Source of the DNA: Octopus vulgaris
Lineage: Eukaryota
Length of the DNA: 64,000 nt
Reading direction: 5' to 3'
Assembly (NCBI GenBank): GCA_951406725.2
Contig: OX597817.1
Span: forward strand, 80,724,001-80,788,000
The notes beneath the pieces were generated by a model. That model did no database searches. It was not told the DNA's origin and worked only from the letters and a program-made list of their open reading frames with translations. Shown in pieces: positions 1 through 64,000 of this stretch; the first letter of the stretch is position 1, and every line of letters starts with the position of its first letter. Position numbers and translations under genes: made by a program.

Positions 1-134
1 TTCATTCTTTGGAGAGATTTTTCGATTATGAAGATATTGAGAGCAGCAATACAGCAGACATGAGGTGTTTAGAGTGTAGTGGCTGGTAATCTACAGCTAA
101 AATTCTACCTCAGTCCTGGACGTCATTGTTATAT

Positions 135-169
135 TACAACATCATCAACATCAACATCATCATCATCAA

Positions 170-237
<68 letters not shown>
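135..237. repeat. (CAT)n trinucleotide microsatellite
   Basis: Direct read of tandem CAT/CAA units. Confidence 0.95.
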
Positions 238-644
238 CCATCGCCTCCAATCACGTTGCTAATCCAAGTATAAGGAGTATGGTAGTTATATTCATGCTTG
301 TGTGTACGTATCTGTTATATACACATATATATATATCATGTGTATATATATATATATCATATATATATATATATAACATATATATATATCATATATATAT
401 AACATACATATATATCATATATATTTAACATATATATATATATCATATATATAACATATATATATACACTCATATATAGGTATGTATGTATCATATATAT
501 CGTGTATGTATGCGTTTAAGTTTTTATACCTGCATTATATATGCATCTATATACACAAGTATATATACCCCACATACATGTATATGCATATATATTGATA
601 TACGTGTGTGTGTGTGTGTGCGTATGTGTGTGTAAATATGTGTA

Positions 645-715
<71 letters not shown>

Positions 716-1324
716 GTATGCATACATACATACATATACAGATGCGTATACGAATATCTATAATATGTGTGTGTGGATAGTGCATATGCGTGTATGCATA
801 TAAATACATTATACGTATGTATAGATAAACCTTTATGAATAACTATATCTATATCAGTCTATCTCTATATGTGTGTGTGATGGTATGTTTCTATGTATAC
901 ACACAATTATGTGTGCGTGCGTGTGTCTATATGTGTGTGTATATGTGTGTGTGTGCGTGTATGTGTTTCTGTGTGTAATACAATGGCAGGCATTTTGGGA
1001 CGTATACGTGTGTCTGATGTATATATGTATGTATATATATATATATGTATGTATGGGAAAAGAGAGGAGAAAAAATACTATTAATGTCCACTTACCAGTC
1101 GTAAATCATAGCCAGAGGGAACATGCAGTTTGAGTGGACAAGCGTAACGAAAGAAAGACAAAATCAAAAATCTGAAAGAAAAATATAAAACAAAAATACG
1201 ATAAGATAAGATAAGCTAGTGACCAATAGGATAAGTGGTAGAATAAAATTGATGAAACCCACTCTGGAGGAGAAATGTAATAAAATCGAGAAGAATAAGA
1301 AGAAAAAAATGGTGGTGTGAAATT

Positions 1325-1450
1325 GTGAATATGGTGTGATGTAGTATAAAAGACGGTGGGAATTTGTTGAAGTATGAGATGAATTTGTCTGAGATGTAAT
1401 TGGTGGTTTCGTTAAATTGATATTGAGGATTAAATGAACGCCATTTTAGT
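1325..1450 (-). pseudogene. Degenerate Penelope-like (Neptune-type) retroelement ORF fragment, RT-endonuclease linker
   Basis: Minus-strand translation RSFNPQYQFNETTNYISDKFISYFNKFPPSFILHHTIF resembles the linker motif WFNPPY..NV.TNIG.KF...I.KHFP....LH.IFN (motif recalled, not searched). Confidence 0.45.
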
Positions 1451-1502
1451 TCATGAGGAGCGTGGTAGATATCAAAGCGATAATGTTTTCGAGGGCACAC
1501 AT

Positions 1503-1571
<69 letters not shown>

Positions 1572-1622
1572 TATATGTATATATGTATGTATGTATGTAT
1601 GTATATATACACATGCACATAT

Positions 1623-1626
<4 letters not shown>

Positions 1627-1684
<58 letters not shown>

Positions 1685-1870
1685 TGGAGATCTTATAGAG
1701 GCTTGAGTTTGGCAAAAATGGTGATGAAAAAGATGAACGAGGAGGAGGACGGTGACGAGAAGAAGAAGAAGAAGAAGAAGAAGAAGAAGAAGAAGAAGAA
1801 GAAGAAGAAGAAGAAGAAGAAGAAGAAGAAGAAGAAGAAGAAGAAGAAGAAGAAGAAGAAGAAGAAGAAG
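1627..1870. repeat. (AAT)n (1627-1683) and (GAA)n (1758-1870) microsatellites
   Basis: Direct read. Confidence 0.95.
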
Positions 1871-2143
1871 AAAAATACAATGAGTTGAGTGTTAAGAAGA
1901 GTGATAGAAATGTAGCTCCATTACTAAGATGGGGGAATGGTTCGTTTCTTGTTTAGCGTTTTGTTTATTTTTGTTTTTTGTGGTGAGGTGGTTAAGTATG
2001 AAACATAAAATACGTATCCAATGAAATCAGAGCGATGATGGAATATACCTACGTAGAGATACAGACAATCACACATTACCCCATATATGTAAAATGAAAT
2101 ATGAAAAATGTATCCTGGACACAATGGGGCGACACGCACTTGG

Positions 2144-2205
<62 letters not shown>

Positions 2206-2217
2206 ATGGTTATTCGA

Positions 2218-2299
2218 GGCTCCGATGAAGCTGTAAAGTTTTACTCGGACATTTAGCTGTAAGTCCAGGCACATTTTATAGCAGAAACATGTGTAAGCT
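2218..2299 (+). ncRNA. Type I hammerhead-like motif with long stem II, in a (TA)n-flanked element (2203-2433)
   Basis: GGCT-CCGATGA-A-GCTGTAAAG...TTTTATAGC-A-GAAA-CATGTG-TA-AGCT. Stem I GGCT/AGCT, 9-bp stem II with an inner GGAC/GTCC hairpin, GUA cleavage triplet, U4->C variant. Confidence 0.65.
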
Positions 2300-2429
2300 A
2301 ATGAAGTTCATATGATAATCATTTATTCCTGTATCGTTCTCTTCATTTATACACACATACACATACAGCTGCCAACACTTTTTTTCAGAAAAATAGGGGT
2401 AGCTTATCCTGTTCAGGCTGTATTATTAG

Positions 2430-2481
<52 letters not shown>

Positions 2482-2486
<5 letters not shown>

Positions 2487-2607
2487 GGAGGGGGTGTTAC
2501 TGTAGCTTTATAGCCCCAAGAGATCTTCGTCTCTTGGGGCTATAAAGCTACAGTAACACCCCCTCCCCAATGTGGTTAACCATGATAAGATGGCTTCTAT
2601 ACTTTAC

Positions 2608-2610
<3 letters not shown>
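2482..2610. mobile_element. Fold-back insertion in (TA)n: perfect 42-bp inverted repeat plus ~40-bp tail
   Basis: 2482-2523 is the exact reverse complement of 2530-2571 (loop TCTTCG). The right arm continues 2572-2610 to (TA)n. Confidence 0.85.
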
Positions 2611-2647
<37 letters not shown>

Positions 2648-2699
2648 GAGGGTACAATAAGAATATTATACTATCACCAGGAGGAAAGATAGACGTATG

Positions 2700-2764
<65 letters not shown>

Positions 2765-2965
2765 TGCGCGCACACACATTTATGATTATATATAAAATAT
2801 ATAATCATAATGAAGGGTACCGATATGCTAGAAATAGAAGTCAAAAAGACTTTAAACCAAGTACTTTTATTATGATTATATAATTTATACATGATTATAA
2901 ACCTTTATTAATGTTCTACCTCTAAGTTTTTTTAATCGCACGCTGGCTACTGATATTATCATTAA

Positions 2966-3026
<61 letters not shown>

Positions 3027-3036
3027 GTTATTATTA

Positions 3037-3101
<65 letters not shown>

Positions 3102-3141
3102 TCATAATAATAATTTAATTTTATCCTTTACATACCTATAT

Positions 3142-3181
<40 letters not shown>

Positions 3182-3763
3182 AAGAGAGGGAGATCATGGT
3201 ATTCCTGATGCAGCAGTCAACAAAATGTTTGTACAATTCACTAGTAAACGAAAGAAATCTACAGCGTCCAACTTCGGTAGAGCTGGACACTCTGATAGGT
3301 GTCTTTGTGCTGTCAAGTAGAGAGAAAAAAGATCCCCGTCGGAAATAATCCTTGTTGTAAGTCAGTTGATTTTGAAGAGTAAATCCAAAGGCATCGGCAT
3401 ATTTCTGCGAGCTATTTCCATCAACATGGCTACAATGGCAGAGCAATAAATAGGAAATCTCTTCTTAGACCAGAAAAAATATCCAAACAAGCAAAGAGAA
3501 AAAGGGCTTTCAACTGAAAATGACTGTTACTTTTGAGATGTCTATATATATATATATTTATATTTTGGCGTTTTGCTGAGATTTTTCCTAAGAACACATT
3601 TTTCGTGCTTCGATTTTGGATTTGGTTTGCAAGATACTTTATTGAAAAGGTTGCAAGACGAAACGAAAATTTTTGGAAAATAAAAATAAGAAAAAAGTGG
3701 AAATTTTAACCGGTGAGTGTGTTAAATTATAAGGCACAAAAAGAAAATGACTCTCCCCAGACA

Positions 3764-4445
3764 TTCTTCGTGGTAATGGCGATTTGACGTCTATGTTTAA
3801 CATATTAAGTGTCCACCTTATTGGTCATTCCTCTTAATTTTATAAAATCTTCGGATTTTATAAATATGCTAAGACACTGGTTTTAATTGATAAATATCAA
3901 TTCCTACCCTTATTATTTAATTTTAACTGGTGAATTTGCTGCTGAATTTTATTAACTTAATTAACTGCAGAGTAATTTCCGGCCTCTGCGCACCAAAGTG
4001 AAGACATTTGAAAAATACACCCAAATATAAATTATAGAACATAATACTTGCTCGATTTCGGTTGAGCGTTCTGTATCAAGTTCTGGAAATTATGTTTTGT
4101 AAGCGACAGACTACGCTGACGATCTTGCAGATATCTGCGTGTTTGCATACGTAGATATTAACAAGTGAAACCACCGGTACGTGGGTGATCGTTTTCTTAT
4201 TTCGTATATTTACATTTGTCTTGCTAATTTTTACATTTTGGTGTGTTTTTTAGATTTTCCTTGAGAACTTATTCTTCTTGGTAACGGCGATTTGACGTCT
4301 ATGTTTAGCATATTAGGTGTCCACTTTAGTGGCCATTCCTCTTAATTATGTATGTAACATAATTTTTTATCTTCGGATTTTTTAAATATGCTAAAACACT
4401 GGTTTTAATTGATTAATATCAATTCCTACCCTTATTATTTAATTA
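3764..4445 (+). mobile_element. Retrozyme-like partial tandem repeat (~510-bp monomer, ~1.3 copies) ending at (TA)n
   Basis: Direct repeats at 3764-3922 and 4272-4445 (GATTTGACGT at 3781 and 4289, period 508) flank a hammerhead. Confidence 0.7.
4111..4184 (+). ncRNA. Type I hammerhead ribozyme with canonical core
   Basis: CTACG-CTGACGA-T-CTTG..GATATCTGCGT/ACGTAGATATT..CAAG-T-GAAA-CC(ACC)GG-TA-CGTGG. Stem I 5 bp, long stem II, stem III ACC/GGT. Predicted cleavage after A4179. Confidence 0.85.
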
Positions 4446-4580
4446 TATATATATATATATACATCCATATATATACATATATAGTTAATCCAAACAAGAA
4501 AACACAGAAAAAAACACAGCAACGCGAGGACGTGGAACAGTTAAAGTATTATTTGACGCGCAGGAAAGAAGAGAAGGAGG

Positions 4581-4614
4581 GTTTAACGTTTCGACGGAGC
4601 TCTTCGTCGGAAAC
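4581..4614 (-). ncRNA. Minimal hammerhead-like motif in a (TA)n-anchored element (~4482-4665)
   Basis: Minus: GTTT-CCGACGA-A-GAGCTCCGTC-GAAA-CG-TT-AAAC. Stem I GTTT/AAAC, palindromic ACGT at stem III. The same family 3' end recurs on + at 7198-7295. Confidence 0.6.
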
Positions 4615-4830
4615 AAGGAGAAGGAAAGATCCCAAGAAGGGAAGACAGAGGAAAAAATTATTTTTGCTGGTGGTGCTCAAGAGATTATATTATATTAAAT
4701 TAGAGATAAAACCACTATTAGGCAAATCAAACAATGAAAAACTTAAGCCAATACATAAAATTAATTAATTTATATTATTTTAAATATATATCAAAAGTAT
4801 TAAAAGTTTAATAAAGGATAATGAGTAAAA

Positions 4831-4855
4831 CACTACGATCGTTTCATGGCTGTCC
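4831..4855 (-). ncRNA. 3' half of a hammerhead, truncated
   Basis: Minus: ...CCAT-GAAA-CGATCG-TA-GTG, palindromic stem III ACGATCGT. The CUGANGA half is lost at the (TA)n junction. Confidence 0.4.
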
Positions 4856-4859
4856 AATT

Positions 4860-4922
<63 letters not shown>

Positions 4923-5786
4923 ATGTACGTAAGTGTCTCTCTCGCCCTCTCTATATATATGTATATTTATATATATATATATATAACCATATATACTTAT
5001 ATAAATACATGTATAAGTTCGAATACACGCAGACTTGTTTGAACGTTTATATACACACGTGTATCTGGTACGTGAGTTTATATATATGTACGTATGTATG
5101 TACGTATATAAACACGCGCACATGTAAATTAACATGTAGGCGTCTGTACGAATGAGCGCATTTACTTATGTTTATATGAGTTTCTCCTTTGTCCTTCTCT
5201 TTGTTTCTCTTTAACCATGAAATCTAAATAACAATGAATTCGTGACTGGAAAGTTTGTTAAAAGTGTGCTAAATTATCTTACGTGATAATTATTACGTCA
5301 TAGGCCATGTCTTTCTCTCTCACTGTAAGCATGTATGAACATATATGTACGTGTGTATGTACGCATCTGCGCCAGTGTATATGTATGTCTACATACATAT
5401 ATATATGTGTGTATGTATATATATATATATATATATATATTGACATGTATGTATATGCATGTGTATGTATTGTGTGTATCATAGATCTGTACATTTGTAT
5501 ATTATTTTTTTATTGGAGAGCAATCACAAAGTGACTCAAGGGCAAAGAGTGTCGTGAACACGCATACACACACACACATACATACACACACATATATATA
5601 TACATATATATATAAGCATATGCGTGTGTGCATTTATGCACCTGCATGCACACACATACTCACACAAACACTTACATATATGTATATCTGAAGGAAGTAG
5701 AAGATTTAGTTTCAATTTTTTTTTATAACATCAGAAATTTGACCTGGGGAAAAATGCATGACGCTAAGCATGACGTCATCTAATTG

Positions 5787-5827
5787 CAGGACATATTCGT
5801 TTCTGCGTTGTTTCGCCTCATCAGCCC
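5787..5827 (-). ncRNA. Hammerhead-like motif
   Basis: Minus: GGG-CTGATGA-G-GCG(AAACAA)CGC-A-GAAA-CG(AATA)TG-TC-CTG. Core intact, stem I weak. Confidence 0.5.
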
Positions 5828-5892
5828 GGGTACTGAAATTCGTCCTCCACACACGTAACAGAATGATACTGTTAAATATCATTGTACTTTCA

Positions 5893-6322
5893 GGCGTAGG
5901 ATTGGCTGTGTGATAAGAAGCTTGCTTCCCAACGACATGATTCCGGTTTCAATCTCACTGCGCGGCACCATGGGCAAATGTTTTTACTATAGCTTCGGAT
6001 CAACTAGAGCTTTGTGAGTGGATTAGACGGAAACTGAAAGAAGCCCACCCGTGGTATATCTATCTATCTATCTATCTCTCTATATATATACATACATACA
6101 TACATATACACATGCATTTATGTGTCTGTGTTTGTGCTCCTACTGATGTTGACAACCGATGTTTGTGTGTTCACGTCCCCGTAACTTAGCGATTCGGCAA
6201 AAGAACGATAGAATATGGACTAGGCATACAAAGAATAAGACTTGGAGTCGAATTGTTCGATTAAAAGCTGTGCTCCAGCACGGCCGAGTCAAATGACTGA
6301 AACAAGGAGAAGAATAAAAGAA
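5893..6322 (+). mobile_element. SINE family A (tRNA-like head, internal TA/TG microsatellite, AAAAG-type tail)
   Basis: GGCGTAGGA.TGGCTGTGTG head, GGTTTCAATCTC B-box-like motif, GACAACCGAT...GTAACTTAGCG..CGGCAAAAG body. More than 12 similar copies in this window. Confidence 0.85.
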
Positions 6323-6466
6323 TACGTATGCTTCGTACGATTCTATTTTTTTCTTTTTTATTCCAGCTTAACCAAGCTTTACGCACACCAACAGATTGTC
6401 TGTTTCCTCTTCTCATACATCGCAAATATCGTTCGGATAATGCTGCGAAGAACAGGTTCAACATTT

Positions 6467-6591
6467 GTAGCTGATGACGGGTAACAAGTAGAGATGCATG
6501 TCTCCTCCTACAGTCAGATGTGTTTTCACACATGTTGTCACGGATGAGAAAATTCTCCCGTGACTATTTCCACAGTGAAAGGTCTTCCTAC
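6467..6591 (+). ncRNA. Hammerhead-like motif with ~100-nt multi-hairpin stem II domain
   Basis: GTAG-CTGATGA-[6478-6576 with hairpins GAGA/TCTC, ATGTG/CACAT, GTCACGG/CCGTGAC]-GAAA-GGTCT-TC-CTAC. Stem I GTAG/CTAC, ~70 bp upstream of (TA)n. Confidence 0.55.
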
Positions 6592-6745
6592 GTCCGCGTA
6601 CACACGAATGTGTTACATATCATTGTGCATGCGAATATTTTATCCGACGCTGCATCGAGCAATTATATATATATGTGTATGTGTGCGTGTGTGTGTATGC
6701 GTGTATGTGTGAGTGTGTTACATATATGTATGTATATATATGTAC

Positions 6746-6804
<59 letters not shown>

Positions 6805-6894
6805 TATATAATATATGTATATATGTATACGGATGTATATGTATATATACCTATATATATATATATATATATATCATGTATGTGTATATGTATG

Positions 6895-6959
<65 letters not shown>

Positions 6960-6992
6960 CATATATATATATATATATTATTGCTATATATA

Positions 6993-7201
6993 CAGGGGGT
7001 CCCATAAGTTGCGCACCATTCTAGTTTTCATAAAAAATAATTAAAGCATTTTATTTTATTATATATTTTTCGGCATGCTTTAATGTAGAGGGTGCTCAAT
7101 TTGAGCATTTGTTATGATTAATTTCAATAACGTATTTTTGAAATCAGTAAGGGTGTATTCTTTTAAAAAACCAGAGTGGTGCGCAACTTTTGGGACACCC
7201 T
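6993..7201. mobile_element. Tc1/mariner-type MITE
   Basis: ~29-bp TIRs CAGGGGGTCCCATAAGTTGCGCACCATTCT / AGAGTGGTGCGCAACTTTTGGGACACCCT. TA on the left, right end clipped. Confidence 0.8.
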
Positions 7202-7670
7202 TCCTTCTTTCCTTCTTTCCTGAGCGTCCAATAATACTATATTTGTTCCACGTCCTCGCCTTGTGTTTTTTTGTGCTTTCTTGTTTGGATTAACTATATA
7301 TATATATATTGTTTCTTTTCCGTTTTATTCGTTTCTTGTTTTCTCGTTCCAATATCAGCCCTCTTTTTTAATTTACTCGTGTTTTTTCATGGATTAGCGT
7401 CCTGTTTTTCAACTAAAGCAATCATGGATAATGAGCTAGAAGGATTCCTTAAAGACACAGGACACATTATATATATGTCTGCCGAATTACTGTGTATATT
7501 GATTAATATTTATCTCTCACGGAATGGAATACTCTTTTTGTTGAACCTACCTATAACAGAACAGTAAAGAACACACACACACATATATACACACAGACAT
7601 ATATATTGTTTTTGTTTGTTTTTCCTTTGTTTTTCCAGTCTCAGCTAATGAGCTGTGGCCATGCTGGGGC

Positions 7671-8030
7671 TCCTACGATTTAGATTCCTAACTACTCCCA
7701 CATTTTGCGGTGCAGTGTAACCAAAAGCAGGTATCTTTTAGTCGTGATTTATATCGAGCCCTTCTGGGTATTAGCGTGCGTCTACGATGAGTCTACGATT
7801 TTAAAAAAAATTACCATAATTTTTTCCCATTTTTAATGCATTTTTTTGCTATTATATAAGGGAAGTAACTCTCTAAAAATGTATTATTAAATCTCAGAAC
7901 GTAAAAAGCTACAGTAACACCCCCCTTTGTGGTTAGCCATATTGAGATGGCTATTATACTTTATATCTCTAAAAATGCTTATATAATTATTTCCCTTACA
8001 AACCCGAGCAACGCCGGGCGATACTTCTAG
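7671..8030 (+). mobile_element. Non-autonomous Helitron-like element
   Basis: 3' hairpin CCCGAGC-AAC-GCCGGG (8003-8018), then CTAG (8027-8030) followed by T, the standard Helitron 3' signature. 5' boundary approximate. Confidence 0.65.
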
Positions 8031-8319
8031 TATATATATATACATTGTATTCAGATATGTTTCTACATTTATATATGTAAGCATACATATTTGTGTGTGT
8101 GTGTTTCTGCGTGTGTTTGTGTGTGTATATATGTATGTGTTTGACATTAAACTTCATCTGGTGCCACGGCACCGAAAATCTAGAGTTGTGGAGGACGCGG
8201 AGTAATTCCTCAATTACTAGTACTCCCAGATACGCACTGATCTGGAACACCAGTGCCTGTCAGGGTCCCATCAATAAGTTAAATATATTTCCCAGGGGCA
8301 GAGGGGTTTCACTTTAGGC

Positions 8320-8510
8320 ACAAGGCATGAAATTTGGAGGAAGAGGGCTAGTCTATTATAACGACTCTAATGGCACTCATTTCATCGAACCTGAAAGGGT
8401 TAAAGGCAAAGTTGATCTCGAGGAAATTTGAATTCAGAACGTAAGGACGGACGAAATGCCAGTCGCTTTACAATGCTTGCCACTGTATCCTACAATGGCG
8501 ACCGAGAAAG
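8320..8510 (-). mobile_element. Degenerate SINE family B
   Basis: GAAAGGGTTAAAGGCAAAGTTGATCTCGAGGAAATTTGAATTCAGAACG matches the family B core. Confidence 0.7.
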
Positions 8511-8681
8511 TGGTAAAAGCATTGAACCATGTTTTATCACTTGAATCTAACAACGTGCATATGTCTCGCTACCATGTCATTTCTTGGCTGAGTGTGAGAT
8601 GGTTATCTTCTGACAGGGCGGGCGTGTTTGGAATAGTAAGGCTCGAAGCAGTTAAAGAACAGAAACTGATATATTATTTTT

Positions 8682-9063
8682 TTTTTCTTTTATTTATTTC
8701 AGTCATTTGACTGTGGTCATAGTAGAGCACCGCCTTTAGTCGAGCAAATCGACGCCAGGACTTATTTCTTTGTAAGCGTAGTACTTATTCTATCGGTTTC
8801 TTTTGTCGAACAGCTAAGTTACGGGGACGGAAACACACCAGCATCGGCTGTATGGGAACAGAGACACGCAAACACGCGCGCGCGCACACACACACACATA
8901 TATTTTTGTATATATATATATACGACGGGCTTCTTTCAGTTTCCGTCTACCAAATTAACTCACAAGGCTTTGGTCGGCCCGAGGCAGTGAGACGTAGTGA
9001 GACTGAACCTGGAACCATGTGGTTGGTTAGAAAGGTACTTACCACACAGCCATTCCTGTGCCT
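8682..9063 (-). mobile_element. SINE family A with internal deletion
   Basis: Reverse complement of the family A head and body. Confidence 0.85.
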
Positions 9064-9099
9064 ATGATATATGTATGTATATGTGTGTGTGTGTGTGTA

Positions 9100-9148
<49 letters not shown>

Positions 9149-9245
9149 ACGGGAAGGTTTACGAAAATAAACAAAAGTCGAAGGCAGGTGGAGTAGAAAC
9201 AAACAAATGTATTAGTATGGCGCTCAGGAATAGAAATAGAACAAG

Positions 9246-9283
9246 TCTTTTACGTTTCGAGCCTACGCTCTTCGGCAGAAAGA
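9246..9283 (-). ncRNA. Minimal hammerhead (A6 variant) in a (TA)n-anchored element, 9146-9357
   Basis: Minus: TCTTT-CTGCCGA-A-GAGC(GTAG)GCTC-GAAA-CG-TA-AAAGA. Perfect 5-bp stem I and 4-bp stem II. Confidence 0.7.
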
Positions 9284-10109
9284 TACACAGAAAAGAAATA
9301 AGGAGAGAAACAAGGAGAGAAAAAAATGCGTGTAGGAGCTAACGGTCTATCATGGCGTTAGGGATTAGCAGCAGGTCAACCCTGATCATCGGGAATTTCC
9401 GTTTCAACGACGAGAATCCAGTTAGTGTTCGATCGATTGATTTACTTACTCATTGAATTAGTGGTTATATTGGTTGAGTATTAGAAATGTGTAACCATAA
9501 CGTAATTCTCACAATAAATCAAAGTGACATAGAAAGCATGGAGAGGTTGTCTGTGCCTTTGCTTTGAAGTACAGATACAATCCAGCCGACAGGCTACGGA
9601 CTGATCCAATTTCATTTACATGGCTTGCGGTTATGGTGAAAGACACTCGGCTAAATAAGGCACACAATAGAGATGAACCCGTGACGTCGTTCTCACAAAA
9701 CCGACTGTCTAACCATTAGCTCATTATGCATCATGATTGACCAGTCCAGTAATTAAAGATAGTCCTTCAGCGAGTGATATTGTATTTTCTAGTAGCATCT
9801 TGGGTTCCATTACCTAGGGTGTCGTTCTTGTCCGGTCCCTAAAATATTGGAGTGAGACTTCTGAGAAAAAAGAACGATTTCTCTGGCATCTGGATGCTCG
9901 ACTATATTTAGGGTCCCCAGTTTAGCACCTTATGGGAGATAACAGCAAGAGGATGCGTACATTTAATTTCACACAATCATCTAGCAAACTGATATCTCCT
10001 AGAATCCTTTTAAGTTTACAAAAGATAAAATCTTCAAACAATTTGCATCGCTAGCAACTGCAGGAGGCTACGATATTCGGATGGATGGATGTGAAAGCAC
10101 TTACTCTGT

Positions 10110-10140
<31 letters not shown>

Positions 10141-10157
10141 GTCATCATCATCGTCAT

Positions 10158-10189
<32 letters not shown>

Positions 10190-10356
10190 GTAGCAGCATG
10201 TCGTTATCGTCAGACTGGTTTTATATGTATGTGTGTATTTCTGAATATGTGTCTGTGCGCAAAGCGCCTGCGAGTTTGTGTATGTTTGTAGAAAATAAAT
10301 TTAGATAGATAGATAAGTATATAAGAAAATTTATATATAAATATAAACATATTATA

Positions 10357-10399
<43 letters not shown>

Positions 10400-10434
10400 G
10401 TATACATGTTTATGTACGTATATATATATACGTA

Positions 10435-10477
<43 letters not shown>

Positions 10478-10506
10478 GTATATGTATATATACGTATATA
10501 TGTATA

Positions 10507-10566
<60 letters not shown>

Positions 10567-11090
10567 TTTGTGAATGCATGTTTGTATGTATCTATACATG
10601 TATATATATATATATATTCATATATTTAATATATATGTTTATATTAACATACGTATCTATACATGTGCATAATGTATATCTATATGTGTATGTAGGTATG
10701 TATATATGTATACATGTGTGTGTATGTATATATATAGCAATTAATTTTTTTTGTTTTTCTATACTTTTGTTTTCTTTTGCACTTTATTTTTCGTTTTATT
10801 GTTGTCACTGCTGTTTTTCGTTATTATAGTTCAAGTTGTTATTGAAATTACCCAAAAATTTAGCAATGTAGAATTTCCATCTGAAAATCTTAATGATTTT
10901 AATCTGAAATTCCTCAAAAATCTGACATGAAGAGCTTCCATACTGAGCAAGTAAAATATATACAGGAAACAGTTTGAATTATCTTCAGGCTACACAGAAT
11001 CGTGCCTTGAAAAAATGGTTACCAATCATGATTTTATCTATATACTTTTTTCACTCACACTCTCACACCTTCTTACTCTCTCCCTTTCTG

Positions 11091-11165
<75 letters not shown>

Positions 11166-11232
11166 TGCACCTGCTCTACCTGTCTTTCTCTCTATCTCTC
11201 AATCTCTCTTTTATTGTTTTCGGCGTATGTAA

Positions 11233-11273
<41 letters not shown>

Positions 11274-11289
11274 TACATATACATATATA

Positions 11290-11411
<122 letters not shown>

Positions 11412-12504
11412 TTTTTATATTTCGGGGAGCATTTTCCAACATAGTAAGTTGGTTGTGTTGATATCGTGAATAATTTCTAGATAAACACTAATGTGTCAAA
11501 ATGCTAATGATATTTTAATTAAATAGTTCTTATCTTTTACACTTAATTAATGAACCAAAAAAAAAAGCTAGTAATTAAAACAAAGACGAGGAATAAGAAA
11601 GCAGTAAAAAAACATACCATTTTGTTTATTAACCATGCAAGTGTTTAGGAAATAGTTTCCATACTTCATCGTTAAGCAATAGGTTCCTGCCAATCGTTCT
11701 TTTGTCTTCGATAATTGAAAACAAAAGGACACAATAGACTTGATATTTTATTTGGTACCTAAGAAAATTTATTTATTTATTATTCTGTTACAACGAATGT
11801 CTTCTCAATATTTTTGTTGTATTTTACATGTGTTTCTGCTTCCAGGCGACGATAATGAATACCTGGTATTCTTGCTCTTACCCTCTCACTCTCTCTGTCT
11901 CTCTCTCACTCTATGTCTCTCTCCTCTCTTTCTCTCTCTCTCTCACCGGAGAATATAATTTCCCAACAATAGCAAAAACAAAATCAAAAATACACCCCCA
12001 AAATACAACAACAACAATAACAACATGACCAATAACCTAAACAACAGGAAGACATGACACTTCTCTTCAAATGTTACAATAATTGCTTCAATGAGAAACT
12101 AGTATTGCTCAAAGTTTCGGCGTATTGTGTCAATATTGTTCTGGCAGTTTTATTTTTTCTTCATTTTATGATGGAAGTAAAATAGTAAAATTTAGTAAAC
12201 GCTCATGAACTTCATTGGATGATAGGAAAATACAGTTACAGACAAATGAGGGCTTTTATTTATTAAATTATATTTGTTTATTTATTATATAGTATTGTTT
12301 CAGCCATTCCCCAAAAGAGAATTTCATATCATTTCGAGATCAATTTAAATAAATTAAAATACTTAAAAAATAATTTTATCAGATACTTATCTCAGTAAAT
12401 TATGTAATTTATATTAGTTGCTTATTATAAAAGATGGAAGGGATTATCACATTTAAATTAAAGAAGCATCTTACTTTTTGTAGTCATTACTAAGATTATA
12501 TAAG

Positions 12505-12700
12505 TTAGCGTTTCCTACAAAATGTTTAGCGGCGTTTCTTCCGGCTCTTGATGTTCTATGTTCAAATTCCGCCAAGGTTCCTTTGCTTTTCATCCTTTCA
12601 GAATCGATAGAATAAGAACTAGTAGAGCACTAGAGACGGTGTAATCGGTTTAATCCCTATACTCAACAATTGCAAGCCTTGTACGAACATTTAAACCATT
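12505..12700 (+). mobile_element. Degenerate SINE family B
   Basis: GTTCAAATTCCGCCAAGG..TTTGCTTTTCATCCTTTC..ATCGATAGAATAAG. Confidence 0.7.
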
Positions 12701-12836
12701 ATCAAGATTACGTAGCATGGCTTGTCGGATGAATAAGCATATACTCAATCACTAAAACTATTGTAAAAGAAGCAAAATCTTCTGCAAATTATACCCTACT
12801 GTCCAAAACAATAAAGGATACATTTGACCCTTAGCC

Positions 12837-12908
<72 letters not shown>

Positions 12909-12911
12909 GTA

Positions 12912-14095
12912 CACGAAATGCGTTCAAAATGTGTCCGAACTTTAGGCACTAAAAAAACATCAATTTTGTAAACTTCACAATCTTTATTTAATCTCCTTCA
13001 AAAATACTACCCTTGGGAATTCACACACATCTCCCAGCGGTTCTACCACTCTGTAACATCTCTCATATGTTGCTCCGCCGTTGCTTTTCTTATAATTTCC
13101 TCTCGTTACTCAAATCGCTTCCTTTCCAGCATGGTTTTCAGGTTGAGGAAGAGCCAGAATTCACACTGTGAAGTCTGGAGAGTAGAAAGCCTGCTGAACA
13201 AGTGGTGTGTTGTTCTTGACCATGAAACCTTGGATTATGTGATCTGAATTAGAGGGTGCAATGTCGTGTTTCGCCACTCACATGTCCGGTCGCTTTCGAT
13301 GCATAACATTAGGAAGGCGACGTATAGCCTCCAGGTAGTTTTCCTTATTCATTGTTTGGCCTAGTAGTGCGCATTCATGATATACAATACTGCGGGAGTC
13401 AAAGAAACTGGTCAATATAACCTTCACATTTCTACAAATATCTCGTGCTTTCGGTGGACTTGGTGATGACGGATGCTTCCATAAACCCATGTCTCATCAC
13501 CAGTGATAATGGTCTTCATGAAGTCTCGGTTGTGGATTGCACTGTCCAACATATCTTGAGCGATTTCTATGCAGAATTAGCCGACATTCTCCACGTGCAC
13601 AAACCCACTATTAAAACGGACTGCACTGATCCTGTACTTATTCCCACTTGGGTTGTTACATGACTGCCTCCCATGGCTATTCCTTGAATCTTATCAATCA
13701 GCTTCTCGTTTCGGCTTGTGGGTAGCTTGCCTGAGTATCTCTCGCTCTCCGCTGAAACGCGGTTGTACTACTCCTTGATCTGAGTTTTTCCCATGGCACT
13801 ATCGCCAAATGCCTGATTAATCTTCTTTCTAACTTTAGCCTGAGTATCACCTAGCTTTTGGCAAAACTTTAAGCAATACCTTTGCTCAATGCGTTCGCTC
13901 ATCTGGCGTCAAACGAAAATTGGACGAGAACGCAGAACACGTCTGTACTCTAGACGTAACAGCCGGAAACTGACGCGGCTTACTGGTGTGAAAGTTTTCA
14001 CGCTTGCGTAGGAAGGGTAGCGTCACCTCCCACTCAAATGATTTTGCCCAAGCGATATTATTTTTTGTTGGAAAACATGAAGTCGGATACTTTTT
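12912..14095 (-). mobile_element. Decayed near full-length mariner transposon (transposase pseudogene)
   Basis: Minus frames give EQRYCLKFCQKLG (N-terminal HTH), IITGDETWVYG (first catalytic D) and NVKVILTSFFDSRSIVYHE..GQTMNKENYLE..RKRP. Degenerate TIRs TTCAAAATGTGTCCGAACTT / AAGTCGGATACTTTT. Next to (TA)n. Confidence 0.9.
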
Positions 14096-14692
14096 ATATT
14101 AAAATATGTATATTAAAAGAAATACGTATTTCATATTAAAATACTTATATTAAAAGAAAACAAATATTTGTAGCTGAACTGCCTTTGATCAAGGGATAGA
14201 CTGGATCAAAGTGAAACAAAAACTGGATCAGAGGGACACAAAAATGGTCGCAATAATAACAACAATTATGCAGTATCAGATTCTTGTAGATCCTGGTGTC
14301 TAACTTCTGGATCAACCGTACTCATAATTTGATGCTTATATTGTCTTGATGATCCTCTCTGATAAGTTTGCTCTAGTGCAAGTACCTTAGTTACGTTACA
14401 CTGATTATAGTTTTTCCTATGAACCAACTCGTAACAATATTAAAAAATCTACTCTTAACTAACCTGAATTGGAATTAATCAATTCGATACTTTGTCCATA
14501 TTTGAATGATTCCGATTCCACATTCGCATTTTTGTTTTACACACAAATTTGTTTTTAAGCGTAACTTTGCTACTTTGAAATTCACCCCGATTTTCAAGCA
14601 TAGCTAATAATTTTCACAGATAAAATAAAGAGGTTTATCCTTTCCCTGGAATGTGCTTCATTTAATATAATTTTTTTATGCATTTTATTTAA

Positions 14693-15057
14693 TGTGTGGT
14701 AAGATGGTTGCTGCCCAACCACATGATCCCGGTTTCAGTCCCACTGGGTGGCACATTGGGCAACGTCTTTGGGCCGACGAAAGTCTTGTGAGTGGATTCG
14801 ATATACGCTAACTGAAAGAATCCCGTTTTATATGTGTGCGTGCCTGTGTTTATCTCCCTACCACAGCTTGACAACCGGTGCTGGCGTGTTTACGTCCCTG
14901 CAACCTAGCGGTTCGGCCAAACCTGTTCGATAGATTAAGTGCTAGGCTTGAAAAAGAAAGTAAGTCTTGGCGTCGATTTGTTTGACTAAAACCCTTCAAG
15001 GCGGTGCCCCTGCATGGCCGCAGTCGGATAACAGAGACTAGTAAAAGATAAAAGATA
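14693..15057 (+). mobile_element. SINE family A
   Basis: Family A head, body and AAAAGAT tail. Confidence 0.85.
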
Positions 15058-15739
15058 CTGGGAATTGGTTTGCACTTAAATAGTTTACACACTTCAATAT
15101 GAATCTATTAAGACGCTAACAAGGAACTACTTTTGTTATCTTCCCATAGACTTCAATTCTTCAGCATCTCATTCCGAACTAACTCCCAAGACAATAAACT
15201 AGATATGGAGTAATAAATTATGTGAAGAAATCTTATATATCTATTTTCTGCTACACTCTTTCACTCGCGATGATTGTGTATATCTTCCAAATAAAATCTA
15301 AGAAATACTATTAAATCTTTGAGAAGAATGGCTTACGTAACAGCTATTCCGTAAATTGCTTGATTAAAGCAGACCAACAAATTTTTTTCTCTCTATTGTC
15401 AAGGTATTTGGACCTCAATTAGGTTTTTTTTTCTGTTTCATTTTTCTCCCGAAAATGACATCCATTTATTTCCATCTCGTCAAAGTTTTCAGATATTGGA
15501 TCCATAGAATGCCATTGTTTTTCAATAAAACACCTTATGAGGAACAAGGCATAAGACACATATATATATATAGAAATTGGCTTTTATTCAAAACAGGAAT
15601 GTTTTCTTAAAATTCGACTAAAATACTAATAAAATGTTTTAAAATTTCTACAAACAAATCACATCATCGTTTATGACTAATTTCCTACGAATTTGCTTTT
15701 GGGTGATTTTCTTGAGCGCTGAAGCTCAGGAAAACACAA

Positions 15740-16105
15740 GCCAAGTTCCGGCTGTCGTCGGCCATCATTTGCAAGTCCCATCTGTTTCATACCTTTGTCC
15801 CGTTGATTTTACATCATGATAGAAACGTTCTCCCTGCTCATCACTTGTGTCACCAGGATTTCAGGGAATTTATCAAGGTGACTGTGCAGTTTTATGCTCA
15901 TATTTGCTCGCAACTTATGAAAGCTCTCCAACATGTTGACTAATTCGGCATAGTTGCCTGCTTTCTTGTCGCTCAAAAAGTCATTTACAATTATTACAAA
16001 TGAATTTCAACTTATTGTTTCAATGCAAAATTCTTATTTTCATCAATATTCCGATTTGAGGCCCATCAATTACTCCAGCTTTTATCTTTTCATTACTCAG
16101 ACCTC
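15740..16105 (-). pseudogene. Chapaev3-like (CMC superfamily) transposase C-terminal remnant
   Basis: Minus frames give LSNEKIKAGVIDGPQI, MSIKLHSHLDKFP..PGDTSDEQGERFYHDVK...QRY and MMAD, matching the KIKAG.F.GPQIR...HSHLD.FP.NLG..SDE.GERFHQD..RY..M.ADYCW motif. Multiple frameshifts and stops. Confidence 0.75.
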
Positions 16106-16502
16106 AAACATCTGGCTGGTTCCAAGTTTGCAGTGTGGCACGTTTAAGTTCAGGGGAGTGGATAAAAAAAACAACGGCATCACCTTCTTAGAATAAGCAG
16201 CATCTAAGAACACCACCACAGCCGGAGTCGTTCCTGCAAGCTTCGAACTCCCCAGGTGTCGAATAAATCAGCAACAACAACAACATCTTAGAACACCACC
16301 GCAGCCGGACCCGAGATGTTGGATTAAAAAATAAAACAAGCATCTTAGAATATTACATGTCTAGGCGATGTAGGGGAGATAACCCAGTACCGCATAGGGC
16401 AACCTAACTCGAACATTTTGTTTGTATATATACTTTTTGTTTACTAAGTAACCGTGGAGTTTTCAATCTCCACTTAAAGACGTTAAGTGCCGCCGGCCTT
16501 TT

Positions 16503-16562
16503 GTGTCTGAAGAGTCCTCTATACTGCTTAGCAATTTATAAGTGCGAAACCAATGGTCACTC
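16503..16562 (+). ncRNA. Type I hammerhead-like motif at the 3' end of element ~16145-16592
   Basis: GTGT-CTGAAGA-G...TATA/TATA..C-GAAA-CCA(A)TGG-TC-ACTC. GUC site, stems I and II partly decayed. The upstream part has internal direct repeats CATCT.AGAACACCACC.CAGCCGGA (~16201 and ~16284). Confidence 0.65.
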
Positions 16563-16721
16563 TCTCACTGGGCGTCACAACCCACTTTAATATGTGTGTA
16601 CGTGTGTGTGTGTATGTGTGTGTGTGTCTTTGTTTGTATGTATGTATGTATGTATGTATGCGTGCGTGTATGTATGTAAAATGTGTACTTACATATAAGA
16701 GAACAAAGTGTACGTACGCCG

Positions 16722-16760
<39 letters not shown>

Positions 16761-16762
<2 letters not shown>

Positions 16763-17233
16763 TTTATTATATTTTCAGAATGGTCATTTTGCCAGTTTAG
16801 CCAATAAAAACACACGCAATATATATTTGGTGTTATTTTGCTTCAGTGTTATTTATTTTTTATATTAATCTTAATCTTATTTCGGCCAGAGTTCTTTCGT
16901 CACACTCCTGTGACCGCATCAGTGGTCCTTTGTTTTTTTCTTTCTTATTTGTGTCTCTCCTTACTAACTGTCAGTTAGTAAGGAGAGACACAAAGAAGAA
17001 AGAAGAAAACAAAGGACCACTGATGCGGTCACAGGAGTGTGACGAAAGAACTCTGGCCGAAATAAGATTAAGATTAATGTAAAAAATAAATAACACTGAA
17101 GCAAAATAACACTAAATATATAGTGCGTGTGTTTTTATTGGTTAAACTGGCAAAATGACCATTCCGAAATATAACAATATCTGTTTCAACACACGACTTC
17201 ACATAAAAAATCTTGCACAACAAATATTTAAAC

Positions 17234-17238
<5 letters not shown>
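16761..17238. mobile_element. Fold-back pLTR-like insertion: ~210-bp inverted arms plus ~58-bp tail, between (TA)n tracts
   Basis: Palindrome centred on T16971 (TTACTAACTG-T-CAGTTAGTAA). Arms 16761-16970 and 16972-17180 have scattered mismatches. Tail 17181-17238. Confidence 0.9.
17015..17058 (+). ncRNA. Hammerhead-like motif (A9->C), mirrored at 16884-16927 on minus
   Basis: GACCA-CTGATGC-G-GTCAC(AGGAGT)GTGAC-GAAA-GAAC-TC-TGGCC. Confidence 0.6.
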
Positions 17239-17293
<55 letters not shown>

Positions 17294-18342
17294 AAATGGG
17301 ACAAGAACGCAAAACATCCGGACAACTAAATGATACAAAAAGCAAAAACAAAACATCCAGGTAGACGATAGAAAAAAAACAAGGATGGGTCATTCGAAGC
17401 TTTCTATATTCAGTCAAGAACCGGATCATCCTTGCAATTTTGATGTAACTATATATATATATATAAATTTCGAATGAATTTAATGCGTGCATTTCAGGCG
17501 TTTTCTAACAAGTTGTTACGCAAGAAACCTATTGCTTTCAGCTACTGAAGAGGATATATTTCTGCATAAAAAACATATTTAACCACTCGAAAAGTACATA
17601 ATAAATGCATACAAAACAGTAACTGGTTTTGTTATTATTCAAATATATGACTCATGCTTATCTAGCCTATCCGTACTTGAATAATAAGTAAAAATCATAA
17701 CTGATAGATGAAAATAACAATAATCTTCGACTAAAAGCCTTTTCCCTCACAGCATAGTTTGGGGGCCATTTTTAATATTCATTACGCTTAGATGTTTACA
17801 CAACTTTACTGGTTATATTGATAATGTCACTCATATAGTATTGCTCATCCAACAGTTGTCCATCAGTTATAATATAAATATAAAATATATATAACAACAA
17901 AACGAGAAAGACAATCAAGTATTAACAATATTAATGAGCTCATTATCTCATTAAAATAAATAACAACTTCATGACCCCATTATGAGAATGCTATTGTTCT
18001 AATATTTTATATGAAACAAGAGCAAGTGTAAAGAATCGTTATAAAATAGAAAAGAAAGAAAGGTTTTTTTAAAAAATCAGTAAATACCCGTCCCTTTTAT
18101 ATTATAGAAACGGCAGGGAAATCAACTTATCAGAATGTGTCACGAAGTGAGAGGAAACCAATGGGGATTTTCTGCAAGACACGACGTGCCTCCGAATGTT
18201 ACATATCGCGTGTGTAGATTCCTGCGTCGATAAAACGGTGCTGGTGGAGTCATGATTTGCCGTTGGCTTCATCTGACAATCATTAAACTCTACCCATTTC
18301 ATTTTACAATTAAAGAAAGAAAAAAATCAACAGAAAATTTCG

Positions 18343-18370
18343 ATGTTGATGACGACGATGATTACGATGC

Positions 18371-18425
<55 letters not shown>

Positions 18426-18792
18426 AATGATGATGATGATGGTGATGGTGATGATGATGATGATGATGATGATGATGACGACGATGACGATTACGATGAT
18501 GATGATGATGACGACGATGACGATTACGATGATGATGATGATGATGACGACGATGACGATTACGATGATGATGATGGTGATGGTGATGATGATGATGATC
18601 TCTCAAACAATAGTTTACATCATCATCATCGTTATCGTCACCGTTATCATCATCATTATCATCATCATCATCGTCATCATTATCATCATCATCATCATCA
18701 TCATCAACATCATCACCATGTTTATTATCATCGTCGTCAATACCGTTATAATCAACAGCAGCAGTGTCTGTTTCCTTGTCATCGTTGCTATC

Positions 18793-18833
<41 letters not shown>

Positions 18834-19040
18834 TAAGGTTGTCGTCGTCGTCATCGTCATCTTCTTTGTCATCACCATCATCACCATCATCACCATCATA
18901 AACATCATTATCCTCATCCTCATCATCATCACCATCATAAACATCATTATCCTCCTCCTCCTCATCATCATCATCATTATCATCATCATCATCATCATGA
19001 CATCGATGATGACGCAGACGACTATAACGATGATGATGAT
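18343..19040. repeat. Compound (GAT/GAC)n then (CAT/CGT)n trinucleotide array
   Basis: Direct read. Source of the spurious poly-D/H/M/I ORFs. Confidence 0.95.
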
Positions 19041-19773
19041 TTCTTATTTAAGCAACAACAATAACAGTAATTGTGAATAAACAGAAAACGTCTCGACATC
19101 GATTTGAAAGCCATAAATAATCTCGCAAATACACAAAACAGAATGTATAAGGGTGAATTAATTTATTTAGAACTGGAAGAAACATTCTTCAAGGGTCTTA
19201 TCAACTGACGTCACGACACTATTTAAAATTTCTTTAAACGAAATAAAAACAAATAAGTACGAAAATTCCATTAATAACTCTTCTTTCTTACAAAGGCATC
19301 AAGATGGCTGACATCCTTTGGGAAAGGTCAGCAGGTCAAAGCAGTTGGTTAGGATGCCTCATGGCTTTCTTACTGTTGTTGTTGCCCATGTTGTCGCTGT
19401 TCTTGTTATTCTTGTCGTTGTTGTTGTTGTTGTTGTTTTTGTTGTTGTTGTTGTTGCTGTTGTTGTTTTTGTTGTTGTTGTTTTTGTTGTTGTTGTTGTT
19501 GTTGTTGTTGCTGTTGTTTTTGTTGTTGTTTTTGTTGCAGATGACAATGATGATAATGATGATAATGATGACGATGATGCATATGCTGATGATGTCGATG
19601 ATGAATATGTTGATGATGACGATGACAAGGATAAGTATGAGCACGATGAGGATGGTTGTTAGGAGGAGGAGGACGACGACGACGACGAGGAGGGGGAGGA
19701 GGGTTAGTTTCAAGGCTTATAAACAAATTACTCCGTCCGTAATCATCATATTTCCTAAGGGTGTTTAAGACTA

Positions 19774-20003
19774 TTTCTTTACTACCCACAAGGGGCTAAA
19801 CACAGAGAGGACAAACAAGGACGGACAAACAGATTAAGTCGATTATATCGACCCCAGTGCGTAACTGGTACTTATTTAATCGACCCCGAAAGGATGAAAG
19901 GCAAAGTCGACCTCGGCAGAATTTGAACTCAGAATGTAGCGGCAGTCGAAATACCGCTAAGCATTTCGCCCGGCGTGCTAACGTTTCTGCCAGCTCGCCG
20001 CGT
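19774..20003 (-). mobile_element. SINE family B (tRNA-derived, Meta/MESC-like central domain), full length with 18-bp TSD
   Basis: Minus: A-box-like TGGCAGAAACG, B-box GAGTTCAAATTC, central GCCTTTCATCCTTTCGGGGTCGA..AATAAGTACC. TSD TAAGGGTGTTTAAGACTA at 19756-19773 and 20004-20021. Confidence 0.92.
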
Positions 20004-20846
20004 TAAGGGTGTTTAAGACTAAATTCTCAAAAACACGCTTTCATGTCTTTTGCCTTTTTTCATTTTATTTACATGCATGCATACATACATACATACATAC
20101 ATACATACATACATACATACATACATACATACATACATACATACATACATTCATACATACATACATACATATATACATACATGCATGCATGCATACATAC
20201 ATACATACATACATACATACATACATACGTACGTACATACATACATACATATATGATGTCTGTTCATGTTGTCAGAAGATAACAGTCGCACATTCATCCC
20301 GATTGTTTTGTTTACTGTAATCCTTGCTTGTGCGTGCACCGATATGACTTTTCCCCACGCTTCCATCACCACAGGACTTTAAAAAATACGAAAAACGGAT
20401 GAAGAAATGAAACGATAGTGAGACGTTTGTAGTCACTGGATTTAAGTGACGGAAGCTTCTACCACACTTTTACCACTCTCTCGGTCACCGTATTGGGTTC
20501 CAGTGAAAAGCATGGTAAGATGACTAGCACTATTTTTGCTTAAAGTTTTATATCAGAGTACCTTTCTGCTAGAAGAGCTGCCTTGCTCATAGCTTTGTCA
20601 AAAATAATGGGAGCCTCCTCTTCCCCTGAGAAATCTATTTGAGACTTCGGAAAAAGGACCCTGACAGGTACTACTGTGCAGAGTTAGGAGGAATCTGGGA
20701 ACAATGGTAATTAAGGGGTCACTCCACGCACCCCAAAACTCAAGGGCTGAAACCTCACCACCTGTATTAGTTTAAGGTCATACACAGGACATACATACAC
20801 ATAAACATTCGCGCGCACACACATACACCCACACACATATATTATC

Positions 20847-20885
<39 letters not shown>

Positions 20886-21089
20886 GGCCTGTTTCCAACC
20901 CAGATCAAAGCGACAAAGTCCGCCCGTCACACTTCTCGGTCCATGATCACAGCCTTGAGGTCCTAGACACATTCCAGGTGAGTGTCTGCTATCAAGTAGT
21001 CGATGTAAGCGTGACGACTTTTGCTCCTTCTTACATCACTATCAAGTGGGTTCCACAAGAGTATGCTTCCAGTTCAGGGTGGCGCACAG

Positions 21090-21104
21090 AAAGAAAGGAA
21101 GACA

Positions 21105-21149
<45 letters not shown>

Positions 21150-21157
21150 AAAAATGA

Positions 21158-21188
<31 letters not shown>

Positions 21189-21353
21189 GAAGGAAGGAAG
21201 GAAGGAAGGAAGGAAGGAAGGAAGGAAGGAAGGAAGGTAGGAAAGAAGAAAGAAAAGAAGAAAGAAAGAAAGAAAGGAAGGAAGGAAGGAAGAAAGGAAG
21301 GAAGGAAGGAAGGAAGGAAGGAAGGAAGGAAGGAAGGAAGGGAGGAAGGAAGG
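21090..21353. repeat. (GAAA)n/(GGAA)n polypurine array
   Basis: Direct read. Confidence 0.95.
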
Positions 21354-21475
21354 AAAACTGGGCATGTGTAAATCTTCCGACAATATACATTAATGAGTAA
21401 GATAGAAAGGAAACCAGGTAAACTTTACTCTCTGAACGAAATAGCTTACGATTTTTATTCTGTACCGAATGTATA

Positions 21476-21853
21476 GGCGCAGGGGTCGTTGTGTAGTAAA
21501 AACCATGCTTTCCAGCCACATGCTTCCGGGTTCAGTTCCAGTGCGTGGCACCTTCGGCAAGTGTCTTCTAGTATAGTCTCGAACTGACCAAAGCCTTGTG
21601 AGTAGATTCGGTAGTCGGAAACTGGAAGAAGCCAGTCGTATACGTGTGTATGTGTGTGTGTGTTTGTCCTCCCCCCATCATCGCTTGACAACCGATACTG
21701 ATGTGTTTATGTCCCCGTAACTTAGCGGTTCGGCAAAACACACCGTTAGAATAAGTGCTTGGCTTACAAATAATGAGGTCGAGGGTTGATTTGTTCGACT
21801 AACACCAGTATGGGCACAGTCTAAATGGCTGAAACTAGTAAAAGAATAAAAGA
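21476..21853 (+). mobile_element. SINE family A
   Basis: GGCGCAGG head, GGTTCAGTTCC, family body and tail. Confidence 0.85.
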
Positions 21854-21910
21854 AATAATGATTGACTTATCGGAAGCCTACAACTAACGACACAGTAATT
21901 TTCTATAATG

Positions 21911-22477
21911 TTTCTTTATTAACCACACACGGCTGAACACAGACCGGACAAATTACAAAGTAGAGCTTTTCTTTGGGGGGGGGGGAAGAAAAGAAATGGA
22001 GTAGGTTTTCGATCAAAAGGGATCGTAAAAAGGAAATAAAAAACGATCAATAGGGATCGTGTATTACAGAAATGTCATGATGTAAAGTGTAAAGGGGGAA
22101 AGAGATAAGGTTTATCCATGGAAAGAAAAGCCTTGGGAAAAGACCATGGTAACCTCGGGCAGTAATGTCACATGTTAATACATTTATTTGCAAGTAAGTA
22201 ACTCTCTGTTTTAAATTTTTCCGGGTTCATAGGGCCATGCTCAAGGTGGCTTCGTCATTCATACGTGCCATCCTTGCTACATTCACCCATCTTTTTTTTT
22301 TTTTGAAACATTCGCTAGACAAAACTTGCCTCTCTACTCTCACTTTCTTTTTCAAGTGATACTTGAAGAAGTTGATGAGAGATTGACCAGAGAGGAAAAT
22401 ATTTGTCTCTAATCCTTTCAGACGCGTCCATCAGATACATTCTTTCGCCATAGCCACAAGTATGATGATAATAGCTC
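21911..22477 (-). mobile_element. 5'-truncated L1/Tx1-clade LINE: ORF2 C-terminus plus 3' UTR
   Basis: Minus translation ILVAMAKECI*WTRLKGLETNIFLSGQSLINFFKYHLKKKVRVERQVLSSECF..RWVNVA carries the AK..IW..R motif of L1/Tx1 ORF2 ends. Possible TSD ATAATG at 21905-21910 and 22478-22483. Confidence 0.7.
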
Positions 22478-22998
22478 ATAATGACGTGAATGAGTACTGT
22501 AACAGATACACCGCGTTGAACTGATATTGCTTCGCTGAGAAGAAACAGATTAGCTGTTTAGGTGATCGAACCTTTCCATCGGCAAAAGAATTTAAAAGAA
22601 AGATGTGGACCAGATGAAATATATTTTCTGTATGATGGCTATTTACCAGAAGCCTCCAACATTCTGTTAGCATACGATGACCGGTATTTACACGATCATC
22701 ATGGAAGCTTCTTTTTTTAAAATTTTATTTATTTATTAAATATGTATTGACTATGTAACTAATAAACGGACCTATGTATATAGACGTTAACATTACGGCG
22801 TACAATGTTAGCTTTTTATATCTTATGTTTACTAGTTTTGCGTAGGTTTATTTACTTACTTATTTATTTATTTATTCAAATTACTATCTGACCGATATTG
22901 ATATATTTCGATACCACATCTGTTTTTAATGGCAATCCGACTGTTATTTATGTGTAGAACAGCTACAACATAATTCTTTAAACTACTACTACTACTAC

Positions 22999-23077
<79 letters not shown>

Positions 23078-23423
23078 TAGAAGGAGGAGAAGAAGAAGAA
23101 GAAGAAGAAGAAGAAGAAGAAGAAGAAGAAGAAGAAGAAGAAGAAGAAGAAGAAGAAGATGAAGAGTTATAGTAATATTAATAATAATGATAATAATAAT
23201 GATAAAAATAACGATTATTGTTATTATTTTCATTATTATGATTGTGATGATTCTGTTTTTGACATTTAATAATACATATGTGGATGTGCGTGTGTGTGTA
23301 TAAGTTTCTTATTTATATATATGTGTGTGTGTGTGTGTAAATATATATTTATACATATGTATGTATATACATATGTGAATATATATATATATATATGTAT
23401 ATATTACACACATATATATATAC

Positions 23424-23470
<47 letters not shown>

Positions 23471-23919
23471 TAATTTTTCTTATTTCTTTTATATTTTACT
23501 TGTTATGGCGACCGATATTTGATACAATATATTTCTTTTTAATGTTTATCCAATTGATAATTTGAGAAGGAAACATTCTGTTGAAGTGTTTGATTTATTA
23601 GTCAACTATACTTTTGAAATAAATATTTTTTTTTTAAAAAAAAAGAAGAGACAAGTCCCTCATAACTTATAGTATTAATATGATAGTTTGGCGGAGAAAT
23701 GATTACTGCTGTTAGTTTTCTTTAATAGAAAATGAATAACTTCTCAGTTTGAGTTGATTTCAGTTAATAGTAATAGCAATAAATTATATGTATATCATAC
23801 ATGCTTCATGTAAATATTTTTACAGATATTTTATACATTTTATTTCTTATTTTCTACTTTTATTTTTGTTATTCTTTTTATTTATCTTTTTTTTCTTTTT
23901 TCTTTTTTTTTTAGATTAA

Positions 23920-24107
23920 AATGTTGAAGTTCAGAAGCAATTCTTCTGCAGTGTATTTACTAAGGAAATCGTTGGAAACATACCAGAACTGCGGCAACGG
24001 AATATGAATATGATGCAGCTTTATATTCTTGTAGTGACCTGAAAATTAAAATAAGAGCCATCTTGAATAATCTCAGATATTTAAATGGTGCTAAGTCTCC
24101 AGGACTA
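23920..24107 (+). pseudogene. CR1/L2-type LINE ORF2 remnant, region just upstream of RT
   Basis: QKQFFCSVFTKEIVGNIPEL ... LRYLNGAKSPG matches the FF.SVFT.E...P ... L...KSPGPD motif. Confidence 0.7.
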
Positions 24108-25076
24108 CTAGTACTTAAGAAAACTGATACAATACATTTCATGCTCTCTCTTTCTCTCTCCCTCCCTCCCACTCTCTCTCACTGATGATTACCGTTTTGC
24201 TCCCCTCTCTCCTTCCTTTCTTTCTTCTTGTTTATTCCAAGGTCATCTCGCTATCTATTTACTCCATGTTTGGTCTCTAACATTGAAGCGGTACTAGCAA
24301 CGCATTAGAAACATTCTATGACTGACAGAATATTATCATTAAGACGGTAAGTCTAAAACTAGTGTTTATACAGCAGTTAGCCGCCTTCTGTGTTGTTCTC
24401 TTGATTCGTCAGTAAAGGTCAAGAACGGCATTTCATCGAAATGCTTATTCGAGAAATTGAAACATCTCAGATCAATATGAATTACTTCCTGGATTTGTAA
24501 AGGTAATATATCTATCTTGACTAGAAAAGTAATGTGAAGTTTGGATACAGACTTTCTCTCTTCACTTGAAAATTAGTGTGAAGTCTAGATGTACATACAC
24601 AATCACTTGAAATATAGTACGAGATGCAAATGAACGCAATTCAGTCACCAGCATTTCACAAAATTTCTTTGATTCTGTATTTCGTCAAAAGGGCGGTGAG
24701 AATATTTCCTCCATTAAGACCGTTTTTTGATTAAGTATACTGTGTGGTTAATGGCTAATAGTTAAAGGTTAATGGATTACAGGAATGCCAATGATATCTC
24801 TGATCAAAAGCCCATACCAGATCGGTTATTTCATTAACATATGCGTATGCATACATGTGTGTATGTATTATTTTTTCTATCTTTTTACTTGTTTGCATCA
24901 TTAGGCTCCTGCCAGGCTGAAGCACCACCTTGACGTGTTTAATCGAAAAATTCAACCCCACTACTTTCTAAGTCTGGTGCTTATTTTATCGCTCTATTTT
25001 GTCGAACAGCTACGTAACGGTGAGAGGCACCTTGGGCCAGTGTGTTATGCTTCTAAATCACACAGCTATCTATACA

Positions 25077-25077
25077 T

Positions 25078-25165
<88 letters not shown>

Positions 25166-25360
25166 CTGACTGACTGACTGACTGACTGACTGACTGACTG
25201 GTTGACTGGCTGGCTGGTTGGTTGGTTGGTTGGTTGGTTGGTTGGTTGGTTGGTTGGTTGGTTGGTTGGTTGGTTGGTTGGTTGGTTGGTTGGTTGGTTG
25301 GTTGGTTGGTTGGTTGGTTGGTTGGTTGGTTGGTTGGTTGGTTGGTTGAGTGAGTGAGTG
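25077..25360. repeat. Compound microsatellite GATA>GA>GACT>GGCT>GGTT>GAGT
   Basis: Direct read. Confidence 0.95.
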
Positions 25361-26479
25361 ATTATCTACATTTAAAAATCCAGATAAATGACAAGCAAAG
25401 CTTCCGCATCATGTTCTGTGTCTTTGTGGTATATATTTAATAGGCAAGAAATGGGAGATGAGCTCGTTTACTGTGAGGTACACAAGTACTTATACTCATA
25501 TACACATGCACTCATATATTTAGTTCACTCACTTCATTTTGTCTCAGTGTCATACATTTCCCATACAATTTACAAATCCTACAATGTGTTACAATATACT
25601 TTGGCATAACTATTGAGTTCCTTATTGACGGAAATGAAGATGTACTTCATATTCAGTCCATTCCATTTTAATTTAGCGCAAGATTCAAATGCTTAAGAGA
25701 GACATGTGATGTTTTAAACTAGAATCCTACCCTGACGATATTGGTAAAGCATTTATACGTAAAATCCTTCATATCGATGATGATGCTGATACAGTTTGTG
25801 TAATACAGGCTCACACATAGGAAAACAAATAACAGGATTTCTAACTTTAATTTGATAATATTGTATAGTTAACAAGTTTTTATCATATTAAAAATGAAAG
25901 AGATCGTATCTGTCTTGTTTTCTTCCAAAGAATATATGAACAATTGTAAAGCGTTAAAGAGCAGAGATATCAAGGAAATGTGCTTCACTTCAGTCTAGAT
26001 TATATGTTGACCTAAGCCAGGCTTATTAACGCTATTCGCAAAGAGATGTTCTGTGTTTTATTGCTTAGTTAGAGAGAGAGAGAAGGCAGCGTCTGAAATT
26101 GAGGGGAAGTGAGGTCATCCTCACACTTGTGATGTGGTCCGTATGTTTGCACCATGGTGGACACTGGTGACAGTACCTATCCACTCAAGAGCCAGCTAGT
26201 GTTGCAGGTGATGCTAGAGATGCTGGTGATGCTGGTGGTGCTGATGGTGTTGGTGGTGGAGCCAGACCAATCACAATGCTTTATTCGAACCATGGTTATC
26301 GTAGAAGGCACTTCTTCAAGGTGACCTGCATTGGGATCGATCCTGAAATCACGAAATTGTGAAGTTAAATTTTCTTAACCTGAAATGCGGTTATATCCAG
26401 ATAGAAATATTAGCAATGTAGTGCAGAAAAATCAAGTTTGCATTATTTTATCAGACAAGAGGTTACCAGACAGTTTATC

Positions 26480-26690
26480 GAATGGCAGAATCGTTAAAGC
26501 GTTCGAAGAAATGCTTTATGGCATTTCTTCTGGCTCTTTGCGTTCTGAGTTCAAATCCCGTCGAACTCAACATCGCTTTTAATCACTTCAGACTGGTAAA
26601 ATAATATTCCAGTCACGTACTACGATCGATGGTATCAGCTAATCAGCTACTCTTAAAATTGCTGGCCGTGTGCCTAAGTTAAAACAATTA
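26480..26690 (+). mobile_element. Degenerate SINE family B
   Basis: TGGCAGAATCGTTAAAGCG..GAAATGCTT..GTTCTGAGTTCAAATCCCG. Confidence 0.7.
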
Positions 26691-27145
26691 TCATGAAACA
26701 ATAGATCTCATGCAAGAAACTGATAGAAAACTAAGGGCGTTCGTTAATTCTGTCTATCTTCCTGCTTGCAGAAGCTGGAAACGAAAATTTAGTTATTAAT
26801 ATCCTTGGAGATTTTACGACTTCGATGGTAATATGGCTGTACATTTCTTCCGCTTACTGATCAAGAAAAACAGAGTTTGATATCACCAATGGAATATATA
26901 TGATAAAGTTTGATGTTGTTGTTCAAAATTAAGTTCAAATAATAATAATTCGATTTCGAAAATGAAGAGAAATAGAATTAAAACTGATATTTGAGAACTT
27001 TAGTGTGTTACTCTCTCGGCTACAACGTCATGTCCATCAACATCATCATCGTAATCACCATCATTTCATGTGTCATATACTATATGTTATCGAGTCTATG
27101 TACCAGATAAGCTAACAAAATTTCCCTTTAAGTGGTGCTCCTTTA

Positions 27146-27327
<182 letters not shown>

Positions 27328-27876
27328 GAGTGAGAGAGCAGTACATGCCATCAAAGTGACACTGGGGTAAAATATACAAAGCCCAGTATACCCATCATGA
27401 CTACTCGTCTGATAAGGGTACACCAGGCACATGCATCACAACCATATGTGCGCGACATGGTGATCTCATATCAAGATAAACAGTACATGACCTTGCAGGT
27501 GAGGCCCAGTTAGAATTTTCTTCTGGTCGAGTAACCCATCACACTCAAAAGGTCCCTGAATAAGAGTTGTTTAAGGATGTTGAACGAAACACCCATGTTT
27601 CCAGGGGTGAATTATTCAAACCCCAAAGAATCCCTCTCAACTCATGGCTATGACGCTCCCCCACTACTTCTGCTCGTGATCAGAGATGCACATATCGTCA
27701 CCCACTAAGAAACATGCTCAACTGGTTAAGGTCAAACAACTGACAAGCAAATCTGTGGTATTGAGCAGAATGTTTGCTGTAGTCCATATTCTATACCAAG
27801 ACAAAATGTGCATAACACTTCCAATCAGTTAAGATCAGAAGCCATGAGAGCTACTGCCTGGTACTGCATCAGGGCA
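27328..27876. mobile_element. ~550-bp non-coding insertion embedded in (ATT)n
   Basis: Higher-GC unique block with sharp edges and (ATT)n on both sides. No ORF. Confidence 0.55.
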
Positions 27877-27893
27877 TTTTATTTATTTTTTTA

Positions 27894-27944
<51 letters not shown>

Positions 27945-27945
<1 letters not shown>

Positions 27946-28217
27946 GTGACCTACTGGTTATAGTGTTGCATTCACGATCTTGAGATCATGGTTTCAATTC
28001 CTAGACCGGGTGGTGCCCTGTGTTCTTGAACAAAACACATCATCTAACATTGCTCTGCGGTCACTTCGACACCTGTCATATGGTACAACGTGCTCATGTT
28101 CAGGCAACCTTGATTTGATTGAGAAAGTGAGCTAATGTACAGGATAAACACTTGATCACGATAAACAAATTATTTGAAAAGCTGAACATTCATACGTTGT
28201 CTTCGACGGTAGAGTTT
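27945..28217 (+). mobile_element. Degenerate SINE family C
   Basis: TGGTTATAGTG..CACGATCTTGAGATCATGGTTTCAATTCC..TGTGTTCTTGAACAAAACAC. Confidence 0.7.
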
Positions 28218-28233
28218 ATTATCAATATTATTA

Positions 28234-28464
28234 TTTCTTTATTACCCACAAGGGGCCAAACATAGAGGGGACATACAAGGACAGACAAAGAGATTAAGTC
28301 GATTACACCGATCCCAGTGCGTAACTGGTACTTAATTTATCGACCCCGAAAGGATGAAAAGCAAAGTCAACCTCGGCAGAATTTGGACTCAGAACGTAAC
28401 GGCAGACGAAATACTGCTAAGCATTTCGCCCGGTGTGCTAACGTTTCTGCCAGCTCGCCACCTT
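28234..28464 (-). mobile_element. SINE family B, next to a family C head (28465-28573, minus)
   Basis: Near-identical to 19774-20003. Confidence 0.9.
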
Positions 28465-29369
28465 AATGAAGTGTTTTGCTCAAGAATGCAACGCGTCGCC
28501 CGGTCCAGGAATCGAAACCACAATCTTACGATCATGATGCTGACACCCTAACCACTAAGCCACGCGCCTCCACACAATATTATAATCAATATTATTATTA
28601 TTATTTATACTCATCTCATGAATACAAATAGGACGTGGCCAGCTGGGTGTAATATAACCATTCTCTTCACAATCAGTACGTTCTGAATGTATCCAGATAG
28701 TTTCGATTTGGTAGGGGGTAAACATCTGTCCCTCTCTAAGCAATTGAGGTTGCTTTTATTTCGGTTTCTGACTTGCTTGCCAAACGTTCTATCGATGTCC
28801 CACTCATCCGTTACCCTACTATTAAACATTTAATATAATTATGACTAAAATCTTACACGAAGGATGCACGACTTATTAGCAAACGTCAAGAAGTAGACAT
28901 GAAGAGGAAGTGCGTTTTATTTTATCAAGATTATATTTCAGTCTCGAAAGCCTATAACATGTTATTTATGTAAAATAAAAGCATATGAGACGTTGGTCTG
29001 CCAAGAAAGGAAATCAAATCAATATTTTTGCGGTCGTTTCTGAAATCAAATTATCTGTATCCATCTCGTAGTATTCAAATAAATACTCAATACACATAAA
29101 GAAGGTATTAATTCAATATTAAGAGATATTGGACTGCAGACACCCTGGGGACGCACTCATGTGTTTAGTCGATCAATGTGACCCCTGTGTTAATTCTTTT
29201 AAAGTTTCGAACTTATTCTATCGAACACTTTTTGCTGAATTGCAACGTTACGGAGACGTAAACAATGGATAACAGCAGTGGAGACTAAAACAAATTATTT
29301 ACCTTATTTACATTATTTACATTTGACGGATGTTTGTCGTCATCTTATTTGTAGATAATTTAAACAATC

Positions 29370-30018
<649 letters not shown>

Positions 30019-30141
30019 TAATGTAAATAATGTACATAATTCTTCATCTCTTAAATATAGAACTGTAAAACAAAGGCATATACATATACATATTGACACA
30101 CACATGCACCACACACATACACACACACATACATACATAAT

Positions 30142-30580
30142 CGTGGCTGTGTGATAAGACGTTTGCTTCCCAACTATATGGTTCCGGGCTCAGTCTCGCT
30201 GCGCGGCGCTGCAGACAAGTTTCTTCTACTATTGCTTCAGGACGCAGTGGATTTGGTAGACCGAAACCGACAGAAGCCTGTTGTATAAATGCATGTGTGG
30301 GTGCGCCCGCGCGTACGTGTGTGTGCGTGTGTGTGTGTGTGCATGCGTGCGTGTGTATGTGTCTTTGTGTCTGCGTTTGTTCCCCGGCCACTGCTTGACA
30401 ACCGGTATTAGTGTGTTTACCGTCTCCATGTCTTAACGGTTCACAAAAGAGTCCGATGAAATAAGTACCAGGCGAAAACAAAATAAGTTCTGGGGTCGAT
30501 TCATTCGACTAAAAGTTCTTCAACATGATGCCCCAGCATGGCCGCAGTCTAATGACTGCAACAAGCAAGAGGTAAACGAT
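30142..30580 (+). mobile_element. SINE family A
   Basis: Family head, body and tail. Confidence 0.85.
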
Positions 30581-30734
30581 CAATATATATTTGATGTGCT
30601 TGTACACTGTGTCCGTCTACCAACATTACTCATAATGTATCTATGTATTGAAACAATGAGACCGAAGATTAAAAAATGGGTAATGGGGTATATAATATAT
30701 CTCAGGAGCTTTTGCTACCACATCAGCACCTGTA

Positions 30735-31021
30735 GGCGCAGGAGTGGCTTCCAAACCACATGGTTCTGTCCTACAGCGTGGCACTTTGGGCAAGTGTCTT
30801 CTACTATACCGTCGGGCCGACCAAAGCCTTGTGAGACGATTTGGTCGACGAAAAGTGAAAGAAGCCCGTCATACATATATATATGTATCTTTCTGTCGAA
30901 GAGCGTAGGCTCGAAACGTAAAAGACTTGTTCTATTTCTATTCCTGAGCGCCATACTAATACATTTGTTTGTTTGTACTCCACCTGCCTTCGTCTTTTGT
31001 TTATTTTCGTAAACCTTCCCG

Positions 31022-31100
<79 letters not shown>

Positions 31101-31385
31101 TGTATGTATGTATGTATGTGTGTGCGTGCGCGTATTCGTGTTTGTATTTGTGTGTGTCTGTGTTTGTCGCGTCACCATTGCTTGACAACCAATGTTGGTG
31201 TGTTTACGTCACCGTAACATAGCGGTTCTGCAAGAGGGAACGATAGAATAAGTACTGGTTCTGGATTCAGTCCTAGTGCGTGGCACCTTGGGCAAGGGTC
31301 TTCTACGATACCGTCGGGCCGACCAAAACCTTGTGAGACGAATTGGTCGACGGAAACTGAAAGAAGCCCGTTGTATATATATATA

Positions 31386-31436
<51 letters not shown>

Positions 31437-31662
31437 TTGTGTGTATCTGTGTGCATCTGTGTTTGTCGCGCTACCATTGCTTGATAACCGATGTTGGTGT
31501 GTTTACTTCACCGTAACATGGCGGTTCGGCAAAAGGGACCGATAGAATAAGTACTGGGCTTACAAAGAATAAGTCCTGGGGTCGATTTGTTCGACTAAAG
31601 ACGGTGCTCCAGCATGGCCGCAGTCAAAATGACTAAAGCAAGTAAAAAGAGAAAGAAAAAGA
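30735..31662 (+). mobile_element. Tandem dimer of SINE family A; the first unit carries a hammerhead element (30884-31024) in its (TA)n
   Basis: Two units share the private variant ATACCGTCGGGCCGACCAAA.CCTTGTGAGACGA.TTGGTCGACG. Junction ~31256. Confidence 0.85.
30888..30925 (+). ncRNA. Minimal hammerhead (A6->U variant)
   Basis: TCTTT-CTGTCGA-A-GAGC(GTAG)GCTC-GAAA-CG-TA-AAAGA. Same family as 9246-9283. Confidence 0.7.
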
Positions 31663-32533
31663 GTACCCAACCCATTAATCATCTTTGATCTCATTGTTTG
31701 TTTACACCTGGCTTGTAAGATACGAAGCATCGCAACAAAATCAGTGCTGGCTAAAATTTCAATGGAAAATTTGCGGAGATAACCTTAACAAGTAACGTAA
31801 GAGCACTGATAACACCGTAGAACACAGTATTGACTAACAGGAGTCTTTAAGCTATTAACAGCCAAATTATTTTTATTCATATTTTTTTTTTGGCTTTGCC
31901 AGATGTCTGAGGAGTTAAAATAATAAACAGTATTTAAATTTTCTTTATAAGGGAATTATTTTGGAAATTATGAGAAAGTTCTCGGAAAGTCCCAAATGGG
32001 GATCGTTGAAAAGAAAAAGCATATTAACCCTTTTCTATTCAATTGCAATAATAAACATTTTAGATTTTTTTTTTCTTGAAACTATAGTATCAAATACGAA
32101 TGTGTATGAAATATCAATGAATGATATAGATAAGAAATTCAAAAAAGAACAGACGTTTTCAAAACTCAATATTTTTGCAGTTCAAAAATTGCGATTTATA
32201 ATATAAAATGTGCTCTAGAATTAACCAGAGCAAATAATGACAAACTCTAACTACTAAATATTGTTAAACACACCTCTGCAAATGCAATGTACATCAGCAA
32301 TTCATTTTGAATACAACAAACAACCGGCAGTGAGACTGTTTTTAGCAGATCCTCGAATAGGGCTTATGACAGGTAATGCGTTAATATACTTTGTAGTATG
32401 TTTTGGTTGTATATCTAAACACCGTATCCCTTACAAGTCATTAATATCTATGCCCCAGCTTCCAATAACGTTACACCACAACATTTAGTGGCTAATTAAG
32501 CAAAGAGTTCGTGGATGATTAATGGGTTGAATG

Positions 32534-32574
32534 GGTTCTGATGAAGGATCATAAACTCCTGAAACATGTCATAC
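32534..32574 (+). ncRNA. Minimal hammerhead with intact core
   Basis: CTGATGA-AGGA(TCATAAAC)TCCT-GAAA-CATG-TC-ATAC. Palindromic ACATGT, stem I decayed. Confidence 0.7.
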
Positions 32575-32977
32575 ACGCCCATTACCCATTTTCTCATCTT
32601 CGGTCTCATTGTAAGTTTACATTTAGCGTCTCGTATATGAAATGTCGTAACAAAATCAGTCGTGGCTATAATCTTTATACAATATCTGTAGAGATAACTC
32701 AAGACAGTTTTAGCCTCTTAATTTGGCAATACCCAGATGTTATTCTTTTGGAGAACTTATGTTGTTTTTCCTCCAGAGGCTGTTCTGAAGTTCACTCTGG
32801 TCTTCTAACGAGTTTACTGAATGCTTCACCGGTCAGGTACATCATCAAGATATTGGAGATATTGGAGACCCTGTCAATCCAAGAACTTTCTAATTGCTTC
32901 CACAATTCTTAATGTATTTGCCGAGTACATTGCTAGCTATGGCGAGCGCAATGAATGTCGTGGCGTAACGCACGTAC

Positions 32978-33291
32978 GTGGTAAGCAGGTTGCTTACCAA
33001 CCACATGGTTCCGGGTTCAGTCCTACTGCGTGGAACCTTGAACAAGTGTCTTCTATTATAGCCTCGGGCCGAACAAAGCCTTGTAGTGGAAACTGAAAAA
33101 ACCCGTCGCATATGTGTGTGTGTCTATGTGTTTGCCCTCCTCATCATCGCTTGACAACTGATGCTGGTATCTTTACGTCCTCGTAACTTAACGGTTTGGC
33201 AAAAGAGACCGATAGGGTAAGTACTAGGCATACAAAGGTTAAGTCTTGGGGTCAGTTTGTTCGACCAAAGTCAGTGCTCCAGCATGGCCGC
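32978..33291 (+). mobile_element. SINE family A
   Basis: Family head and body. Confidence 0.85.
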
Positions 33292-33370
33292 ATTGACAGG
33301 CATGCACAGATAGATAGGCAGAGTAGTTGGAGGAGGAACGCTTTATATGGGTCCGCATATGTGTATGTAC

Positions 33371-33440
<70 letters not shown>

Positions 33441-33477
33441 AAATACGTGAGTTACTGAATGGAGTAGGAAAAGTTCG

Positions 33478-33584
33478 GGCTACATATGTTTCATAGCGAG
33501 TGGAATCTCAAAAGTGATAAAACCCAAGCGATGTGTATACCCAAGCGATATGTATACCCAAGCGATGTGTATACTCTTCAGGCC
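33478..33584 (-). ncRNA. Hammerhead-like motif with a 17-bp x3 tandem repeat inside stem II
   Basis: Minus: GGC-CTGAAGA-GTA...TAT-GAAA-CATATG-TA-GCC. Repeat ACCCAAGCGAT(G/A)TGTAT at 33522, 33539 and 33556. ~35 bp from (TA)n. Confidence 0.65.
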
Positions 33585-33970
33585 AAAGATATCTTGCAGG
33601 GAGGTACAGAGGATTTGATCAGAATGTGTGCAGGGCACAGTATGTGAGGGGTATATAAATGTAGGGAGAAATAAATATTACAAACAAGGGAAGAAAGAAT
33701 TGAAAGAAAAATAAAGAAGTGAATAAAATAAAATAAAATAAAATAAAGAGAAGTGAGAGGAAGGGGAAATTCGCCAGCTCAGTAGCAGATAATATAATAG
33801 TCTCCTGTCAAAGCTCATTTCTCCAGCGTTCACCACTTCTTCTCGTTATAGCTTAACAGCCCTTAGCGTTTATCTTTAGTTTTGTTGTCACTGTCCTGTT
33901 TTTGTAACCACTTTAACCCTCTGCAGATCCCAAATTTTATATAATTTCCTTTCGGGAACGACTGTTTTAA

Positions 33971-34038
33971 CGAAATCGCGTTTTGTCCCAACGTTCAAAA
34001 CGCGGAGTAGATAAAACAGGGGACAACTGATGATGGGA
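33971..34038 (+). ncRNA. Permuted (type II-order) hammerhead candidate
   Basis: C-GAAA-TCGCG-TT-TTGTCCC...GGGACAA-CTGATGA. A 7-bp closed stem I joins the two core halves. Stem II is not obvious. Confidence 0.45.
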
Positions 34039-34254
34039 TTTTTCTTTACGTTGCCTGTCTCGTTTCTCTATTTGTTTCTTTCGTTGTTCGAAAAAAAGTT
34101 CGTTTTCCATGTTTTTTATGTTCTCGTTTTTCATTTTGTTCACGTTTTTTGACGTCATGCACCCATACATGCATGTATATATACATATATATGTAAGAAT
34201 GTACATGTATGTATGTATATATGCGTACTTAAATATATATTATTTATATTATAT

Positions 34255-34322
<68 letters not shown>

Positions 34323-34666
34323 TAAAGGAAAAAGAGAGAAAGAAATAAAGAGAGAGAGAGAGAGTTTCTTTCAGGTCTATTGTGCTTTTTTGTTTTCCCG
34401 TGTAGTGATAGCTTTTGTACCCTGTTCCATAATTTTGTGCGTAAATTTCTGTTACGGGAGCGTTCTCAATTTCATTCCTTTGTTTTAGTGTCCCTGTAAA
34501 ATCTTTTGGTATTAGTACATATAAATAGTTAGTTGTCGATAAGAGAATTTCTTTCAAGGATCTGTTATGTTACTTTAATGGTGTTGCTTGTTTATCTGCA
34601 TCTTACGTCCCTCCTTTTGTATGATCTCTCTTCTTATTCTTCATCATCATCATCATCAAATTTTGG

Positions 34667-35033
34667 GGGAAGTGGCAAGCCGATAAGATCGACACCAGTA
34701 CGCAACTGGTACTTAATTTGTCGACCCCGAAAGTATGAAAGGCAAAGTCGACCTCGGCGGAATTTCGGAATTTGAATTCAGAGCGTAGAGACAGACGAAA
34801 TACCTGTTTCTTTATTACCCACAAGGAGCTAAACATAGAGAGGACAAACAAGGACAGACAAACGGATTAAGTTGATTATATCGACCTCAGTGCGTAACTG
34901 GTACTTATTTAATCGACCCGGAAAAAATGAAAGGCAAAGTCGACCTCGGCGGAATTTGAACTCAGAAAATAACGGCAGACGAAATACTGCTAAGCACTTC
35001 GCCCGGCGTGCTAACGTTTCTGCCAGCTCGCCG
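34667..35033 (-). mobile_element. SINE family B: full copy plus adjacent partial copy
   Basis: Two GAAAGGCAAAGTCGACCTCGGCGGAATTT cores (~34737 and ~34929). Confidence 0.88.
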
Positions 35034-35432
35034 CTCTTTTTATATTTTCATTTTCGTTTAAATCAGGTTCGCCTCAGAGTTAACTCTGGTTCATTTGTTA
35101 TTACTCGAATGTTTATTTCTCTGTTTGCTTTTATCTCTGGTGTCGGAGCTTTATTTTCGTTGTGTCTTGGTATTTGCTTCCATATCTCTATGTAGATATC
35201 GATAAACTCTTCTTGTTTCTCTCACTTATACACAACATTTTTCTCTTTGCCTCTCTAGCAAGAGACATTGAGAATGGTCACTTGTACTTGTTTTAACTGA
35301 ATAGTTCCATGCTTACTTGTTTTGTTTCGATAAATACATACACACACGCACACACACAAACACAAGCATACACATACACACACACACACACATATATATA
35401 TATGTATGTATATATTATTATTATTATTATTA

Positions 35433-35499
<67 letters not shown>

Positions 35500-35698
35500 A
35501 TTCATTAGTAATTATGTATTGATCTTATGCATGAACCTCATTCTTCTAAAATATATATAGGCAAGAAAAGATTATCAAAACTTTTTCTTTCTCTTCCCAA
35601 ATTGCTATCAGAAGAGAATATGAAAAGTTGTCACAATAAATTACCAAAAATTCCAAAATCTGAAGCAACATCTTTCATGAGGGAAATCCTGAAAAATA

Positions 35699-35754
<56 letters not shown>

Positions 35755-35827
35755 CACATATATGTATATATATATATGTATATATATGTTTATATATATA
35801 TATATTTACACATATATGTATATATAT

Positions 35828-35879
<52 letters not shown>

Positions 35880-36745
35880 GTCTTGTTCTAGTTTTTTATA
35901 CTATACATTTTTTTTTGTCCGTTATTTCTTGTACCTTACTTTTCTAAGATAAAGAAATGAGTTTTCAAAACTAATAGAACACAACCAATAAACAGATAAA
36001 CATATACATACGTAAATAAATAAATAAAATGAACGTATATACATAAAAAAGAAGATTCAACGAGAAAATAAAAGAAAAATTGAATTAGTACAAATATTAA
36101 AGAATTTACTGAAAAGTTCGATGACAATGTCACCATAGAAAAAGTAAATAAATAAATAATGCATAATCTATTTTTAGTTGGGCACCCAGCAAACGGAGAT
36201 TAATCATGAATTGACAAAGAGGACACGGACAAAATCCTTAATCATCAAATCAGTAATGAAATACAAGTGAAAAAGTAATTTCCTCTGTAGAAATCAGTTT
36301 GGTGTTATTTTCTTAGGCTTGCTGCTCTATTTTGCGAAAAATCGTAAAATACTATAAGAAATCATATCTCAAAAACGAGTTTGGGGAAATTTGAAAAAAG
36401 ACAAAAAATATATGAATCCTCTCGTTTTCTTTCGTTTGTTTGTGCTTGTGTTTTGTTTTGTTCTGTTTTGTTTTTAGTTTCTCCATCTTTTCGACTTCTT
36501 TCTGTTGTTCACCAAAAGATCGACATTTTTATGTATATACTAAATTCAAACAAAATGTTGAAAAATGTTTAACACTGAAATAATGTAGACATGCAACGTT
36601 CACAGAAATACAATTATTCACGAAAAATTCGGCAGTCACTCAAAGACGCTTGGACATTGACAGTTATTCAAGCGGGAAACTGCGAATGAAGTATAAGCTT
36701 TACATAAAGAAATAATATATACATAAAACTAATAATGATATTAAC

Positions 36746-36823
<78 letters not shown>

Positions 36824-37073
36824 TATAATAATAATAATAATAATGATAATAATAATAATAATAGGCATTGAATACTCATTTTCAGGTTTGTGTATTCAAA
36901 TACACATACACACGCGTGCATATATATATAAATATATATATATACAAACACATACATATATACACGTATAATATATATATATAATCAATTAAAAAACAGA
37001 GAAAAAAACAAAAGTGTGGACGTAGCACAAGCAACGTATTGATAAGAAGGTCAGAGAAGGAGAAGAGTAGTAG

Positions 37074-37106
37074 TTATACATTTCGAGCATACCTCTTCAT
37101 CAGAAG
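37074..37106 (-). ncRNA. Minimal hammerhead-like motif in a (TA)n-flanked element (~36984-37170)
   Basis: Minus: CTGATGA-A-GAG(GTATG)CTC-GAAA-TG-TA. Stem I poor. Confidence 0.55.
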
Positions 37107-37169
37107 CAGGAAAAAAACAGGGATGTCTAAAACGAAGCAACAAGATCACCAACAATCACGTGCGGTTAC

Positions 37170-37222
<53 letters not shown>

Positions 37223-37323
37223 TGTGTGTGTGTGTGTCTGATATATATATCAGACGCCATGATAGATCGTTAGCCACTACACACATTTTTTCTCTCCTTG
37301 TTTCTCTCCTTGTTTTCTGTCTC

Positions 37324-37361
37324 CCTTTCTGTAGAAGAGCGTAGGCTCGAAACGTAAAAGA
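37324..37361 (+). ncRNA. Minimal hammerhead (A6->U variant) in a (TA)n-flanked element (37252-37452)
   Basis: CTTT-CTGTAGA-A-GAGC(GTAG)GCTC-GAAA-CG-TA-AAAG. Third copy of the family. Confidence 0.7.
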
Positions 37362-37689
37362 CGTTTTCTATACCTGAACGTTATACTAATACATCTGTTT
37401 GTTTTGTACACCACCTGTCTTCGTCTTTTGTTTTTTCCGTAAACTCTTCCTATATATATATACAAGAATACAAAAAATGGAGCAAGAACGCAACAGGCGA
37501 CAGCATAACATCCAGATAGTTAGATGATACAAAAAGGGACAAGAAATAACAAGGATGGGTCATTCGGAGTTTTCTTTCCTCAGTCGATCATCTTTGCGAT
37601 TTGTAAAACTAAAGCGGTCAAATTTTCTTCCCGAACCATGGATACTAAGTCTGGTTTCCGAATTCTATGAAGTATATATATTTTTTTCC

Positions 37690-37860
37690 TCAGGATAGAA
37701 CGCCAGTCCACCACAGGTTTACTCATTTTTGAGTGGACTGGAGCTGCATGAGACGAAGTATTTTGCTCAAGAACATAACGCATCACCCTGTCCTGGGACC
37801 GAAACAACAATCTTACAATCATGAGTCCAACACTCCAACAATTAAGCTACGCACCTCCAC
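37690..37860 (-). mobile_element. Degenerate SINE family C
   Basis: Reverse complement of the GTGGAGGTGCGTAGCTTAA..TGTTCTTGAGCAAAATAC..GCTCCAGTCCACTC head and central domain. Confidence 0.7.
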
Positions 37861-38150
37861 AGCAAATATATCAAGGAATTTGAATTCACTTTTACCGAAT
37901 TTGACACTAGATGAACGGCGACTGAGGGAATCCATTGGATGCATCTTGAAACTAATATCACGCACCACTGAACCACCTACAGATCGACATTTCTCATAAT
38001 CAAATTGCCAGTCGTTCAACTAATAGCCTAACAAAACGATGGATCGTTAATTTAATGAACTGATCATCTGTCTGACTATCACATCTATATTGTCGTTTTC
38101 TGCTTGTGTAACTCCCTGAACATATTCTCCGTCTTCTAAGGTTATATATA

Positions 38151-38311
38151 AGCGCAGACGTAAATGTGTACTAAGAAGCTTACTTCCCAACAGTTGGTTC
38201 CGGATTCAGTCTCACTGCGTGGCACCTTAGGCAACTGTCTTCTGCTATAGCTTCGGGTTTACCAAGGCCTTGTGAGTGGATTTGGTTGATGGAAATTGGA
38301 AGAATCCCATC

Positions 38312-38355
<44 letters not shown>

Positions 38356-38532
38356 GCATGCACATGTATATATCTAAGTGTGTGTGTGACTCTCTATTTG
38401 TCTTTGAGTTTGTCCTCCACCACTGCTTGACAACTAGTGTTGGTGTGTTTATATTCCCGTAACTTAGCGGTTCGGCAAAAGTGACCGATAGAATAAATAC
38501 TAGGCTTTACAAAATTTTGTTCGACTAAAAGT
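38151..38532 (+). mobile_element. SINE family A, tail truncated
   Basis: Family head and body. Confidence 0.8.
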
Positions 38533-38533
38533 T

Positions 38534-38815
38534 ATTCGAGGGGTGTTCATTAAAGATTTCTCCTAAGCCACTTTCCAAGGACTAGGATAAACGAAACTTG
38601 GCATAATTATTAGTCCTACTCTACATAGCCACCACCAATGGTGGCACACTTCTCGCATTGCTTTATGCAGCTGTGAAGACCTCGTATGTAGAAGTCTGTA
38701 GGTTGTGTCTGGAGCCAAGACTTTACCTTGGAAATAAGTTCATCATCCGAAAAGTGCTTTCCCTTCAAAAAGGACTTCGTGGTTAGAAAGAGGTGGAAAT
38801 CAGATGGTGCAAGAG
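38534..38815 (-). mobile_element. mariner transposon 3' remnant
   Basis: LAPSDFHLF...LKGKHFSDDEL...WLQTQPTDFYIRGL...CEKC...GGYVE* (YSPDLAPSD..LF motif and C-terminus), plus TIR-like CGAGGGGTGTTCATTAAAG. Confidence 0.88.
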
Positions 38816-38916
38816 ACATGTATGATTATACCTGTACAAGTTCCGTTTCTTGCAATAACCGAAAGTGGTTCAGGGGAAGTTTTAATGAACGACATTCGTG
38901 TGTGTATTATTATTAT

Positions 38917-38954
<38 letters not shown>

Positions 38955-39014
38955 TCATTATTATTTATTATTATTATTGTTGTTATTATCATTATTATTT
39001 ATTATTATTATTTA

Positions 39015-39067
<53 letters not shown>

Positions 39068-42000
39068 GTGCCCTCAATATAACTTTAAAATCTTAATTGT
39101 TGTTAATAACTTCCCCTTCTATATACCTTTATGTATGAGACTCCTGATAAAAAGATCGGTTATTCTTATTCCATTGTTAGAGAGAAAACAATGCTATTGC
39201 AAGAGACAAAGCCCTTGATTCTTAATAGAGCAGGCCATCTAATTTTACATAGTTACCATGAGTAGATTCAGCTAATTATTTGGAACGTCCTTTTATTTGC
39301 TTATACATTCGAGTCCGAACCCGAAATCATTAATTATGATAGAAACATAATAGAATCAAACCTATCTGTCCTCATCATGAGTATGAAAAGAAGGTAAGAT
39401 GATTTGTGGGATCAACGAAAATGAATATCTGAACACTACTGCGACTCAGTACTTGAATTATTTTTTTATGGCACACAAAATAATATGACTATATCGAAAG
39501 GACAAGTGGTAGAGAAGCAAGCAGCAACAGTGTCAGAAATGCAACTCTTATCTCAAATATCATAGTTACATTCTGCTTTCTGTTTGGTGTGATTAAAAAC
39601 TCTTCTGCGTTTGTGGTCGGTAGACCAAAAATAATGACCATGTTATTAAAATCATTCTTATTAGGGCAACGATAAATAGGTTTAGAATTCTAGACACCAG
39701 GAAAAAATCAATAATGTATATATCAGAGAAAAATATATCAAATTTTCAAATAATAACAATATTTTAATAATTCGGTAATATGGTTAGTTCCCTAACCAGA
39801 TTTAATTTGGCTGACCTGCTGAAGAAGACAAAGAAATTATGAATAATTTGATAATTTCTGTGCCAAAAGTGGCGAGACTAACTGTAGCCTTTTCAAAACT
39901 TCTTTAGCGTCCTCTATTCGTCAAATCGAAAAATCCTAGCAATAATTAGCGTTATATTCATGAGATTCCTTATCAATAAAGATAAGAAAACACAAACTGA
40001 AATAAATTACGAATAAACAAATCAACAATTTTTAGATATTACAATGAAAGCATTAGCATCTCAGCTGAGAGAGAATGTGGAATTCATGAGGAATCTGTCC
40101 GATTTAAATGGTTAGCGAAACATAGTAGTTAATAAGTGGAACATTATTCTGACTAATGTCTTTCATTGTAGCTTTTGTATTTGCTTGAAGATAATGGATA
40201 TATTGGAATGGAACAAAGTGGTTAAACAAAGAATCAAATTTAGATACAATTACTCGCAGATCAATCATCAGAAAACTGAGCGCCATAGTGAAACATATGT
40301 CATTAATTGTTCCAGACAATTTTCTTCGATCTATATTTTCTTCATTTAGAACGCATTGGAAGAATTATTTATCGAGCTTTACTTTTTTATATATCAATAT
40401 TCTTTGTTTTTATATCCTTGGTTTTATTTTTTCTTGAAATCTTATAAAATTTTCTTTTTTTTTTCTTCCTCTATTATTTATGATATGCGATAGAATAAAT
40501 CGACGTATATAGCAAAGCGCCGTCATTAGTAACCAAGATCTAGTTCGAAGATCGGAAGTTCGAACCCGACTTATGATTTGATTGACGTGCATGTGTGTGC
40601 GCGTGGGTGTGTGTGCGTGTGTGTGAGTGTGTGTGTGTAAGTACTTATACCTATCTATCTACTATCTATGTGTGTGCGTGTGTGCGTGTGTGCGTGTGTG
40701 CGTGCGTGCATGTATGGTGTATGTATATGTGTATATGCATATATATATACGTATATCTATAGAGAGAGAGACAGAGAGAGAGGGGGGAGGGGGAGAGAGA
40801 GGGGGAGAGAGAGAGGGAGAGAGAGGGAGAGAGAGGGAGAGAGAGGGAGAGAGAGGGAGAGGGAGGGAGAGAGAGAGGGGCAAAGAGAGAGACCTGCTAA
40901 ATCCCATTGGCGAATATAATACTTGCACTTTACCGAATATATTTCATTTCCGAATTGAGGGCAATATCAATATTACAACTCCAGCAAAATGCTTTTGGCA
41001 GCAAAACTACACCCCAGCCCGACAACCGCTGATCCTTATAATCTTAAAACTGCCTCATGGTACCTATGGTTCAGTGACTTGAACGTGACCATTTGAGGAT
41101 TGAATGGTTTTGGTTATTGACTCTTAATATAGCTGGTTACAGGATAACGATTCTTCAAACTTTCAGTTGATAAACCAACAATATTGGTGTAAAGTTATTT
41201 ACATTCCTCTTGTTAAATATACGTTTACATATTATAAATGCTGAAAATTACACATTTCTAATATAAACCATACTTTAGTTGTGCTCAAGAGCTGTTTCAT
41301 TCAGATAAAACACCAAGAATGAATTATATGCTTTTCTAAGTTTATGCTAAGTATGTTTCTCTTAAAGATCTTTTTAGTCGATTATGTAGATTATTATACA
41401 TAATCGGTTACATGATTATTTCTTACCTACGATGTTTCACATTTTAAAAATATGCGGAATGGGGATTGCATTATGTTCATTCTTTCACGAGAGGTGCATT
41501 ACTAAAATACTTGAGATGAAATTGTAATAATTATTAAAAGAAACCTATTGATAACCTGCATTTACCTTTAGATTATAACAGCATGCTAAGTATGATGCTT
41601 CATTTAGTGTATATTTTTAAATGCATTTTGTTCTTTTTCTTTATATTTTGGATACAGAGGCCCTGCACATTTGGAAGAAAATATTGATGTATTTGATTTG
41701 TTTTTTCTCACATATTTGACCGATATAATCGAAATATACTTGCGCAAGCTAAAACCGAAACTGTATCCTGGTGACCCATCAGGGAAACCTCCATACCGTC
41801 TCTTCATCTGTTCGAAATAGAAGCTAAATATTTTTGGAATTATAACTTACCATCTTTAAAAAAATGGCAGAAAGAAACCATTCGGTAGTATATTTATCCA
41901 ATGTTTCCCTTAAAAAAAATAAATAATGGTCACGGTTGGAACTCATTTGATTACAAGTCTGCTTTAGCTGTCCTAATGTGGGAATAAACTAAAATCGTGA

Positions 42001-42730
42001 TACTTGCAAATACTAATCTGCCACTTTATGAATAATCTCAACGACTTTTCGAGCCAACAAGGGGTCTTTTACACTGAGGATCACCCTGCTAAAAACACCA
42101 AGTAAATCTTCCTCGAATCACGCGAGTAATCTTTATAACAGATGAGGAATTGGATGCTGTATTCATAGTTACATTGATTTAAAAAACGTTATAGTTGTAC
42201 CGAATAGTAAACATGATAATTGTTGACTTGGTGTTTAATGATAACAACTGTATCGCTACTTCTGCTCATTATATATTTTTAAAGTAAATTGGTAGTCGTT
42301 TAAATAGAATATAATCCTAATTTGAAAGTGGAGACTCGATTGATTGAATGTTTAACTTTTCCATAAAGCTGATCAATTATTATGCCGATACGCATAAAGA
42401 AAAATAGTACAGATGTGCGACAGACAGAATTCGAACTCGAGTCAGTAAGATGTATACTACAGTATACATCCTCTCTTCAATTTTATATTTATCAGAATTT
42501 TTCGAAGAAAAACAAAGAAACAAAAATTCCGTCACTGGAAATTGGATGATGAAAACGACAATCGTTGCATATTGAAATTTCATAAATCCTACATAGTTTT
42601 ACTGTTCGACTTATATCTATAAATTTGATATAAGCCGGCCTCTTTGTTTGCTTTAGAATTCAAACTTTTCCAGATTGTGATTTAGGTATTTGCCGACACA
42701 AACGAGCGCACCAGTACTTACATATATGTA

Positions 42731-43184
42731 CTAGACAACCCGTGACCCTTTTGGTCACTAATAATTCAAAGTACTCGAAAAAAGCGCGTATCTCGGGGAA
42801 TCCGTGGTCCGATTTACGCGAAACTTCTGTTATTCCATTTCATTGGTACCTTACTTTTAAAGCGTTGTTCCCATTATTCGCCGATTTGGCTATTTAAAAA
42901 GGTACCCGAAAAACCCGCGTATCTCGGTAACCCGTGGATCCGATTTACGCAAAACTTGTTTTATTCTGTTTGCATACATACGAGCATCTGATTCATGACG
43001 TCTCCTGCTTTTGTCTCTTTCCCTGTTTTGCCAGAAAGTGTCCGATTCCTGATCGCTCTTGCATCTGTCTCTTTCTTTCTGTTCCGCCACATGCCCAGCT
43101 CTTGCTGGCATGCCTGTCCCTATCCTGGGTAAATATTTCGTACTTCGGTGTAAAATAATTTTTTGCACACGTTTTTATGAGTAC

Positions 43185-43200
<16 letters not shown>
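42731..43200 (-). mobile_element. Non-autonomous Helitron-like element
   Basis: Minus 3' end GTGACC-AAAAG-GGTCAC hairpin plus GGGTTGT-CTAG-T. Internal ~42-bp direct repeat CGCGTATCTCGG..A.CCGTGG.TCCGATTTACGC.AAACTT (~42785 and ~42916). 5' end lies in (GACA)/(GATA)n and is approximate. Confidence 0.7.
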
Positions 43201-43215
<15 letters not shown>

Positions 43216-43216
43216 T

Positions 43217-43282
<66 letters not shown>

Positions 43283-43562
43283 TTAACTTATTTGTCTAGC
43301 TATCTGTCTATCTCCGTTACTCTTTAACTTTAATTTTTTCAGTCATTTGACTGCGGCCATGCTGGAGCACTGCATTTAGTCGAATAAATCGACCCCAGGA
43401 CTTATTCTATGTAAGCCTAATACTTATACTATCGGGGTTTTTTTTTTTTTTGCCAAACCGCTACGTCACGCGCACGTAATCACACCAGCATCAGTTGTCA
43501 AGCGATGGTGGGGCAACAAACACAGGCACACACACACACACTCATACACACACACACACACA

Positions 43563-43625
<63 letters not shown>

Positions 43626-43631
43626 TGTTAT

Positions 43632-43974
43632 GTGAAGGCGCATGGCTCAGTGGTTAGAGCGTCGAGCTTACGATCGTGAGGTTGTGAGCTCGAATCCCGG
43701 ACCGGGCTGCGTGTTGTGTTCTTGAGCAAGGCACTTTATTTCACGTTGCTCCAGTTCACTCAGCTGTAGAAATGAGTTGCGACGTCACTGGTGCCAAGCT
43801 GTATCGACCTTTGTCTTTCCCTTGGATAACACTGGTGTCGTGGAGAGGGGAGGCCGGTATGCATGGGCGACTGCTGGTCTTCCATAAAACAACCTTGCCC
43901 AGACTTGTGTCTAGGAGGGTAACTTTCTAGGTGCAATCCCATGGTCATTCATGACCGAAGGGGGTCTTTACCCT
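43632..43974 (+). mobile_element. SINE family C (tRNA-derived, Nin/Deu-like central domain), full length with 9-bp TSD
   Basis: A box TGGCTCAGTGG, B box GAGCTCGAATCC, CTTGAGCAAGGCACTTTA..TTGCTCCAGTTCACTCAGCTGTA domain. TSD TACTGTTAT at 43623-43631 and 43975-43983. Confidence 0.9.
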
Positions 43975-44290
43975 TACTGTTATATTCCGGGATTGTCATT
44001 TTATTTATTATTTTAATTTTTTTTGCCAGATAAACACACGTACTATTTTTTCTTCACTCGTTTATTACTGTTATTTTATTATTTTCATGCCTGTCCATTG
44101 TCCAGAAAATGGTACAAGCGATAAATAATAAAATAACAGTAATAAACGAGTGAAGAAAAAATACAGTGCGTGTGTTTATTTGGCAAAGCAAAAAATAATA
44201 AATAAAATGACCATCCCGAAATACAACAATATCTGTTTCAACACACGATTTCACTTCAGGAATCTTGCAAAACGAATTGATAAATGTTAT
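43975..44290. mobile_element. Fold-back pLTR-like insertion, same family as 16761-17238
   Basis: Imperfect palindrome centred ~44103 (arms 43975-44099 and 44108-44231), plus tail 44232-44290 with CTGTTTCAACACACGA.TTCAC...AATCTTGCA. Confidence 0.85.
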
Positions 44291-44439
44291 ATACATACGA
44301 CGGGTTCCTTCAGTTTTCCGTCTACCAAATCCACTCACAAGGATTTGGTGGGCCCCGAGGTTATAGTAGAAGACACTTGCCCAAGGTACCACTCAGTCGG
44401 ACTGAACATGGAACCATATGGTTGGTAAGCAAGCTACTT

Positions 44440-46478
44440 TATATCAAAAAAGTTTGCCATAAAGGCATGATACAGAGTAGCTTGCGGGCTGGACAGGAAC
44501 ATTGATGAGATGAATGATGAAATAAAATGATATTAATGGGAGAAGACAAAAAACGCCCGCTGATTCTTTGCTTCTCTGAAACATTATTTTTTACACAAAA
44601 AACAAACCGAGGTATTAAACCTCTTACTTCCGTTTTACAATTATTGGACTTAATAATCTATTTACAAATTGAGGCGCTAAGCCGCTAACACACTTAAACA
44701 TTACAACACTGAGGATTTTCAACTTCTTGTCAATTTTCCTCCCCAACATCGATTGTGCCCGTATACTCCGCCATTACCCAGGCCTCGTTTAAAACCAAGA
44801 CGGGCTCCGAGTCGGCGTCGCCCGGCCACAAGCGATATTCCTCTTTGAGTCCCTCCAGCCTGCGTATCCCTCCACAGCTATCTGCGGTGGCCATTCGGGC
44901 TCCCGTGTGAAAGTTGAAGGTATTCCCTTATAGTGTTTTTCCACTACCTTTTCTACCTTTCCACCTCTGTAGAAGACACCTCCGAGGTGCAGGTAGTCAA
45001 TTCTACCGTTGGCAGCACAATTCCCGCCAACGGTGTCTCTTCCTCTGCCGATAGCACAACCGACGAGGTTACAGCTTCCTCTTTCGGTGACACAATTCCC
45101 ACCAAAGAGGCCTCGGGACATGCCAGCAGTACACTGCATACCTCCGGCACTGGCCCATTCTTTTTTTCTTTTTTATCTTTGGTGCGGGAGGGGTTGGCTC
45201 CTTCGCCATAACCGCAGGAACCTGAATTCCTCCCGCAAAACCAGGATCACTCGGAGAGCAACCATTGTTGCTCCCCTTCTTCCTTTTTCTCCCCTTTTTT
45301 CGGGGGCGGTCACTCTCTCCTCTTCCATCTCGCCTTCCAGCGGAGGAGGAGGGTTCTTCCACAACTAACTGCTCCAGGACTCTGCTCTGGTCCTTGGGAC
45401 AGTTCTTCTTAATGTGGCCAGGCTCCAGGCACTGATGACACTTGGAGGGGCGTCCCTCAAGAATCACCGGATACCTGGACCCGGCCATCCTCAAAAAATC
45501 TGGGAACACTACATCATCGGCTGATTGGGTTCACAGGGTCAAAACTTTTGACCCCACCCAATCAGCCGCAGGCATCATTTTAACATTCAAGAGCTTGGCT
45601 CCGCTGCCACCCAGACCCCAGCGGATAGTGTCCTCTATCCACTCGGGCTCTGTTCCAGGTGGCAGCCCACACACCCAAGCTCTTGTCAATTTCCCCCACG
45701 ATATGTGGGAAGAAACAGAATTTTCTCCCCTTCCAGGGACTGCCTCGCAAAAATGCGAGCCTCCTTAGGGGTATCAAATAGCAACCACACTGTTGCATAT
45801 TTGACACCCTTTGCAATAAATTTGATGGTTGGTAGGTATTCTGCCAACTCCTTCTCAACATCTACTTGAGAGAACACAGTCGAGGGACTTGGAATATGTC
45901 CTCAACACCACCGATCTCTCATTAAGGTCCTTTACACACTGTTTGGGGGAACAATTTACCACTCCAAGACAGTGTTTTTATTTTTGTTGCCATGCTTGCA
46001 AAAAAAAATAAGACAAATGTTCGACACAAAATCCAAAATTTAATTCTAATTAAAAGTCTAATAAAAACACATAAAAAGAACGAAGGAAGACAGTTCAATT
46101 CACGACAACACAATTCCACCACTCAGGTAATCCATAAGAATACAGGTACTCCAGTTCACCGTCACAACACACAAAAATTCCTCCACGAATTCATAAATTT
46201 TCCAAATTTTGGTATCAAGACATGCCCACTCAAACAACAATTCTCACAGCTAAATGAGTCACTCGGCGCAACCGCAGCAGACAAATGTCTAGGACCCAGT
46301 GAGGATTTCTTATTCGAGAAAAAAAACAATATAAAAAAAATAAAAACTCCCCACCGAATCCCTAAAAAGACAGGCGCCTACCTTGCAGTCGAACCTTCAA
46401 CGGTTCTTTAATTCAAGACGTCTTGACAGTGTTCAATCTCGTACGTGACTGACAAACTCACGCATTCGTTAGCGAGGA
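44440..46478 (-). mobile_element. 2.04-kb ORF1-only non-LTR retroelement (HAL1-like) with 14-bp TSD
   Basis: TSD TAAGCAAGCTACTT at 44426-44439 and 46479-46492. ~480-bp 5' UTR with TCAGTC near the 5' end. One disrupted ORF, no EN/RT. Confidence 0.8.
44789..45993 (-). pseudogene. L1/Tx1-type ORF1 (gag-like, RRM-like region plus CCHC zinc knuckle), disrupted
   Basis: MATKIKTLSW... FSQVDVEKELAEYLPTIKFIAKGVKYATVWLLF... TRAWVCGLPP... FPDFLRMAGSRYPVILEGRPSKCHQCLEPGHIKKNCP (CX2CX4HX4C at 45399-45440). Stops and frameshifts join the listed ORFs. 3' end approximate. Confidence 0.8.
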
Positions 46479-47162
46479 TAAGCAAGCTACTTACCACGCA
46501 GCCACTCCTGAGCCTAGCTACCCTAGTGCCTGTCTATCTATTTATATACCATATAGACATACGCTATGAATATACGCATCATGCGTATATGTATGTGTGT
46601 GTGTGCGCACGTATGTGTAACCACGTTGCCACGAATGATACGTATGACCAGCCACCAAAGAACTCCACAACCTAGAGGTAAGACGAATTTTTTTTATATT
46701 CGCCGCTCGTTCACGTTTTTGTCTCTATACATTCAGTGAAGCTTTAGCTAGCATCGAAAGATTATTGATTGCTATTTCCAGCAAAAATTGGTATCTTGTT
46801 CAACCATTATTTCCTATTTATAATTCTAACTTTACAATGCCGGAAAATAATATTGTATTGTAATTATATTTATATTTTTGTATATGTATGTCTGTATGTA
46901 AGTATATATGTTTTTCTGTACGCATGCATGCATGTACTATGTATGTATATTTGTATGTATGTATGTATGTATGTATGTATGTATGTATGTATGTATGTAT
47001 GTATGTATGTATGTATGTATGTATGTATGTATGCATGTATGTATGTATATATGTATGTATGTATGTATACATGTATGTATAATCATTTGTGAGTTTTTCA
47101 AGATATATTAGTTTTCAAGTGTGAAAACTTACAAAGTCAAATCTCGAAAGTATGTTAAATTA

Positions 47163-48181
47163 CTTTGGAATCCCTGTTCAAAATGATAGAAATGTTGATA
47201 CAGAAATACAGCTGCGAATTCAAAGGGCAGCAAAAGCATTTGGTAGCTTGGAGTCACGTGTTTGGTGCCAGCGACATATAAATAAGAATACAAAGCTGGA
47301 TCTTTACAAATCATTTATCTTACCATCCCTGTTGTATTCCTGTGAAACTTGGACTTGTTATGAAATGCATTTTAAACTCTTAGAATAATTCCACTAAAAA
47401 TGCCTTCATCGCATTTTAAAAAGTTAAATGGAGTTCGTTTACTCCAAACACAGATGTCCTTGCAACTGCAGGCATCACCTCAATCAAAACTATGATTTTG
47501 AGGAACCAATTGAGATGATGTGGCCATATTATTCTAATAGCATATGAACACATGCCGAAACAGCTGTTTTATGGTGAGCTTGCAGAGGGGAAACGCTATC
47601 GGCGTAAATCTAAAAAAAGGTTTAAGGACAGCATAAGGACTACTATGAAGTCACTTGAAATGGTTCCAGAAGTTATAGAAACCCTTGCTTCGGATCGAGT
47701 TGGATGGCGAACAAAGGCGTGGGGTGGAGTAAAAGCATTTGAAGAGGCCAGGATAACGCAAGTAAGACTCAAAAAAGATCTAAGGACTAATATAACAATC
47801 GAGAAGGTGAATAACAATGACCATTTTTTGTGCAAAGTCTGTGATAGACCATCCCTGTCTTTTGCTGGCTTCAAATCTCATCTGCGAACGCATGGAAAAC
47901 GAACCTCCACCAACTATTCTGCCTATAAGTCTGTGCACACCTTTGAATGCAGTGTATGTCAGAAGGTTTGCAAATCCATGGAGGCCTTAAAAGACATATT
48001 AAAATTAACAAAGAGCAGAACTTATCTGCAGATCTTGGTGGTCCAAATCAGAGGTGCAATCTGTGGGCGTCTTTTTAGAACATTGTCTGGTTTAAAATGC
48101 CACATAAGACGCCATTATGGTGCTAGAGTGTAGGTACAGGAGGTGGTCAAACTCTGTATAAGAAGTAGACAACCAATCACC
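47163..48181 (+). mobile_element. 5'-truncated RTE-clade LINE (RT thumb/C-terminus plus C2H2 zinc fingers)
   Basis: DTEIQLRIQRAAKAFGSL..RVW...I...TKL..Y...ILPSLLYSCETWT, RNQLR*CGH, MPKQLFYGEL..GKR..RFKD, then CKVCDR..GFKSHLRTH and further CxxC/HxxxH motifs. Flanked by an ~82-bp direct repeat. Confidence 0.9.
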
Positions 48182-48598
48182 ATGTATGTATGTATGCATG
48201 TATGTAAAATCATTTGTGAGTTCTTCAAGATATATTATTTTTCAAGTGTGGAAACTTGCAGAGTTAAATCACGAAAGTATATTAAATTATATTTCTAGAG
48301 CTGAAAATAAGCGAAATGAAAGCAACACTTAGTTAATCGGTTAGAAAATATAGAAACCCATATCTCACGGTGGCTTGGGAGAGACAGACAGACGAACGGA
48401 CGGACGGACGGACGGACGGACAGATAGAAAGTTCGATAGAAAGATAAATGAGCAATTAGTTATATTGATTGATAACTCAATAAATTTGTATATAGATAGA
48501 TAGGTTTATAAATACGTGTATATATATTACATATATAGATATGTGTGTGTCTCTGTGTGTATGTGTGCGTGTGTATGTTTGTATGTATGTCATATCTA

Positions 48599-48682
<84 letters not shown>

Positions 48683-50304
48683 CATATACAAAAATATATG
48701 TATATATTTATACACACACATACACATATATAGATATATACATTTTTGTTTTAATATCAAGTTGAAACAATTTAACATTAAACTATAGAAATACTCAATG
48801 CATTTTCATAGCGAACATTAAACTTTTAGAAGACAGTTACTTCGAAGTATCGATTTGTTAGCTTTCGTCGGACTGTACCAGTTTTATACATGTGAGAATC
48901 TGTGTGCGTTTACAAATGTGCGCACGTTTGAGAGATAGTGCAAGAGAGAGAGAAAGAGGGCGAGAGAGAGAAAGAGAGCGAGAGAGAGGCGTGCCCGTCT
49001 GTGTATAACGAGATTGAGGTTCAGATTGAAAGTGATTAAGTAGACTGATATAGACTCACTGACAAACAGTTAAAGAGATAGACGTAGAGGGGACAAGATA
49101 ATTAAATGCATGTCCTCATTATTGGGAAACGCTTCAATGTTACAACTTCCCTTTCATCCATCTTTTAAGATATAGGACACTTTTATTCCTTATATGTTGT
49201 GAAATGTTACCAAATGAGCAAATCAAACGTTTGGAATGATAGTTGGTACAAATTAATAACCTGAAAAATTAGTTTATAAAGGTTGGTTTAAAAGTTAGAT
49301 ACATTTATTAACTTATACAAGTATTTTCAAGCAGTTAGTGTTTCTCTATGGAGGGTATTGAGGTAAATTTGCAGTGTCAAAACATGAAATATCGGAAAAT
49401 ATAACCTTAAGATAAGAACGTTTGCTTCCGACAACAAAATTAACGAATGATGAATGGCTTTCCATATAACAAGGCTACATAGAGGCTATCTGGAGCCTGG
49501 TGAGATGAATGCTCAGTAAAATCTTATCCCTATATCCTTCAGCCCCGAGATTATTCGCAGTAACATCTAAATTGACTGTGTTGACAGAGCAAGTGATTGG
49601 GTGTACGGTGTCGGTGTATGGGACAGCTCAGATGGTTGTTTAGGTTGATTGGCTGGTTGATTGGTTAGTTGGTTGGATGGTTCGGCTAGAATGGGTTGGG
49701 TTAGGTGAGGGTCGAGTTAGATTAGGTTAGTTCGATAGTTGATTGCTTTGTTAGTTAGACTGTCGGTCGATCGGTCAATTGTTTGGTTAGTTTAGATCAG
49801 TTTGATTCGGTTTTGTTTGATTTTGTCGGTTCTAAACATGTTTAACTAGACAGAACTACTTCATCTTGAAGTAAAAATAACTCAGGAAGTAATTAAACAA
49901 ACTCCATCACTAGCACTTACAAACCACAACCACACCGCAACACACCACATCACACACTTCACCTCGCCTTCCATACACAAACACATACACACATACAAGC
50001 GCATACACACACAGACATACGGCACACCTATTAAAAATTAATTTGTAAGTTGCAGTGTTGTCTTAATTAAAGGATGACATCATATCACTAGCGGTGATGT
50101 ATATCTCCTTATTGACAGACGGTAAAATTAACCAGCGACTCGTGAGAATGGCGAGATGTTTCTTTGTTTCTCCTTCATTAAGCGACCATATTTTATTACT
50201 TCCTGCATACGTTCTCCACAGAACAGTGTAAGGATTACATATGTATGTGTGTGTATGTATATATATGTTTATGCATATATGTGTGTGTATTTATGTGTAT
50301 GTAT

Positions 50305-50360
<56 letters not shown>

Positions 50361-50437
50361 GTGTGTGTTTATATATGTATATAAATATATATATGTATGT
50401 ATATATATTCATATATATATTTTCATATGTATATATA

Positions 50438-50485
<48 letters not shown>

Positions 50486-50529
50486 TGTCTGTATAAATAT
50501 ATATATAGGAATGACTCTATATGTGTATA

Positions 50530-50569
<40 letters not shown>

Positions 50570-50723
50570 ATATACACATATAAAAAATATATGTATACAT
50601 ATATATATGTGTATATAATATACATATATATATATACACATATATATATACATATAAAACATATATGTAGACATATATATATGTGTATATAATATATATA
50701 TATATATATACATAAATATACAC

Positions 50724-50801
<78 letters not shown>

Positions 50802-50961
50802 GTGATTTAAAATTTACAATTAAAACTGTAAAGAATTTCACAGCCATTCCACCTACCTCTTCTCGATGTTCTGCTTTCAATCAACAGCACACATAATTCA
50901 ACAAATTAAAGAAGGTGAATTCTATTTTAAGGAATTGAAGAATACATGACCAAAGATGATG

Positions 50962-51049
<88 letters not shown>

Positions 51050-51262
51050 GGAAAGTTTATAATGAAAGCAAAGCGCCATCTAAGTCAAGTGATTGTAAAG
51101 TGTAAAGTCTGCATTTCCAGTGACTACATTAGCGGATTATGAGTCGAAAGGGATTAGTTCATATCTCACCGACGGTGTGATCTATTCTTGATACTTAATT
51201 TATGATGGTCCCTTTCTAAAAATTTCTTCATATAGGATGGTGAAAGTAGATATCTTTCATAT

Positions 51263-51541
51263 TTGTGTGGCTCAGTCTTTAGAAGTCGTTGTGTGGCTCA
51301 GTCGTTAGAAGTATTCCGCTCATGATCATAAGGTTTTGAGTTCGATACATGGTGGAGCTATGTATTCTTGAAAGGTTGCCAGCCCTGTCACATTTTGTGT
51401 ATCATGCTGAGTCTCCCTGACACCTGCGTTAAGAGTACCCGTGTCTGTGGAGAGCTCAGTCACTCACACAGTAATTTCACGTACAGGCTGTTCGGTTGAG
51501 CAAATCAACTGTCACACTCGTCGTAGTGACCGACGGTGTGC
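51263..51541 (+). mobile_element. SINE family C-related copy with duplicated A-box
   Basis: TGTGTGGCTCAGTC.TTAGAAGT x2, GAGTTCGATAC B box. Confidence 0.7.
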
Positions 51542-51791
51542 TTAATTGTAGGCTTCATATTTCAAGATTTCACATTACACAGAAATTTGAATCCAGGTGT
51601 ACTTTCTAAAATAAACATGAACAACCCATCCAAAAGTGAAAGCTGTGTAGACGGTTAATTTTCCTTACAACATACATATATGCTTGTGGATGTGTGCGTA
51701 TGTATGCATGAATACAAATATTTATATCTATATATATAATATATATATATACATTCACATACCCATATATGGGCATATTTATGTATATATA

Positions 51792-51835
<44 letters not shown>

Positions 51836-51836
<1 letters not shown>

Positions 51837-52121
51837 CAGCCACAGGCCGATCAAAGCCCTGTGAGTGGGTTTCGTACACGGAAACTGTAAGAAGACTGTC
51901 GGATATATGTGTATATTTGTGTGTTTGTGTGTGTGTGTGTGTGTGTATGTATGTGTGTGTGTGTGTGTGTCCGTGTATCTGTATTTGTACCCCCCACCAT
52001 TTTTTTGACAAGTGATGTTGCTGTGTTTACATTTCCATAACTTACCGGTTCGGTAAAAGACACTGATAGAATAAGTACTAGGCTTACAAACAATAAATCC
52101 TGTGGTCTGCAACAAGTAAAA
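51836..52121 (+). mobile_element. 5'-truncated SINE family A, followed by a Helitron-like 3' hairpin fragment (52147-52175)
   Basis: Family A body. CCCGAGCAAAGCCGGG..CTGCTA resembles 8003-8030. Confidence 0.7.
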
Positions 52122-53045
52122 CAAAAAAAAAGTATGCCATTTTAATCCCGAGCAAAGCCGGGTATCCCTGCTATTTAGCGATAAAAGTAAATTCATAATT
52201 TATTGACAGAAGTAACTTCAAAACTCAAGCACGAGTTGGTCTTGATTGAGAATTTTTCTCCTTGCTGGAATGTGAATTCCGAGCCTTCAGTTAGGTGTGA
52301 GCATGTACCACAATTAAGTCGTCTGCGTTTTGTGCTTCCCAGAAACTTCTATGTCCTAACCCAGAAACTGCTATATCTTAACCCAGAAAATCTATGTCCT
52401 AACTTGTTCAGGTTATGGTTACAATTATGCGGGTCAAACAATCCTTACTTTAAGACGCAGAGTTACGCCGCATAAAGAACCGATTCGTTTTCCGCAGTAC
52501 AGGCAGATAGCCCTGAGCGAAAATATCGACAGATGCGCAAGAAATAAAATGCCGAATTTCCATATCTTACCGTTATACCAATGCAAAGATTCAATTTCTT
52601 TACAAGAACGCCTAAACAAGGAAAATCTGTTCATACAAAAGTACAGACCACACCATTATATACAAACTTTACTACTTCAAAAATTATACTGAGGAGTTTT
52701 TTGTCCCCTTGCCACCTGTTGCCTCGCTTTTTCAACTCCCTAGACTCATTCTTATTTTTCAAACATCCAAAATGGTGAGACGTCTTTGTCGCAAGAATTG
52801 ATTAGTTCACAATGTCCCTTGAAAAGTTAATTTAGATAACGAAAACGGGTTGGATATCACAATATCCATAAAATATGTACATATATTAACAAAAATTCTT
52901 TATAAAAAGATATTAAACTATGTGAAACGAAGGCATTTCTCTTCCACTTTTTATATGTTTTCCACATATTTTCAACTCATAATTTTGCCACGTGGTGGAT
53001 ACTAAATCTCCAGAATTTTTACTCCCTTTATATTTGTATATTTCT

Positions 53046-53093
<48 letters not shown>

Positions 53094-53310
53094 TTTATGT
53101 ATGTATATATATGTATATATGTGTGTGTTTGTGTGTGGGTGGGTGTGTGAGTGTGCGTGTGTGTGAGTGTGTGTGTGTGTGTGTTTTGTGTTTATATGCC
53201 AACAGAGTGTGGCGGTCCTATAAAGGACGATGTTACTGTTGTTTTAGTTCCAGGAAAAGATCTTTTCCATCTGGCTATCGACACACGGTTTGTGTGTGTG
53301 TGTGTATTTA

Positions 53311-53360
<50 letters not shown>

Positions 53361-53431
53361 AATATACTCATACACATACATACGTATATATATATATATA
53401 TATATATATAAATATACTCATACACATACAT

Positions 53432-53469
<38 letters not shown>

Positions 53470-53536
53470 ATTTCAATAAACGAACAATGGAATAAACAAT
53501 TATATACATGTTTGCCCGTGCATCTGTAAGTATATC

Positions 53537-53590
<54 letters not shown>

Positions 53591-54212
53591 CACACAGATA
53601 TGTATACGCACACACAAATATATATGCCTATTTACTACATCTATTCTGTCAATTTTATTCACAACTGTTTAGTCAACACGAGGCGATAGTACAGCAATCT
53701 CGCCCAAGGTGTCACACAGCGGGATTGAAACCTGAATCACGTAGTTGCACAGTGAAGTTTTTAACCGCATTATCATGTCTGCACCCACAAACACAGACAT
53801 ACATCTATATCTTAGTTTGTATACATGTACGATTTGTATGTATATAATTATGAGTGTGTGCATGTTGATTTGAATGTATGCTTTTGTGTGTGTGTCTGTG
53901 TGAAAATTGTATATGCACATAAATGTACACACACACACGCACACACACACACGCGCATATATATATATATATGCAGATATACATACATACATATACACAT
54001 TTGTATACACATTTATACACACATGTATGTACTTATGCAAACGTGCATACAAATATACATATTACCATAAGACACACATGTATAGTGTGTTTTATCTTTC
54101 TGTGTGCGTGTAGCTGTGTGGGAGAGTGTTTGTGTAAGTGTATGTGTGTGTAAGCGTGTATGTGTGTGTAAGTGTTTATGTGTTTGAGTGGGTCTGTGTG
54201 TATCTGTGTGTG

Positions 54213-54243
<31 letters not shown>

Positions 54244-54442
54244 GAGTGTTTATGTGAGCAAGAGACTTCTGGGGAGGGGGAGGCATGAGACAGACAGGAA
54301 GAGAGGTAGATAGACAGGTAGACACAAAAACAGAGACAGGCCAACAGATAAATAGACAGACAGATAGATAGAGAGAGAGAGAGAGTGAGTGAGAGAGAGA
54401 GAAAGATAGATACATACATACACACATATATACATACATATA

Positions 54443-54476
<34 letters not shown>

Positions 54477-54595
54477 CATAGATGCATACATACACACATA
54501 CATTCATACATACATACATACATACATACATACATACATACATGCAATCATACATATATATACATACATAGACAGACACAGAGACAGAGACAGAC

Positions 54596-54681
<86 letters not shown>

Positions 54682-54822
54682 GTGGATAAAGACAGCAAAA
54701 TTATTTAACATGTGAAATATGTATGTATATGTAGAACATAAGTTACATATGTCTTACCATACGCATGTATAGAAATAAATGGATACACCCACACACAAAC
54801 ATATATATATATATAGATATAG

Positions 54823-54885
<63 letters not shown>

Positions 54886-54977
54886 TTTGTGCATATCTAT
54901 ATGTATGTATATATGTGTGTGTATATACATATACATATTTATATATACATACACACACACGCATACATATACATTCA

Positions 54978-55017
<40 letters not shown>

Positions 55018-55230
55018 CATATATAAATATATATATGCACATACATCGATATATACATATACGCATACACACACACACAGGAACATACACGGATATGTCT
55101 GTCTGTGTTTGTGCGCACATGTATATGCGAGCATACGTGTGTATGTGTGTTTGTGTATGTCAGTGTTTCTGTGCGGGGTGGGGTCTGCGTGTGTGTGTGC
55201 GCGTGTGCGTGTGCGTGCGTGTGTGTGTGC

Positions 55231-55304
<74 letters not shown>

Positions 55305-55570
55305 GTGCCTGCGTGCGTGTGTTATCACTGAGATTTCCTGATCACCGGAAACTCCATGCTGATTAATTTAATGAAATATATTTTATTTGTAAATTATTCC
55401 GTGTTTCTCAACAAAAGATTTGCTATCCGTCATCTCATGTTATCCCATACTTCTTTCTCTCTCTGTCTCGCTCTCCATCTCTCTCTGTGACTCGCTCTCC
55501 CCCTCTCTCTCTCTTTATCTCTCTCTCTTTCACTTTCCTATCTCTCCCTCACTATCTTTATAAACGTACC

Positions 55571-55608
<38 letters not shown>

Positions 55609-55932
55609 CAGACACACACACACACACACACACACGCAGACGTATAGATGTATATTTATATAGATAGATGGATAGGTAGCTAGATGCACAATATCATATA
55701 TATCCACAAACATAATATAATATATATATATACATATATAGAGAAACACATAATATGTGTGTGTATGCGTCTGAGTATCTGCGCCCATGTGTGTGTGTGT
55801 AAAGAGGTATACATGTAGATATAGGTATACATTTGTATATACATAAGAATAGACAAAAAGATATATGTGTGTGTGAGGAATGTCTGAGTGTGTATGTGTG
55901 TATATATATATATATATATACCAATGAGTCAG

Positions 55933-56020
<88 letters not shown>

Positions 56021-56131
56021 GGCAAATATATATACATACTAATATATATATATATAAATATATATATAAATACCAATATATATATATGCGTGTATGTATA
56101 TATATATATATACATATATGTGTGTGTGTGT

Positions 56132-56227
<96 letters not shown>

Positions 56228-56722
56228 ACATCGCAATAGAAATTTATTTTTCGTTCACCGCTTAAATCCTTCTCCGCGCCTCTGTATCCAACCCTTTAAA
56301 CGCTTTACAATCTTTTCATTTCTAACAGTAACGAACCTACCAGGGGCAGAACGCTTCTAACACGAACTTAAAACAGTTATTTCTTTAGAACTGCATTTCA
56401 TCATCGTAACAGACACAAAAGAAAATACCAAGCAAAAAATATTTTAACATGAACGTTTACACTCTTAAATGAAATAGAAAATGCTAACTTCGAAATAAAA
56501 AATTATTGGAAACAGAAATGTTTTAATGTAGGTATATAATACTTTCAATAAAGTATTTAGTTAGGTATTTAAAAAGTTAACTGTAAAGTTATTATGTTTA
56601 TATATTTTTTGCTGTAAAATTTAACACACACACGTGTGCGCGTATATGTAAATATAGCTAGCTAGCTAGATAGATAGATAGGTATGTATACATTCTAGTG
56701 TATATTTGTGTGAGTGTGTATG

Positions 56723-56787
<65 letters not shown>

Positions 56788-56832
56788 AAACAAGTCAAAA
56801 TAGAAAATGCTAAAATAATTTTATAAAGAACA

Positions 56833-56876
56833 TTTCAGTACCGGTTTCGGTCATTTTGAGACCTTTTCAACTGTAA
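56833..56876 (-). ncRNA. Minimal type I hammerhead with U3-A8 core, ~50 bp from (TA)n
   Basis: Minus: TTACAG-TTGAAAA-GGTC(TCAAAAT)GACC-GAAA-CCGG-TA-CTGAAA. Palindromic ACCGGT, GUA site. Confidence 0.8.
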
Positions 56877-57639
56877 CGATTAAATAATTAAATTTAGAAA
56901 AATTAGAAGAAAAGTTTTTTTAAAGGAATATTTGTGTACTGTTCAGATATAAGTGGCATTCTGCCTTTCTCTGACTCCCTTGTTTGCACTTGTGTGTTCG
57001 AGGTCGTTGTGAATTCTTGGTAGGGTAGAAGAAGAAGAAGGCTGATGAGGAGAGGGGGTGGAAAAATTTGGGAGTGCCTTGATTGTTGTATTTTGAATGG
57101 TCAGTGACGGCTAGCAGTTGCAGTTCAATTCAAGAGAATATTTCTATTGAGAGGTTTGTTTATGGAATTTGCGTAGGTGTTTTACTAAAAAGCATTAGTG
57201 ATAAAGTTAAGAGGTAGAAGGTGGAGCAGAAGAAGAAGAAGAAGAAGAAGAAGAAGAAGAAGAAGAAGAAGAAGAAGAAGAAGAAGAAGAAGAAGAAGAA
57301 GAAGACGATGTTGATGATGATGATGATGATGTTGATGATGATGATGAAGAAGAAGAAGAAGGAGAAGGAGAAGAAGAAGATGATGATGATGATGGTGGTG
57401 ATGATGATGACGACGATGATGATGATAATGATGATGATGAAGAAGAAGAGGAAGAAGAAGAAAACAGAGAAGGGAGAATATGAATGGGTGAAAGTAGTGA
57501 GGTGTTGTATGACTTGAAGTTGGCATGTTATGGATTATAGCTGTGATTGGGGCTGATTAGTAATGGATTCTTTGGAATGTAATATTTGTGTATATTGGTT
57601 GGCATCCTTTTGTCTTGGAAGACAATGGAGTTGCGCATA

Positions 57640-57990
57640 AACTAATCCAGTCTGGTTTTTATATTTCATGTCCTCTAGGGCTAGACGTAAGAAAATCCTG
57701 GGTAGCCCAATCGTCAGGATTCCTTTCGCGACCTTGCTGACGTTGTCCAAAGGAGTGCAGAGCATTACGTTTGGCACCAGCTTGGTTGCAGAAGCTGCCG
57801 GAATGTGTCTAGTCAAACACTAAACAGCTTACGGGGCTCCAATCCGGATTTCTTTGAAGGTTGTCTCCTTTCCGTAACCCCGGATAGGGGCCCATACCGG
57901 GTACTGTCAGCCGGAGCCAGCTGAGCCTGGGATTCGTGTCAGGCAGGGTCGTCACTCCTTGCTGTAGTGAAGAAAATCGCTACCCACTAC
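57640..57990 (-). mobile_element. Ingi/Vingi-like LINE 5' region
   Basis: GC-rich block. Minus ...GCTCCGGCTGACAG..GGGCCCCTATCCGGGGTTACGG..GGATTGGAGCCCC..TTCCGGCAGCTTCTGC..CCAAGCTGGTGCCAAA..CCTTTGGAC..GGAATCCTGACGA.TGGGC resembles Vingi 5' ends as I recall them. Confidence 0.5.
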
Positions 57991-57994
57991 CCAC

Positions 57995-58028
<34 letters not shown>

Positions 58029-58747
58029 TGTATGTATGTATGTATGAATACGAAAAAGAGAGATGCCAAGAGAATAAATTATCTTATTTATGTTATGGTC
58101 TTCATTATACTACAGCTGTTTCTGCAATGAGATGCAGTGTACTCATAGTTGAATGCCTGAATAACACCTTATCTTTCCTTCGAAGCCTTGAATATGAATT
58201 GCACTTTATTTGCCAAAAGATTACATGTGTGCTTATATTGGGAACAACATCAACAATGACAAAATTTAATATATTTACATATATACCCATATACCTATAT
58301 ACATACATACATACATACATACATACTTACATGGATATATCGGACATAACTGTATGGTTAAAACGCTTAGCAACCACTTGTTTTCGGATTGAGTCCCACT
58401 TCATGGCTCGCCACTTTGATGATGAGTCATTTAATATAGCCCCAGGCAGTATCAAAATCTTGTGAATGCTTTTGGTAGTCGGAAAGTGCGTGGGAACCCA
58501 TTATATAACACGCATACACATACACACATACAGACACACACAGAATATGCTAAGCTATAAAAACTTGGATCCAAGTACTAATTTGCTCTACATTTCTCTC
58601 TAAACATCAACTTACTTCCCATTGAACCTGGAACATTTTATATGTTGAGTTGTCTTTCATAACATTACAAATTAGTATCATTTGTATGAATGAAATACTA
58701 GATTTCTACGATATCCCATCTATTTTGTCAATGTCTGTATCGTCAAT

Positions 58748-59170
58748 AAGGCAACGAGATGGCAAAATCGTTAACACACAGGGAAAAATGCTTATCGGCA
58801 TTTCATCCGATTTTACGTTCTGAGTTCAGATTCTACTGAGGTCAACTGTGCCTTTCATCTTTTCGTGGCTATGAAATAAATACCAGTTGGATATTGGTGT
58901 CGATGTAATCGACTTAGCCCTTCCCCCGAAATTGAGAGCCTTGTGCCAAAATTTGAAAGCAATAACTATATCGTAAATAAGGCGCTGAACTGGCAGAAAC
59001 ATTCGCACGCCAGGTAAAATGCTTAACAGCATTTCGTCCGTCGTTACGTTCTGAGTTCAAATTCCGCCGAGGTCTACTTTGCCATTCATCTTTTCTGAGT
59101 TGATAAAAGTACTGAGGTCAATGTAATCGACTTACACCATCCCCAGAGCTTTCTGGCCTTGTGTCAAAAT
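58748..59170 (+). mobile_element. Two tandem SINE family B copies with a different tail
   Basis: AAGGC..GA..TGGCA.AA heads at 58748 and 58979, both with GTTCTGAGTTCA.ATTC and the Meta-like domain. Confidence 0.8.
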
Positions 59171-59849
59171 AATTTTAAACCTATATTTCTACGAATGACC
59201 TGTAGGTCATAATTTCTATAAAAAAATCTGTAGAGATAACCTTGACAAGTATTATTTCTAGGATATCTTCCGTATATTGCCAATATCCATATCGTCAATA
59301 TTCCACCTATGTAGGAGACGTGATATTCTGTCACATACGATTTCGGTTTGTCCTTTTGCTAATTCTTATATAATCCGCAATGCAATAAGAATGGCTGCGC
59401 GAATTATTTGTTAAATTAAACATAAGTTAGTAATGCCAAACTGAAACCTCTACAAATGATTAAGTTACATTATAAAGCTATGACAATGCGGAAAACTGCC
59501 TCTAAAATATTCTTAAATTAACAAAAAGTTCCAGAGGGGAAAAAAAACAGGAGAATCTGCCTTGAATTCTTTTAGATAATAACGGTATTGTTGTATTGTC
59601 ATGGAAACATTTTGACAGGCATTAATAGTTTTTATTAAGCTATTTGACACGAACTTAAAATAACAACAACAAATGTACTCAATCATCAAAACAAGTGCAC
59701 ATTTCTAATACAAAATCGTATATTTTTGCTATTTTGTGTTTGTGTGTAAATTCCGTTGTTGAGCTTGTTACTTCCTTGTTTTTTCGTTTTGTTTTCGTTA
59801 TTTTTATTGTTATATTTTATTAGTGCATGTATGTATGGAAGGATGGCTA

Positions 59850-59912
<63 letters not shown>

Positions 59913-59984
59913 ATGTATGTATGTATGTATATATATGTATACACATACCCATATTTCTTTTATATATGCATGTTTGTATGTGTG

Positions 59985-60020
<36 letters not shown>

Positions 60021-60274
60021 TATACATATAAAGACACACACATATATATCTACGTATATGCATGTACGTAAGTGCTTGAGTATGTACGTATGCATCTATG
60101 TATGTGCATGTGTGTGTATGTGAGTGTGTGTGTATGTGAGTGTGTGTGTGTTTGTTTGTGGGGGTGTGCGCGCGCGTGTGTGTATGCTTGTGTATGGATG
60201 CACGTAACTGTGGATGAAGGCTGGGTGCATGAATTGATTGACGGATATATGCATATATGTGTGTGTGTGTGTCT

Positions 60275-60324
<50 letters not shown>

Positions 60325-60626
60325 TATTTTGTCGTCTCATAGTTAACTCTTTACATAAAAATTCGTTTAATATTTTGAAAATGCCTGCATGTTTGTATGC
60401 ATATTTGTGTGTAATTGTGTTTTTGTGTGTGTGCGCGTGTGTGTGTGTGTGTATGTGTGCCTGTACATGTCTGTGTATGGGCGAGTGTATCATAGACACC
60501 TTATTTTAACCATCATTGCTCCTTTCCTACCCCGTGGTGCAAAACAAGAAACGGGGTAGAACATAAAGAGAAAGAAGCAACATAAACAAGAACACAGCAT
60601 TCTGGAAAATAGGTAAGGCAGCGACA

Positions 60627-60684
60627 ATGACAATTATAATCATAATGATTATGACTGTGACGATGATGATGATGATGATGATGT

Positions 60685-60715
<31 letters not shown>

Positions 60716-60969
60716 AACGGCGACGGTGGCGACGACGATGACGACGACCAGCACCAACACGATCACTCTGATGATGATGATGAAGATGATGATGACGACG
60801 ACGACGACGATGATGTCGACGACTACAACGATGATGATGATGATGACACACGACGACGAAGGTGACGGTGGCGACAACGATGATTACGACCAGCACCACG
60901 ACAATCACGATGATGATGATGATGATGTTGATGATGATGGTGATGGTGATGATGATGATGATGAGGATG

Positions 60970-61007
<38 letters not shown>

Positions 61008-61011
61008 AATA

Positions 61012-61045
<34 letters not shown>

Positions 61046-61405
61046 CGACGACGACTACAACGATTTTGATGACGACGACGACGGCGATGGTGGCGATGGT
61101 GGCGATGGTGGCGATGGTGGCGATGGTGGCGACGGCGGCGACGGCGGCGACGGCGGCGACGGCGGCAACGGCTGCGACGGTGGCGACGACGATGACGAGA
61201 ACCAGCACCACCACGATCACGATGATGATGGTGATGATGGTGATGAGGATGATGATGATGACAACGACGGCAACAATGTCGACGGCGAAAACGACGAATA
61301 CGACGACGACGGTCACAATGAGGACGACGACGGTCACAATGAGGACGACGGCGACAGCAAAGATAGCGGCAACGGCCATGATAATAATGACAATAAGGAT
61401 GGTTA
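60627..61405. repeat. Compound (GAT/GAC/GGC)n trinucleotide array with higher-order duplications
   Basis: ACCAGCACCA..AC.ATCAC occurs three times and GACGGTCACAATGAGGAC twice. Confidence 0.9.
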
Positions 61406-61424
61406 TAATGAAAAAGAAAAAGCT

Positions 61425-61560
61425 GTCTAGCAAATCTACTCATAAGGCTTTAGTTGGACCAAGGCTATTGTAGAAGACAGTCGGCTAAGGTGCCACGCAG
61501 TAAGACTGATCCTGGAACCATGTGGTTGGAAAGCAAGTTTGTTACCACGCAGCCATGCCT
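61425..61560 (-). mobile_element. SINE family A 5' half
   Basis: Reverse complement of the head. Confidence 0.8.
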
Positions 61561-61814
61561 TTGATAGAAATTTTGAAATCACAGAAAATTAAAAAGACAT
61601 ATTGCAATACTAAAATATAAAAAAAAATAAAATACAAATGAAATAAATTTTTGATTTGGATACAGAAGGAAACTGGAGGATTTTTCAGTTGAGATTAGCT
61701 CAAAAATGTTAAAATTAAAATTTTTAACTTAAAATTTCCGTTCCAACTATTTGTACTTTATTTCGTTTGACAGAACTATGAGGAACAATAGTAACAGAGA
61801 TTTTCTAGGAAATA

Positions 61815-62317
61815 TTTTTCAATAGACTACAGACCTATCCAGGAAGATGCATGTCCTCATTCATATTTAATCCATAGCTCATTATATCTGAAATAGGTAG
61901 ACTTTAAATATATTTTTTGCCGCGGTTGGAGGCTTAATCTCAATAGACTATTGTTCTATCCAGGAAGATATGTCCTTCATCTGTATTTAACCCATAGCTC
62001 TACATATCTGAGATAGGTAGACTTTAAATATATTTTATGCTGTGGTTTGAAACCTATTCTCAGTCGGCTACTGTCCTATCCAGGAAGATATGTCCCACAT
62101 CCGTATTGAACAATAACTCTATACATCTGAAATAGGTAGACTTTAAATATATCTTATGCCGCAGTAGGAGACATACTCTCAGTAGAACTATTGTCCTATC
62201 CAGGAAGATACATGTCCTTATCGGTATTTAACCATAAATCTATATATCTGAAATATATTTTATGCTGTGATTGGAAACGTACTCTCAGTAGACTACTGAC
62301 CTATCCAGGAAGACTAG

Positions 62318-62411
<94 letters not shown>

Positions 62412-62560
62412 TAGGTAGCCCTTTAGATATATGTTATGTTGTGGTTGGAAACCTATTCTCAGTCGCTACTATCCTATCCTGGAAGACATATATCCCTCAT
62501 CCGTATTTGATCGTAATTCTATATATATCTAAGATAGGTAGACTTTAAATATACCTTATA
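61815..62560. repeat. ~120-bp minisatellite, 6 diverged units
   Basis: CTATCC(A/T)GGAAGA at about 61835, 61956, 62076, 62196, 62301 and 62474. Unit 5 is interrupted by (TA)n. Confidence 0.9.
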
Positions 62561-63089
62561 CTGTAGTGCAACCATTTAAGGTTTAAGATAATCTTCTTGT
62601 ACTTTAGGATAAATAATCGTTGATCTATATTCACGTAATAACACGCCTCTAATAATTCTTCAAAGACCATTTATTATTTAAGTTTTACATTGATGAGAGA
62701 GCACTTCTAGTATGTGGATAATTAAGTATCCCGGAAACATACATACACTAATCACGTACACATCTACCACGTCAAGACATGTCACTACCCCTAATAAAGC
62801 CTTTAAATCAGTTATAGGCAGACTGTAGGCCGCTGGGCTTTCTGAATGGCACACCAACGAAAGAATACCTTGAATTTATTTAGTAATACGGTTTTCCTGA
62901 TGATAATTCATGTCTCATGCGGCTCGCTTCTCGAAAAATGTTGCTGCTCAGTCCTCTAAAATAGCAAAAAACCTTTCTCATATCACACTTTAAATAACAA
63001 TTAAAAGAAGACCGGATAATCTAGATAATGTAATCTGGGATAAACGATGTATCTGATAAGATGGAATAATAGTGGTGTTATTATTTATT

Positions 63090-63320
63090 TTTCTCTACTA
63101 CCCACAAGGGGCTAAACACAGAGGAGACAAACAAGGACAGACAAACGGATTAAGTCGATTACATCGACCCCAGTGCGTAACAGGTACTTATTTAATCGAC
63201 CCCGAAAGGATGAAAGGCAAAGTCGACCTCGGCAGAATTTGAACTCAGAACGTAACGACAGACGAAATACCGCTAAGCATTTCGCCCGGCGTGCTAACGT
63301 TTCTGCCAGCTCACCGCCTT
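63090..63320 (-). mobile_element. SINE family B, full length
   Basis: Near-identical to 19774-20003. Confidence 0.9.
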
Positions 63321-64000
63321 TTGTGTTATTCTTTGGTGTTATTCTTTAGCTCCCCCAAAACACCACGAAATTGCCAGCTAATTTTAGTAATTCCAATCCA
63401 TCACCGAGGACATCTCTCACGTCCACGTTTTCATTGACTTCAACGCAAATAGTCTCCCTAGTTGGACCATTCTTATGCAAGTGAAACCAAAGCAAGTTTT
63501 CAAAAATTTTAGACTACTCAGAAAAATTACTACATGTCTATAAAGGTTTTTTGAAATGGTTCGTTTTCCACCAGATATCAATATTAGGAAAATTTCTTTA
63601 CAGATTTGGAAGATATAGAAAATATTTGTCTTCAAAATATCACATACATTTTCGTCAAGCACGTCATGCTAAAGGTGAATGGTGACCGAAGACATTGTTG
63701 TCCAGCAAACACATTAGCATTTTCTGGAATTTCAAGTCAATGTAAATAAACACAATGAAGCTTCTCATGGTAATCTTGAGAAATTCAGAGGAATTAGCAC
63801 TTAATATTTTCAAGTAAAAAATGTTTTTGTTCGATGTCATGTACGTCACAGTTTTAGGATCCTCTTCAAAAAATTCAACATACATTCCAGGGAATTTTTT
63901 TTTTCTGTTATACTAGCCTCGGTAGTCAAACATTGCTGTGGAAAATGTATCAATGTAATTCTAGTAAATGCTGACGATTTACAGCTTAGATATTTCATAA

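Follow-up and report, generated by a model that had tools for sequence, protein, structure and literature searches.

Insertions of Penelope-like elements (PLEs) take the form of partial tandems at (TA)n targets, with an inverted 5′ copy and, at one end, a tail of 30–40 bp (PMC8557442; PMC3846280). An anole PLE cuts and extends both target strands in vitro; the two internal sites at which it begins reverse transcription delimit the tail, and hammerhead cleavage is dispensable (PMC11167929). Retrozymes have been derived from PLE terminal repeats, and the proposal that they are non-autonomous PLEs was built on vertebrate pLTR similarity (Li 2026, bioRxiv 10.64898/2026.07.22.740005). The monomeric axolotl hammerhead HHR_Amex2 showed 22% cleavage, and its dimer cleaved better (PMC7229834).

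We describe an element in a 64-kb stretch of Octopus vulgaris DNA (the window) that is very probably an old, decayed copy of a non-coding ~530-nt hammerhead family, likely mobilised in trans by a Neptune-type PLE reverse transcriptase-endonuclease, with its own ribozyme predicted to be crippled. Animal non-LTR retrozymes (PMC7229834; Li 2026) resemble the family in several respects: their units stand head to tail, are non-coding and low in GC, carry one hammerhead of type I and have a predicted self-paired fold, and PLEs occur in the same genome; axolotl HHR_Amex2 also shares a U.U pair at the base of stem II (PMC7229834). The unit falls within the 51–972 bp range of Li 2026 and is larger than the 170–400 nt of PMC7229834. 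In contrast to those retrozymes, only partial tandems of less than two units and no arrays were found for the family, its stem II spans 44 nt, and its circles and cleavage are predictions. By the rule of Li 2026, which asks for two consecutive units with complete hammerheads, the locus is an inactive 'monomer': it has one complete hammerhead, whereas 3/101 family insertions have two.

Endonuclease-bearing (EN+) PLEs of the Neptune type share with the family the partial tandem (pLTR), 5′ truncation, an inverted 5′ arm, a tail at one end only, (TA)n targets and a type I hammerhead with a palindromic stem III upstream of both ends (PMC8557442, PMC3846280, PMC4209133 and PMC11167929). The family differs from them in lacking an ORF (RT plus GIY-YIG), in the distance of its ends beyond the cut site (~175 and ~260 nt) and in its tail of ~80–87 nt; no sequence link to a local autonomous family was found in the loci read. 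Plant LTR retrozymes, going by the introduction of Li 2026, are likewise non-autonomous, with direct repeats, a hammerhead and a proposed circle, but their hammerheads are of type III and lie inside true LTRs, and their target duplications measure 4 bp; the family has a type I hammerhead, which in the copy under study lies outside the repeated part, and repeat length varies between copies. The family fits the non-LTR retrozyme class (PMC7229834) and would work like a non-autonomous PLE.

A 1.4-unit insertion interrupted by a younger element

The element occupies about 3554–4444 on the plus strand and is a single-armed 1.4-mer interrupted by a 153-bp insert (3608–3760). Positions in the family are given as 'c' numbers, which refer to a 529-column consensus built from the 30 best loci. 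To the left lies a (TA)n run at 3541–3556, the likely insertion target. The 5′-truncated upstream unit starts at 3554–3607 (c312–366; 89% match to the consensus) and continues beyond the insert at 3761–3922 (c355–529, with a 14-nt deletion). It is joined to a full unit at 3923–4444 (c19–529, with ~20 nt missing at the junction) that has 33% GC and lies 7.6% from the consensus. A ~87-nt 'tail' (4357–4444) separates the position of the family's short 3′ end (c442, about 4356) from that of its long 3′ end (c529, 4444), and a second (TA)n run follows at 4445–4483.

The insert consists of a short inverted tail piece and a direct arm (+ strand) of a second family and is flanked by a 12-bp target duplication with one mismatch (3596–3607/3761–3772). 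Because 3608–3760 is an insertion of this second family, the original insertion reads (TA)n, 1.4 units, (TA)n. A first-pass annotation had set the element's start at 3764, which cuts off the upstream unit on the far side of the insert; the actual start is near 3554. It had further described ~160-bp direct repeats 508 bp apart and a unit of ~510 nt. The repeats are real (3763–3922 versus 4271–4444, E 1e-53; 16/161 sites differ), but the spacing of 508 applies to the first block and becomes 522 for the second, the smaller value resulting from indels particular to this copy: the 14-nt deletion in the upstream repeat, a 9-nt duplication and the loss of ~20 nt at the junction. Tandem hammerheads 530, 534 and 540 nt apart put the family unit at ~530 nt. 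Two other features of that annotation were borne out, as the element contains no sense-strand ATG ORF of at least 40 aa and its 3′ end at 4444 runs directly into (TA)n.

The second family is younger and high-copy, with at least 1154 exact 28-mer matches and top copies ~95% alike. It too has PLE anatomy, with inverted arms and short target duplications, and a ~62-nt tail is found at one end in 12/12 two-armed insertions (48 loci). Its core resembles that of a hammerhead (UUGAAAA ... GAAA), with a stem II of 5 bp in most copies and a weak stem I, and contigs from sequencing runs guessed to be RNA cover the family heavily. Directly after the element, on the minus strand at 4486–4680, lies another common repeat, a similar piece of which flanks a further family insertion (L133); by eye, it contains a minimal hammerhead-like motif near 4580–4615, in which the core is a CCGACGA variant, stem III is palindromic and stem II is weakened in the copy at hand.

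The element belongs to a dispersed family of old insertions

A DNA search of the genome (2.8 Gb, 227 contigs) returned 3190 candidates, 40 of which were scored. The exact hammerhead pattern occurs in at least 335 copies genome-wide, compared with 0 for the reversed control, and patterns elsewhere in the unit have at least 222 (c345–372) and at least 150 (c10–31) matches, all three counts being lower bounds. The retrozyme reading presupposed a sequence present in more than one copy, and the element indeed belongs to a dispersed family with at least 335 hammerhead-bearing members. The locus itself is ordinary, one decayed copy among hundreds.

The nearest sampled relative of this copy is 9.9% away. 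Across 101 insertions, the closest of 4121 pairs differ by 4.1%, and this sample gave no sign of recent activity. At the rate given in PMC13282606 (0.09 equals 25 million years), the copy would be ~14–20 million years old, provided that the rate suits the host. A search of sequencing runs listed no RNA run that carries the sequence. The contigs from guessed-RNA runs contain family-like pieces that mostly carry family alleles and not those of the 3554–4444 copy; their depth profiles are unable to rank parts of the unit or to reveal a circle. Three pairs of inverted, duplicated family insertions ~11.5 kb apart (G000:C7:58.74-58.96 Mb; L206, L207) apparently stem from segmental duplication. Literature searches listed no cephalopod retrozyme; supplements, Repbase and Dfam lay outside these searches and may hold the family.

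A conserved type I hammerhead that is predicted to misfold in this copy

A strict type I descriptor has a single match in the window, with its core at 4116. The putative ribozyme extends over 4101–4194 (+) and comprises a distal stem I (4101–4106/4189–4194), a proximal stem I (4111–4115/4180–4184), the core (CUGACGA at 4116–4122 and GAAA at 4167–4170), a long stem II (4124–4165) and stem III (4170–4178), with cleavage predicted after A4179. A U.U pair (4123/4166) takes the place 10.1–11.1; the position numbers 10.1, 11.1 and C3–G8 are those of the standard hammerhead scheme. A relaxed descriptor has four matches in the window, including a CCGAUGA core with a long stem II at 2222 (+) and a UUGAAAA core with a palindromic stem III at 29985 (−). 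The description of 4111–4184 as a textbook hammerhead needs qualification: the type I core is present, but the U.U pair and the 44-nt stem II depart from the textbook form, and no Rfam hammerhead is found at the gathering score or at E≤5.

We aligned 63 of 73 family hammerhead matches, leaving out eight second copies at one locus, one match with a deletion (L013) and one truncated match (L108). The core is intact in 56/63 copies, 35 of the 63 having been picked by a pattern that holds core letters, and the U.U pair recurs in 62/63. In the 62 distinct rows, 94.5% of cells are paired, and there are 65 two-sided changes versus 22 in shuffles (0/500 shuffles), although kin rows inflate such cell counts; by the number of pairs with a two-sided change (7 versus 4.4, 34/500 shuffles) the alignment is not exceptional. 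The signal comes from three pairs, in stem I (22 rows), stem II (27) and stem III (10), and that in stem I could also come from CpG decay. In most rows stem III remains a palindrome or close to one, in keeping with the dimeric hammerhead form of PMC4209133. The compensatory changes in all three stems and the kept palindrome suggest, as a matter of sequence comparison, that selection has acted on the ribozyme.

The copy at 3554–4444 departs from this pattern. It carries rare changes at 4174 (seen in 0/92 other segments), 4175 (4/93), 4183 (0/93) and 4187 (1/94), which in folding models create a rival hairpin at 4171–4184. The modelled probability of stem I is 0.04, versus 0.84 for the consensus, and falls to 0.01 or less in wider context; the copy ranks 10th lowest of 63, for which the median is 0.42. 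Since these changes are predicted to misfold the hammerhead, this copy is a poor candidate for activity, although dimerisation or protein binding could restore the fold. The first-pass annotation had put it forward as the best single candidate for an active ribozyme, a choice that neither this rank nor its ~10% distance from the nearest sampled relative favors. Its remark that one hammerhead cannot release a monomer is sound, as the locus holds a single hammerhead.

Insertion ends and arms follow the anatomy of Penelope-like elements

An end census covered 105 loci; removing 19 that duplicated a place already represented left 86 insertions. Among 131 outer 3′ ends, 58 lie at c425–455 (mostly 442), 56 at c505–529 (mostly 522 or 529) and 17 elsewhere, so that two fixed sites ~85 nt apart account for 114/131. 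The sequence between them (c442 to c529) corresponds to a tail of ~80–87 nt, which is longer than the 30–40 bp of the PLE papers. Microsatellite adjoins 100 of the 114 classified ends, in a host genome that is itself microsatellite-rich. Arms ending at c51–119 were considered as additional start sites and rejected, since unrelated non-microsatellite sequence follows them.

The two kinds of end are distributed by a simple rule. Of 45 two-armed (inverted) insertions, 31 pair a long with a short end, none pairs long with long or short with short, and 14 have one unclassifiable end; all 31 classifiable insertions thus have one end of each kind.

5′ ends, by comparison, are scattered. There is no pile-up at the cut site (c265/266), with 1/133 within 5 nt of it; clusters are found instead at c240–245, c310–312 and c341 and are probably microhomology joins. 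In the sample picked regardless of hammerhead (n=36), 1/36 comes that close to the cut site and 7/36 lie at c310–312, where the 3554–4444 copy likewise starts; the other two 5′-end samples were picked by length or by hammerhead and are biased accordingly. With 3′ ends fixed at two sites and 5′ ends not piling up at the cut site, the ends are not permuted and copying crosses the cut site freely.

The family thus combines variable 5′ truncation, an inverted second arm with the other end type, microsatellite flanks, a seamless junction and copies through the cut site. Fixed 3′ ends together with the long-and-short rule are the 'tail' and inversion signature of PLEs, and on this analogy the family is a non-autonomous PLE, that is, a non-LTR retrozyme.

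Candidate partner elements in the genome

Young PLEs with intact 781-aa RT and GIY-YIG ORFs are present in the genome, the RT falling just under the Pfam cut-off. Translation of the local PLE ORF includes a CxxxxCxxC linker, a mark of Neptune/Nematis according to PMC8557442. A young two-ORF Neptune-like family (L096–L101) contains many intact 781-aa RT/GIY-YIG frames and pLTRs that are 99–100% identical, and is likely still active; a hammerhead variant, UUGAUAA, was seen near its 3′ end. We also identified a PLE-linked family that has a hammerhead with a long stem II, a palindromic stem III, (TA)n flanks and two main ends ~36 and ~136 nt past the cut, ~100 nt apart. Autonomous PLEs of this genome leave stumps whose anatomy is that of the ~530-nt family.

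From 6136 GIY-YIG candidates, the top 30 loci and 12 wider PLE regions were read. No sequence shared between the unit and an autonomous PLE was found in these 30 loci and 12 regions or in 11 copies of the look-alike family, and the unit has no PLE protein similarity (best E 0.15). The role of a PLE is thus deduced from insertion anatomy and not from a sequence match to an autonomous PLE.

One insertion (L108) was considered as a product of template switching with an autonomous PLE, joined exactly at the two hammerheads. It proved to lie where a 6.9-kb segmental duplicate (98.6% identical) ends, an inverted paralog following farther on, and was therefore left out of the evidence. At L138 (G000:C1:8570500-8580000) and L210, a 6.9-kb segmental duplicate ends at a PLE 3′ UTR fused to a family hammerhead, the UTR being broken 54 nt before its own hammerhead core, so that the breakpoint adjoins both ribozymes. 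The window itself holds a PLE remnant at 52235–53050, with a GIY-YIG piece at 52390–52653 (Pfam) preceded by an inverted piece; by eye, it has a UUGAAAA-type hammerhead-like motif near 52815–52860 and a (TA)n end.

Partial tandems and the nature of the template

Junctions between units were counted in 101 insertions, comprising the 86 above and 15 long ones. One junction is present in 53, two on different arms in 5 and none in 43; two junctions on one arm occur in 0/101. In the 58/101 insertions with a seamless head-to-tail junction, copies that run past c1 continue into c529 of the ~530-nt unit. No arm reaches two units, the longest measuring about 970 nt, and an array of two full units was not seen. 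Two whole hammerheads share an arm in 3/101 insertions, namely L011 (G000:C1:27689925-27690925), L016 (G000:C5:20869417-20870260) and L185; both cores are intact in L011 and L016. Among the first 100 listed of at least 335 hammerhead matches there are two same-strand pairs and no triplet, and among the first 100 listed of at least 150 c10–31 matches there is no tandem junction pair; rare long arrays could lie at the further positions. Long arms roughly halve per 50–80 nt, so the absence of 2-mers is expected under a circular template too.

Units within an insertion are closely related. At 21 subfamily-diagnostic sites they agree in 349/369 comparisons, with 210 expected, and the distance within insertions is 7.5% versus 11.7% between them, being lower in 44/44. 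At 256 sites, none of the alleles follows the position of the unit (smallest p 0.055), and an orientation test for position-specific differences is only marginally null (149 same-orientation recurrences versus 135 ± 9, p 0.065). The distance of upstream units from one another (10.1%) is somewhat smaller than that from other full units (11.7%), the two values being taken over different stretches. This sharing of subfamily alleles makes a circular template plausible, although young tandem masters or gene conversion would also produce it.

The unit folds far better as a circle than its shuffles do (25 each; z −4.6 for the 3554–4444 copy and −6.5 for the consensus), and no helix in the fold requires a circle. 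A junction-spanning stem seen by eye was discarded, being absent both from an alignment fold of 21 junction matches (one spurious) and from the circular fold. Folding an alignment of 58 whole units gave no useful signal; in the consensus fold, changes in the long-range helices are mostly one-sided, with two-sided ones at 221–240 and 391–480.

A PLE-based model and its alternatives

In the model that we favor, a PLE protein would nick (TA)n DNA and reverse transcription would start at one of two internal RNA sites, one per target strand in two-armed insertions. Less firmly, the partial tandem would be rebuilt each time from one monomer, by way of a ~530-nt ligated circle or a template jump. For the 3554–4444 copy, the long start site would have been used, 1.4 units copied, and the second insertion received later. 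Judging from the sequences, the partial tandem was probably built by re-reading one monomer, and the chance that a covalent circle served as template falls slightly short of even. Tentatively, the template may be an RNA circle of ~530 nt, cut by the hammerhead, which a PLE enzyme would copy from two fixed internal starts, one per target strand.

Within the same PLE model, the template could instead be an uncut linear transcript of a two-unit master, with no circle and no need of the hammerhead for copying; we regard this as a serious contender, if not quite the expected outcome. Unprocessed RNA is the main template and hammerhead mutants still insert in the anole system (PMC11167929), cleavage was seen in only 1/9 tested dimers (Li 2026, bioRxiv 10.64898/2026.07.22.740005), and every family arm stays below two units. 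The arm lengths speak less clearly than they might, given how often arms end. The two units of a master should moreover drift apart, yet the 21 diagnostic sites are common to both and no allele is position-specific, and the compensatory changes and kept palindrome suggest selection on the ribozyme.

Rolling reverse transcription of a ~510-nt circle, the origin proposed in the first-pass annotation, would yield multimers with permuted ends and make this copy an active ribozyme. The seamless junctions, the alleles shared by units, the lack of a 5′-end pile-up at the cut site, the favorable circular fold and the 3/101 insertions with two hammerheads on one arm are all in its favor. Nevertheless, the reading is unlikely: the comparison of 86 insertions found ends fixed at two sites and not circularly permuted, no arm in 101 insertions has two junctions, the unit is ~530 nt, and the hammerhead of this copy is predicted to misfold. 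What survives of it is a plausible circle, along with the assignment to the class of hammerhead-bearing, non-coding, retrozyme-like retroelements in partial tandem, which our results uphold.

Alternatively, the unit could be no more than a pLTR, the terminal repeat of some long autonomous PLE that left the copies as 5′-truncated stumps; local autonomous PLEs do leave stumps of like anatomy. We consider this very improbable, because copies running past c1 enter another unit and not an ORF, the unit resembles no PLE protein, and the sole PLE ORF next to a family copy (L108) coincides with the breakpoint of a segmental duplication. Finally, a satellite or local duplication whose hammerhead-like motif arose by chance, as an AT-rich and microsatellite-rich window and the lack of an Rfam match might suggest, can be dismissed in view of the genome-wide motif matches against none for the reversed control and of the paired cells and two-sided changes in the hammerhead alignment.

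Implications

The non-autonomous PLE reading of this family adds evidence from insertion anatomy to the proposal of Li 2026 that retrozymes are non-autonomous PLEs. The rule of one long and one short end, together with allele sharing between units, bears on whether RNA circles are real transposition templates. If a PLE enzyme does copy a hammerhead-cut circle from two fixed internal starts, the retrozyme circle and the PLE 'tail' would be joined in one mechanism, which would explain how the partial tandem of PLEs is rebuilt at each jump. The short, ORF-free unit would, if the circle reading is true, offer a compact in vitro substrate on which a PLE protein could be given a circle or a linear dimer.
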